A DNA stretch of 64,000 nt from Auanema rhodensis (GCA_964057225.1 OZ059897.1:8370001-8434000); one strand, 5' to 3'. Positions 1 to 64,000 are shown, counted from the first letter of the stretch. Notes: generated by a model not told the origin, from the letters alone. Made by a program: numbers and translations.

Positions 1-306
1 TAAAGGATACTGCTTCATCTTCATTCATCTACTTCTCCCTCTACTTCTCCCTCTCTACCAGCTTCTTCTTTTACTACTATTCCCACCCTGTCCTCATTTC
101 TTTATGAAGAGTTACGTCATCAAAAATGTGATGGCCGTCGTAAAGTATATGCGTATGTATCGTATGAGAAGACCCTTAATTTCAACTAAAACTACAAATT
201 GTTTCCGGATTTTGAGGAAGAAAACAGAATGTTTGAAGTGCAATCAGCTGTTTGAAGTTCAGAGCCAAAGAAAAATAAAAATGTTTGAATACATCCAACT
301 ACATAC

Positions 307-1097
307 CTGTCATACAGAGTTATATCATGTGGCTGATGTCCACTCGATACGAATACACCATCATCATCTTGTTCCAGTGATAAGTGAGTGAACTACAAAT
401 GGAAATGTGATTGTTGTGAAATGAATTTGAATGTTTCATCTCATGTCCTTACCTCGTGCTTCAACTTGTAGACAAGTGATGAAGCTTCAAATGAGGGAGC
501 TGTAACAACCACCCGAAGTTCTGAGATTGATTCAGCTAGAAGATTTAATCTAAAATTAAACAATGATAAATTCTTTTTCTAACAAATAGTACTTATTATT
601 ATTATTATTTTTTATTTTATTAATTTCAAAGTGCACATTTAAACAACTTTTCAAATATTTTAAGTGAAAAGTTCGAAGAAGAAAATAGATATGCTTCAAT
701 CATCAAAGGAAATTTGATCTCTTTTTGATATGTGAAACTGCTTGAAAACAGATAAATTGCGAAAAACATTTTACTGTAAACATTAATAGAAAATTCAAAA
801 AAATTTGTTAAAATATAGTTCAATTTAAATTCAGAAATGTGCTTCACGTGAAGCTTCAAAATGACTTGAACATACTCAAGTTACAACTTACTCTCGTAAT
901 TGTCGATGACAGTGTGAGCATTGTAATGGCATATACACAAGTAATAACAGAAATCCTCGATTTTCTTGAATAATATCAGTTCCTTTGATGTAAATTCTAG
1001 TTCCTGGTGTACATATCGTTGGTCCAGATAATACCAATTGTGAAATTAGTAGAAACGAAGTCAAATAGATCAGCAATCTCTGTGATCGAAGCAGCAT
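307..1097 (-). CDS. Secreted selenoprotein-P N-terminal (SelP_N, thioredoxin-like fold) domain protein, Cys version; 3' part lies beyond the left edge
   Basis: Exons 1097-892, 549-453 and 392-307 join in frame across GT-AG introns: MLLRSQRLLIYLTSFLLISQLVLSGPTICTPGTRIYIKGTDIIQENRGFLLLLVYMPLQCSHCHRQLRELNLLAESISELRVVVTAPSFEASSLVYKLKHEFTHLSLEQDDDGVFVSSGHQPHDITLYDR. It has a signal peptide, CxxC where SelP has UxxC, and DITLYDR resembling SelP DFLIYDRCG. A TTTTCAG acceptor near 1166 precedes the ATG. Confidence 0.75.
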
Positions 1098-2353
1098 TTT
1101 GTGCCAAAAAGAGTATCAAAACGAAGAGCTAGAACTTGAATGAATGCCTTTTATTTTCTTGAAAATCTGAAAAAATAAATAAAAATGAAAAATACTTTGT
1201 GGAATAAAGAAAAACGATAATTTTCTATAAAAATTATAGAAAATAGTATTCCTTAATTCAGATTACAGATGATAAAATGTGTTGCAAAAAGGTGGAAAAG
1301 TGATGCTATTCTGAGATGAGGGATCAATCAAAACGTCACAAATTAAAAATCAGAGAATGTGTTGAGATCATTTCTATCAATATATCATGCTCGTTTGATA
1401 TATTGGCTCTAGCTTTTCACAACAAAACTTGAAATTGTTCAACGAAAATCATTTGAATAGAAAGTTGAAAGTGAAAATCATTTGCTTACAAGATCTTAAA
1501 GATAATTAAAAAATGTGAATGTGAGCAACATATGGATGAATCAATCTTCTAACTCAGTTTTTTCTTTTTTTTTCGATGCTGGGGGATATGTTTCAAATGT
1601 TCTCTTACTGATGATATATAGAAACATTGGTAAAATACGTTGAAATCTCCAAGTGAAATGAAAAAAAACTTGTTCAGTTTAACGTGTGAAGTCAAGAAAA
1701 TTAACGGAAAATCTAAGAAAAAAATGAAAAAAGCTGAATGAAAATCAGACTTATTGTAATGCGATGAAAAAGTTATTGAGAAAGAGAAAATAAAAAATAA
1801 CTGCGTTGTGTTGATGAAGCCGCTAAGTACCCTAGATTGACCCAAAACACAGGACAGACACTGAACGATGTCCATCTCATCGTTTTCTGGACTCAAAGAC
1901 CAGACGGACCAGAAGGACTTCAGAGAAGAAGGTCCTGAAGATGGAACAGACGAAGGGAGGAGAAAACACTGCTGGCGACAGCAGCCGGACCACGAGAGAA
2001 TGCGTTGTAACGGCGACGACAGCTGAGCAGCTCGCAATCCAGGACCTCGCTTCAGCGTCAGCCTCATCTTCTTAACTTCTCTTCTCTTTCCACCTATAAT
2101 TCTCTTTGATACGAGTTTTTTGAGCAATTTTTGATTAATCTTCATTATTTATTGGAAACAAACTCATTTTTTTGAATAATTTTAAAGCATTACGAGTCCA
2201 TATGCTGCATTTGTGGTGTAACTCTTCAATCTTACTCAGACATCGCATTAAACGTTGGAAAAAAAAAACTTTTAATAGCCTTAAATGTCGTATAAACCTA
2301 ACAGCTTTATATTAAAACGAAGTTAGGTAAGAGATAATAAAAGCAAAAACATA

Positions 2354-2426
2354 TGATCTCGGGCGGGCTCGAACCGCCGGCCTTCTGTGTGTTAGACAGA
2401 TGTGATAACCACTACACCACGAGATC
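2354..2426 (-). tRNA. tRNA-Val(AAC)
   Basis: The reverse complement GATCTCG-TGGTGTAGTGGTTATCAC-A-TCTGT-CTAACAC-ACAGA-AGGCC-GGCGG-TTCGAGC-CCGCC-CGAGATC-A folds into a complete cloverleaf with anticodon AAC. A T5 Pol III terminator follows (2345-2349). Confidence 0.97.
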
Positions 2427-3019
2427 CTTGTTACCCGACACGTAAATTAACTTCTTGTCTCTTACTTTCAAATTTTAGCAAAACGAATACAACCACAAAA
2501 GAAAATCTAAAAAAAATTTATTTACATTTCAATAAAAAAAAAACAAAAAACAAATAGATAATTCTCTTTATTTCGTTTTGGTTTTCGTTATTAAAATGAA
2601 CAAAAAAGTCAAAAGAATAACGTTCTCTTGAAAGAAATTTGTTCATAAATTCATTTAAATATGATTTGTCAATGTAATAAGCTTTAACCACCGGACAGAG
2701 TGGGCGGGGGATGAAAGATCATCCTGAGGCAGTTGGTTGACCATATCAGAGCACCCTTTCACAATTTGGTAAGATAAAGAACAAGACCATGTTATGAGAA
2801 AAATTAATTTAGAAAGACTTTTTACAATGAAGTTAGAACCGGTTTGAAGTAAATCGGGAATTATGAGTAATGGTAGTTTCTAGAAATTATTTAAATTTTT
2901 GTTCATTTTGTTCTGAAACGTCGTATGTACAATGGGTTATACAAACAAAAATTTTTGAATTTTGAACCTAAGATAAGGCAAGTCTTAGATGATTTTGGAA
3001 AGATGTTGTGGTTCATTAA

Positions 3020-6000
3020 CTATTGAACAGATGTTCGAATAGGTAAAGCTTGTGGTCGTACAGGTCGTAGAGATCCAGATCCATTCAGATTTCGGTTAGA
3101 GCCCAACAGGCTACGTAGACGATTCCGCAAAGAGATTCTTTCACTGTTACTTGTCACAGTGTCAGCTCTACTTGAACTGAAATATTATGTATGTTAGTTG
3201 ATTTAAGTATCATGGAATTCATACTCTTCCTCTTCTACAATAGGAGGTGTTCCATCTTTTTTCGTTACAAGTTTCTTGAGCCATTGAACGTCAACTCCAA
3301 GTGTGTGACGAGCAGCTGATCCTCTAGCATGCTTCTTCCGTCGAGCAGGTTGCTGTATTTCTTGTGGAGAAGTGATCTGAATCAGTAAAATATAACGTAA
3401 AGTTGTTACTTTTTCATTATAAAATGATCCCATGGGGCCAAAGGTAAGCTTAATGACAATAAATAATTCTTAATGACGATGCTCTAGTTAAAAACATGAA
3501 CGAACAAGCAAAAAAACAGATTTACATGTTATAACTTTTTCGTTGGTTTTCGAGAAAATATGTTCCAAATTTCAAAAAAAAATTGAAAAAGAGATAAAAA
3601 CACATCCAACGTCAGATACCATATACGAAAGCAAGCATTTGCTAATAAATTAGGAGGAAAAGCCAGGTGAGAAAGTTAGCAAAATGAGACACAAAGCTAA
3701 CAAGAGCCAGTCAAACTATGAAGAATCATCACTTACCGGTATCTGTTCGTATGGACTAATTGGCCGTTCCGAAAGCGAAGTAGGAATTTCTTCAATCATA
3801 TCACTCATTCGTTTTGGCTGCTTTTTTCGTGAAGATTTTTTGGCCGATGTCGATATCTTTGAATCTGATGTATCTTCGAAAAGCTGAATGCTCAGACTAG
3901 TTGCTAATCGATCAGATTTGGCTGAAGTTACCGTAGTACAACACTGTAAAACATGCAAAAAATAGCTTTAAACAGCTTAAAATCTAAAGAAAACGTGCAA
4001 TATATTTAGAAAAACGTGCAATCCTCGAAAAAAAAAGTATTCAAGACTCCATAATTGAGTGAAAAATGATTGAAATATTAGAAAAAAGAAAAGCTCATAT
4101 CATATCAGCCAAAAAAAAAGCTAAAAATCCATTCAATAAGGGAAAAATGATTATTCTTTTCATGATTATAATAAAAAAAATTATAAATGAGTGTTTATTG
4201 TGTGAAACTATTCAGAAAATAACTAACCGGAATTTTTTCAGCTGGAGTTTCCACTTTAGTCAAGTTTTGATTTTCTTTCAAAGTTTCTTTGAAGGGTGTA
4301 CAAACATCTGGAAATTATTGAATTGATTATGATGAACTAACAACAATTATCCAGAAACAATCAGCTTTTTATTGAAAAAACTAACAAACCTGTAAGAGAT
4401 GAGGAGATGGGGGCTGTTTCAAGAACTGGAGAGCGTTCTGGACCTGAATAAGCGAAGATTCATTAAAGCTTTAATAAATCTTATGAATTACTTGAAATTT
4501 CTTGATCAAATAGCCCAACTCGATAACAAACAACACTAGCATGATCTAACTTTCCAGGCATATCCATAATCTTTTCACGAACTGCTCGACGACTAAAATA
4601 TTCGAACAAACCAATATAACTTTGAGAAAAAGGCAAATGACTTACATAGCTCGTTGCTCAGCTTTTGTCATTTTTTCTTTTTTATACAATTCAGGATTTT
4701 CTAATGTTTTTCGCTTGGCTCTTAAGAAATTACAGTTTATATGGTATTAAGCGTTTTGTATGAAAACTCACGAGCTGAGCTGAGTAGCAAATTGAATAAG
4801 CCGTTTGCACAAAACAGAGGAAGAAACACGTGAGAATAGTGGCTCATGTCGGGGTGACGATATTCTAGCACTTTCATTGGGTTCCAAGCCATTGGCAATG
4901 ATATCTCGCATGCGAACCAGCATGAGCTCATGCCTGCTAGCTGCATCCACGCACGGTAGACTAGCTGCACAAGTTCGATTCCTTCCGTACTCCTTAGACG
5001 GTGAATCTTTAGTTGAACTGAAACTAGCAAAATGTTAATTTCAGATATGTAACCCATATGACATACACTGCGATAGATCTTGTTTCACGAGGTGGAAGAT
5101 GGGAGTTTTCCTTATTTTCAGATTCAGTTTTCTTAATGACACAGAATTTGCCAACAACTGGATCAAAGTTGTCAGATACACCATCAGAGGTAATGAATAC
5201 CATATCACCTGGAAATTCAAATCATAAAGAATCCGAAAACAATTGTTTCATCTTTGGTTTTACCTTCTTCAACGAAAGTCATACTGCATGTGAAGTTATG
5301 AAGTTGTGGATTTCTACCATCAACTGGACCCAGAGCACCACCAGCATCTCTCATATCTCGCATCTGAACAGTAAAAGTTTCAGAAATATAACAGAAGATT
5401 CATCCAAATTTAAGGCTGAACAGATTGAAAGTGAATTGTCTTTGAGCTTTACGTGACCTTTGAGTGTAAGCCTCTGACAGTTACGTGAACTTTGACGGCA
5501 AGCCTTTGACAGTTACGTGAACTTTGTCCCAAAATATTTTTCAAAACACAGTTAGCGGTCGGTTTTCATTCGTTTTTTGGTCAGAATAATTAAAATATTA
5601 TTCATTTTATTCTTTTAGTTCTATTATTTTTTGAATAAATTAAATTCCTTTTCAATCAAAATATTATTAAAAATAAGTTTAAATATGATAATAACCTGAT
5701 CAATGTCATGACTGCCTAATGTAACTTCACGAACACCATAATTCCTGTTATACACGAAACATAGTGAATCACCTACATTGCAAGCGCATAAAACCCAACT
5801 GAAATTCAATTTTTTTCATTAAAAAAAAGTTAAAAATTCGTTTTTACCTATTTCCATGACGTGCAGGGACTACAACTGCTACACAAAGAGTTGTTAGCAT
5901 CCCACCTTCTTGTAAGATGAGAGAGTGAGCTGAGTGAAAAGCTGCTAATAGTTCATGAAAAACTTCCTATAAAACCAGATTTTGAATAATTTTTTATCAC

Positions 6001-7496
6001 AAAGTTTGACAATACCGCGCTATTAGCCATAGTTCTTCGTGAAATTTGATCATTTAAATGATCTAATGCTCCTCGAATAGCACATCGTGCTGCAAGTCTT
6101 GCTCCCTCGCCCCAATTTACGCCATCGGCCAATGCCAAAATCTAAAAATAATATTTTAAAAACATTCATTTCGTTACTTAATTACAATTTTCACACAAAT
6201 CAGAAGGCAATTGAACGAGAAAGAGGAAAGGAAGAGATAAAAGGCTTGAGAGAGAGAGAGAGAGAAAGGAAATAAAAAATGTTATTTACTTACACCGTTG
6301 TTATTTCGGGCTACAATTCCCCAAACATCAGCAATTGGCTCACCGGCACTAATGCCAGTCAGAGGATTTTTCTCGTACAATGACACAGATAAACCGTAAG
6401 CTCGTTCATTATCATACTGTTGCCAATCATATTGATCTGAAAAAATAATATTTCATATTTCCACAATAGAAATATTCAAGAAAAGTCCCTTGTCAATTGA
6501 AAATATTACGACGAAAATGCAATTTATGAAATGAAAAGGACAAAAAGAGGAATTCTGATGATGAAACCTGCCGACATTCACAACGATTTTTCGATGTTAC
6601 CCCCAAAAAACTTTTTTTTTCTTCCAAAAAAAGAAAAAAACTGAACGGAATAAAGGAGAAATGAACTCCGTTCAGTCATTTGTTACCATTCAATCAATCC
6701 ATTTCATTATGTTTCAAATCATATAGAGAGACCATGTGTCATTCCATCTGTTAACCATCTTTCTACACAAATTTGTAAAAAAAAAGAAGGAAAATTGATT
6801 AGAAATGAAAATTTTTGGTTTTACTTTCTGTTGTTGATCAGGCCTTTTCCCACAAAATTCACACCATATTCTGCATTCAATAACTACGTACCACTTGTAT
6901 CACAAACTATAGGCAAAACTTGAAGCATTATTCAAATGAAATACCAAATATGCTCTTTCAAGCTTACTCTTGGAGCATATAGTATAGGCTTCCGCAGTGT
7001 TGCGAAAGGAGAATATCTGTTTCATATGCAGAAGTGTGAATGGGAACCAAACAACGATGAGTAAAAGCATTTTCTCTCTCCCCCATTCCATAAAACCTTC
7101 ATTTCCTTATATGACTTGAACTTTGATCGAAGTTGTAGCCCTTTTTCCTCTCAACTTCTGCTATTCACACACACATATATATATATATATATACATGAGC
7201 TGAGTCACAGTGAGCAGACTACTTTACGGCTGTTGGCCGACTTTTCCATGATATTCCCTTGGTAATTTGGATATGCTCTGTTCTGAGGTCTTATTGAGGT
7301 TTCAGTCGAAGAGTCAGGAAAAGTTTCGTCCTTTTGGGCTTCCGACTTTCGCAGCATTTTGCCGAAAAAGAAGTTTGAGTTCCGAAAATGTGTCATTCAA
7401 GTCATTACATAAATGCTTTTCAGAAAAGAATATGAAATGTTTCTGAAACAATATGCAGACTTTTTGAATTTTCTCTTGTATATAGTGAGCACGAAG

Positions 7497-7532
<36 letters not shown>

Positions 7533-10500
7533 AGCCAAGAGTGAAAAGAAAAGAAATAGAGAGAAGAGATAATCCAAGCGGCCTAATATTCATAAAGATG
7601 GAACTAAACAAAAAGTATACAAGCACTCTTTCTCACACTATCCCTTCTATTTCTTATTCTACTTTCCCTTAAAATCTAGTGTCTTTTATATTTTAAATAT
7701 ATCATCTCTACCTCTCTCTCTCACCCGTCTCTCTGTCTCTCCCTCTATTCTTCCCTCTGTTTCTTTCCGTCTCTCATATTCCTCTTATTCTCTCTCATTA
7801 AATTATTATCCTTTCATATAATTTATATGATATATATGGTTTTCTATAAACCAATCTTAATGAGTTCCAAAATACATATAATCAACAATGTAAAATGGAT
7901 ATCAAATATATTTCCATATACATATTCTGCAAATGACGAAGAGAGAGAGAGAGAGGGGAGGGGGGGGGAGAGAGAGAAAAGAATTAGTCAACTTTGCCTG
8001 TTTTTTCAAGGCCAACTGCCAATACATAATCAAAGAGAGTCCCGGGTTGTCTAGTAAAATTCAATTGAAGTCGTAAATCAGATGTCAGAAGTCAATCTTG
8101 CAGTCTCTAGTACTATGCAACATTCACCTAGTCGTTCGCAACTCTTTACATCTTCTCGGCCACCCGCACAGCCAACCAATAGAAATAGCTAACAAACACT
8201 CCAATAGTGGCATGGAAATAATTGAATTATTAAATTTATTTTCAAAACATTTGGAATTTTCAATGAAGTTGTCTTCATTCCCCCTCTAATTATTTATTTC
8301 ATCTTTAGCTCTTATATCTTTCTCTTTTCGACGCAAACGTCATGCTTCATCATGTAGGAGGCATTTTCAGAAAAAAATGACAAAAAAAAGAAGATTGAGT
8401 GATGAAAGAGATTATATTTTATTTTAAAATAATGGTCGTCGAGCCTTTACTACTAGTACTACCACCACCACTTCTTCTTCTTTAGCCTCAGCCTCAGCTT
8501 CGTTTCCTTCTCCTGCTCCAGTCCTACCCATTATTCTAGTTAACGTAACCCTCAACTGCTGTTACTTGGGCATATTTTGTCAAATTCTCAAATTAGGAAT
8601 AATATTCAGTCTAATGAAATTTTCGGCGTCCATTTAGATTTCGGAAAAGGAGTTTAAAGCAACAAACTACATGCTACCAATGCTCATATCGTGAAATCAA
8701 GTTTGGTCCGGAGAATCGTTCAAAGATTTACAGCTTATTTAGGATTCTGAAGATGCCGACGACCCGCAATTGACGGAACATCATAAGTGCAGTCTTTATG
8801 CAAATTAAAATGATTCAGTCCCTCTTAGGCTATTTCTTGTCTAGTCTTCATGCTCTATCTTGAATTTCTGTCGTTTGACTTCGTCAATGATTCATCACTA
8901 CATACGATCTGTCTCCGTCATCTTAATCTAGAATCATCTGAAGGCAAGAACGGGAAGTAGCTGATGAAGAAATTTCTTTGGCAAGACAAGTGATGAGAAG
9001 ATGAACACTGAGACGATGAAGCTTAGAGTAAAAATGGAAGAAGAGAACGTAGTCGCATCAATGATGATGAAGAGCATAATGACAGATAGAACGAGTACAA
9101 CGAGGGGGACAATGACGATGATGAAGCTGATGATCGGTTGAATAAAGCTGACACTGAGAGTGCTCGATGAAAAGGATCTGATTCAATTACACATTATTTC
9201 ACAAAAGACAAGCATGTCACCAGATTCATGTTCTAAATCTCTTCTCTAACCTTTTTTTTCAGAATATTCATCGATTTAAAAGAGATAGAGAGAGAAAGAG
9301 AGAATATCTCTGAATTCACGGAAGAATCTAATAATTACTGCCGTTAATTGGTGATTAAGCATGACAGATGTTGATTGACCTTGTCTGGATAATGTTATGA
9401 CTTGTTAAGCATTCTCTGTTCTGCTGCTTTATGTGAAGCTGTTCCCCAATCATGATGAGAACATGTTGAAACAGATTAAGCTTTACTCTGTCTTTTGCTG
9501 TCAATTAGATGAATTCAAATAGTTTATGGCTGCTTATATTAGCTTTAATTGGATGACAGGTTGTCCACATCATCAATGTTTTATTTAGCAATTGTCTGGA
9601 TGAACGTTGACAGAAAGGTTGAGAATGAAGTAAAGAAGAATTTTGTGCTTTTGCTTTTGCCTTACATTACCTACACCCAAGTGCCTTTACGAACTTCACA
9701 ATGAAGGTTCAAAGGCACTCTAACTGAATGGAAACACAATCAAATGTTCAACTGAGTATAGTCGCTTAGTGACAGAAAAAATTGTTAAGTTAAGAAACTA
9801 GAAATGTACGAAATGCGAATTCACTGTCACCCTCCCCCCTCCTCTTTGAACTACAATCGGAAAAGCTTCCTATACTTTGACTACAAACAAAATATCAACA
9901 ACTTTCAACACTGATTTGAACACCCCCAAACTTTGCTTTTGAAAGGATCAGCTTTCGACAGCTCATCTAGTTCTTCACATTCACAACTTTAGAAATATGA
10001 TACCACTCGTGGTCAGACGGTTGTCTTTCCATTCCCGAGAGATTAGGAGAGTACTACATGAGAGAATCTAGCCGAGATTCTTTCTAAAGTGAGAAGATTC
10101 TGAAGAATTTAGATCACATGATGGTATTAGGTAACTTGATGCTTAATATGTAAACCGAATTGTTATTTTGATGTAAAATTAGAGCAACAAGACCAAATTG
10201 TTGTTATTCAAAGTTGTTTGTTGGAACAGGACTAATGAATCTAGCCTTCAATCACTAACTTATCTTTCGTTCTCTTATATTTTCTATAAATCTTGAACAA
10301 AACGAAGAAATTGTCAAAGAAGAATCATCACCATCTCGATCTCCCTCTTAGTAAAATCTTTTTTGTTCGTTTTATTCATCTGAACGCCCTCTAACTCTTC
10401 TGTCATTCCCTCCTATATTTCTTCCGTTTAATCTCTCTGTCTTCCTATCTACTGGTTTCGGAAGCAACATGAGGACATTGTTCTCATTGGTCCCTATGAC

Positions 10501-13500
10501 AAGCTTCTCTGTTTTGCAACAAACGCCCTCATAAAGACAACTACTTGACAAGTGTCTCCAATATGGTGGTGGTGGGCACATCAAAAGCTTCAAACTACAT
10601 CAGAAATTCATCAGAAACCAGTATATTTCAATTAAAATGAAAAAGAATGAAATGTGTGTTAAATTGTTTTTCTTCGTCCAGTACATCTTAAATCATATCG
10701 TCAGATTAATTATCCAGCCAAAAGATCTTATACCTAATTTGAACAGGAAATACAACCGTTCTGCATAAGCGCCTTCTGATGAATGTGACTGGAAGTACAT
10801 GCCACGTGTCTCAATATCATCGTAACAATGACAACTCCTAATACATCCCTACCATTTGCCAAGTAGCAAAAAAAGAAAAAGAACAAAGATTTTCTCTCTT
10901 CATCCGCAGTTTCATTCATTTACAGACTGCGAATTGTCGTTCGAATTGCGTGTACAACGGAAAAATTCCGTTTACACTACGAATTTATAGCCAGAAGCAT
11001 ATGTATGGAGCAATGTAGAGTTGGGTAGCGTATAGTATATGAGAGAATTGTGGAGAGAAAGAGAAAGAGAAAGTGATAGAGAATAAGAGTATGGGGAGGC
11101 AAAGACAAAATAAGATGAAAGACAAGGCAGAAGAGCAAATTAGGTGTGAGCTTGTGCTTCAGTGCGTTTCAGCTTTTGTTTCGCTCCGCATTTGCCATGT
11201 AGTTGAAAGACTGCATGATTATCGGCCAATTTTCGTAGTATATGCGTTAAAATGAAAAAACCTAAAAGCTGCCATGAAGTTTTAACAACTTTTTCTCCGA
11301 AGCCTGCAGAGAAAGAGCTGGATGAAGTTGACCAAAAACGAAATAAGAAAATCATGTTGATATCCGAAGATTCTTCTAGCTTCCAATACAAATAGATAAA
11401 TACGAGAGATTAGCTAAGATGATTGAAAAAGACACTTAATGTCATATTTGGGGGCGAAATTCAAATTCGACCACAGATTGCAGAAACCTCCCAAAATAGT
11501 TTAAATAGAGAAAAAACTTTAAGAACCACTTATTGAAGAAGCATATGAAAACAGGATTAGATGTTCAGTTGATTTTTCTTTTCAAATTCCTGTTATTACA
11601 TTTGGAAACTTTCAAAAGCTGTGTGTCCCTTTAGAGTAGGTCGACATATTGTTAAGCTTCACCTGATTTGGTAAGAAAATCAAAAAGTAAAATAGGAAAA
11701 GCTGACATTTACAACACATGAAAATATGCTTTTTTTACTCTTAAAGTTCGAAAAAGGTTGATTTTCTGGATAAGTGTGAGCTTGACAGAGCTAATTCATT
11801 TGCTTAATCTGTTCGATACACTCTTTCCAAGACAACAATCTGACGGATAGAGACATTTCAATACAGCTTAATAAGCACAGCACTTAAGCCTTCTTCAGCA
11901 TCTGCTTCATAAAACTATCCGACTACTTCTGAAAGAATCGCCGATAGTTTGTATGATGAGCATATGAAAGGGCTATGATCGAGAGACGGCAAGTGAAGCC
12001 ATCTTGGTTGCAAATGATTGATAGGCCGAGTAGGTGGTTGTTTCTTTATCCTCTGATTCTTTCCCCCGTCCATACATAAAGCACTATATAGCTTAGTTCA
12101 TTCTACGAGTAGCACTCAACCTCTTTATCTACTGCATCCCCAGACGGAATGGACATCGGAGATGGATGAGTCAACCAGCTAGACACTTAGTCAGAAATCT
12201 TTTCAAATGTCGATATGAAATCAGCTGATGTTGATATCAGTATACTCGCTCTAATATTTGTTTAAAAAAATAAAAGTTGAGAAGATTAAATGGGTGCTAG
12301 ATCCAACCCCATTTGCACACAATTATTGCTCAGATCATATAGTTGGTTCTCCTCATCCACCCGGCAATTATAAACCAAACACACATGACGGAGTGTAGTA
12401 CATAGTAACAAAGAGACAAAGAAATTGAATTTCACATAAAGCGAATTAAGAGAGGCAAAAGTAAGAAAAAAACGAAAAAAATCTTTGTCGAATGGCACAA
12501 AAAAGTGAAGTAAAATCGTCAAAAGACAAAGGATTCAAGACAAACGCACCTGCTCCTCTAGTTTGGAGAATGGCCTCGTGTCCATTTGGCCCCAGAAGAG
12601 ATGAACAAGAACCGAGAAGAGCCTCACTACTGAAACCATTAACATCGAATGGGTTTTTTCAATTAATTTCAGCAACAAAATCTTTTTTTTTTAGAAATTT
12701 ATCTAGAATCCCTGCTTTCTCGACCAAATGGTTAGTTCATGCTTGAACAAAAGCCAAACAAACTATATTTGTCCTTTGATACATACGAAAGTTTCCAAAA
12801 AAGAGAGAAAAAGATTAAAATAAGGCGATTACACTATGAAGCATGTATAATAGAATTTCATAAAAAAACATTAATATGAATAAAAAACCTTGAATAAACA
12901 ATGAATGTTAAGCCGTTCGACTTACCGAGATTTGTCTTTGTGACGTAGCTTCAATGGTGTTGAAATTGGCTGATCAAGATCTTCATCTTCTAATTCTTCT
13001 TCTCCTTCATCTTCACTCTCCGTCCCATCCATACTCAGACTCATCTCATCGTCTAAGTTTGCCATTTTGACCATGCGTTGACGACGAACTTGGTCAACCT
13101 GAACATATCGTTCGTTTCGAAATTGTGATATTTTGCTTTTTCCTTATGTGAATATATTTTTATTTTCTATAAGTATCATGAAAAAGTTATATATATATAT
13201 ATATATATATTTTTAGAAGAAGAAGCATGTTGTTTGTTGTTATAACAAATCACTGTGGCCCAAATGGTTCAAATTTTTGTCGGTTACAGATTAAACAAGC
13301 TCATAAAAACACGACTGTTGCTTGTTTTTATGAAAGCAACAACTCATTACGACAGTTGCTCTTATGAACTTTGATGAAAAAAATCACAAAAACTATACTA
13401 TACCTCAGTTAAGCCTCCTTCTGGCCCTGTATATGTCGATAAGACTTCTTGGTCAAAGTCTTGTAACTGAATACATGGTATATCCAGACCTGTTTTGCCG

Positions 13501-13787
13501 CAATACACCTGGAAGAGATGAAGATGAATCAAATCAAGCTATCTCGGTTTTGAACCTCTGGAAAATCCAGTCGTCTGCCATCTATTCCTGCCAAATAGCA
13601 ACGAGACAGAAACGCCTGATTTTCATTGGATGGAGTTGGAGGTTCCTCCTAAATCGAATCAATTTGGTCAAAACATATTGTGGTTTTCAGAATATACTTC
13701 ATCAGGGCTTCCTTCCTGGCTGGACGATGGACTGAATTTACTACGGAGCAGACCACGTACATGTCGCCGAAGGAACGACGAAGGCAT
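3020..13787 (-). CDS. PP2C-like domain-containing protein (Drosophila CG9801 type), multi-exon with long 5' introns
   Basis: Start [19 protein letters not shown] (13787). Later exons give [12 protein letters not shown], an acidic exon (13098-12926), [69 protein letters not shown] and [10 protein letters not shown], so the PP2C metal-binding Asp motifs are present. The last exon ends ..PIRTSVQ* at 3020. Exon use between about 6440 and 12925 is uncertain. Confidence 0.85.
5449..5526. repeat. Intronic 32-bp tandem repeat (about 2.4 copies) with a TTACGTGA(A/C)CTTTG core
   Basis: Units ttacgtgacctttgagtgtaagcctctgacag / ttacgtgaactttgacggcaagcctttgacag / ttacgtgaactttg, inside an intron of the PP2C-like gene. 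Confidence 0.85.
7500..7530. repeat. (GA)n microsatellite
   Basis: Perfect GA run read directly. Confidence 0.9.
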
Positions 13788-15897
13788 CTTTCGTCTGGAG
13801 CCGACGTTACTCTGTGGTGCGCTCCGTCAGAGGGATGCAGACACGAGAAATCCACAAAGCCTGGAAGGCAAGAAATAGCATATGATATGAAGTGAGCGAA
13901 ACGTTTTCAATATAATCGAAGCGATCAGGAAGAAGAATTAAAAATTGCTCAAAGAAATAGAAAATGGCTAATCGACGTTGCTGCATATCATAGGGATATT
14001 CATATATCCCTCGGCTTATGTGCTAGAATCCGGTCATGACCTGAGAAATCACAATGGAATTTATAGAATCAAGATATCATGAGGGAGAAAATGGTGAGGG
14101 AGATGATATATGAGGTAAAGAAAAAGGAGGGAAATAGCGAAGAGCGAGACACAGAAAATATAATATATGAATAAGATATAGGAGGGAAATAAATTGTAAT
14201 AGAGGCTTGCCTAGTGGTCAGGTTAAGCTAAGCCTTGGACATCAATCGTTTGTGGAACGAGATCGAGAGTGACGAGGAAAACAGCGGCAAAGAGATTGGG
14301 AATGCCAGAGAAATTGAGGTAAGATAGAGACTAAAAGGTGACATGATGATCAGGTTGTAAGGATAAAGTATAAAAGATTTATCAAGTTGTTTCAAGGAGT
14401 TGAAAAGAAAGAAAACTCAGCAATGGCAACACAAAATAAGTTTGAATGCCAAAAGTATATTTGATTAGCGTATATTCAATAATATAAATAAGCCAAACAA
14501 GGAAGAGATGGTCTTAATAGTAACAGACGTGATACAAACTAAAATCTTATAAAAGAGAAGATGACAGAAGAAAGTGAATGAATATGAGTGAGAAAGAGGG
14601 AAGGCAACATGTGCCGGTGAAGTATATACAAAAGAGAAAAGTAAACTAAGTCATTGAAACTGCCCAAAATCACAGAAGAATTTACCATTTGAGTAACTGT
14701 TGGAGGAGTACCGGTTCCGGCAATGAGTGTGTTCATCAGACGGTATAGAATAGTATTCCGGTTCGAATTGTAATTTGCGCAAAGAACGAAACATAACACC
14801 AATTAGACATGAATACTATTCTAAATTTGTTTCTCTCCATCTCTCCCTCTCTCTTTTACTCACTCTTACTCACTTTCTTCATCTCTTTTTCTATCATTCT
14901 TAGTCATGTATACGCATTTATACATAACATCTTTTCATCATAACATCGTTACAGATGTAGTCCTGACCATCATCGTCATTATCGGTGACGACGACTACGA
15001 CGATCTTCATCACATAGTCATCATCATCGGCAAATCTATTCAGTCATTTAGTCAGGTTGTCCGTTCATTTGGTTCATCCTCCTCGCCTTTCAACTGTCTT
15101 TATCAACGTCAATTGCAAGAGATGAAGTGCTGGATGGAGAAATGAAAGAACAGGGAATAGCAAGAGAGAGGAAAGGCAGAGGGTCATACAAACAAAATGA
15201 GTGGAAGAGAAAGAGAATTACAGGTTTATCGACATATAAGGTCATATGATGCTTTTCTCAGTCAAAGACATAAGGAGATATCACATAAAACATACACACG
15301 CAGGACTGAGGCTGGATAAGGACCAGCCTACTCTGACCTCGCACACGCACATACACAAGAGCTTTTGCAAGCTAGAAGGAGAGAGAGAGCGACGGAAGTC
15401 GGCCAGCCGTTGGGTGACGCTTCCCAACAGAACTAGAAATGAGACGGACAGATGACGAACAAGAGAGTAGTAAGAATCACTAAGAAAAACTTCATTTACA
15501 TATAAAGTAAAATAGGACCTCTATGAGGTATTCTGCCCCTGTTTAAACAAATAAGTATTCAACATGAACATAATAATATGTGCATGGGCGGGAGAAGAGA
15601 GAAGAGACATCGATAACACCAGCTGGACAACACACAACCAACACGAATCGGCTGCTGCCCGTTTCAGTGGACAATTGAATTGACCGCGCCCCCCTTGGAT
15701 TACGCTAGCTTGGTGCTACTTGGCACATTTTTCGTGCTGACGTTTAGTTTTAAGTTCATATGCTTAACTTGAACTTTTACTATTAAAAGATCGTAGTTCT
15801 ATTTCTTATTTGGAATTGAGTTAATTACTGTCCTTAAAGATTTTTATTTGATTGATAAAATAATAAAATAAAACCATAAAGTCTTATTAAAACAGGA

Positions 15898-17199
15898 ATG
15901 GATCCATCACTTTTACGGCAGACGTTAGCGTTTCAAAAAAGCGCAGCTAAAAATGTGTCTGTTCAACAAAGACCTCAGGTTTTCAATTTTATTAATAAAA
16001 ATATTTAAAATTATTTCATATAGCCTGGTGCATCTTCTAGCCATACAACATATAATGCAGAAGCTGCAAAAAAAAAGAAAAAAGCAGCGCAGCCAAGTGC
16101 TAAAAGTATGCATTTATTTTAATAACTTTGTATCTATTTACCTATAGGTAATACCGATTTTGATTTTAAAACCGCGGTATCGTATTCCAATGCTACGAAT
16201 TTCCAAAACATGGCTAAAATAGTAGATTATATGAAGGTATTGATGCGTGGAAATTGAAAAAAAAAATTCATTTTATCAATTTAGAAAAGGCATTTAAGTT
16301 CGCAGCACTGGGCTTTATCATTAGATGAAATATTAGACGAAATACAGGTACACGATCTCTCGAAAAAAACTGAAGCTTGGTTAAAAGAGGTAAGTCTAAA
16401 GTTGAAACTTGAAAAAAATGTTGTTTAAGGCACTAGCTAAAAATCCTAAATTGCAAGTAGATGAGAATGGTAAATTCACTTATCAACCTCCTCTAAAAAT
16501 CAAAAACAAAGCTACCTTGGTAATTTTTTACTCAATTTATTTGATTTTATTTAATCTGTACAAATCCAAACTTTCCCAATTCAGGTTAGTGTTGTTAGAA
16601 AGTTCCATGAAGATGGCAAAGGTGGAGTATTATTATCACAAATTAATGAATGTATACCAAATGCGGATAAATTACTAGAAGTAAGTAAAGTTTGTTTTTC
16701 ATATAAATTGATTCAAATTTAGGCTATCGGTAAAGAAATAATTGTTGTTTCTACTCAAGTGAATAAAAGAAAAGATAAAGTTGTGTTTTGGAATGATATG
16801 GGTTTCGATTTCCCTATTGATGATGGTTAGTAGTTGATTTATTTTTTTCAATTATTCGAACTCTTCCAATCAGTATACTTAATCAAATGTGCTTCTATGC
16901 TCATTAACTAATTTCGATAAAATATTTTTCTTCTTGCAGAATTCAAAGCTGTTTGGAGAAATGTTTCAGTAGATCATCTGGATGAGAAGAAAATCGAAGA
17001 ATATTTGCAGAAACATGGAATTGATGCTATGAGGGTCAGTTTTGTGATAGATTAAAAAAAATTCATAAACATACTTCAGGATCTTGCGCCCAAGAAGCTC
17101 TTAGGGCCTCCCAAAAGAAAACCTCCCAAGCGTAGAAATAACACTAAAATTCATAACGAACATCTTGAAGGAATACTTAAGGATTATGAAGAAGGATAA
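15898..17199 (+). CDS. gtf-2E2: Transcription initiation factor IIE subunit beta
   Basis: Spliced product MDPSLLRQTLAFQKSA...MAKIVDYMKKRH...LSLDEILDE...ALAKNPK...KFTYQPPLKIKNK...GKGGVLLSQINECIP...DEFKAVWRNVSVDHLDEKKIEEYLQKHGI...KIHNEHLEGILKDYEEG*, which carries the typical TFIIE-beta motifs. Confidence 0.93.
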
Positions 17200-17383
17200 T
17201 AATAAGCTGTTCATTTAATGATTTATATAGTTCATTATAACATGTTTGTAAATAATTATAATATGGGTAAATTTCTAAATTATATTTTGTTTTTTTACAT
17301 GAAATATTATTATTGGAATGATCCTCTTTCGTTTCTTTATCTTTCCTTCGCATCACTTATGTATGAATCTCTTTCTTCTTCAG

Positions 17384-19637
17384 ATGCTTCAGAGATTTGG
17401 AAAACGATTCTTGACCAGTAAACGTTTTTTTTTCAAAAAAGCTGAAAGAAATTCTATTTTCAAAACGCTCAGCAGTAGCGATATCAGCTTTTTTGAAAAG
17501 CTTATTGGCACCCAAAACGTGCTTCAGAATGACTTAGAAAGTTATAACAGTGACTGGTCGAAATGGTACAAAGGCATGACTCTTAAATTCGTTCATGTTC
17601 CATAATTAGTTTCTATTCTCCACTTTAGGAAGTTCAACATGTGTACTTTTGCCTGGCTCGTCGGAAGAAACTTCTGCCCTTTTAGCTTATTGCTCAAAGA
17701 ATAGAATAGCTGTTGTTCCTCAGGTCGTACCTTAGTTGAAAGGATAGGTTCGAATTATTGAAATAGGCCGGTAATACGGGATTAGTTGGTGGATCTATTC
17801 CCATTCATGATGAAGTTGTGATATCTATAAAAAGACTAAGAAATCATTTCCATTTTAACGATATTACAGGTAGAATTAACATGTAAACTACAGTTAAACT
17901 ATTTTCTGAGATTATCCTTAGGCATTCTTTCATGTGATGCTGGCTTCATCCTTGAAGAATTAGATAATAAAATTGGAGAAAAAGGCTATATGATGCCATT
18001 CGATCTTGGTGCTAAAGGCACCTGTATGATTGGTGGAAACATTGCAACATGTGCTGGAGGTATTCGTTTGCTCAGATACGGTAGTCTTCATGCTCACCTG
18101 CTCGGATTGACTGCTGTACACCATTCTAACTGAAAACAATCTAAAACAAAGTCTTAGGTTTTACCTGATGAAGCTGGAACTATTCTGAAAATGGGAACTC
18201 CTTTGCGAAAAGACAACACAACGTTGCATGTGCCGCATCTTTTCCTCGGGAGTGAAGGACATTTGGGAATCATCACAAGGTTTTTCGTTAAATAAGAAAA
18301 TCTCATTTTAGAATATTTCATTTAATCTGAAACTATAATAGGGTGGTGATGACTGCGGTTCCGAAGCCAATGAGTGTTCAAAGTGCAATGCTCGGCGCTG
18401 AATCATTTGATGCTTGCCGACAAATACTCCGCTTAGCTCGATCGCAACTTTCCGAAGTATGAACGATGAAGAAGAATTTGAATAAGATTCACAAATTTTT
18501 AGATTTTATCTTCGTTTGAATTCATGGATCGTCCAACCATGGACTGCTTGAAAGAAACTCTGGACCTAGACAATGTTATAACTTCGAATCCAGCTTTTAA
18601 TTTGTTAATAGAAACATCTGGTATGATATTTGGCATAATGATTCAATATCCAGAATTTATCACACTAAATGTAGAAAATTCATTTATAAATATAGATAAA
18701 AGCACATTTGAAACATTAAACTTGATAAAAAATTTCCCTTTAAATGAAAATTCATAGATTTGACGCAAATAATCTGAAATCCTGGGGATTATTTGCTTAA
18801 GATTATGATTAATAAATCAATTTAGAGGTTTTATGCGGGCAAAACTTATATTATCGTTAATAGAAGTTTTCGCAGTTTGGAACGTGATCGTTTAGGTTCG
18901 AATGAAGCACATGACCGCGCAAAGATGGACACTTTCCTTGAGCAGTGCATATCCAGCGGACTGGCTGTGGATGGTGTTCAGGTTCTTTCTCCCTTTTTTA
19001 TTGCGTTCAACATCAATCAGAACTGATTACGGTCTAATAAGATTAGATGAAAGCTGGAGTTATTCTTCATTTCGAACTTTGTTCTCCATTTCAGGCTAAA
19101 TCTCAATTAGATGTCAATCAAATGTGGAAATTGCGTGAATCGGCGCCATTATCCGTAGCCAAGGATGGTTGGGTTTATAAGCATGATGTTTCGCTTCCTT
19201 TGGAAAGCTTTTACGAATTATCTGAGGTTTCTTAGTACAGTCAATCATATGTAATTGATATATCATTAGGAAGTCAAAAAGAAATTTGAGACTAAGGTTA
19301 AGCGAATCGTAACATATGGACATCTCGGAGATGGAAATAGTCACTTGAACATCACAACAGAAAAATTCGATCCTGATCTTTATAAGCAGTATGTTTACTT
19401 CCTTAATCAAAGTGCAAGCCTTTTCTAAAATTTCCGCGTTTCAGACTTTATCCATTTTTATATGAATGGGTTGTAAATCATGGAGGTTCAATCTCAGCTG
19501 AACATGGGATTGGCCAAATGAAACTTCCTTATGCTAAATTGGGAAAAAGTGCCGAGGAAATAAAAATATTGAAACAGCTTAAAGCTGTATTTGATCCAAA
19601 TGGTATTATGAACCCATATAAGCTTATTCCAAATTGA
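17384..19637 (+). CDS. dhgd-1: Mitochondrial D-2-hydroxyglutarate dehydrogenase (FAD-linked oxidase family)
   Basis: Motifs [84 protein letters not shown] and [11 protein letters not shown]. The basic N-terminus resembles a mitochondrial presequence. Confidence 0.95.
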
Positions 19638-19755
19638 GAAAAACATAAATATATTTTAGAAAATGAATTATTTACTATGTAAATCTTTAAATTACAATTT
19701 ATTGGCAATAACAATAGATTAAGGAATCAAATTAATGTAATAGACGTATTGAGTT

Positions 19756-21381
19756 CTACCAGTTTCCGCTGGCAGTGTTGTGCATCCATTTATCCACAAT
19801 GGTCACATTGTACGAAGTTACAAAGTCAATTAGACGGTTTGAACGATCAATTGTCTTTCCTTGATTTGCAGCATATTCTGTATCTTCATTATTCCACAGA
19901 ACATCAACCCAATCCACAACTACCTGACCTCTGTAGAAAAGTTTTTTTATATATTGAATGGAAATGTTATGATATTGAGAATGTATGTATGCATACCTTG
20001 TATATTTCCCAGATAATTCAACATTAACTCGGAATGATGTGTGTTTTCGGATGACTAATTCAGGATGAATAGCAGTTGCTACTGCGATTTCATCACAATA
20101 TGAATATTGTCTTCCGTTTCTAGCCATCATATCGCGTCCTGAATCAATCATGTTTAGATATTTAAATTCTGGGGGGGGGGGGGCTATAGAGTTATGGGTT
20201 TTTACAAGTATCGATACTCACCTATACTTGTAGCAGTTGATAAGAATGAAGCCAATGGTGTCTTATATGTCATATGAGCATTGAAATCAACTTCTTTTTC
20301 ATGCTAAAACTCTAGTTATTTGAAGTCACACCTTCATCTGATATACCTGTGGTCCTTCGAGGAAGAAAGCTTCCCATGGAACTACAGTAATATCTGTCTC
20401 CATTTCCTTCAATACAATAGCAGCTGCTTCTGGATCTCCGTGAAAATTGAATTCAGCTGACGAGTTTGAGTCAACATTTCCAATTCCTACAATTGAAATA
20501 ATGATTGTTGAATTCTGCAGTTTGATCTACCATAATAATTTCCTCCCATAATTACGACCTTTTTAGGCTGTTTAGCAAATTCTGGATCAAGTTTTATTGC
20601 TAAAGCAATGTTAGTCAATGGTCCTATACAAACTAGTGTGATATTAGGATTTTCGCGTGTCAGCTTAATGAGTGCCAAAGCAGCATGGTCAGACTCTGTA
20701 ACTTCGAAATCTTTCGTCAAAACCTGAAACAAAAGGCGTAAATTTTGGATAACAAATGGATACATACCTCTGGAAAAGCTTTTGGCTGGTCTCCAATTCC
20801 GTCTTTTCCAAAGAAAATATTTTCACTTTCAACTATTCCTGGCTTTTTAATGATTGGATTTGCTGCTCCCTTGTAAATTGGAATGGGCTTCTGTAGCATT
20901 TGTAAGATTATGTATTTCATTTCATGTATTAGTTGAATCTTACAGTAACATTATTAGCTCTTTGAGCTCGAGCAACATTAGCTGAAGCTTGATCTACAGT
21001 AGTACATCCATGAACTGTAGTAAAAGCTAAAACCTAAAAAGAAAAATTGAAATATTTCATTTATTGATTATCGTTGTGTTATAATATTTGTTTTTTGTGT
21101 TGAGTTGTGTTCATGAGATATTTCGAACGAACTAGAATAATGGAAAACAAACTTCAGCATCGGGATGCTGCATAGCCAGTGATATAGCTCTGATGTCGTC
21201 AGAAACGCCATCAGTATCTGAAATAAATGAAGACGATATTACTGATAAACAAACTTTTTGGCTACTTTTTCAAAAGAAAAACAAGTAAATGTATGTTGAA
21301 ACAAGCTATATGATACATATATGTTTTGAAATTTGAAAAAAAAGCAAAAAACTTACCAATTATAAGTTGAACTTTCGGCAT
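19756..21381 (-). CDS. Inosine/uridine-preferring nucleoside hydrolase family protein
   Basis: MPKVQLII|DTDGVSDD (DxDxxxDD Ca-binding motif), [55 protein letters not shown] and TRGQVVVDW. Confidence 0.93.
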
Positions 21382-23325
21382 TTTTCTGCTAGATTGAGCA
21401 GTAGAACTAAGTGAAATGCCAATAAGTAAGAACACGTAGAGATTAGATAAGACTGAAACAAAAACGTTCGATAAGCATCTTATGAAGATTATTCGTATAC
21501 AACGACTACATTGAGGACGCTGATAAGCTTATTAAAACTGTTTTAGGTGTTATAATCACTATAACTTAGAATTGTATGTCATGTCCTTTAATTCCAAACA
21601 ATAAGTTTCAAAGTATTTTCTACGAAAAAAATATGTTTCAAAGCTATAAGTACTTAATAATAATATTTACTTATGCTCTAAAAAGTTTATACCTATGATT
21701 AGAGCAATAATATTTCTAATCTAACCTACTTTTAAAGTTATTTCTCTTTCAAAATACTATTTGGATATTTTTTTTTCTTTAAATGAAAATGAACAAAAGA
21801 AAAAGAAAAACTTTACGATTTCAGATATTGATATATAATATTTTTTCTTTGAACCGTTTATGGTTGAAAAGTCACAAAGACTCGTGCGAGATATACAACC
21901 GGTTCTACTGGAAGTTTCAAATCAAAATAGAACAAACCTCGACATCTGTGAAACAATGACGATATGAGCCGAGTACTCATCGTTTCCTATGTTGGTCACT
22001 TCTGATTTATCTGAAATCATATCATAATAACTAATTATCCTTTATACTAGTTGCTATGTTGTGGGTCTGATTTCGCTAATGGCTGCTGACACATTGCCAT
22101 TTTCAAACTTTGAAATTCTTGAGCATGTATGAGTAAAGAGCATCGAAGCGAATAAGAAATGGAGCAATTAGGTTTTGAACAACAAAGATCTATAGTATAT
22201 GATAGCTTTCTAATAATATATTCGATGGAACTTTTAGTGCCTTGTTGGAGAGAAACATAGAAGCCTGAATTTGAATGAGATTTCATTTCAAATTGTTTCC
22301 AAATATCATTTTCATACATATCATATGGTAATTAATTGAAAATTATAATTATAATCATAATATATGCATAAATAGCATAAATCAAAATACGAAAATTTCA
22401 TTTGATAGATATGAAGGGAGAGAGAGAAGGGGGGACAGAGAGAGAGAGAGAAATAATCGACAAAATATGGTATAAAGTACAAAAAACATTGAAATTTAGA
22501 AATTGTAATTGTGCTTGTGCTTTTATTACAAAACTATTATATTTTATCCTACAACTCAAATAACGTTTTGAGAGTTATTTAATAATATTATCAAATAATG
22601 AGTGAATCTGATCAAATATCTTATTGCATTACATTACAAATTACAAATTATAGCGAATAAGTTGGTGAAAGTTCATCATGTTTCGTCATAAAATTACAAA
22701 AATCTGCTTCTGCTGCTGCATAGATGTTGAGAGAACATTTCGAAGATAAAGTTATGCATAAAGACAGAAAGAGAAAGTGATTTTCATCTTTTAAACTCAT
22801 AGCTTTGACCTTTAATTAAAGTGCCAAATTCTATTGTTACATGGAACTGTATATCAGGATGTTAAGTTCAATTTCTCAAAATGATTTATCAAATTGGAAG
22901 AAAGGTTATGAACACACAGTCGTTTTCATTTTATTTGCCGAAATTAATTCATTTTGCGAGTTTATTAGAGTTCAAAATACATTAGGAATGCTACTGCTAT
23001 ATGAATGGGTTGAGGAAGAAAAAATTGAAATTAGATTATTGCTGAAAGTTGGTGAAACATTTCTGAGAACATTGAGCACGTACTAAGATGAATGACAGCA
23101 AATGTTGTAACTATAAGCTGTTAGCTTACAATACTTGTTACTTCTCCCTCGGAACAAAGCTTATTTAACAATCAGTATGACTGACAAAAGTTTTTTCTGT
23201 TTAGTTTCTTTGCTCAAACATATAGTTCTGTATGTTATTACAATATTATTATTTGTAAAAGAAGTATAAAAAATGGCTAAAGCTTTATGTAAGCAAATTC
23301 AAAGCTTTCAAAAGATATTCGTGTA

Positions 23326-23328
<3 letters not shown>

Positions 23329-23366
<38 letters not shown>
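23329..23366. repeat. (TC)n microsatellite
   Basis: Perfect TC run. Confidence 0.9.
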
Positions 23367-23372
<6 letters not shown>

Positions 23373-24403
23373 AATAACTGTCTCCCTTTCTCCTGTGCGA
23401 AGAACATTTAGAAAAGCATATGACAGTAAAAGATTCATGAACAACGACTTTCTTAGAAGGTTCATGACTTTCTACTTTCTCGCAGAGAATATTTAGTCTA
23501 AATTTTGAATGAAACGAAATGATTGAATGAGGAAATCTTAATATTATAACGCATTTTCTTATCGTTTTGATAGCTAATTATACATTATATAGCATATGAT
23601 TAAGTTTGAAATAGTTGAAATCTATGCCGCCATTCACACACACTTTTGTCGGCAATCAGATTAGCCGATGGGGGAAAAGAAAAAAAAATGATATATTAGT
23701 TGATTTCTTTATTAAAATATATTAAAATACACATCATTTATTGATTTTGGAGAAATTACTGAAGTCATACAATCTATATTATATGGTTTCATATAGTATT
23801 GTTTACTTGCAAATATGAATATAAAGACAATGAAGATGAATGATAATAGATGAGAGAAGGAGACCTGTATATCATGTCGAACCAAAGATGCCTCATAATC
23901 CTTTCCTTTCAAATCTTTTCATATCCATTTTACTATTAGTTAAATCTTTTAAAATTTCTTGCTTATTAAATCTATTATCAGAGAGGAAAATTCAAATAAA
24001 ATGAGATAGACTGAGATAGAGATGGAAAGCATAGGAAGAGAAGAGTCATCCTCATAGCGTTTCCATAGAAATTCATTCTTTTCTCTGTGCTACCCCAATT
24101 TTCAAATTTCAATTCAAAGAAGGCTGTCTTTATATGTCTTTATTAAACTAACTAAGCCATATATATCTATACCTATACATACATATCAATCATTTTATAA
24201 ACATATTTTGAAGTATTTCATGAGATTCATGAAGCTTCTGCAATATTTTGCCTTGAATCGTAAAACTGTTGCATGTCCTCAGCATTCCAATCGTTTAAAC
24301 CATTTTTTCTGCTAAAATTTAATTCCCATATTCAGTTTTCCATCAATATTTCTTTATAAATATTAAAAAAATTGTTCTTTTTACACTTTTTTTTCTGCAG
24401 AAC

Positions 24404-25608
24404 ATGGATAAATCAGAAACCTATTATCCTTCTGATAAGCAACAGCTGCTTGATCTGGTATGTTAACTCTATCATATAATCTATTCATATTTCCTTAAAT
24501 AATAGAATAAACATATTCTATTCTATAGGTTTATAACGATTTGATTGAAATGACTACAACACATACAATTAATTTTGGCTTGATAACAGAAGATTCAGCA
24601 TTTGATAACTTGGAGTGTATGACGACTAGAATATGGCAGCTTCGTCATGATGGCAAGCTGAGAAAGGTATTTGTTGCTTCAAGATGCCATATTCATACAC
24701 TTTTTTTCTTTTGTCAACTTTTTTTTTGCGAATTTTCATCTATTCAAATATGTATTTTGCAGTTTTTTTTTGTGAATATTTCCTCTCTTTCAGATTTTTC
24801 ATATGCGTAATTCGAATGGGGAAACTCTTATGGAAAGAGCTACACGTGAAGAGCAAAAGCGATGTGCATATCTGATCTATCGTTTGATGAAGAATGAAGA
24901 TTCTCGATATCGAGCACAAGTTTGTTAATTGGAAAAAAACACTTTTGAAAGCACAAACTATGGGGAAAAGTATAAAAAAATATTTTGAAACATGCTAAAC
25001 TATTCATTTTTAAAAAAAATATTGGAAGCAATCAAAAATTACAATTATAGAGTATATCTATTAAATTATTTTATTTTGATTTTATCTTTTTTCTTTGTTT
25101 ACCTATTCAAACAGAATTGAGAGTAGAATAGACTAACTGGAATTAAGAGAGAAAGAGAGAAAGAAAGAGAGTGGGAGAGGGGGAGTTGTCGCGGCCAAAC
25201 AACGCATTACGGTTATTTTCTAAAACAGTTTCATTTTTTTTTTTGAAAAAAAAGCGGAACATAGTAAATTGATTATAAACCCTTTTGTGCATTTATAAAA
25301 GAAAATATTCAACCCTCCCCCCTCGGTACCACAAAATAGCTTATTGTATTGCCATGTGACTGTTCTTCGTTCCATTTTTATGAAATCTAGACTTTCAAGT
25401 GAATGTTTCGTATTTTCAGCGATTTCTTTAACTATATTATGAAATTATTAGCAATAATTATCAAATTGTAATTTAATATCATAATATTTGCAGGTAGACA
25501 GATAGGCTAGAAAGGGTGAAGAAAGAGATAGCAAGAAAAGTCAAGAAAGGAAAGAAAATTTAATGAAAGAGCGAGGTAAAATGAAATAAAAAAAGAGAGA
25601 GAGAATAT

Positions 25609-25677
<69 letters not shown>

Positions 25678-27857
25678 CGAATGGGTTGAGGGGGAGGGTT
25701 GAGAGTTTGTGATGCCTGATGCATAATATGTATAATACATATATAGATATATGTATATGTAGTATATATAATATTCAGGGTAATATTCTACATCATGCTT
25801 CTCATTCTTTTTTTAATTTTTTTTGTATTGTATAAGCTCGACATTTTATTATTATTATTATACAGAAAAATCTTTTTTTTCCTGTTCAACAAACAAACAA
25901 AAAGCCTCTGATTTTCACTTCACATTGATACTTTGAATACATTTCATCATCTCTATATCATCTATTATATTAACATATTCATATGTGTATACATGATAAC
26001 TAACTGAAAAAAATATTTTTTTGCCATTACTCTTCTTTTTCTTCTTTAATTCCAAGCTTCTTCTTCTTCTTCTTCTTCTTCTTCTTTTTCTTTTTCTTTT
26101 TCACTCTTGAAGGGTGTTTGAGAGGTATGTATATGCATTAAGCTTTCAACTTTTCATATAATGAGCATTGCCTTCCCCCCGTCAGTTTCTTCTTTTTTTT
26201 CGCCTCATTTACTAGTTTCAAGCATACATATACTGATAACATTCACATTTTTTATTCTACATACTACTCTACTATCTATTTTCAAAATTGAATAATTTAT
26301 ATATTATTATGAATTTTATACTTTTGTCTCATTTTCTAGAAATTGGGAATGAACAAAATCATAGATGATACTGACGTTACAGCAGGCTTTGAGGATGATT
26401 CGGAAGAAGATAATAATCGTACAAAGGTAATCAACTAGAAATGTTTTCATAAAAGAATTGCACGTTGCTCGTAAGACAATGAAATGAATGTTCAAATTTA
26501 ATTTTTTTAAGGAATTACCTCCACATCCTAAACAAGCACAGCGATTATCTCGTGAAAAGCTAACTAATGCAATTAAGAAGAAGATGCAGCCAAAAGATTA
26601 TTTTGATTTGGTTAAACGAAGCAGGTAATACTTTGCAAGTTTCCAACAAATTGTACATCACTTCACTAACAACATATGAATACATTCTGATGTTTTGAGA
26701 TGAAGAAATACATAGATCGCCATAGATATACATATACGTTTATGATATTTATCAAAATACTATATAGCTGATTAGGCTTAATGAGCTATCATGAGATTAA
26801 GTTCATTTGAACTATATGACATGCAACTTTTTATATTTTTACATTCAAAAGATGACATATGACGGTTGTATTTCTACTTTTGTCACCTATTTTAAGCCTT
26901 CTAATTCACATTACCGCATATATTCTTCCTCTTCTTCCTCATTTTAGCTTTCGTCAATTTTTTTTTGCTTCTTCAACTATCTCCTTGTCTTCTTCTTCTT
27001 TTTCTTTCTTTCAATAGATCAGCCTTTATTCCTTTAATCACTTTCTATTGCAAATCCTACTCCAATCAACCAATGATTAATCATATAAATCTATTTCTAT
27101 TTCTATATTTGTACTTTTCATTTGTCTTTTTCAGATCTGCTCATAGTCGTTTCCAACTGGATAAATCGTATTCCGATGATGTTACTTCAGCCTCACAACT
27201 GAATATGAATTCCGATTGCAAGCCTAACGGTCATAAATCGCTTGATGAAACGAGCAGCAGCATGAGCGAAAAACTGATGCAACTTATATCCATGAGAGTA
27301 CGCCGGAAATATATAGCCTCATTATGAGCTGAGAATCACTTGTTACAGACATTTTTGGGAATGGCCTTCAATAACAATTCAGAAAATGCTCGCAATAGTC
27401 GAAATTCAGATGATGAAGCAATAACTGAGACGAGATACATTGATGAGGGCAGAATGGAAGATGAAGGTGAAACATTTGTTGAGAGATTAACAGCTAATCT
27501 CATCAAAATAATTTAAAAATCAATTAATATTTAAATTATTAAAAACAATTAATGAGATTTTGGTTGCAATTTCGTGAAAATCGATGCTTTCTTGAAGAAT
27601 GAAGCAGCAAATTCAAATGATGATGAGATGCAGAAATACTCAGCTTTAACGAACTAAAATCAGAAAAGAGAAAAGACGCAAATTAGAAAATTTTTCTATG
27701 TATTGTGTCAAAGATCATCAGAATGTTCAGAGGCTTTATTTGGGAATTTACAGGCTTCCGGTCCACTCTCTTCACTCCATCTAAGTCTTCAATCAAACTA
27801 CCACCATTACTATCGTTTAGAAGACGAACTCAAAGTGAAGAAAAATACCACATATAA
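24404..27857 (+). CDS. Hypothetical protein with one degenerate ankyrin-like segment
   Basis: Phase-consistent exons: MDKSETYYPSDKQQLLDL|VYNDLIEM...DGKLRK|IFHMRNSNGETLMERATREEQKRCAYLIYRLMK...|KLGMNK...|ELPPHPKQ...|SAHSRF...|TFLGMAF...|GFRSTLF...EEKYHI*. No family was recognised with confidence, and an upstream exon cannot be excluded. Confidence 0.65.
25596..25678. repeat. Interrupted (GA)n microsatellite
   Basis: Long GA run in an intron. It produces the spurious SLSLSL ORF. Confidence 0.85.
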
Positions 27858-29144
27858 GTGAATTTAATACATTTTGCTGCATTTTTCTTCCGATTGCTCT
27901 CCAAAAATCGCAGAAAAAGTTAATATTTTCATGAATGTACAGCGATATTTGTTCATTTTCAAATGAAATTGTTTGTAAAAATGTTTGTTTGGCAGTTTTT
28001 TCCTTTCTTTTTAAAATATTTTTCTTTTATCTTTCAAGATATTTTATGTACATTAACTATATTATATATATTAAAGAAATAAATGTTTTCCAATAAATGT
28101 TTCTTTTTTTGTCTTTTTATTCAAAAAAAAAAAAGTTTTACAAGAAGCTTAGCTAAGAAAACATTATTGAAAATTAATTTCTCCCCCCCCCCTACTCATC
28201 GACTAGTTAAGCATTTATTATTTTAAAATATGTATATGTATAAATATATAATAATTATTATAAATAATTATTATTTTATAGAAAAAAAAGAAGAATGATG
28301 TCATGTTTCAACTAAAATTCGCATGTTTTCTTCTAATTTATATAATATTTCTAATCTATTGTTCAATAAATAGTTGATGTATTATACATATACATCTCAA
28401 TAGTGTTGTTAAGCTGTTTCTCTTCTCAATTGCTTCGTAGTTCCGTGATCAGTTCTTTTTTGTCTTTTATTCAATAGCTAATATGGCTATTCAATATTAT
28501 CTTCATCATTTTCATCAAGAATTTTTGACTTAAGGGCCACCTGAATGACAAGTTTTAGATTCTCCTTAAACCAATCCTCTTTATCTCAATTGTGGCTTAT
28601 TCAATTGGACAGCAAAGCGAAAACTATCTGATGCCCAGCCCTTTCATCTCACTCTCGTCTTACTTTTTCCTTTATTTTTTCAATTCAACATCAACATTTT
28701 ATATCTTTTTCTATCTTATTATTTCTAATTCGTTGTCGTCGTCTTAAGTCTTCTTCTTTTTCTGCTTTTGCATCGTTTTTCTTTATTTGTGTTTTACTTT
28801 TTCAAAGATTATTTTGATGAAAAGTACCACTTGAATTTAAAAAATCAAAGTATATTGGCTTTTAAATGAATCTTTTTCAGCTTTTTTTTGAACAAAAAGA
28901 GCTAATTTTGATAGAAATCTTGAAAATTTTCCAATGTTATATTTCACTTATTGGATCAGCAATTTCTACGGAAATTCAAAGCGGAACTCAGGCAAAAGCT
29001 TTTCCGTTTTTTCGTACTTCAAGGCTTTATATTATTTTGAATGAATATTTGATAAAAATTTTAAAATAATCGTCTAACTTTTCAATTTTTTGATGTTTTT
29101 TCTTTGTTTTAATGTAAATTACAATAATTTTTATAATATTTTAG

Positions 29145-31062
29145 ATGTTATGCTTTCTAGTACTTTTTATAAATTTGTCATTCACCTTAACAATTCCTGT
29201 TGATAATGGAGTTGAAGGAGAACCTGAAATTGAATGTGGAGCTACAACTATTATAGTTAATTTTAATACAAGGTTAGCTATGCTATTTATTCTCTATAAA
29301 TTCATTTTTAAACTTTTTAGGAACCCATTTGAAGGACATGTATTCGTTAAAGGCCTGTTCGATCAAGAAGAATGTCGAAATGATGAAGGAGGACGGCAGG
29401 TTCGTGAAAGCTCTTCAAGAGCAATGATGAATGACCAACTTTATACTATGTTTTGAGAACATCAAGACATACTTAACCTCTTTTTGAGATAAAACAAGCT
29501 AAAATATTTGTATTTTAGGTAGCAGGAATATCATTGCCTTTTGATACATGTAATGTAGCTAGGACCCGATCTTTGAATCCAAGAGGAATTTATGTATCAG
29601 CTACTATCGTCATATCATTTCATCCGCAATTTGTAACAAAAGTTGACAGGTTTAACACAAGTTCCTTAAATATAGTTTGTAAATCTTTTTATGAATTTTC
29701 AGAGCATATCGCGTGCAGTGTTTCTATATGGAATCAGATAAAGCCGTCTCATCAAATGTGGAAGTTTCGGATTTGACGACAGCATTTCAAACAGCTGTAA
29801 GATTTTTTTTTTATTTTGATACTTCGCAGTTGAAGAATCAAGCGTTTAATACAAATATTTTTAACTTTATGCGGCAAAAAGGATTTGAAAGATTTGATGG
29901 CATTTTCTTCTATTTATGTAATACGTTATCTCATCTCTCTGTTATTTCGCTTTTGGACTTTATTCGGGAAAGAACAGGATTGAATTGAATGAAATATGGA
30001 TAAAAGCTAATATTAATAAGATTATCAATGCCAAAATTAAATAAAACCTAATATTTTTTAAAAATAAAAGAAAGAAATCTGTAATCAGGGTGTTCCAATG
30101 CCAATTTGTCGATATGAAATACTAAATGGTGGCCCAACTGGTGATCCTATTCAATATGCCAATATTGGACAACAAGTAATAACTAAATATTTTTCTTTTA
30201 AATATTATTATGAGAATCTTTAAAGGTTTATCATAAATGGAGTTGTGATACTGAAACATCAGACACTTTCTGTGCTGTTGTTCACTCATGTACCGTCGAT
30301 GACGGTAACGGTGATAGGATTCAGATTCTCGATGAAAATGGATGTGCACGAGATAAATTTCTCCTGAACAACTTAGAATATCCATCTGATTTAGTTGCTG
30401 GACAAGTATGCCTGTAATATTTTTTATAAAGCATGATAAACTTGGTTAAGGAAGCTCATGTTTACAAGTATGCCGATCGATCTCAGCTCTTCTATCAATG
30501 CCAAATTAGTGTCACAATTAAGGTTAAACATTATATAAAGATCTTTCTTTAGTCCTTATGCTTTAGGAGCCAGCAGAAGAATGTCCTCGACCTCAGTGTC
30601 CCGAACCACAAGGTTTTGGGGCTATACGTGATCCTGAAGGTGGATTTACTCCAAACGCCACTGACATTTCGCCTACTCTTCCACCTCCACCTGCCGCTGC
30701 CACAATCCGCTTGTTGAGGAAACGTCGAGCTGCTCGCAACGCTTTGTGGACTCCCGGAAATACCATGGATGTTCGAGCTGAGCTCAATGCTTTAGATTTG
30801 GTTTGTGCTCGCGAATCAATGTTCACGCATTGGTAGAAGCATGTTTAGGAACTTAAACGCCCAGTAGCCTTGAAGCTAGAATCTACCGAGAACAGAGGTA
30901 TCTGCCTCTCACCATTAGCTGTTTTTCTCATCTCAACAGGAGCTGTAACAATCATAGCACTTGGATGCTTTATAGGTGAGACTGGAGAACTTTCTCCATT
31001 TCAATAACAGTTTCCATTGTTCAGCCAGTTGCTTACTGCGTCCGAAAGTTCAGGAAGTCTAG
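29145..31062 (+). CDS. Cuticlin (CUT-1 family ZP-domain cuticle protein), paralog A
   Basis: Signal peptide, then [98 protein letters not shown], a furin-like RKRR site and a C-terminal hydrophobic segment. Stop at 31060-31062. Confidence 0.93.
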
Positions 31063-33149
31063 CAAGGAATCATATCCTAGAAAATCATCATATAAGTCAC
31101 TTAAATTTATTTTTTTGTTTTGAAATGGCTCATTGTATACTTCACAACAATCTTATCCTTCATCATATCTCTTTCATATTGTCATATATAGCATCTAATG
31201 TTTAATTAACTATATATATATATTTATATATATAAGGTATAGGTGTATCATCTATGCGATAAAGCAACTCATTTACATTCACGTTGAAGCTAAATTTTCA
31301 ATTTTTGCATATCCCTCCCGGTGTCATCCAGATTACCGTATCAGAGAAACACAAAAATCCTGTCGATACCAGGTTACAATCGTTGTGCAATCAACTACAA
31401 TCCTCCCCAAAACAGGATTCCCATTCATCATCTACGTTTTAGACAACTATTGTCGTTTATTTAAATTTTTGATCAATAAACAAGATTAGAAATGAATGAG
31501 CTGATGATTTTAGTGTTAAATATTTTCTTATTTTTCATTAAAAAAATATTAATTAGAAATGAGAAGAGAAGGGATTCAAGAGCAACAAATATCAAAGTCC
31601 TTGTTATCGTTGTGAACATCTTTTCTAATAACATGATATTACAGTAATAACTCCCAATAATTTCAGTATACAATGTATAAATTAGAAAACATTTGCCCAA
31701 AAAACACAAAATATGTTTTTTCAAGAAGCAAAAAGGGAAAATTTTGCTTTATCTTTATAAATGAAATGTGGGTGCTAATATCTTGAAGATTAACCGGCTT
31801 CTAATATAATTTCAAAATATTCAAAATCCTGTTTGAAATGATTGTTGCGTCATATATGTAGATTATTGGAAGATTATATATGAAAAATGAAAAAAACTAT
31901 ATTAATATTACTACAATGGAAAGAAATGGAATGCAGCTGACTTGAAAAAGCAACCAATCTTCAGCGTTTACAATTAAAAAATGAAATTTGCGTATTTTCA
32001 AATATATCTCACGCATTACTTACATCTCGCCGATGTTTCACGTTTCACGTACACGAATCAAACTTTCACATTTATGTAATCTAGTTTATCAAACTTATTT
32101 TATGAATAAATAAACTTTTTAATGCAAGAAACATGTTGAAATCACATTAAAGTACTTAGATGAGCTTGTTTTGTCGGATGATTAACTGCTAAGCATATAG
32201 GTTTGCACTTTGATGATTAATATGAAAGAAAAACCTATCAATAATGTTCAATTAAAGATGTTGATCAGGAAAAAAACGGTTCCGGAATTTTAGAGATAAA
32301 ATCTGGCTTGTCGGCATTAATGATCCTATATCTGTCATCATGAGGATATTAATGGACCAAATAGTCTACTTCAGTTTCATTTCATCAGAATATATGAATA
32401 AAGATTGTCCAGATAGTTAAGCTTATCTAATTTCAATTAATTTACTCCAAAAACTCGAGGTAAACCTCGTTTAATGCTGTAGTAGCCTGATGTAGTTCAC
32501 TCATGAAAAAATGGTTCAATAGGCATTTTTTGCAGAACTTATAAAATATATTTGCCTTTAGAACCTTAAGACAGTTGTCCAATTACTGAGCTCAAGATAT
32601 CATGATTTATTCTGATCATTGTTGTCTTATTTAATTAAAACTAGCAAGCAGGTAGCCCATCTTTTCTCTCATAACGTCTCTAAGCAACATTTCTCTATTT
32701 CTCTCAATTATGCAAATGAAGAATATGGTTGAAGCTAGATATCGCTCATCATATCTGGCTTGCACTATTCTATTCTCTCCAACTTCACTGATATTTCTCT
32801 CAATGGTCAGTAGAAGACAAAGCACTACCCACCCATTCAAAAAGTGGGTGGGAATCCCATGGACGGAGGACTATAAAGCTGGGCAGGCAGTCACAGTAGC
32901 ATTGTCCATTTCCATTTTCCCTTTATTCTCTTTTCACCTCTGAGAATTAGAACTTCTTCTATTTTGATTTCACCCATTTAGCACACTCTGTGCTTACAGT
33001 CTTCTGCTACTTCAAAACTCCATAACCTTTCGCTCAGTTTCTAATATCTATCTGTAGAATGTTAGTGCTTGCATATTATTTACAACCGTACGAACTCATT
33101 CATCTTATAGTTTTTCGTTCCAAAATTATAAACTTTTCCTTGAATTCAG

Positions 33150-34716
33150 ATGAGGTTGGTATTTTCTGCTGTATTGCTCGCCTGCATAGGTTTCCTTAAC
33201 GCAATTCCTGTTGACAACGGAGTTGAAGGAGAACCTGAGATTGAATGTGGACCCACATCTATCACAGTAAACTTCAATACCAGGTTTAACTTCTTCCAGA
33301 TTTATATTCAATTATGATTTTTTTTAAAGAAACCCATTTGAAGGACATGTTTATGTTAAAGGGCTTTTCGACCAGCAAGAGTGCAGAAATGATGAAGGAG
33401 GAAGACAGGTTATTCAGTTTGATCCAGGATACTATCTCAGATTCTACTTCGTTTAGGTTGCCGGTATCGAATTGCCATTTGATTCCTGCAACGTTGCCAG
33501 AACCAGATCTCTTAACCCTAAGGGAGTTTTCGTAACTGCTACTGTTGTTGTCTCATTCCATCCTCAATTCGTTACCAAAGTTGATAGGTTCGCAGTAATT
33601 TGAAAAGATATCGTCACGAATTATGCTTCAGAGCTTACCGCATTCAATGCTTCTATATGGAAGCTGATAAGACCGTCTCTACCCAAATCGAAGTATCAGA
33701 GCTTACCACTGCCTTCCAAACCCAAATCGTACCTATGCCTATCTGTAAATACGAGATTCTCAATGGAGGTCCAACTGGAGAACCTGTTCAATTCGCCACT
33801 ATTGGACAACAGGTTAAACTTGAGATGAATTAAGTCAATTATTAAACTATTGTTTCCAGGTATACCACAAATGGACTTGTGATTCTGAGACTACTGATAC
33901 CTTCTGCGCTGTTGTCCACACATGTACTGTTGATGATGGAAACGGTGATAAGATCCAGATTCTTGACGAAAATGGTTGCGCTTTGGACAAATTCTTGTTG
34001 AACAACTTGGAATACCCAACTGACTTGATGGCTGGACAAGAAGCTCACGTCTACAAATACGCTGATAGATCTCAACTCTTCTACCAATGCCAAATCAGTA
34101 TTAGCATCAAGGTGTGAAAATTATATTTCAAATAAGACATTGCAACATTATAGGAGCCAAACAGTGAATGTGCCCGTCCTCAATGCGCTGAGCCTCAAGG
34201 ATTTGGAGCTCCTAAGCTGGCTGCCTCCGAACAAGGACCACAGCAACCACAATTCTTCAGAGTACTAAAGAAAAGGTATATCCCAATCTATCAACTGTAT
34301 TCTATGGAACATTTTGTTTTTAGATCAGCCGAGATTGAAAACATTCTTGATGTACGTGCTGAGCTTACTGCCATGGAAGTACTTGTAGGAGAAGTAAGTA
34401 TAAAGGCTTTAGCAACTGCCTAATCTACAATTTCTATTCGTATCACTAAGACCAATATTTCAGGTCCCTGAACTTCCATCAGCTTCTGCTTTAGTTCAAG
34501 AACAGCAATTCGATTACTTAGTATCTGAGGGAGTCTGCATGTCTTACCACGTCATGTCAGCCATGGTATGTCTTACAACCATTTTCAAAATAAACACAAT
34601 AGAAATCGTAATTACGAAGTAAACTTTTCAATTTTCAGATTGCGTTCCTCTGTATGATGATGATTGTTGCTACTATCTGCATATTCTTCTGCTTACGAAC
34701 TGGCAAAAGAGTTTAA
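33150..34716 (+). CDS. Cuticlin (CUT-1 family ZP-domain cuticle protein), paralog B
   Basis: [56 protein letters not shown]...TAFQTQIVPMPICKYEIL...CQISISIKEPNSECARPQC...KKRS..., then a hydrophobic segment and stop at 34714-34716. Confidence 0.95.
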
Positions 34717-35011
34717 ATAACTATGTCTTCTAAGATTAATTATATTTCCTTTCAAATTTTAAATCTGCATGACATTTGTGCAATACATGCAATAAATATT
34801 ATATTGAATTAACTACATCTTCTTATTTATCTTTTTCAAAAAAAAAAGAAACAAGCGTTTATTAAGTAATATTGACTAACAAGATCACATACACACTTCA
34901 TATATAATAATAAATAAATCAATAGGCCAGCTATTAATGGATAAAACTGATAAGTTTTCAAATAATATACAATTAATACTAGTTAATCGGATAATGGATC
35001 AAACAGACTAT

Positions 35012-37814
35012 TTACATGTTTTCACGTGAAAAATTTCTATAAACTTCATAGAGAAATCGCAGTCTCTTTCTGTTTCCACTCTCAGTTTCAGCAGGATCGT
35101 ATAGCTTCATGTTATGAAGAGCGACTTTCTGTTAAATGAAATAACATTTCATTATTTTCTTAACTTCACTAACCATTCCATCATCTTTTCTTAAAACATC
35201 AACAAGATTATTTATGTCCTTTTCGTTCAAAATTTTTATCCACGTTTTTGCATGTTTAGTACATTCCACAAGCCTGCTGGTCTGAAACATTTACCGAATT
35301 TAAAAAAAAAACTAAATAGGAGAGAAGAGATAATCATACATGTTTGGCAGAAGCATCAGATTTTGAAGCGGTTTCTTTTCCTACTTTTGATTGGGACTCT
35401 TTTCTTTGTCTTTGTGGTTCAGATTTAACCGAGTTATCAACCTCACGCTTGATTTCATTTTCTTGTTTAATGGACCCACTAAAGGGAACATTCTCAGTCT
35501 CGCTAGAATTTCTACTTCGGTCTCGGGTGACCCCTCTGTTTTCGACAGTCGTAAGTTTTGGAGCTTGAGTAACTCTGTTTTCATTGTTCTCAACAGCTGG
35601 AATGACATTCTCAACTGATGATAAATACATTGCCTCTTCCAATGGAGCATTTTGAAGTGGGGCTGTGTCGTTACACACAGGGAAAACATTTGCAGGTTTT
35701 CGTTCTAAGATTGACTTCAACGAAGAAGGCATTTCTTGTGATTCAGAATTAGGAATTGGATTCTGAAAATTTGGGATATATACTTCAACTACAGCAAACA
35801 AACCATTTCAGGTATTGTTTCTAAATTTTGAATAGGAGAAGCTTTGTTTGCAAGAGATTTGGTGGACTCAAAAGTCTGCTGAATATCAGCTACTAACTCT
35901 GGATGTTGCTTCAAAAAAGCCTCCAGAGCACCTGGGTCAAGAGAAGGTCCGGCATCGATCTCTTCCAATAAAGGCAACTGTACCGACGACAAAGAAGGAA
36001 TTTCTTTTTCAATCGTATTTTCAGGTGTATTAAGAGTCTAAAAAATCAAATAAACAACAGTAACAATAGATGTTAACTTACATTGGTTCCTCTTTGCAAG
36101 ATAGAAATCAACTCCGAACCACATTCAGAAAGATTATTACCTTCAGCTGAAACAGTAAAAAAATCAAAAAAAGTATTATTATTAAATAACAATACCATAA
36201 CAAGAACTGGTTAAAGCAGAAACAATTGCTGGACAGTGTTGTGCTTGGGAATTATTGGAGTAGATAGATGAAGGGATATCTATTGGAAGAGCAAGAGTTT
36301 TTCGTGCATGCATTGGTTCATCACAATCCATTGGTTCTTCTTTCACACGGTACTCCATATTTGGGAAAGGTCCATTTTCCAGTTTGAATTGTTTTGGTAT
36401 AAAATTGCCGAGTAATGATTGGTCTTGAGACGTCCCGGCATTTTCTTGATGAGTATTTGTCATATACAACTGTTGAACTACATTCTCATACACATGAGGT
36501 GGACAGTCTGGTAGTGCATCCGTTTCCATCTCTGGCAGCAAATCTGGTTCCATCTCTGTTGGCACTTCCGACTGAGAGAAAATTGGAGTTTGATTCAGTA
36601 ACAGATTTAATGAATTAAGTGGCGGAGGCATACTAGGTGAAGCCAAAGCTGGAACTTCAGGTGTAGGTAATGCCATTGGATTGATAGGTGGTTTCATATC
36701 AACCCCATTGCAGGCCATAGTTGGAAAATAGAATGATTGAAAATTCATAGAGGCTTGCATGAAAACTGCAGGGTTAGGATTAGGAAATTGCTCTAATACT
36801 TGTGTAACATCAGTTTTCGGTGGACAGCATATCATGGAAGAAGAGTTGGTCTGTAGTGCAGCTAACATGTGAGGCGGTGTTGTCGGATTCTGTTGATTTG
36901 ACCGAAGAGATAACTTAGGGTTTGGAAAACTTGTAAGAGAGCAAGGTGGTCCACGTTTCAATTCAGAAGTTGCTTTTTGGATCAACGGAGCGTTTGTCCT
37001 TGCATTCTGTTCCCTCAATCCGCTATTTTGAAGCCGATTTGCTTGAGAAGCTTGAATCATCAAGTGTTCCTTCGATTCCTGCAACTGAAATAAATTTTTT
37101 AAAGACCTTTAAACATAAACTTACTTCAGCTAACGCTGCGAAATGCTGATATTGGAGCATCATATTTTGATTTATTAAAGAATCAGCTCCCATACTGAAG
37201 TTGGCATGATTGGTAGGAGCAAATGGTGGAAAAGGAGAATGTGGTGACATCATAGGCACATGACTTTGTGTAAGAGGTTGGCCATGAACTGAATGAGCAT
37301 TTTGCAAAGGAACCGGAGAATTCTCCATAGATACTGGTATACGAGGATTAAAATGATTTAGTAAGTGATTCATATTCTGGCTACTTCCAATATTTTCTTT
37401 TGGCTTGCGGGATGACATCATAGATTGTCCATTGCTTTTCACTTCTCTCAGAGGAAGAGGTTGATGTTTCGAGGAAACCTTCTCAGAAATTGGATGAAAA
37501 CTCTGTGATTGATTCACGAACGTTGACGATTTTGTTTGAGGCTTTGCTGTTTGAAGCATTCGATTATTCCTTGGACTAGCAGGTCTACCAGGTTGCTGAG
37601 GTAGCCAAAGAATGTGATTAAATTCAAACATGTTCGCTACTGGATTTCCAGGAATTGCATGAGGAAGGTTTTGTGGAATCTGTCCAGGATGAATCATATT
37701 CATATGTGTCATCATTTGAGGCATCATATGCATGTTCAAAGGCATCGGCAGATTTGGTGGATGCTGCCGTGGGGGAATCAAATTAAACATTGGCTTTTGT
37801 GACGGATCACTCAT
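35012..37814 (-). CDS. Pro/Gln/Met-rich low-complexity protein with several SUMO-consensus sites and a small C-terminal helical domain; probably a nuclear regulator
   Basis: Long ORFs 37023-37814, 36182-37084, 35789-35992 and 35334-35801 are linked by short GT-AG introns. The final exons read TSRLVECTKHAKTWIKILNEKDINNLVDVLRKDDGM|KVALHNMKLYDPAETESGNRKRLRFLYEVYRNFSRENM*. Confidence 0.75.
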
Positions 37815-38307
37815 CCCTATTTTTAGTTATGTTCCTGGAAGCTGCTGATTATACATAAGACAGTCAGGCATTGCATGCATATATCAGAACATTCAGGAAT
37901 TTTGAGAAAACTGACCAGCTAATATGTGAAAAGCATTTGATACGAAACTCTTTGCAGAAATGAGATTATAAAAGCAAACAGTACAACTGATCGATCAGGT
38001 TGTCAAAAAGCCCGGCCTGTATTACATTACTTGAAGTTAATAATCCATAAGAAACGACAAAATTATAAATATCATTATGATTATTGAGAACAAGAAAAAA
38101 TGAATATAATCATAAAAAAATATAACTTTAAAGATCACAAAATGGAAAAAATGTCAATCAGCAAATTAAAGATATACGGAAAGAAAAGAGAAAAAGAAAA
38201 AAATAGACATAAAAATCTTAACAGCACTTTACAAAAAACAAATGAGTAAAACTTTAAAATACTGACAAAGCAGTTGAATCAACAATGAAAACATTTTAAA
38301 AAACTGA

Positions 38308-39248
38308 CTAATTGGATGGTAAGTGTTTCTTAATGTGATCATATTCCAGAAGCATTATATCAGCTTCCGCTAAAAGTTGCGCTACTCTTTGTTTGTGAGC
38401 ACGCTGGCCTTCAGCCACCTTATCTAACATTGAGACAGACGGCGGAACCTTAAAAATAATTTAAAAAAATAAAATATTTAAGCTTTTCTTAGATAAAAGA
38501 CCGTTTTGACTCTTGAATTTGTAATAATACAGTGAACAACCTGCACACACGAAACAAAAATTATAAATGTAACGTGTTGTACGTGACCGCGGTTTAAGAT
38601 CATATAGTTACGTTATCGATTTTATTATTAAAGTATTCTATATATCTTACCTCACTTTCTCCCAATAATAGTTCCATATCTATTTGATCGAAATCGGGAA
38701 GGTCTATGGTTGTTGTTGAGAATTCCGCTTCTGTATAAAACAACATTAGGCTTCATTGATGATTTCTATGATTTTACCATTTATTTTGATAGCCTCAAGC
38801 AGATTATCATTAATTTCTTTCAGTTTATTCAGCATATCCGTAATGACTTCGTTACCTTTCATTCTATAGCAAAAAAAATCTAGTCTTCACTCATTATATT
38901 TTATAATTACGCTTTTAATGTCACCAGTGCTCGATTTAATTTACGGGTAATATTGACCAAGTCCTTTTTCTTGTACGGTAAATCCTCGACTGGACTGAAA
39001 ATTTTATTTCCACAGTTAAGAAAGCTATTATAGCATAACCTCTCATTACAGCTAGAGTTGCCTCCCCCATGTTCAGCACAGGTATGAACCTCTTTACTTT
39101 CTCTATAATCATGGGTGAAGATTTCAAACTATAATTATTTACATAATTCATTTGATAAAAAGAATGAAACCTTTTCATTTAAAAAAGAATTACTGTCCAG
39201 AACTCTATCTGTATCAACATTTGAGGAATCTTCAAGGGATTCGGCCAT
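38308..39248 (-). CDS. Hypothetical helical protein (seven short exons)
   Basis: Phase-consistent assembly MAESLEDSS...NEK|FEIFTHDY...|PVEDLPYKKKDLVNITRKLNRALVTLK|MKGNEVITDMLNKLKEINDNLLEAIKIN|EAEFSTTTIDLPDF...|VVHCIITNSRVKT|VPPSVSMLDKVAEGQRAHKQRVAQLLAEADIMLLEYDHIKKHLPSN*. Confidence 0.65.
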
Positions 39249-39503
39249 AACTATACGGAAAAATTATCATTTTGGAGTTAATATGATCGGGTATGTCTGC
39301 TCATAACAAGACCAAAAATATATAAAATACATATATCACAATCGTTTATTGACAACTAACTGCTGTCTAAAGTAAGAATATAGAACTTTGAAAAAAATAG
39401 AAATCTATTCATAACCGTAGTACCTAGCTCATATTCAACTAGGTTAGACCCCTTGATCTTGAATCATCATCACATTTCGAGATATTTACAATTCACATAT
39501 CAA

Positions 39504-40332
39504 TTAACCTATCAATATCGATCCTCGTTCCATCACTCTGTTAACTAATGTACAATATTTCATAGCATTTTTGAGCGTATCCTGAAGAACAAGCGATGAG
39601 TTGTTGAACCAATAAAAAAAACCAACTTGAATAAATTCAGACACAAAATGAACTTTGGTATAGTTGCGAAAATTAATATATTTCAAGTATTCTGTGACGA
39701 AATCAAAACAGTTCCATTCAATATCATTATACATCTGAAACTATGAACTTTAAAATCTATTTAAACTCGAAAATATGCTCTACATGTGCTAAGAACTTGG
39801 AGCAATGTTCGTTGATAAAACTATAAAGTGAATTGTCGAACCAATTGCTTTCATCATTTCCAAACTGCAAGAAGCTAGGTAATAAATTTTCAAGTAGAAA
39901 CTTTATAACCTGGTATACTAGAATACTTTTATCCCATGATGCAGCAGCGGCAGTTATGCCATTAGTCCAATAAGAATGTATTACGGATTGCGAATCAGAA
40001 ATCCCTATATGAAGATCGTCGCCAATTCGATATCTTAATAATACTGGAATTCTTTTGACATAACAGGCAATGAAGAACTTACGATTGAAAAAATCCGTTA
40101 ACTGGTTTAATAACTATAGCACATCTGGCATTTACTTGCTCCACAAACGGGCAAGGTAAAGGATTATCAGACCAAGATATTGACTGGAAAATCATTTTTT
40201 ATTTCTTTTCATTCTAAGCGAAATTACGTCAATCTGTTTCTGACAATCTGGACATCGTAGATCTCCAGATGCTGGAGACATCACCAACATACGTGTAGGG
40301 CATCCAAGATGTTGAGCGTAAGTTAGGTACAT
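39504..40332 (-). CDS. MKRN2 opposite-strand (MKRN2OS)-like protein
   Basis: MYLTYAQHLGC...CPDC...PLPCPFVE...IVIKPVNGFFN|RYRIGDDLHIGISDSQSVIHSYWTNGI...W...YNDIEWNCFDFVTEYL...FVSEFI. The LHIGIS and NCFDFV motifs match this permuted papain-like family as recalled. Confidence 0.72.
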
Positions 40333-40549
40333 AAACTAGAAGAAAAAAAGAAGAATAAAACTTGTACAGCTGTGATAAGTAACATAGCAAAGCCTAGGTT
40401 GATTGGCCAATCAATCTTTAATTTAAAGAAAAATAAAATATACGAAATCTTATTCACAAAGATGAAATAAATACCTTTTCAACATGGTAGTTCAATGACA
40501 ACAATAAAGAATCAACAATATATTTAATATATAATCTCTGAGCAATATT

Positions 40550-42891
40550 CTAAGAATCGCGGGTACTTTGCATACGGAACATGAAGTAGAAAAAGGCAAC
40601 ATTCCCCAGAAAACTAGAGAAAACTAGTGTGCCAATAATAAATTTCATTCCAGCACTTAAAGAAGAACCGTTTTGCTGGCTGATAGAAGTGAATACCTAA
40701 AAAACAATCGAATTCAGGATAGTTAACATGAAACTTACAGAAGGTTCAGGTAGAACTGGAGAATCATTCATCCTTTTCATCGTTCTCTTGCTAACAGAGC
40801 TGAACGCAGAAACAGACTGAGGCCCACGTTGCGATCCGAAGACCGAAGGAGTCTTGAATCTGTCGGACAACTTAAAAAAATACATACAGAGATTTTAAAT
40901 ATAAAAACTTACAATATCACTTGTAAACGAAGGAAAAGCATGATTTTTTTCAGGAGAAAATTTGCTCAACGTACTTTTTCTGTAAAACAAATAAAAGGTC
41001 TTAAAAACTTTTCTCAACAAACCGCAACAGTTGACCATTAGCGAGTGATAAGGACGATAAAGATGGTGCTAATTCCCGCGAAGGAGTAGCCTCTCGAAGT
41101 CCAGTAAAACGATTAAACGGCTTGGCAGAACGAAGTGATGCAACACTTGTACTAACTGTGCTAGTTTCCCAATCCATATCCTATAAACTTAATTTGAGAA
41201 ACAGTAATATTGAATAGAAATAATACTTCTGGACTTTTATCACAAGTTATATTCATTGCACTAGGCTCTGGAGTTTGTGCCTTTTCACGCCAATTCATAC
41301 GGTTTTTGACAAGGGGAGGAGTATTAGATCGTTCCTAGAATATTATCTGTTTAAAAAAAGAAATGAAATTCAAACCTCATCACTTTCAAAGATAGAAGAA
41401 TCGTTTATAGTAGAGCACTGAGAAGCAGGAGTAGAGGCTACAGAGAAAGCACTAAAATATTATTTTCGACCTTGTTTAAAGAAATTGTTAACCAAACAAA
41501 CCTATGGAGAATTTTATTGGGACGCTTCCTATGTAACTTCTTTCTCGGTACAAATGTTATTGCGCTAGACAAAATAATCATAAATGAGGTAAAAGCACAT
41601 CTAAAGAGAATGAGATCTTCCTGATAATCCTGGAAAAAAAAGAAATGCTATATATAAAAAAGAAAAAAGATTTATACATACTTTTTCAGGTACAAAATAG
41701 GTAAGCAACAAAGCAACTCCTGTTGCAGGATAGATAAGATCAGGTAAGGTGGTTCTATTCCTAAAATATTTAAATTAATTCAAAATATGGAAAAAAAAGT
41801 ATACTTATTGCTATATAAAGCCAATAAATGAGCTAATAGAGATACCAGAAGGATATGTTTTCCATAATAAACCAAATACGGTAAGACAGGCTGTATAACC
41901 TCAGGAAAGTTTACAAATTCGACACCGGCATCCTGAATTATTGATATTTAAAAATAAGCAGAAAAACAAACAACCTCTTGAAGAAAATGCAGATTACCAA
42001 AAAACAGCACAGTTGTCAAGAATAAAGAGAATAAATGAGATATTTCAGTAGTCTTTCCTCCAGCAAAAAATTGTCTTCTATGTCGACGAGTTACCTAAAT
42101 ACTTCAAACTAAGTTTCAATGCAAAATATGTATATACTCTAGATGCCAATTTAACAACATTGCGACAAGCTGATTTTACACCAGGGATGATAGTATCCCG
42201 AAGATTTAGCAAATAACTAAATTGTCTCTGAAATACGTAATAAAGTTAGACCATGACACACAACAGAACTTAAACAACCTTATCGTCCTCTAACTTGCGA
42301 TGAGCGTAAATGCTGCAACTGGTACACAAAGCATACACTTTGTCAAGTTTGTATTTGAATTCTTCTAATTCTTCTTCCCATCGATTCTTAACAGAAAACT
42401 ATAGACTCACATTTTCACAGACACTCAACCTCATTGATGGGCTCGAAATCAGCTATTTGTTTCATAATAGTACCTTGTTTAATATTGCACGGGTCGCACA
42501 AGCCATTTCCTTTAGGTACCTCAGACTTTGATGAAACACAATATCTTAATACACAAAAAATAAGTAAAAATGAAAAATACTATTAATATCAAACCTTCCA
42601 TTGTTTGAAATTGTTCCAATAGTTTTCTGCCCAGGGATCCTTTTATTATAATCTCCAGACTCGTTGAAACCGTTATATTGGCCACAACTCAGACAATCGA
42701 AAGAGTTTTTTTGTGCATATGGAACTTTGCTGTTCTCATTACAGAACCAGCAATTAACAGTTGTATTTGTATGACGCCTAATATACTTATGAATTTCATT
42801 TAAATTCAAGAATTCAATAATAATACCTAATAAATTTAACTCCTGCATATCCCACTGCTGTAGTGGCAACTGCAGCAATAGTCAGCTCCAT
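40550..42891 (-). CDS. samp-1: TMEM201/Samp1/Ima1 inner nuclear membrane protein
   Basis: VNCWFCNENSKVPYAQKNSFDCLSCGQYNGFNESGDYNK (Ima1_N Zn-finger), further CxxC pairs, transmembrane exons, a Ser-rich region and a C-terminal hydrophobic helix ending ..STRDS*. Confidence 0.9.
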
Positions 42892-43084
42892 ACAAGATTG
42901 ATTAAATCAAGCTGCAATCTATATATTTTTCAAAAAAAAGTATAAAACAATATAAAAACAAGAGTAAATCGTTTAACTAGTGTACAAAAAGTAATATTTT
43001 TTGAATAATTTGAAATATTCTGCTACCGTAACACGAAAATTTCGTGTACGTAATTGTAAAAATTATTTCTGATTTGTGATTCTG

Positions 43085-44918
43085 ATGCGATTTGTTATCG
43101 TTGGAGGTGGTATAGCTGGAATATCATGTGCAACATGTTTAGCTCAGCTTCACAATCCTGAGGATGAAATTATAGTGATTTCAGGTAGTGGATATGTAAA
43201 GTGTGTCTCGAAATGGAAACGAGTTAGTTTTGTTTCCTTTTAGCTTTGTTCCCCTCTTGAAAAAATACTTTTTACAAATGTGTACATTAGTTATACTAAT
43301 TTTGTAAAAATTTAAAATCAAACTTATTTGCAAATATTTAGGTGGGACAATTTACTGAATTTTTTAACGTTACAACCGCTCCTGATATTCTTTCAAAGCA
43401 ACCTGTTTCTTTAATATTCAGTAAAGTTATCAAATTTAATCATAGTAATAAGGTATATTAAATTCAAAACGTTTCTATTTCCCGATAATTCAGGAAATTC
43501 ATTTGAAAAATGGTGAAATTATCAAATATGACAAACTTTGCATAGCTTCCGGTGCTGTACCACGAACTCCATGGTGTTCACCAAGACATTATACCTTGAG
43601 GTTCTCAAATCTTGGAGACTAACCTTGATGAAATATGATGTTTAAGGGATACAGATACCGTTGCAGCTTTCTCGGATAAGCTTAGTTCTTGTGAAAAGAT
43701 TGCGATTGTTGGTAATGGTGGAATTGCTACGGATTTAGTGTTCGTACAGTATCGTATAGTATAGTAAATTTCAATCGAGCGTATTCAGATATGAAATTGG
43801 TAGTTGCAATATATCTTGGATAATACGAGATAGCACGATATCTTCTACATGGTTTATACCGGAAGTGGAAAAGTTTCTTGAAGAACGGCTGCGTATTGGA
43901 CGGTGTAGTATGTTTTTCATCGTTGTCGTTTCCTAAATTATGTTATAGGACAACCTCTTGGGAGAGAACAAAAAGTATGCTCCTCATTAGCTCCAATAGA
44001 GAAAGATATTCATGGGTGTGCGCCAGGACCGGACTGGAAAGAAGTTGTAACTTTTCATGGTTTAACAAAAGTTTATTATATGATTAGATATCATTTCTAA
44101 TCTTTATGTCAAGGACAGAAATGTAGAGATCTTTCGAAATTGCTCCGTAAGAGATGTGGAAGATTATCCAGACCATGTTGTACTAATTACCACAACTGGG
44201 GAAAACATTAAATGCGACATAGTGCTTTGGGCTACTGGTGTTGAGCCAGATACAAAAATATGGACCGAGCATAATAGTTTAAAAATTGCTGAGGATGGGG
44301 GAATTTTGGTTGATGAGTACATGAGAACTTCGATTCAAGATGTCTATGCATGCGGAGATGTTTGTACCCCAAATTGGTCGCATCATTCAGAAAACTGGAA
44401 GCAGGTGAGAGTATAACAAGGTATATCTAAATTTCTCGAGTTTTAATTTGAAGATGAGAACATGGACTCAAGCAAGACAAATGGGAGATTACTGCGGTCG
44501 TTCAATGCACTCGTCTGATGATTCGGACTTAGAGCTTGACTTCTGTTTTGAAGTTTTTGCTCATGCTACTTCTCTATATGGCTATAAATGTATTTTTCTT
44601 GGCGATTTCAAAGGTGAGCGTCATGACAAATGGTATATACGAGAGAGGTATTTACATATCTATAATGCAATCTAATAATCGGGATTTAGAATCATAGAAG
44701 AAGATAACTATGTTTGTTGTATTATGCAAGATCATAGAGTAATAGGTGCTACTCTTGTTGGTATGTTTGAGTATAGTTTAAAAATTTTGACAAGTGTTAT
44801 AGGTGAGACTGAACTTGAAGAAACTATAGAAAACTTGATCCTCAATCGAACCAATCTTATGCATATTGAAGATAATTTTTTAGATCCTAGTATTGATATT
44901 CAAGATTTCTTCGATTAA
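43085..44918 (+). CDS. Pyridine nucleotide-disulfide oxidoreductase domain protein 1 (PYROXD1-like)
   Basis: MRFVIVGGGIAGISCA, YDKLCIASGA, LRDTDT, IAIVGNGGIA, GPDW, ATGVEP, VYACGDVC, WKQMRTWTQARQMG, FEVFAHAT, GETELEETIENLILN and LDPSIDIQDFFD*. Confidence 0.92.
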
Positions 44919-45130
44919 AATTCATGGTCATGTTGGAATTATAATAATTTTGGTCATCATAAACTTTATTATTTCACATAGCGTTCTGAACAAATATAAT
45001 AAAAGAATTGCGAACTATGAATACATAACGAGGTGAACACAACAAACGACAGCAAAGTTACAGATAACAATAATATTATAATAATGTTAATTAAAACGTT
45101 AAAATTCAGAAATTGTGAAAATGAACAACT

Positions 45131-47136
45131 CTATTCTTCTATCTTCTTAGCCAGGAACACACTATGATTATCAGCGATAGACACACTGAGAATTTTATAG
45201 TCATCCAAATGTGCAGAAGTTATTTTACGTGGTTTTTCTACAACCTTATCGTCTTCGTCTTCCTTGATTCCTAATCCTAATTGTCCACTGGTATCACATC
45301 CCCAAGAGAAAGAATCACCTAGATGTGAAAGGTATGAAAATATATTAGTAACCTCATACCATTTGGATTCCAGCAAACAGAACATCCGAGCTTAGCTGAT
45401 GCTCCAACTATTAAGTTTCCTTCAACATCAATTTTCTCTAGCTTCTCGTACCTGGTAAGTAACGTTAATAACTTATACAGTCTTATAAACTCTTACTTCC
45501 AATTATCCTGATCATCGTTACCCTTCCAAGTACCCAAACCAAGAGCATTGTCAGTATTCTTACCAATACCATAAATTTCTCCTGAACACAATAGTTGAAT
45601 TAAACAGATTTGGATTTAATTAACAACACCGTTTTCATTACGAGCAATTATATGTTGAACTCCAGAGAGATGAGTCCAGTTATGACCACTGAGAACAGAT
45701 GAAAGAGTTGGGTAGAATACACGTAATTCTCTATTGTCTTCTTCTGTAAAATCAGAAAATATATTGATATATACTCGTTGTCACTTACGCTCATCGGTAC
45801 TTTCTTCGTCCTTCTTTTCTTCTTTCTCTTCTTCGCTTGGTATTCCTAATTGACTGTAGTTATTCAGTCCACAAACATATACATTATTATCAACAGAGAG
45901 AATAGCTGTCCAATACCCATCGGCAAAGATATTCTGTAAACCATTTGCTCATAAGGTAAAGATTAAACCACAAAACCTTAGCCTTTACAACTTTTTTCCC
46001 ACCAACAAAATGCTTTACATGTAAACTGTTAGCGTCGCTAGCAGCCATATATTCTGGAAATGAGACAATTCTTCTGAAATTATTAAAACTGTAACATACG
46101 TGAACGTATTCGCTCGGTACGAACAGATCTACCTAGTTGTCCCATACTTCCGTCGCCAAATGTGAAAACACGTCCATCTTGGGAAAGCATAACTAGGTGG
46201 TTTTCGCCAGCCACAATCTAAAATATTGAAAAATTAATTGAAAAACAGATAAATGATAAACCTTAACAATTTCAGTATCTTTAGTGTGATGTAATAAAAT
46301 AATAGGATTTTTTTGCATTTGAGTGAGTTGGTCATGTACATCAATTTTTCCGTTAGCATCCTGAAATAGCTTATAAGTTCGAGATAACTTTGTGAGGCTC
46401 ACTCTTAAATTTCCCCAAGCAATTACAGAACCTTTCATTGTGAGAGCAGCTGAAAAACTTGCTCCACATGCAATCATTACAATCTAACAAATATCAATAA
46501 CTAAATTCATTTTATTCTTTCCTACCTTTCCAAGAGCATTAATAGCATCTGAGAATTCTATTTTCTTGTATTCATCAGTACTTCCTTCGGGCTCCACATC
46601 TATGAGAAGTTAATCATATCAAGTTAGCGAAAATATACTTACCTACGGCAGGTACTGTGCCCTTCTCATTGATGCCACAAGAAAATACTAGGCCATCAGC
46701 TGTGAGGAAAACAGAGTGAACGCCTCCGGCAACAGCCTAATATTTTCTATGAATAAGGTTTGCATCGATAAAAAATCTTACTTGCACAATTTCTAACTCA
46801 TCTTCTTCTACTATATCAACCTTTCTGGGTTTTTTCGAAGTTGTTCTCCCTGGGTGACCCAACTGATCTCCTTCACCACATGATAGAACTCTGTTTCCAG
46901 TGCTTGGTAAAACAAAATCAGCGTAGCTCAAATGAAGACGAACTAAAAGCAGGTTATTTCTAGTGTAAGATATTGACATCCAAAACCTGTTGTTCTAGGG
47001 GCACGTTTTGCAGAAGAAGCTTCTGATGGAGTTTGTTGTACTCTTTTTCGTCCACGACCAGGCTTGCTCTAGATAAGTACATTTTATGAAAAAGGTGAAA
47101 TAAGAAACTTACAATGCTTGCGGTAGAAGTATCCAT
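45131..47136 (-). CDS. ran-3: Regulator of chromosome condensation RCC1 (Ran GEF)
   Basis: Basic NLS-like N-tail (GRGRKR...KRAPR), then RCC1 repeats: [63 protein letters not shown] and [13 protein letters not shown]. Confidence 0.9.
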
Positions 47137-47616
47137 TTAGTATAGAAGTCTTAAATGTGAGAAAGTTATAAGAAATCTGTTAACTGATTTCTGGAACAAA
47201 AATTTTCGGTTAAAGAAATGATAACGAAAAATATTATACAGGTTGAAACACAAATTTGGAAAAATAATGATCTGATGGGTTGCTAAACAACTTAAAGATT
47301 AAACGAAAGCAATTAGTTCAGTGCACAACCGATTGCGTGAGATTTAAAAAAGAAAAGAAAACAAATTCAAATTGCATAGTACGCGATTGCGTATAGATCT
47401 TAATCAATACAGTACTGTGAGCAAAACATTTTTTAATTTTTTGAAAGGCCAACTGATATCATGCCATTTCAAATATTAGTTTTGAATATTAGATATGATA
47501 GCAAATTCAATGAAGTACTTTATCAGTCTCTTTTACGCGAAGGCAGTGAATCAAAAGGGAGAAATGAATCTTAAACCAGTTTAAAATTTATTACGCTTAC
47601 ACATAGAAGCAACAAG

Positions 47617-49007
47617 CTACAAAAATTGTGGGAAGTCTTTAGAGATTTCATCTTTTGACCAGTAAGATGATTGCGTCCCTTTCCGTGTAACAGACAAACT
47701 GGCAATTCCTGCAGCCTTACTCACTGCATCTTTCATATTTTGTCCATTGGCAAGCAGAGCTGCGAAGGAACCACAGAAACAATCGCCAGCTCCCTGTTAA
47801 TACAAATCGTTGAATGTTAAAAGATTCTTTTTACCGTTGTGTCGATGGCTTCTACCTTCATGACTGGCAGGAGTTCAGTTTCGGAATTTGTAGCAAAAAC
47901 AACTCCTTAATGATTAACATAAAATTTATATAAAGTAGACATTGTGAATACCATGAGGACCAAGAGTTACTATAACCGCGCTTGGACCCATCTCTAACAT
48001 CTGTTTTGCAGATTTAATCGCATTTTCTACTGAATTTGCTGGTATTCCTGTTATAAATTCAGCCTTAAAGTTGAAACTGGTTATTATTGACTATAGTCAG
48101 CTACTGATTAGATTTCAACAATTAAAGTGCTTCTTTTCACTATATCAACACGTAGCTATAAGTCTTATATCTCTTATCAGCTTAAGATGACAAAACATGT
48201 TTCCTTGTTTCCAATAATGTAGGAAATAAATTAATTTCTACGAAGTCATACCTCATTCTCATTTGTGCAGATGATGTCTACTAATGTCAAAATGTTTTTA
48301 TCTAAGCCACTATCGCCGGGAGCGGGGTTGAAGAATGTTTTTACTTGAAAGAAAATTGTTATATTTTGCTTTACTACATTGAGAACCTCCTTTCGAGCGT
48401 GCTAATTCAAAAATTCTCCTATTTCCATCTTGACATATTTCTGATTGGCACATAACCATGAAAGCTCCATCTAACGTCTCGGACATCTTATCAGCTTGTT
48501 CTTTGTTCATGAGTAAATTAGCACCTAGAGTGACCACGATACTATTTTCCCCTAAAACGTTAAAATGGTATATCATATTTTCGAGCACAATTGATAAAAC
48601 CATGACGATTCACAGTTATAGTTGCGGTGGCAGTAGTAGAAGCCTCAGTTTGTTCAATACCAGAAACATTCACACCAGCTTCACGAAGACCATCAATGTT
48701 AGCTTTTCCGAACAAATCTTTCCCGACCTACAATTCTAGATGATCCGAACTTGATATTTGTTTTTTTCAGCACTTTTCCTAACATATGTACATTGTTGTG
48801 AAAGCGAGTGGCAGCTACAGATTGATTAGCACCTTTACCTCCACAACCAGCTAGGAATTGAGTACCACGAACACTCTCTCCAGGACGAGGGAATTCATCT
48901 GTATAGCTTAATAAGTAACAAGAATATATATAGTAGGTTAGAGAAAATAAAAACCTTATAAGATCTTGTACAATACTTCCAAAAATGACGATTTTGTTTG
49001 AAGACAT
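47617..49007 (-). CDS. Ribokinase (PfkB family)
   Basis: IVIFGSIVQDL, PRPGES, GGKGANQSVAA, GKVGKDLFG, GENSIVVTLGAN, FFNPAP, NENEAE, VTLGPHG and AIDTTGAGDCFCGSFA. Confidence 0.95.
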
Positions 49008-49648
49008 CGTGCTAATAAATCCAATTTAAAACTATCAATCAAAACAAAAAATTACAAGAACAGTAACATTAACTAAAACTACATATTTTAATGAAAATCG
49101 ATGACCTTCTATGATAAGAATTGATTACATGTATATGATAAGGCTATTAAAAACTAAACTTTAGTAGAAGGAAACAAAATCCTTTGCTTAATCTTTTAAA
49201 TAATGAACAGACATGTACAAAATGTTTGAAGCTCTTTATTGATATAAAATCAGTGGAAAATCACATTAGGAATTGGCACTTATATTTATGTAATATTAGT
49301 AGTGAAGTAATTAGAAATAAGTAAAAGATATATTATAAATTATTACGCTGAATACAGTCTAAACAAAGAATCACATATACTAAGTGAAGGCCTTATATGA
49401 GTATTAGCTTAATTTCAATACAAAATATGCTCGATAAGATTGAAAGTGAAGTTGGTAGAAGACTTTAGAGAACCGCATAAAACTGGGCAACATGCACAAT
49501 ATATAATTTGAGATGAGATTCATTTAAATCTCAGTCATTCAGATAAAAATAGAATTCACTAATAAAGTTGTGAAATAATATAAGTTTCAAATCGAAACAG
49601 TAAAAGATTCAGCAATATGACGAATACCTAATATGAGCAAAATCCATA

Positions 49649-52600
49649 TTAAACAGCGATTCTTTGACCGGTAGTAGGAGGCGGAATATCGATGGTGTCG
49701 TTTATTGGGTTCGTGAAGGACTCAAACCTGAAATAACTGGGACTCACAGGTTTAATCAAGTAGCTTATGTCAATTTTCAATGTAATCCTAAAAGTTTAAA
49801 TCAAGCTGAAGCCTAACTAAAACTATTAGCTGGCAATACATAGCCCTGAGCGCATAAATGAGATAGAATATTAATGAATAGGTGCTAAGCACAAATAAAC
49901 GGACAAAAAAAGTTTGAAAAAAAAAGAAAAAAAAAAGAAATGAGAACTGGCCTGGTTCCATACCACAGTTCGCGGATACGATCACGCATTCGATCTATAA
50001 TACGTAGTGCTCTTACACTACGGGAGTCGCTGCCAGCGCCTGAACATGATGAAAAATAACAAAAGTTCTCAAAAAAAAGTAATATTTCATAATTGTAATA
50101 TAGCGTGCGACCACGTGCAAACCAGTAGCCCAGACGATTACTTTGAATTAAGAGTTATTTTCCCAGACGATCACATTGATAAGGTGGATTTATAACATAT
50201 GCATTGTGTTTGGGTGCGAATAAGATGAGACAAGAACATCCGAACTAAACCTTTGTGAATCTAAGTTCACCAAACCTGTCGACATTAAAATCGAATGAAA
50301 TGATGCGCCACAACTTCAAACACAAAAGGCAAAGCTCTTACTCCATCGTGCACTGTTAATTGCGTTAGTGAGAAGCTAGACACATACCTACCAAGGTTTA
50401 ATAGAGCATTTGGAGCAAACGATGCTTGAACTGTTGGTGAAGACAATTCAGCCGCTGGAGCTGAATCTACAAATTCTTTAAGAATTGAACGTTCTGCTTC
50501 AAAATTTTCAGTATATCTCTCCTGTAAAAAAATATTTTGATAGCGAGCATCAAACAAAAACTGACCTTTACAACTTCATAAGCATCCATAATAATAGCAA
50601 TGAAAAGGGAAAGAACTACATAAATAAATAGAGAGACAAAGCAGTAAATATAAATTGTTCCAAATACCTCAAAAAATTGAAATAAATAAATGTATTTAGA
50701 ATTTAAAAAGCTTACTTTGATAACGGTATTTGAATCATTAATCGTGTAAAAGGTAGCAAACATGTCGTCGCCATTAAGTAACGAGAACAGAGCTTCAGAA
50801 GACTCACCCAAAGTACGGAACTGAAATATTGAAACTATTGAGGAAAGAGTTCGGATATAAACAAACCTTCATGCTGTAAGGTCCGATGATTACCCAGCCG
50901 GCAATTAAGAATCCAGCATAAAGTACGATAGCACAAGTCATGAAACGTAACATGTTTGGCAAAGATTTCTTCATTGTCAAAATCAGAATCTAAAATATTC
51001 ATTATGAGGAACACAAAACAATCCTAAAACTTACATTATATTGACTGAAAAATCCGAAGTATCTTAGAACTCCAACGTATACAAGAAGAGCACCCATTCC
51101 CAAAAATATTCCCGTTAAAGTGAACAATGAATTGTCGAAATCCTATGAGAAAAAAACATAAAAGAAGGCATACCGCACAATGAACTTACTCGGAATTCGA
51201 TGGTTATCTTACTTACAGTTCCCACAATGATAAGAGCATCATTAATAACAATCATAACATACCTAAATTAGTAACATAACACCTTGCCTTTATGAATATA
51301 AAACTTACCATAAATTAAGAAAATCTAATTGATCTGTAATTGGAAGTTTTCTTCTCACAGTATTCTCAAAGAAATCAACAGCTTTCTGAAAACAAAGAAG
51401 AAAAAAGATAAGTAGGAGATAAGAAAGCTTACAGTCTTCAGTAAATGAGCTTTAATTAAAGCTCTAAGACATAGAATAAGAGAAAGAACACAGAATAACA
51501 AAACCAAAACATCCGTAACGCCCATAATCAGGGTATCTGTTCCCCAGCCAACGCCTAGAACAGCGGATAATTAAAATATTCTATTTGATCTGAATTTGGA
51601 AATTTTCAAATTTCACAAACCTTTAATAATTCGTCCATTACAGACATTCACATAAGAAATAACTGTTGCAAGCGTAACATGTACTTGTCCCGTATGACGA
51701 GAATTGTCGAACGTTATAGAAATCTAAGAAAAACAAAAAAATGCTTATCAACAAAATAACATTACATCGATCTTGTAGCATTCAGGCCTTTGATCACCAT
51801 GTTGTGGGCTGAAGTGAATGGTTCTTAACTTGAAATTGAAAATTACTTTAGAGATAATCAACGCATCTTCAGATGTAAACGTTAAACCTAAAAACAAAGT
51901 TAAAACCATATCGATGACAGTCGCAAACCTTTAGATTTCAAGGCTGTAATTACATTAGCTGGATCTTCTTCAATGCTTTTAACATCAGCTTCAGTGAAGT
52001 TTAATTGCATACAAACTGAAATAAAACTATATCATAATAAAAAAATAATCAATATACTCACGGGTCATGTCTCGAATATCAAAATCATAAGTGTTATTAT
52101 TAACTGTAACATTTGTGATTCTATCCACACATGCCTATAAACAGATCCAAATTTCATATAAACAACATTTTTTCAAGCTTACACTGATAGGTGGAATGAG
52201 TTTAAAATTAATACCAGCAGTTAGAGAAGCATTATGAGATTCCAAGAAAGGGTCGCGAGGAGGACGAACCATATCATAACTGAATGAAGCAAACGAGTCT
52301 GATTGAAGAGAATAATACTATAAATTATTTTTTATTTCCTATCATTTGTTTCTTTTTAGCTTACTGATGTGATGATGTATTGCAGATGTTCAAATATTCC
52401 ATTTCCATCATAAACAGAATAACGTCCTTCAGCTGGAGGATATTGTAGTGCGTCTCTATCATCATCCCAATTCTTAATGATAAAATGCAATAATAAATAA
52501 TTTCAATTTGCAAGATACCTTCAAGAATCTATGACGCATAACTGTATTAGTATCTTCCATAAAATCCACATGCGACATGCGCATTTCAGCAAAAAGAATT

Positions 52601-52954
52601 AATTGAACAGTAACAAAAACTATTTTTAGCACTTGTAATGTTAATTTATAGGGAAATTGCCGTCGAACCTAGATATATAAAATCATTCTCTGATACGTTT
52701 GGTTCTCAGTTTATACCTTCCATTTTTCTAATGGATTCATAAAAAAGAATTGAAGGTGTCTTCGTAGTCTTTCAGCTGTGTCTCTCTCTACATCATTCAA
52801 TGATTCCAAAACATCTTCAAAGTTCAATGAAGGAGCAGTGGTTCTAAACAGTTAAAGTGAGCTTATATTAGAAACAGCTACTGATATACCCTTCTGATCC
52901 TGGAATACTGCTGGCCCGACTACCAGCCCATGGACGCCCACTTCGTCGGGACAT
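49649..52954 (-). CDS. cup-5: Mucolipin TRPML lysosomal cation channel
   Basis: LRRHLQFFFMNPLEKWK, FPYKLTLQVLK, FDNSRHTGQV, LNLWYVMIVINDAL, GVLRYFGFF, GWVIIGPY, pore SEALFSLLNGDDMF and YVVLSLFIAIIMDAYE. The choice of C-terminal exon is uncertain. Confidence 0.93.
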
Positions 52955-54677
52955 CTTAAAAAAAAATTTTGAAGAAAGTTTTAGCTTACAATTAAAAATT
53001 CAATATTTAAATTTAGTAGGATTCGTTCAAGATTCCCGTACAGTTCATCGAAAATAGGGTCGCAGATGGCTGAGGTCAAAAGATTTGGGAGCGTGCAAGT
53101 GAAAATGTCACGTACATCGGGATTTGTTGATTGAAGACATAAGGCATAGAATCAAAATAGTAGTACTTATCTGAGTACTAGCGAGCATATGATTGTAAAG
53201 GAAGCTCAACAAGTAAACCGTTTATCATTTTTCGATTATTTAGATTTGTAATCGACAACATGCAAAGGCTGCAGATTTAGAAATCACCGCTTAACTATTC
53301 TCACACAGATGGGGGATTATTTCAATGACATTTTAATTAGGAAAAAGATGTAAAGTCTGATATCGAATCTAATTTGAAGATAAGACGTACCTCTTTCAAT
53401 GGTACATTATCTGTTACCGTTGCCACAACCATGCTAAATGTTCTTTTTTAAAAATTCCTTTATAAGAAATGATAGCTTAAAACGAGATAAAAATATCGAG
53501 TATTTTGCTGAGAAATAAAATATAGATATCTACTGAATATAGGATTTATAAGTTGTGTAGCAACCGTTTTCCGAAAAAAAAAATAGAAAACAAATCTTCT
53601 CTGTAGGCTCTCTCGTTAGCAAATAAGCAATCAGAGTTCGAAAGATCAATGAGAAAATAACAATTATAATGAATGTAAAAATCATTAGAAAACCGACAAA
53701 AATAGAAAAAATGAACTGATAAAAGCTTTAGAATTTTTCTAGTTTTTAAGTTGTGAATATGTCAGCTCTTTCATCCAATTTTATGTCTGCATATTTTGCG
53801 GGGGCGATTAATCCTGCAAATCAGCGAGCAAATTACGTAACAGGTTGGAGTTTTGCATAAACATTCAGAAATTAAATATAAAACTAGTTAAAATATTATT
53901 ATATTTATCAGTATGACTCAAAATTGAAACTTTATTATACGTTTCAAACAGAGATTCACATATGATCATGGCTAAAGCGAGGGTATTGATTCTGAGTGAC
54001 TAGATGCATGAGTTTAGTTGTGATTGGATTTTAGAAAATTGTTCTATTATATATGAAATTAATAAAGTATGTAATCTCCTTTGAAAGCCCTAAATTGATT
54101 ATAAACGCTGAGAATATTCAGCAGGTTGTTTGATTTTTCAATTTGATGCTACTTTTGGTTTTTGTTTCCTTATATGAGATTTCAGCTAAGGAAAATAGCA
54201 ACAATTTGACAAAAACATTTTTTTAATATTAGTATACGACTGTCTTATCTGGTATTAATGAAAATGTTTATATGGCGCAAAGAAATAAAACATTTTATTA
54301 GAGCATACCACAAAAAAAAAAGATAAAAGAAAATAATCAAAACGAACTCCATCAACTCCATTAAAAGTTCGTTGAGCTTTTTGAAAGATAGATATCGGAA
54401 AATCTTTGTTCTAAATATTGAAACACTGACTGACGAATTTCAGATATTGAACCTCCTGCTGCGAAAGCTTCATTCATCTACAATAGCTTAAGCTAATACT
54501 GTGTTTGAACTCTCTCTAAACAACATTTCATCCACCCGAAGAGAACTTTTTTCAACCTTTAATCTTGTGCAATCATTCTTAACCGAATGTAATCAGAAAA
54601 CCCTTTGCAAAGCGGAAAAAGTTTTATAAATATCGTAATAATCTCGATTTCAAAAGCATAATTTGAAAATTCTAATT

Positions 54678-55955
54678 CTATAGACGAAGGACGAGACATT
54701 GGCATGCTCCACCACTCTTCATGAACTCGCTCATATTCACTTCAATAACCTCGAAGCCACGAGCAGCTAGAGCTGCACGGGTTTTGTCTTCAACACCAAC
54801 CGGAGAAATAACAGCGTTTCTAACAGTTATAGCATTACAGATAAATGCTTTAGCTTCTTGCTCAGAGACGGCAATTGAATTTGGCATTCGAGTTATAATC
54901 TGAATGTCATGGTTCTTGTTTATATAAAAATCTTAATATACTTCTTCCTGAGTTTTAGCACTGAATGCTGGAGGGTAATATATAGCTGTAGTTTCATCAA
55001 CTGGGCAGAAACATGTATCCAAGTGGTAAAACCTAGGATCTACAGTCTCGCAGATGACTGTTTCAAAATTCCCGATAGCTTTCAAACGATCAATAGCCTA
55101 GAAATCAAAAATTTGTTTTCAAGAGATTATTAAATTTTTGAAACCTCGAGGGAGCTTCTCTCTCCATAGCCAGCCCAAAGAGTATGAGGATCAGAGAAAA
55201 CAACGTCTCCTCCTCCTTCGAAAATGCCTTGAGAATCTTGGCCAAAGATAGTGAAGCCATTATCTTGGAACCATTTCAAATAATGCTTTTCTTCTCCAGT
55301 TCTGTAATTCAATTGAATTTGAATTAAGAAAATGGTTAAAAAATAGTTTAAAAAAATTTAGTAAGCGGCTTACCTTTCCTTGTGTCTGAACCTGCTCAAG
55401 AAAACATTTTTTCCACAAACAAGTCCACTGTTGCAAACAAAAACTTGGTCGGGCAGATCAGGTTGCTGTTCAAGCGTTAAAACCTTAAAATAATGAAACC
55501 TGATCGATATATACATGAAAGTGCACACCGGCTAATAAGGCCGTTATTAAGTTACGTGAAAGTTCACGTATAAAATAATTGCAGCGACCAATTCACGTGG
55601 AAGTTCACGTAGAGCACAGATACATGCCTGTCAACTACAGTTGACAGTTTATTTAAGCCAGTTGCATAGTTTAGAAATCAAACTCTCGGTGCGAATGTAC
55701 TCATTTGATCTTTGATCTGTAAAATTAACAAAAGTTCTCACTTCAACTCCTTGTTTAGCAATAGCATCCCTAAGAGCAGTCCACTGTTTCATAGCTAAAT
55801 TCTTGTCGACAGTTCCTCCCATCCAAGGATTAATGTTATACTGCAAATAAGATTTTTTCAATCATATAAGGAAAATAAGAGTTTACTTCAACAGTAAAAT
55901 GATCCGGTGGAACCATCAAAACTCGTTGCATAAGTGCTCCAGAAGCTTTAGACAT
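54678..55955 (-). CDS. Bacterial-type amidinotransferase/pentein enzyme, very similar to the ArgZ/AgrE arginine dihydrolase domain
   Basis: Six exons (55955-55887, 55840-55742, 55483-55374, 55301-55145, 55097-54942, 54899-54678) give ..VLMVPPDHFTVEYNINPWM..QW..LPDQVFVCNSGL..LSRFRHKERTGEE..WF..FEGGGD..LWAGYGERS..RFYHLDTCFCP..YYPPAF..FICNA..SEFMKSGGACQCLVLRL*, with an intact Glu/His/Cys catalytic set. Confidence 0.9.
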
Positions 55956-56529
55956 GTTTCAACCTGTTATAATTAAGAAACATTATTTAAATTATAAATT
56001 ATTTGTGTTTAATTAATGCGATATTTCTGAGAATGAACGAAAAAAAGAAAGAAAATCATCTAATGTTCCCAGTGCGAATGCCATGAAGGTCTCACTCGCT
56101 GAATGAACTGATAAGAAATATGTAATGATATCGTCTTATTTAATAATATACTTATAGTTATATTTTTGGAACAAAGCTAACACGTGAATAACAACATTTA
56201 CTCAAAATTCTGATGGATATATCATGCTTTTAAAAAAATATTGCCCACATATGTCCGGTGTCCAATTTCATTGAGTTAGTTGAAACAATCTAGAATTCGA
56301 TTATTTCATAAGTTCATTTGTATTTTTGTTTGTAAAATCTAACTGAAGTTCTTTCAGTTTGATAAAATCTGATATAATGACGCCATTTATATTGATTTCC
56401 TTCATTGTACATTGTACCTTCACTCATACTTTCTTACATTTTAGACAATTAAGGCATTTTTAGTGAATTTATATGAAATTCTTATTTGCTTAGCTCAAAC
56501 ATTAATAATTCATTTCGTATATATTCAGA

Positions 56530-57532
56530 ATGACAAAAGAAAAATATCAAATTGATCTTTATTATGATGTTTTTTCTCCTTATAGTTGGATAGGATTTGA
56601 GGTATGTATTGGTGCAAAACAAGACATTTCATTTTCAAAGCTTTTCCTCATGCAACTTCTGTTTTTTTTCTCTGTAAAATTATTTGTTAAGGGTCTTCTT
56701 CGATATGAAAACATTTGGCCAATAACAGTAAACTTGAAGCCATTTTGTCTAAGAGATATTATGATTGCTTCAGGTTCGTTAAAGTTTTAATGAAATTATT
56801 AGTATTCAATTAAGATTATTTAAGGTAATAAGCCACCAGCAATGGTTATGGCCAGGGGTATGTATATGCTGAAAGACTTAGCACGAAATAATGATTTCTG
56901 GGGAATTAACATCCAACCACCAGCTGTAAGTATAACATCATTTTCTTTTTTATTGTTTTAATGTTAAGAAGTTCATGTCTTGGCTTAAAAATAAGAATAC
57001 AACTACAGAACTTACACAAAAAGCTTTGATTGCTTTGCAAAAAATGGAACCAGGTTCAGTTTCGAAAAAAACCATTCAAAAATTAAAAAACGCAATTATG
57101 ATTTTAGAAAAACTTATACCAGCTTCTCGCGCATTTTGGAAACGTATGTGGACCAATGGAGAGCCAATTTTCTCTGAGACAGATATTTTGACAGTAATCT
57201 TTCAATTGAATTCTAAACTTTTTGAATTGTATTTAGGTTCTCCGTCAAGTTGGTGTTCAAAATGCGGAACTAGTTGTCAAGAGAGCACAAGAATGTCCAA
57301 AAATTGTTGAAGAGCTGAACTTCAATACTCAAAATGCAATAAACGAAGGAGTAAGTTTTTAATTAAAAAATTATCTAATTTGAATTGTAAGGCTTACGGA
57401 GCACCATGGATTGTTGTTCATAAGAATGGTGAAACTCACTCCTTCTTTGGGTCTGATCGTTTCCATCTAATCGGACAACTCGTCGGCGGACTATTTACTG
57501 ATGGGCAGCAGAAATATGCTGCAAAACTTTGA
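56530..57532 (+). CDS. Glutathione S-transferase kappa (DsbA-like fold) with a C-terminal peroxisomal AKL signal
   Basis: IDLYYDVFSPYSWIGFE, GNKPPAM, YMLKDL, RAFWKRMW, GAYGAPW, FFGSDRFH; ends ..KYAAKL*. Confidence 0.93.
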
Positions 57533-58030
57533 TAAACGCATTGTACAAACGTGAAAACATTGTATATTTTAAATTTGAATTACATAAATATTTTTATTTT
57601 TCAAAAATAATACATGTTATCAAGTGCAACTTCTGAGATCATTATGTAATGTTCGAAGTGGCTGGATGATTTGGAACAATCAATCATGAAAATACAAAAA
57701 ATTACCGGATATGAAATATGCTAAAGCTTCATAGGTTACATTTTTTGAGATTCGAATTTTTAAAAATAGCTATCAAATAATTATCAATGGAAGTCGAATA
57801 TGGAAAATATTTGCTTCTGAAACTTTTTGATTCGTTTTTTAATGAATTAAATAATTATGATTTTAAAAATAATACAATAAAATTGAAAAATCTAAGAGAA
57901 AATGACGAATCGTTTCACTATAATAACGAAAATATTATGAATTCAACAGCAAAAATAGACTTTAAATAGAGAAATTACTTTCCAGAAAATTTCCTACCAC
58001 TTCCACGAAAATTTGAAATTGAAACTTCTC

Positions 58031-62188
<4,158 letters not shown>

Positions 62189-64000
62189 TTTGCTGTCCTC
62201 TTTTCGTAACACAGTGGGAGAAGATTTCAGACATAATAGGCAGATAATCTGCAATAACTACCTGGAGCAATCTCAATAAAAAACCTCGTTATCACGTCAT
62301 AGTAGTATAACTGAAGAAGTTTTTATTATTATGTTTTAGCTAAAATCAACTACTTAGCTACTCTATGTTTATCTTGTAAAATTTAAGTTGCAATATTGAC
62401 CCTAGTCAAGCCCAAGTTCATACTTGTTCGCGCTTCTACTAACTATGCCATATTACATTTCTCCAATTCTCTTTTTCTCATTTTGCAAACGGATATAGAA
62501 GACGGTAGTGGCTTTCATTGACAAAAGTTTTGACGCAACCATATGGGAATCAAGTGTAGAGATCACTGTTGCGCCAATCTGATTTATGCATGTTTGTCCT
62601 CAGAGTTCAAATATGACCATCGTCGTTGTCTTCGTTGTAGTTTTCGTCGACGCTTTCAGTTCAAACGTCATTCCATTCATATTCTTCCCTCTCTTTCTAT
62701 CTCTTTGTCGTTCTCTTTTTCTAATTCACACTCGTTGAGTTCGTTTTGTCTCTCTTTCTCTCTCTCATTTCTTGCATTTCTTTCGCACCTTTTTCTCTCA
62801 ATTTCTTCTCTCTTACAGAAACCTTAGGAAAAAAAGAACGTCCTCGACAGTCTGAAAACTGTCTACTGTCGTAGACGTCCTTGAATTGTTATCTTTGTGG
62901 CCGATTGGTTCCCGACAACTATTGGACGGCGATTAACTCGCAGAACGGACAGTCGGATACTTCTGATATGTCTGTCTACCGTCTTCAATACTCAGCATAG
63001 AATCAGCTGTAATTATGAATCAAAACAAGATGGCCCTGATCAAGTCATCTGTAGCCAGCTTGAAGGCCAATAGAGAACTATGTACAAGAGAATAACGAAC
63101 GGAAAAGGAGAAGTAGACAAGTGATGATGATGATTCAGACAATTGACCCTTCACTCAAAACAGGCTGTTCGAAACGATCAGTATATTTTAGAGAACAATA
63201 CAACACGATCTTCAATGAAAATGCGATTTAGGATCTTATATGCCATCTTCAACATCTAAAATATGATCATTTGCCACACAAAAAAACGTTTATCCGAAAT
63301 CTTCGACCAAATACTTCAAGAAAGACCAAGTAAAAAAGTGTAGAATTAAATCAAATAAAAGGAATTAATTTTAGAAATGAATAATAAGTACTCGAAAAAT
63401 TAAGATTATCCATTTTATAAAAATGTAATCATAAATGGTTTTTTCTAATATAAAATTCAAATTAATAAATACTTAAAATTGAGCAAATAGTGAATATTTG
63501 TTGGCTAAGAAAATACAAAATACATAAACTGATGATACAGAAAAAGTTTCAATTTTTATCTCATACCAAGCTCAAGATTATAGCTATTGATATCGGGTGG
63601 ATATAGAACATAGTGCCTACAACTGCTTTTCCTATGCTCTCTTTCTCTATAATCTCTCATGTGGGCTTGTATACCTTCCAGGGCTCTCAATGCATTCTGC
63701 TGTCGTTGCCACAGAAACAGCGACGGAGAAAACGGCTGCATTGTCTGATACCAACTATATCTCATACTTTTTGTTCTGAATTTTCACTCAATCTCCACGA
63801 CATGCAGCGTACTCCAGAGAGTTACGTAGATTTCGCGTGAGCAGCAAAATACCAAAGCCATTTAGTGGCAGTTAAATGCTTTAAGCGGTTGCAAAGTTTC
63901 ACCTCATCTGATGTTATCTTTAGCTAAGTTTCTCTCACGGCCTCTCTCTATTTTTCTGTCTCTTTTCTTTCTAATATTATTATATTCCTTTTCGTTCCTC

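What the first reader, a model, noticed from the sequence alone, without database searches (positions are those of the whole stretch)
54678..55955. Intron-containing animal gene encoding a putative ArgZ-type arginine dihydrolase (probable horizontal transfer from bacteria)
Seen: six GT-AG exons give a ~275-aa protein with YNINPWM, LPDQVFVCNSG, RHKER-GEE, FEGGGD, LWAGYGERS, FYHLDTCFCP, YYPPAF, FICNA and KSGGACQC. Known (recalled): the N-terminal domain of cyanobacterial ArgZ/AgrE has YVINPWM, WPDMVFTANAG, HKERQGEE, FEGAGD, LWAGYGFRS, FYHLDTCFCP, YYPPAF, FACNA and KAGGAAKC. It converts Arg to ornithine + CO2 + 2 NH3. The Asn of VFxxN, which is Asp in arginine deiminase, DDAH and GATM, is associated with the double hydrolysis, and it is retained here. 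The protein resembles neither animal DDAH nor GATM. Inference: this nematode has a domesticated bacterial enzyme providing urea-free arginine catabolism or ornithine supply, suited to ammonia excretion. I recall an uncharacterised C. elegans homolog (ZK1307.1), so the gene may already be catalogued while its activity is undescribed.
Basis: partly seen in the sequence, partly recalled or inferred. Interest (0 to 1): 0.88.

Follow-up and report, generated by a model that had tools for sequence, protein, structure and literature searches.

The report
Nematode gene for bacterial-type arginine hydrolase
This is a real, spliced and expressed nematode gene, the counterpart of the uncharacterised C. 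elegans gene ZK1307.1, that nematodes acquired long ago from bacteria and that most resembles a cyanobacterial enzyme converting arginine straight to ornithine and ammonia, an activity not yet shown in any animal.

Summary
Six GT-AG exons on the minus strand (55955..54678) give a 270-aa protein. All five introns appear as exact joints in RNA-derived contigs.

The protein is a guanidino-group hydrolase. The nearest solved structures are ArgZ and AgrE, the cyanobacterial arginine dihydrolases (model of a 68%-identical ortholog: TM 0.92, rmsd 1.4 Å, 39-40% identity). Human DDAH1 (15-16%) and GATM (12%) are far more distant. The Cys265/His170/Glu121 triad, Asn74 (ArgZ Asn71) and the family-invariant polar residues are all kept.

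The gene belongs to an old pan-nematode family, from Trichinella to Caenorhabditis, that includes C. elegans ZK1307.1. This family (clade A) has an equally old sister paralog (clade B). The two together nest inside Gammaproteobacteria/Legionellales-like single-domain proteins. They do not nest inside the fused ArgZ clade (AU p = 1e-6).

The family passes neither NCBI's arginine-dihydrolase cut-off (about 230-244 bits against 450) nor the Mycobacterium-type "dimethylargininase" cut-off (216-235 against 300).

Bacterial relatives are repeatedly fused to, or lie beside, ornithine-using enzymes (cyclodeaminase, aminotransferase, decarboxylase). Rv2323c is needed for arginine use in M. tuberculosis. 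So arginine to ornithine is the best-supported activity (about 0.5), but it is untested. Methylarginine hydrolysis (DDAH-like) is the main rival.

The gene is already catalogued, while its activity and bacterial origin appear undescribed.

The parts
55887..55955 (-). Exon 1 (ATG at 55955-55953), aa 1-23
   Evidence: Gene model. Joint 55840|55887 in RNA-derived contigs.
55956..55963 (-). Short 5' UTR. Contigs stop at 55963, directly after TTATAACAG, which is a possible trans-splice acceptor (inferred).
   Evidence: records 9 and 12 end at 55963.
55742..55840 (-). Exon 2, aa 24-56 (YNINPWM; invariant Asn27)
55484..55741 (-). Intron 2 (258 nt). It holds three copies of a palindrome-containing motif (TACGTGAAAGTTCACGTA-like) spaced 41 nt apart, and a minor alternative donor at 55529.
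   Evidence: Joint 55483|55742 and the minor joint 55483|55529. Repeats.
55374..55483 (-). Exon 3, aa 57-93 (LPDQVFVCNSG; Asp68; Asn74 at 55430-55432, which is ArgZ Asn71). Codon 93 (Arg) is split 2+1 by intron 3.
55145..55301 (-). Exon 4, aa 93-145 (FEGGGD; Glu121 at 55217-55219, which is ArgZ Glu118; LWAGYGERS)
54942..55097 (-). Exon 5, aa 146-197 (FYHLDTCFCP; His170 at 55023-55025, which is ArgZ His168; YYPPAF). The intron before it (phase 0, E145|A146) is at the same aligned position as a Trichinella intron.
54678..54899 (-). Exon 6, aa 198-270 plus the stop codon (FICNA; KSGGACQC; catalytic Cys265 at 54696-54698, which is ArgZ Cys264)
54572..54677 (-). 3' UTR, as far as the RNA-derived contigs reach
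   Evidence: X10 record 1 starts at 54572; the others start at 54643.

Best explanation
The locus is an expressed, six-exon nematode gene for a 270-aa single-domain enzyme of the guanidino-group-modifying (pentein) superfamily. The enzyme is probably cytosolic, because only about 10 residues precede the catalytic domain.

Origin. The gene is the ortholog of C. elegans ZK1307.1. It descends from a bacterial single-domain gene whose nearest living relatives are in Gammaproteobacteria/Legionellales-like bacteria. That gene entered the lineage before crown nematodes diverged and then duplicated into two families. This gene belongs to family A.

Mechanism, inferred by homology to ArgZ/AgrE. Cys265 attacks the guanidino carbon of free L-arginine, with His170 and Glu121 as the other two members of the triad. 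The family-invariant polar residues Asp68, Arg93, Asp125, Arg141 and Asp172 probably hold the substrate, although their individual roles were not checked. Asn74 takes the place where the Bacillus DDAH-family protein examined here carries Asp. The covalent thiouronium intermediate is probably hydrolysed twice, giving ornithine, CO2 and two ammonia without urea.

What is shown and what is inferred. Shown: the gene structure, expression, fold, conserved residues, phylogenetic position and bacterial gene contexts. Inferred: the substrate, the double hydrolysis and the physiological role (ornithine supply and ammonia release in ammonia-excreting worms that lack a urea cycle).
For: Gene and expression:
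- Searches confirm the gene model and all five splice joints.

Family and fold:
- Single exons hit only ArgZ (Sll1336) and AgrE (Alr4995) at the top of the PDB search.
- An AlphaFold model of the colinear 68%-identical ortholog P0153 has pLDDT 96.6.
- That model matches the ArgZ N-domain at TM 0.92, rmsd 1.4 Å and 39-40% identity. P. aeruginosa DDAH gives 0.83 and 21%, human DDAH1 0.78 and 15%, GATM 0.70 and 12%.

Residues:
- N27, D68, N74, R93, E121, D125, H170, D172 and C265 are kept in at least 96% of 243 homologs. These plus R141 are kept in the 60-row alignment.
- The PDB entry 6JUZ is titled 'ArgZ(N71S) covalently bond to a reaction intermediate'. This ties that Asn to the completion of the reaction.

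Function by context:
- 10 of 80 bacterial loci encode the fused ArgZ-type protein (about 680-860 aa). The ornithine-cyclodeaminase part was confirmed in two of them (L034, L017).
- 10 of 80 loci have an ornithine-oxo-acid transaminase directly adjacent. Three were tested and score 520-573 bits against the TIGR01885 cut-off of 378. They include L001 and L010 from the bacterial clade nearest the nematodes.
- One MAG has an Orn/Arg decarboxylase overlapping the gene's end.
- Mycobacterium has the arrangement Lrp, ddaH, rocD, permease.
- An M. tuberculosis Rv2323c knockout cannot grow on arginine and loses 13C flow from arginine into proline and glutamate. The wild type converts arginine to ornithine, and M. 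tuberculosis has no arginase homolog (PMC4569260).

Origin:
- All named eukaryotic hits in three searches are nematodes.
- In the careful tree, clade A has support 100/99 and A+B has 94/97. Both sit inside a clade of support 99/95 whose other members are named gammaproteobacterial or Legionellales MAG proteins and unnamed metagenomic sequences.
- The clade-B member P0275 is 52-56% identical to gammaproteobacterial proteins.
- A phase-0 intron is shared with Trichinella.
Against: - No activity has been measured for any nematode member or for any single-domain bacterial member.
- Nematode orthologs score only 230-244 bits on NF052232 'arginine dihydrolase' (cut-off 450). They score almost the same, 216-235 bits, on NF045659 'dimethylargininase, Mtb type' (cut-off 300).
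- The nematode clade is not inside the ArgZ clade (AU p = 1e-6).
- Asn74 is family-wide, including proteins annotated as dimethylargininase. It therefore cannot separate the two annotated activities.
- Clade A has derived residues next to that Asn: VFxCNSG, against VFTANAG/A in bacteria, ArgZ and clade B. Its specificity may have shifted.
- Pfam's best match is DDAH_eukar.
- C. elegans has an arginase homolog and a measurable arginase activity that N-hydroxy-arginine (NOHA) inhibits (PMC6780408). An extra route from arginine to ornithine is therefore not required.
Confidence: 0.55

Rival explanations
1. It is the nematode methylarginine hydrolase. It would act like DDAH and clear free ADMA and MMA released from methylated proteins, giving citrulline plus methylamines.
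For: Pfam's best hit is DDAH_eukar, and UniProt names some orthologs 'Dimethylargininase'. Scores on the Mycobacterium-type dimethylargininase model almost equal those on the arginine-dihydrolase model, and for clade B member P0314 they are higher. A 1999 report, cited in PMC9610479, lists M. tuberculosis among bacteria with DDAH-like enzymes.
Against: The Mycobacterium-type 'ddaH' sits in an arginine/ornithine operon and is needed for arginine use. The nearest bacterial relatives lie beside ornithine-using enzymes, which fits ornithine as the product, not citrulline. Identity to solved DDAHs is only 15-22%. The B. velezensis DDAH-family protein examined has Asp where this protein has Asn. C. 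elegans has no urea-cycle genes to use citrulline (PMC6780408).
Confidence: 0.2
2. It performs a single hydrolysis of arginine to citrulline (arginine deiminase-like), or it acts on another guanidino compound such as agmatine, canavanine, homoarginine or a nematode-specific metabolite. This specificity would have evolved after the duplication into clades A and B.
For: Clade A carries derived residues beside the key Asn (Cys73, Ser75) and evolves faster than clade B. Two paralogs have been kept since the nematode ancestor, which suggests a division of labour. The superfamily is chemically versatile; NnhA, SxtG and HsvA are among the fold matches.
Against: The ten residues tracked as family-invariant (N27, D68, N74, R93, E121, D125, R141, H170, D172, C265) are unchanged in every named clade A ortholog in the alignment. 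Citrulline would be a dead end in worms.
Confidence: 0.15
3. It is an amidinotransferase, as the database name says. It would move the amidino group from arginine to an acceptor.
For: The automatic name 'Amidinotransferase' (Pfam PF02274 clan) is attached to most orthologs.
Against: Solved amidinotransferases (GATM, StrB1, SxtG) are about 350-360 residues long. They match at only 12-16% identity and TM 0.68-0.77. The name derives from an old Pfam family label and not from any assay.
Confidence: 0.04

Closest known systems
ArgZ (Sll1336, Synechocystis) and AgrE (Alr4995, Anabaena) N-terminal arginine dihydrolase domain; PDB 6JUY, 6JUZ, 6JV0, 6JV1, 6LRF-H
   Same: The fold is the same (TM 0.91-0.92, rmsd 1.4-1.6 Å, 37-40% identity). 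The Cys/His/Glu triad and Asn71 are kept. The shared motifs are PDxVFxxNxG, FEGxGD, LWAGYGxRS, FYHLDTCFCP, YYPPAF and GGAxxC.
   Different: The nematode protein has a single domain with no ornithine-cyclodeaminase part. It scores about half of NCBIfam's cut-off. It lies in a different bacterial-type clade (AU test p = 1e-6). Clade A has Cys and Ser flanking the Asn. It is eukaryotic and has introns.
Single-domain homologs of Gammaproteobacteria and Legionellales MAGs (L001, L010, P0245, P0289, P0393)
   Same: They are the nearest bacterial relatives in the trees. They have the same length and domain content and identical residues at the tracked invariant positions. L001 and L010 lie directly upstream of an ornithine aminotransferase.
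   Different: They are uncharacterised. They have no introns and sit in operons. They are 43-45% identical to this protein and up to 56% identical to nematode clade B.
Mycobacterium-type 'dimethylargininase' (Rv2323c; NCBIfam NF045659)
   Same: It belongs to the same broader family, with the same triad and Asn. It is linked genetically to arginine catabolism and sits in an operon with rocD.
   Different: It forms a more basal clade. The nematode proteins score 216-235 bits, below the 300-bit cut-off. Its annotated activity (DDAH) conflicts with its genetics.
Animal DDAH1/2 and GATM
   Same: They share the superfamily fold and the Cys/His catalytic residues.
   Different: Identity is 12-16% and TM 0.70-0.78. 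There is no orthology, and the nematode gene branches within bacteria.

Membership tests
Guanidino-group-modifying (pentein) enzyme superfamily | Pentein alpha/beta propeller fold | tested here: met
   The model of ortholog P0153 has pLDDT 96.6. All top Foldseek hits are superfamily members.
Guanidino-group-modifying (pentein) enzyme superfamily | Catalytic Cys near the C-terminus with His and an acidic partner | tested here: met
   Cys265, His170 and Glu121 align with ArgZ Cys264, His168 and Glu118.
ArgZ/AgrE-type arginine dihydrolase (NCBIfam NF052232, equivalog domain) | HMM score at or above the curated cut-off of 450 bits | tested here: not met
   Nematode orthologs, including ZK1307.1, score 230-244 bits. 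The window's exons sum to about 184 bits. A true cyanobacterial ArgZ scores 521.
ArgZ/AgrE-type arginine dihydrolase (NCBIfam NF052232, equivalog domain) | Asn at the ArgZ Asn71 position | tested here: met
   Asn74 lies in VFVCNSG. It is also present in 234 of 243 family members, so it does not discriminate.
ArgZ/AgrE-type arginine dihydrolase (NCBIfam NF052232, equivalog domain) | Placement inside the ArgZ clade | tested here: not met
   In three trees it groups with gammaproteobacterial single-domain proteins. The AU test rejects a clade of nematodes plus fused ArgZ (p = 1e-6).
ArgZ/AgrE-type arginine dihydrolase (NCBIfam NF052232, equivalog domain) | Converts L-arginine to ornithine, CO2 and 2 NH3 | not testable with these tools
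   This needs an enzyme assay.
Bifunctional ArgZ (NF052231) | C-terminal ornithine cyclodeaminase domains | tested here: not met
   The protein is 270 aa and ends at the catalytic Cys motif.
Mycobacterium-type dimethylargininase (NF045659) | HMM score at or above 300 bits | tested here: not met
   Nematode orthologs score 216-235 bits. M. ulcerans, Pseudonocardia and Kitasatospora ddaH score 387-475.
Eukaryotic DDAH (Pfam PF19420; animal DDAH1/2) | Pfam domain match | tested here: met
   Exon 6 alone scores 24.8 bits against a cut-off of 23. Orthologs carry precomputed PF19420 hits.
Eukaryotic DDAH (Pfam PF19420; animal DDAH1/2) | Close similarity or orthology to animal DDAH | tested here: not met
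   Identity to human DDAH1 structures is 15-16% and TM is 0.78. The gene nests among bacterial proteins.
Amidinotransferases (GATM, StrB1) | Close similarity to solved amidinotransferases, which are about 350-360 residues long | tested here: not met
   Identity is 12-16%, TM is 0.68-0.77, and the targets are 340-360 aa.

The most novel reading that the evidence does not exclude
Nematodes carry a pair of anciently acquired bacterial arginine dihydrolases: clade A, which includes ZK1307.1 and this gene, and clade B. This would be the first such enzyme in animals. It would be a one-step, urea-free route from arginine to ornithine plus two ammonia. It would feed polyamine and proline synthesis, and it is apparently absent from current descriptions of worm metabolism. 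Part of what has been attributed to arginase in worms might be due to it.
Probability: 0.45. Interest if true: 0.72.

Novelty: new member of a known kind. Interest (0 to 1): 0.58.

Why it matters
If the activity is confirmed, animals would gain an enzyme class so far known only from bacteria. Arginine metabolism in C. elegans and in parasitic nematodes would then need a new reaction. Arginine is essential for these worms and they have no urea cycle.

The family is present in hookworms, Ascaris, Trichuris, Trichinella, Strongyloides and plant-parasitic nematodes. No member from another animal phylum was named among the best hits. That makes it a conceivable selective drug target.

It also bears on a likely misannotation. 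The Mycobacterium-type 'dimethylargininase' lies beside rocD and is needed for arginine use, so it may itself be an arginine dihydrolase. The question is directly testable with ZK1307.1 mutants and recombinant protein.

Tried and rejected
- Pfam on single exons was almost blind; only exon 6 hit.
- I tried to build a query profile from one bacterial protein plus the six exon fragments. MAFFT scattered the fragments, so alignment A1 was discarded.
- The spliced protein could not be handed to the remote tools by reference. I searched with exon 6 alone and then worked through full-length orthologs. P0153 is 270 aa and aligns without gaps, so its numbering equals the window's.
- The two ArgZ/AgrE structure papers (PMC7029115, PMC7186175) are not held. 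Residue roles therefore rest on PDB alignments, PDB titles and my own recollection.
- I tested whether Asn against Asp at position 74 separates arginine dihydrolases from Mycobacterium-type 'DDAH'. It does not; both have Asn.
- An operon with a downstream gene was considered and dropped. There is no RNA cover at 54400-54521, and I saw no convincing downstream gene start on the minus strand before about 53430.
- No second copy or clade-B paralog lies in this window.
- The scan's earlier notes had nothing at this place.
- The organism is coded. It is a rhabditid-like nematode whose closest ortholog is from Mesorhabditis (70.5% identity). Its own protein was not among the listed database hits.

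Full report
**1. The observation**

Reading the minus strand of 54300-56400 and assembling the exons in a script gives six exons: 55955-55887, 55840-55742, 55483-55374, 55301-55145, 55097-54942 and 54899-54678. Every intron is GT..AG. The CDS is 813 nt and encodes 270 aa.

Fifteen public runs hold the stretch. Four of them, from one study, hold only about 41-48% of its sampled words, which equals the exonic share. Laying those four runs shows contigs with all five predicted joints at the exact boundaries and no sequence differences. The runs labelled DNA hold the whole stretch, so the spliced form comes from RNA. The gene is therefore real, spliced and expressed.

- A minor joint, 55483 to 55529, keeps 213 nt of intron 2 and runs into a stop. 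It is a non-productive isoform.
- Several contigs end at 55963, immediately after TTATAACAG. That fits a trans-splice acceptor, but this is an inference only.

**2. What the protein is**

NCBIfam matches every exon except the first to 'arginine dihydrolase' (NF052232) and to the Mycobacterium-type 'dimethylargininase' (NF045659). Against all PDB sequences, exons 3 to 6 hit ArgZ (Sll1336) and AgrE (Alr4995) first. The alignments place four window residues on ArgZ residues: Asn74 on Asn71, Glu121 on Glu118, His170 on His168 and Cys265 on Cys264.

The spliced protein cannot be passed to the remote tools by reference. I therefore searched 1.84 billion representative proteins with exon 6. This gave the full-length ortholog P0003, which is 66.7% identical over all 270 residues.

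An AlphaFold model of P0153 (Angiostrongylus; 270 aa, no gaps, 68% identical) has pLDDT 96.6. Its Foldseek matches against the PDB were:

| Target | TM-score | rmsd | Identity |
|---|---|---|---|
| ArgZ N-domain (6JUZ, 6JV0, 6JV1) | 0.92 | 1.4-1.5 Å | 39-40% |
| AgrE | 0.91-0.92 | 1.5-2.3 Å | 36-38% |
| P. aeruginosa DDAH | 0.80-0.83 | 2.4-3.3 Å | 21-22% |
| Human DDAH1 | 0.71-0.79 | 3.4-5.1 Å | 14-17% |
| GATM | 0.68-0.71 | 6.1-6.8 Å | 12% |

**3. Who has it**

The search with P0003 returned orthologs named 'Amidinotransferase' from all major nematode groups. They include strongylids, Caenorhabditis, Pristionchus, Ascaris, Toxocara, Anisakis, Steinernema, Strongyloides, Meloidogyne, Globodera, Bursaphelenchus, Plectus, Trichuris and Soboliphyme. 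P0027 is from Trichinella, where the gene has introns and sits between a gene with a faint MAM-domain hit and a collagen-domain gene.

The window's protein is closest to the Mesorhabditis ortholog (70.5%). The 90%-identity cluster of the C. brenneri protein contains 'Uncharacterized protein ZK1307.1' of C. elegans (Q09359). In the searchable literature ZK1307.1 appears once, listed as uncharacterised in a table of genes mostly chosen as PAL-1 targets.

Two further searches brought up a second nematode family, clade B. It is found in Romanomermis, Soboliphyme, Acrobeloides, Diploscapter, Heterorhabditis, Steinernema, Heterodera, Globodera, Trichostrongylus and C. auriculariae. In all three searches every named eukaryotic hit was a nematode.

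A few unnamed transcripts and one intron-less contig with a 7tm_1 (GPCR) neighbour also fall in clades A and B. Their organisms are unknown.

Yoshida et al. 2017 (PMC5531438, Table 3) list an orthogroup 'Amidinotransferase (PF02274)' present in 8 of 9 nematodes, 0 of 15 arthropods and 1 of 2 tardigrades. It is very probably this family. I could not place the tardigrade member.

**4. Origin**

A scan of bacterial and archaeal genomes with exon 5 found 546 relatives. Full-length identities to the window protein are 37-45%. This range covers both single-domain proteins and the N-terminal part of fused cyanobacterial ArgZ.

Two quick trees and one careful tree agree.
- Clade A is monophyletic (100/99). 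Its internal order roughly follows nematode phylogeny.
- Clades A and B are sisters (94/97).
- Together they sit in a clade of support 99/95. Its other members are proteins of Gammaproteobacteria and Legionellales MAGs (L001, L010, P0245, P0289) and unnamed metagenomic sequences.
- Fused ArgZ lies in another large clade.
- The Mycobacterium-type ddaH is more basal.

An AU test rejects nematodes plus fused ArgZ as one clade (ΔlnL 140, p = 1e-6). One caution applies: the group was named after the tree had been seen.

The clade-B member P0275 is 52-56% identical to gammaproteobacterial proteins. A phase-0 intron lies at the same aligned position in this gene (E145|A146) and in Trichinella (A142|V143).

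The simplest history is one transfer from a gammaproteobacterium-like donor before crown nematodes diverged, followed by duplication. Vertical descent with loss in all other eukaryotes is not strictly excluded, because only the best 120 hits of each search are visible.

**5. Function**

Nine polar and catalytic residues (N27, D68, N74, R93, E121, D125, H170, D172, C265) are kept in at least 96% of 243 homologs. These nine plus R141 are kept in all named nematode rows of both clades in the 60-row alignment.

On curated models the nematode proteins pass neither cut-off.

| Protein | NF052232 arginine dihydrolase (cut-off 450) | NF045659 Mtb-type dimethylargininase (cut-off 300) |
|---|---|---|
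| Nematode orthologs | 230-244 | 216-235 |
| Cyanobacterial ArgZ (L034) | 521 | 245 |
| Actinobacterial ddaH (L081-L083) | 195-202 | 387-475 |

The nematode family is thus a third branch between two annotated ones.

The Asn argument does not separate those two branches. M. ulcerans ddaH also has Asn at this position (VYAANGG). A more distant Bacillus DDAH-family protein has Asp. The PDB title of 6JUZ, 'ArgZ(N71S) covalently bond to a reaction intermediate', shows that this Asn matters for completing the reaction.

Independent evidence points to ornithine as the family's product.
- Ten of 80 bacterial loci encode the fused ArgZ-type protein, about 680-860 aa. The ornithine-cyclodeaminase part was confirmed in two of them.
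- Ten of 80 loci have a class-III aminotransferase directly adjacent. All three that were tested pass TIGR01885 for ornithine-oxo-acid transaminase. L001 and L010, from the clade nearest the nematodes, are among them.
- One MAG has an ornithine/arginine decarboxylase overlapping the gene's end.
- In Mycobacterium the arrangement is an Lrp regulator gene next to ddaH, rocD and a permease.
- In M. tuberculosis the Rv2323c knockout cannot grow on arginine and loses carbon flow from arginine to proline and glutamate. The wild type converts arginine to ornithine although no arginase homolog exists (PMC4569260).

Both characterised branches that bracket the nematode clade are therefore tied to arginine breakdown. 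I take arginine dihydrolase as the most likely activity, at about 0.5 for clade A.

Several caveats remain.
- Clade A has Cys and Ser flanking the Asn, where bacteria, ArgZ and clade B have Ala.
- A secondary citation lists DDAH-like enzymes in M. tuberculosis.
- C. elegans has an arginase homolog, T21F4.1, and a measurable arginase activity that is inhibited by N-hydroxy-arginine (NOHA). It has no urea cycle and requires dietary arginine (PMC6780408).

**6. Comparison and novelty**

The gene works like, and folds like, the ArgZ N-domain. It is not an ArgZ equivalog, because three defining features were tested and not met: the curated score, the clade and the fusion. It is best filed as a nematode branch of the broader family of ArgZ-N/Rv2323c-like guanidino hydrolases.

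The gene is catalogued, under an automatic and probably wrong name ('Amidinotransferase'). Its restricted distribution has been noted once (Yoshida et al. 2017). I found no paper that links it to arginine dihydrolase or to a bacterial origin.

**7. Verdict**

- The finding is a new member of a known kind.
- Interest is moderate to high, because the question can be settled directly in C. elegans and the family is present across parasitic nematodes.

Noticed in passing
window 55512-55611 (intron 2): Three copies of a 15-22 nt motif, each containing a palindrome (TACGTGAAAGTTCACGTA-like, with ACGTG cores and AGTTCA half-sites), lie 41 nt apart inside the longest intron. They may form an intronic regulatory element.
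   Followed up: partly
window 55483-55769: A minor isoform uses an alternative donor at 55529, or retains intron 2, and runs into a stop after GVEV. In one run its contig depth exceeds that of the productive joint (5.8 against 3.1 in X14).
   Followed up: partly
window 55956-55972: RNA-derived contigs end at 55963, just after TTATAACAG and 8 nt upstream of the ATG. This looks like a nematode trans-splice acceptor. No SL1 gene copy lies in the window.
   Followed up: partly
proteins P0274, P0282, P0287, P0290, P0303, P0305, P0312, P0314, P0325, P0326: There is a second, equally old nematode paralog family (clade B). It keeps the bacterial VFTANAA motif and is up to 56% identical to gammaproteobacterial proteins. 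Whether C. elegans or this genome has one was not determined, and none lies in this window.
   Followed up: partly
L081 (M. ulcerans plasmid) 3914-7529; L001, L010, L019 and other loci: The PGAP name 'dimethylargininase' for the Mycobacterium-type protein may be a misnomer. The gene overlaps rocD and precedes an amino-acid permease. Published genetics ties Rv2323c to arginine use.
   Followed up: partly
L082 (Pseudonocardia plasmid) 2968-6088; L092 4001-6018: Two other contexts for family members were seen. One lies inside an NRPS and P450 cluster, possibly supplying ornithine. The other overlaps an ornithine/arginine decarboxylase gene in a MAG.
   Followed up: no
proteins P0167 (Haemonchus placei), P0201, P0211: Some clade A members have changed active-site residues. 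P0167 has His for Asn74 and Ser for the catalytic Cys, so it is probably inactive. P0201 has Asp for Asn74. P0211 has Gln for His170.
   Followed up: no
window 42546-42878 (-), 50467-50811 (-), 19756-20151 (-): Other exons in the window match Ima1_N (E = 7e-15) and, weakly, an ion-channel/polycystin domain and a nucleoside hydrolase. These are ordinary eukaryotic neighbours. The window has 33.6% GC.
   Followed up: no
L089 (SRR10482239 transcript), L091 (SRR25018404 contig): Unnamed eukaryote-like members of clades A and B were seen. One is a 57%-GC transcript. The other is an intron-less copy on a contig with a GPCR fragment. They could come from nematode groups without sequenced genomes or from other phyla.
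   Followed up: partly
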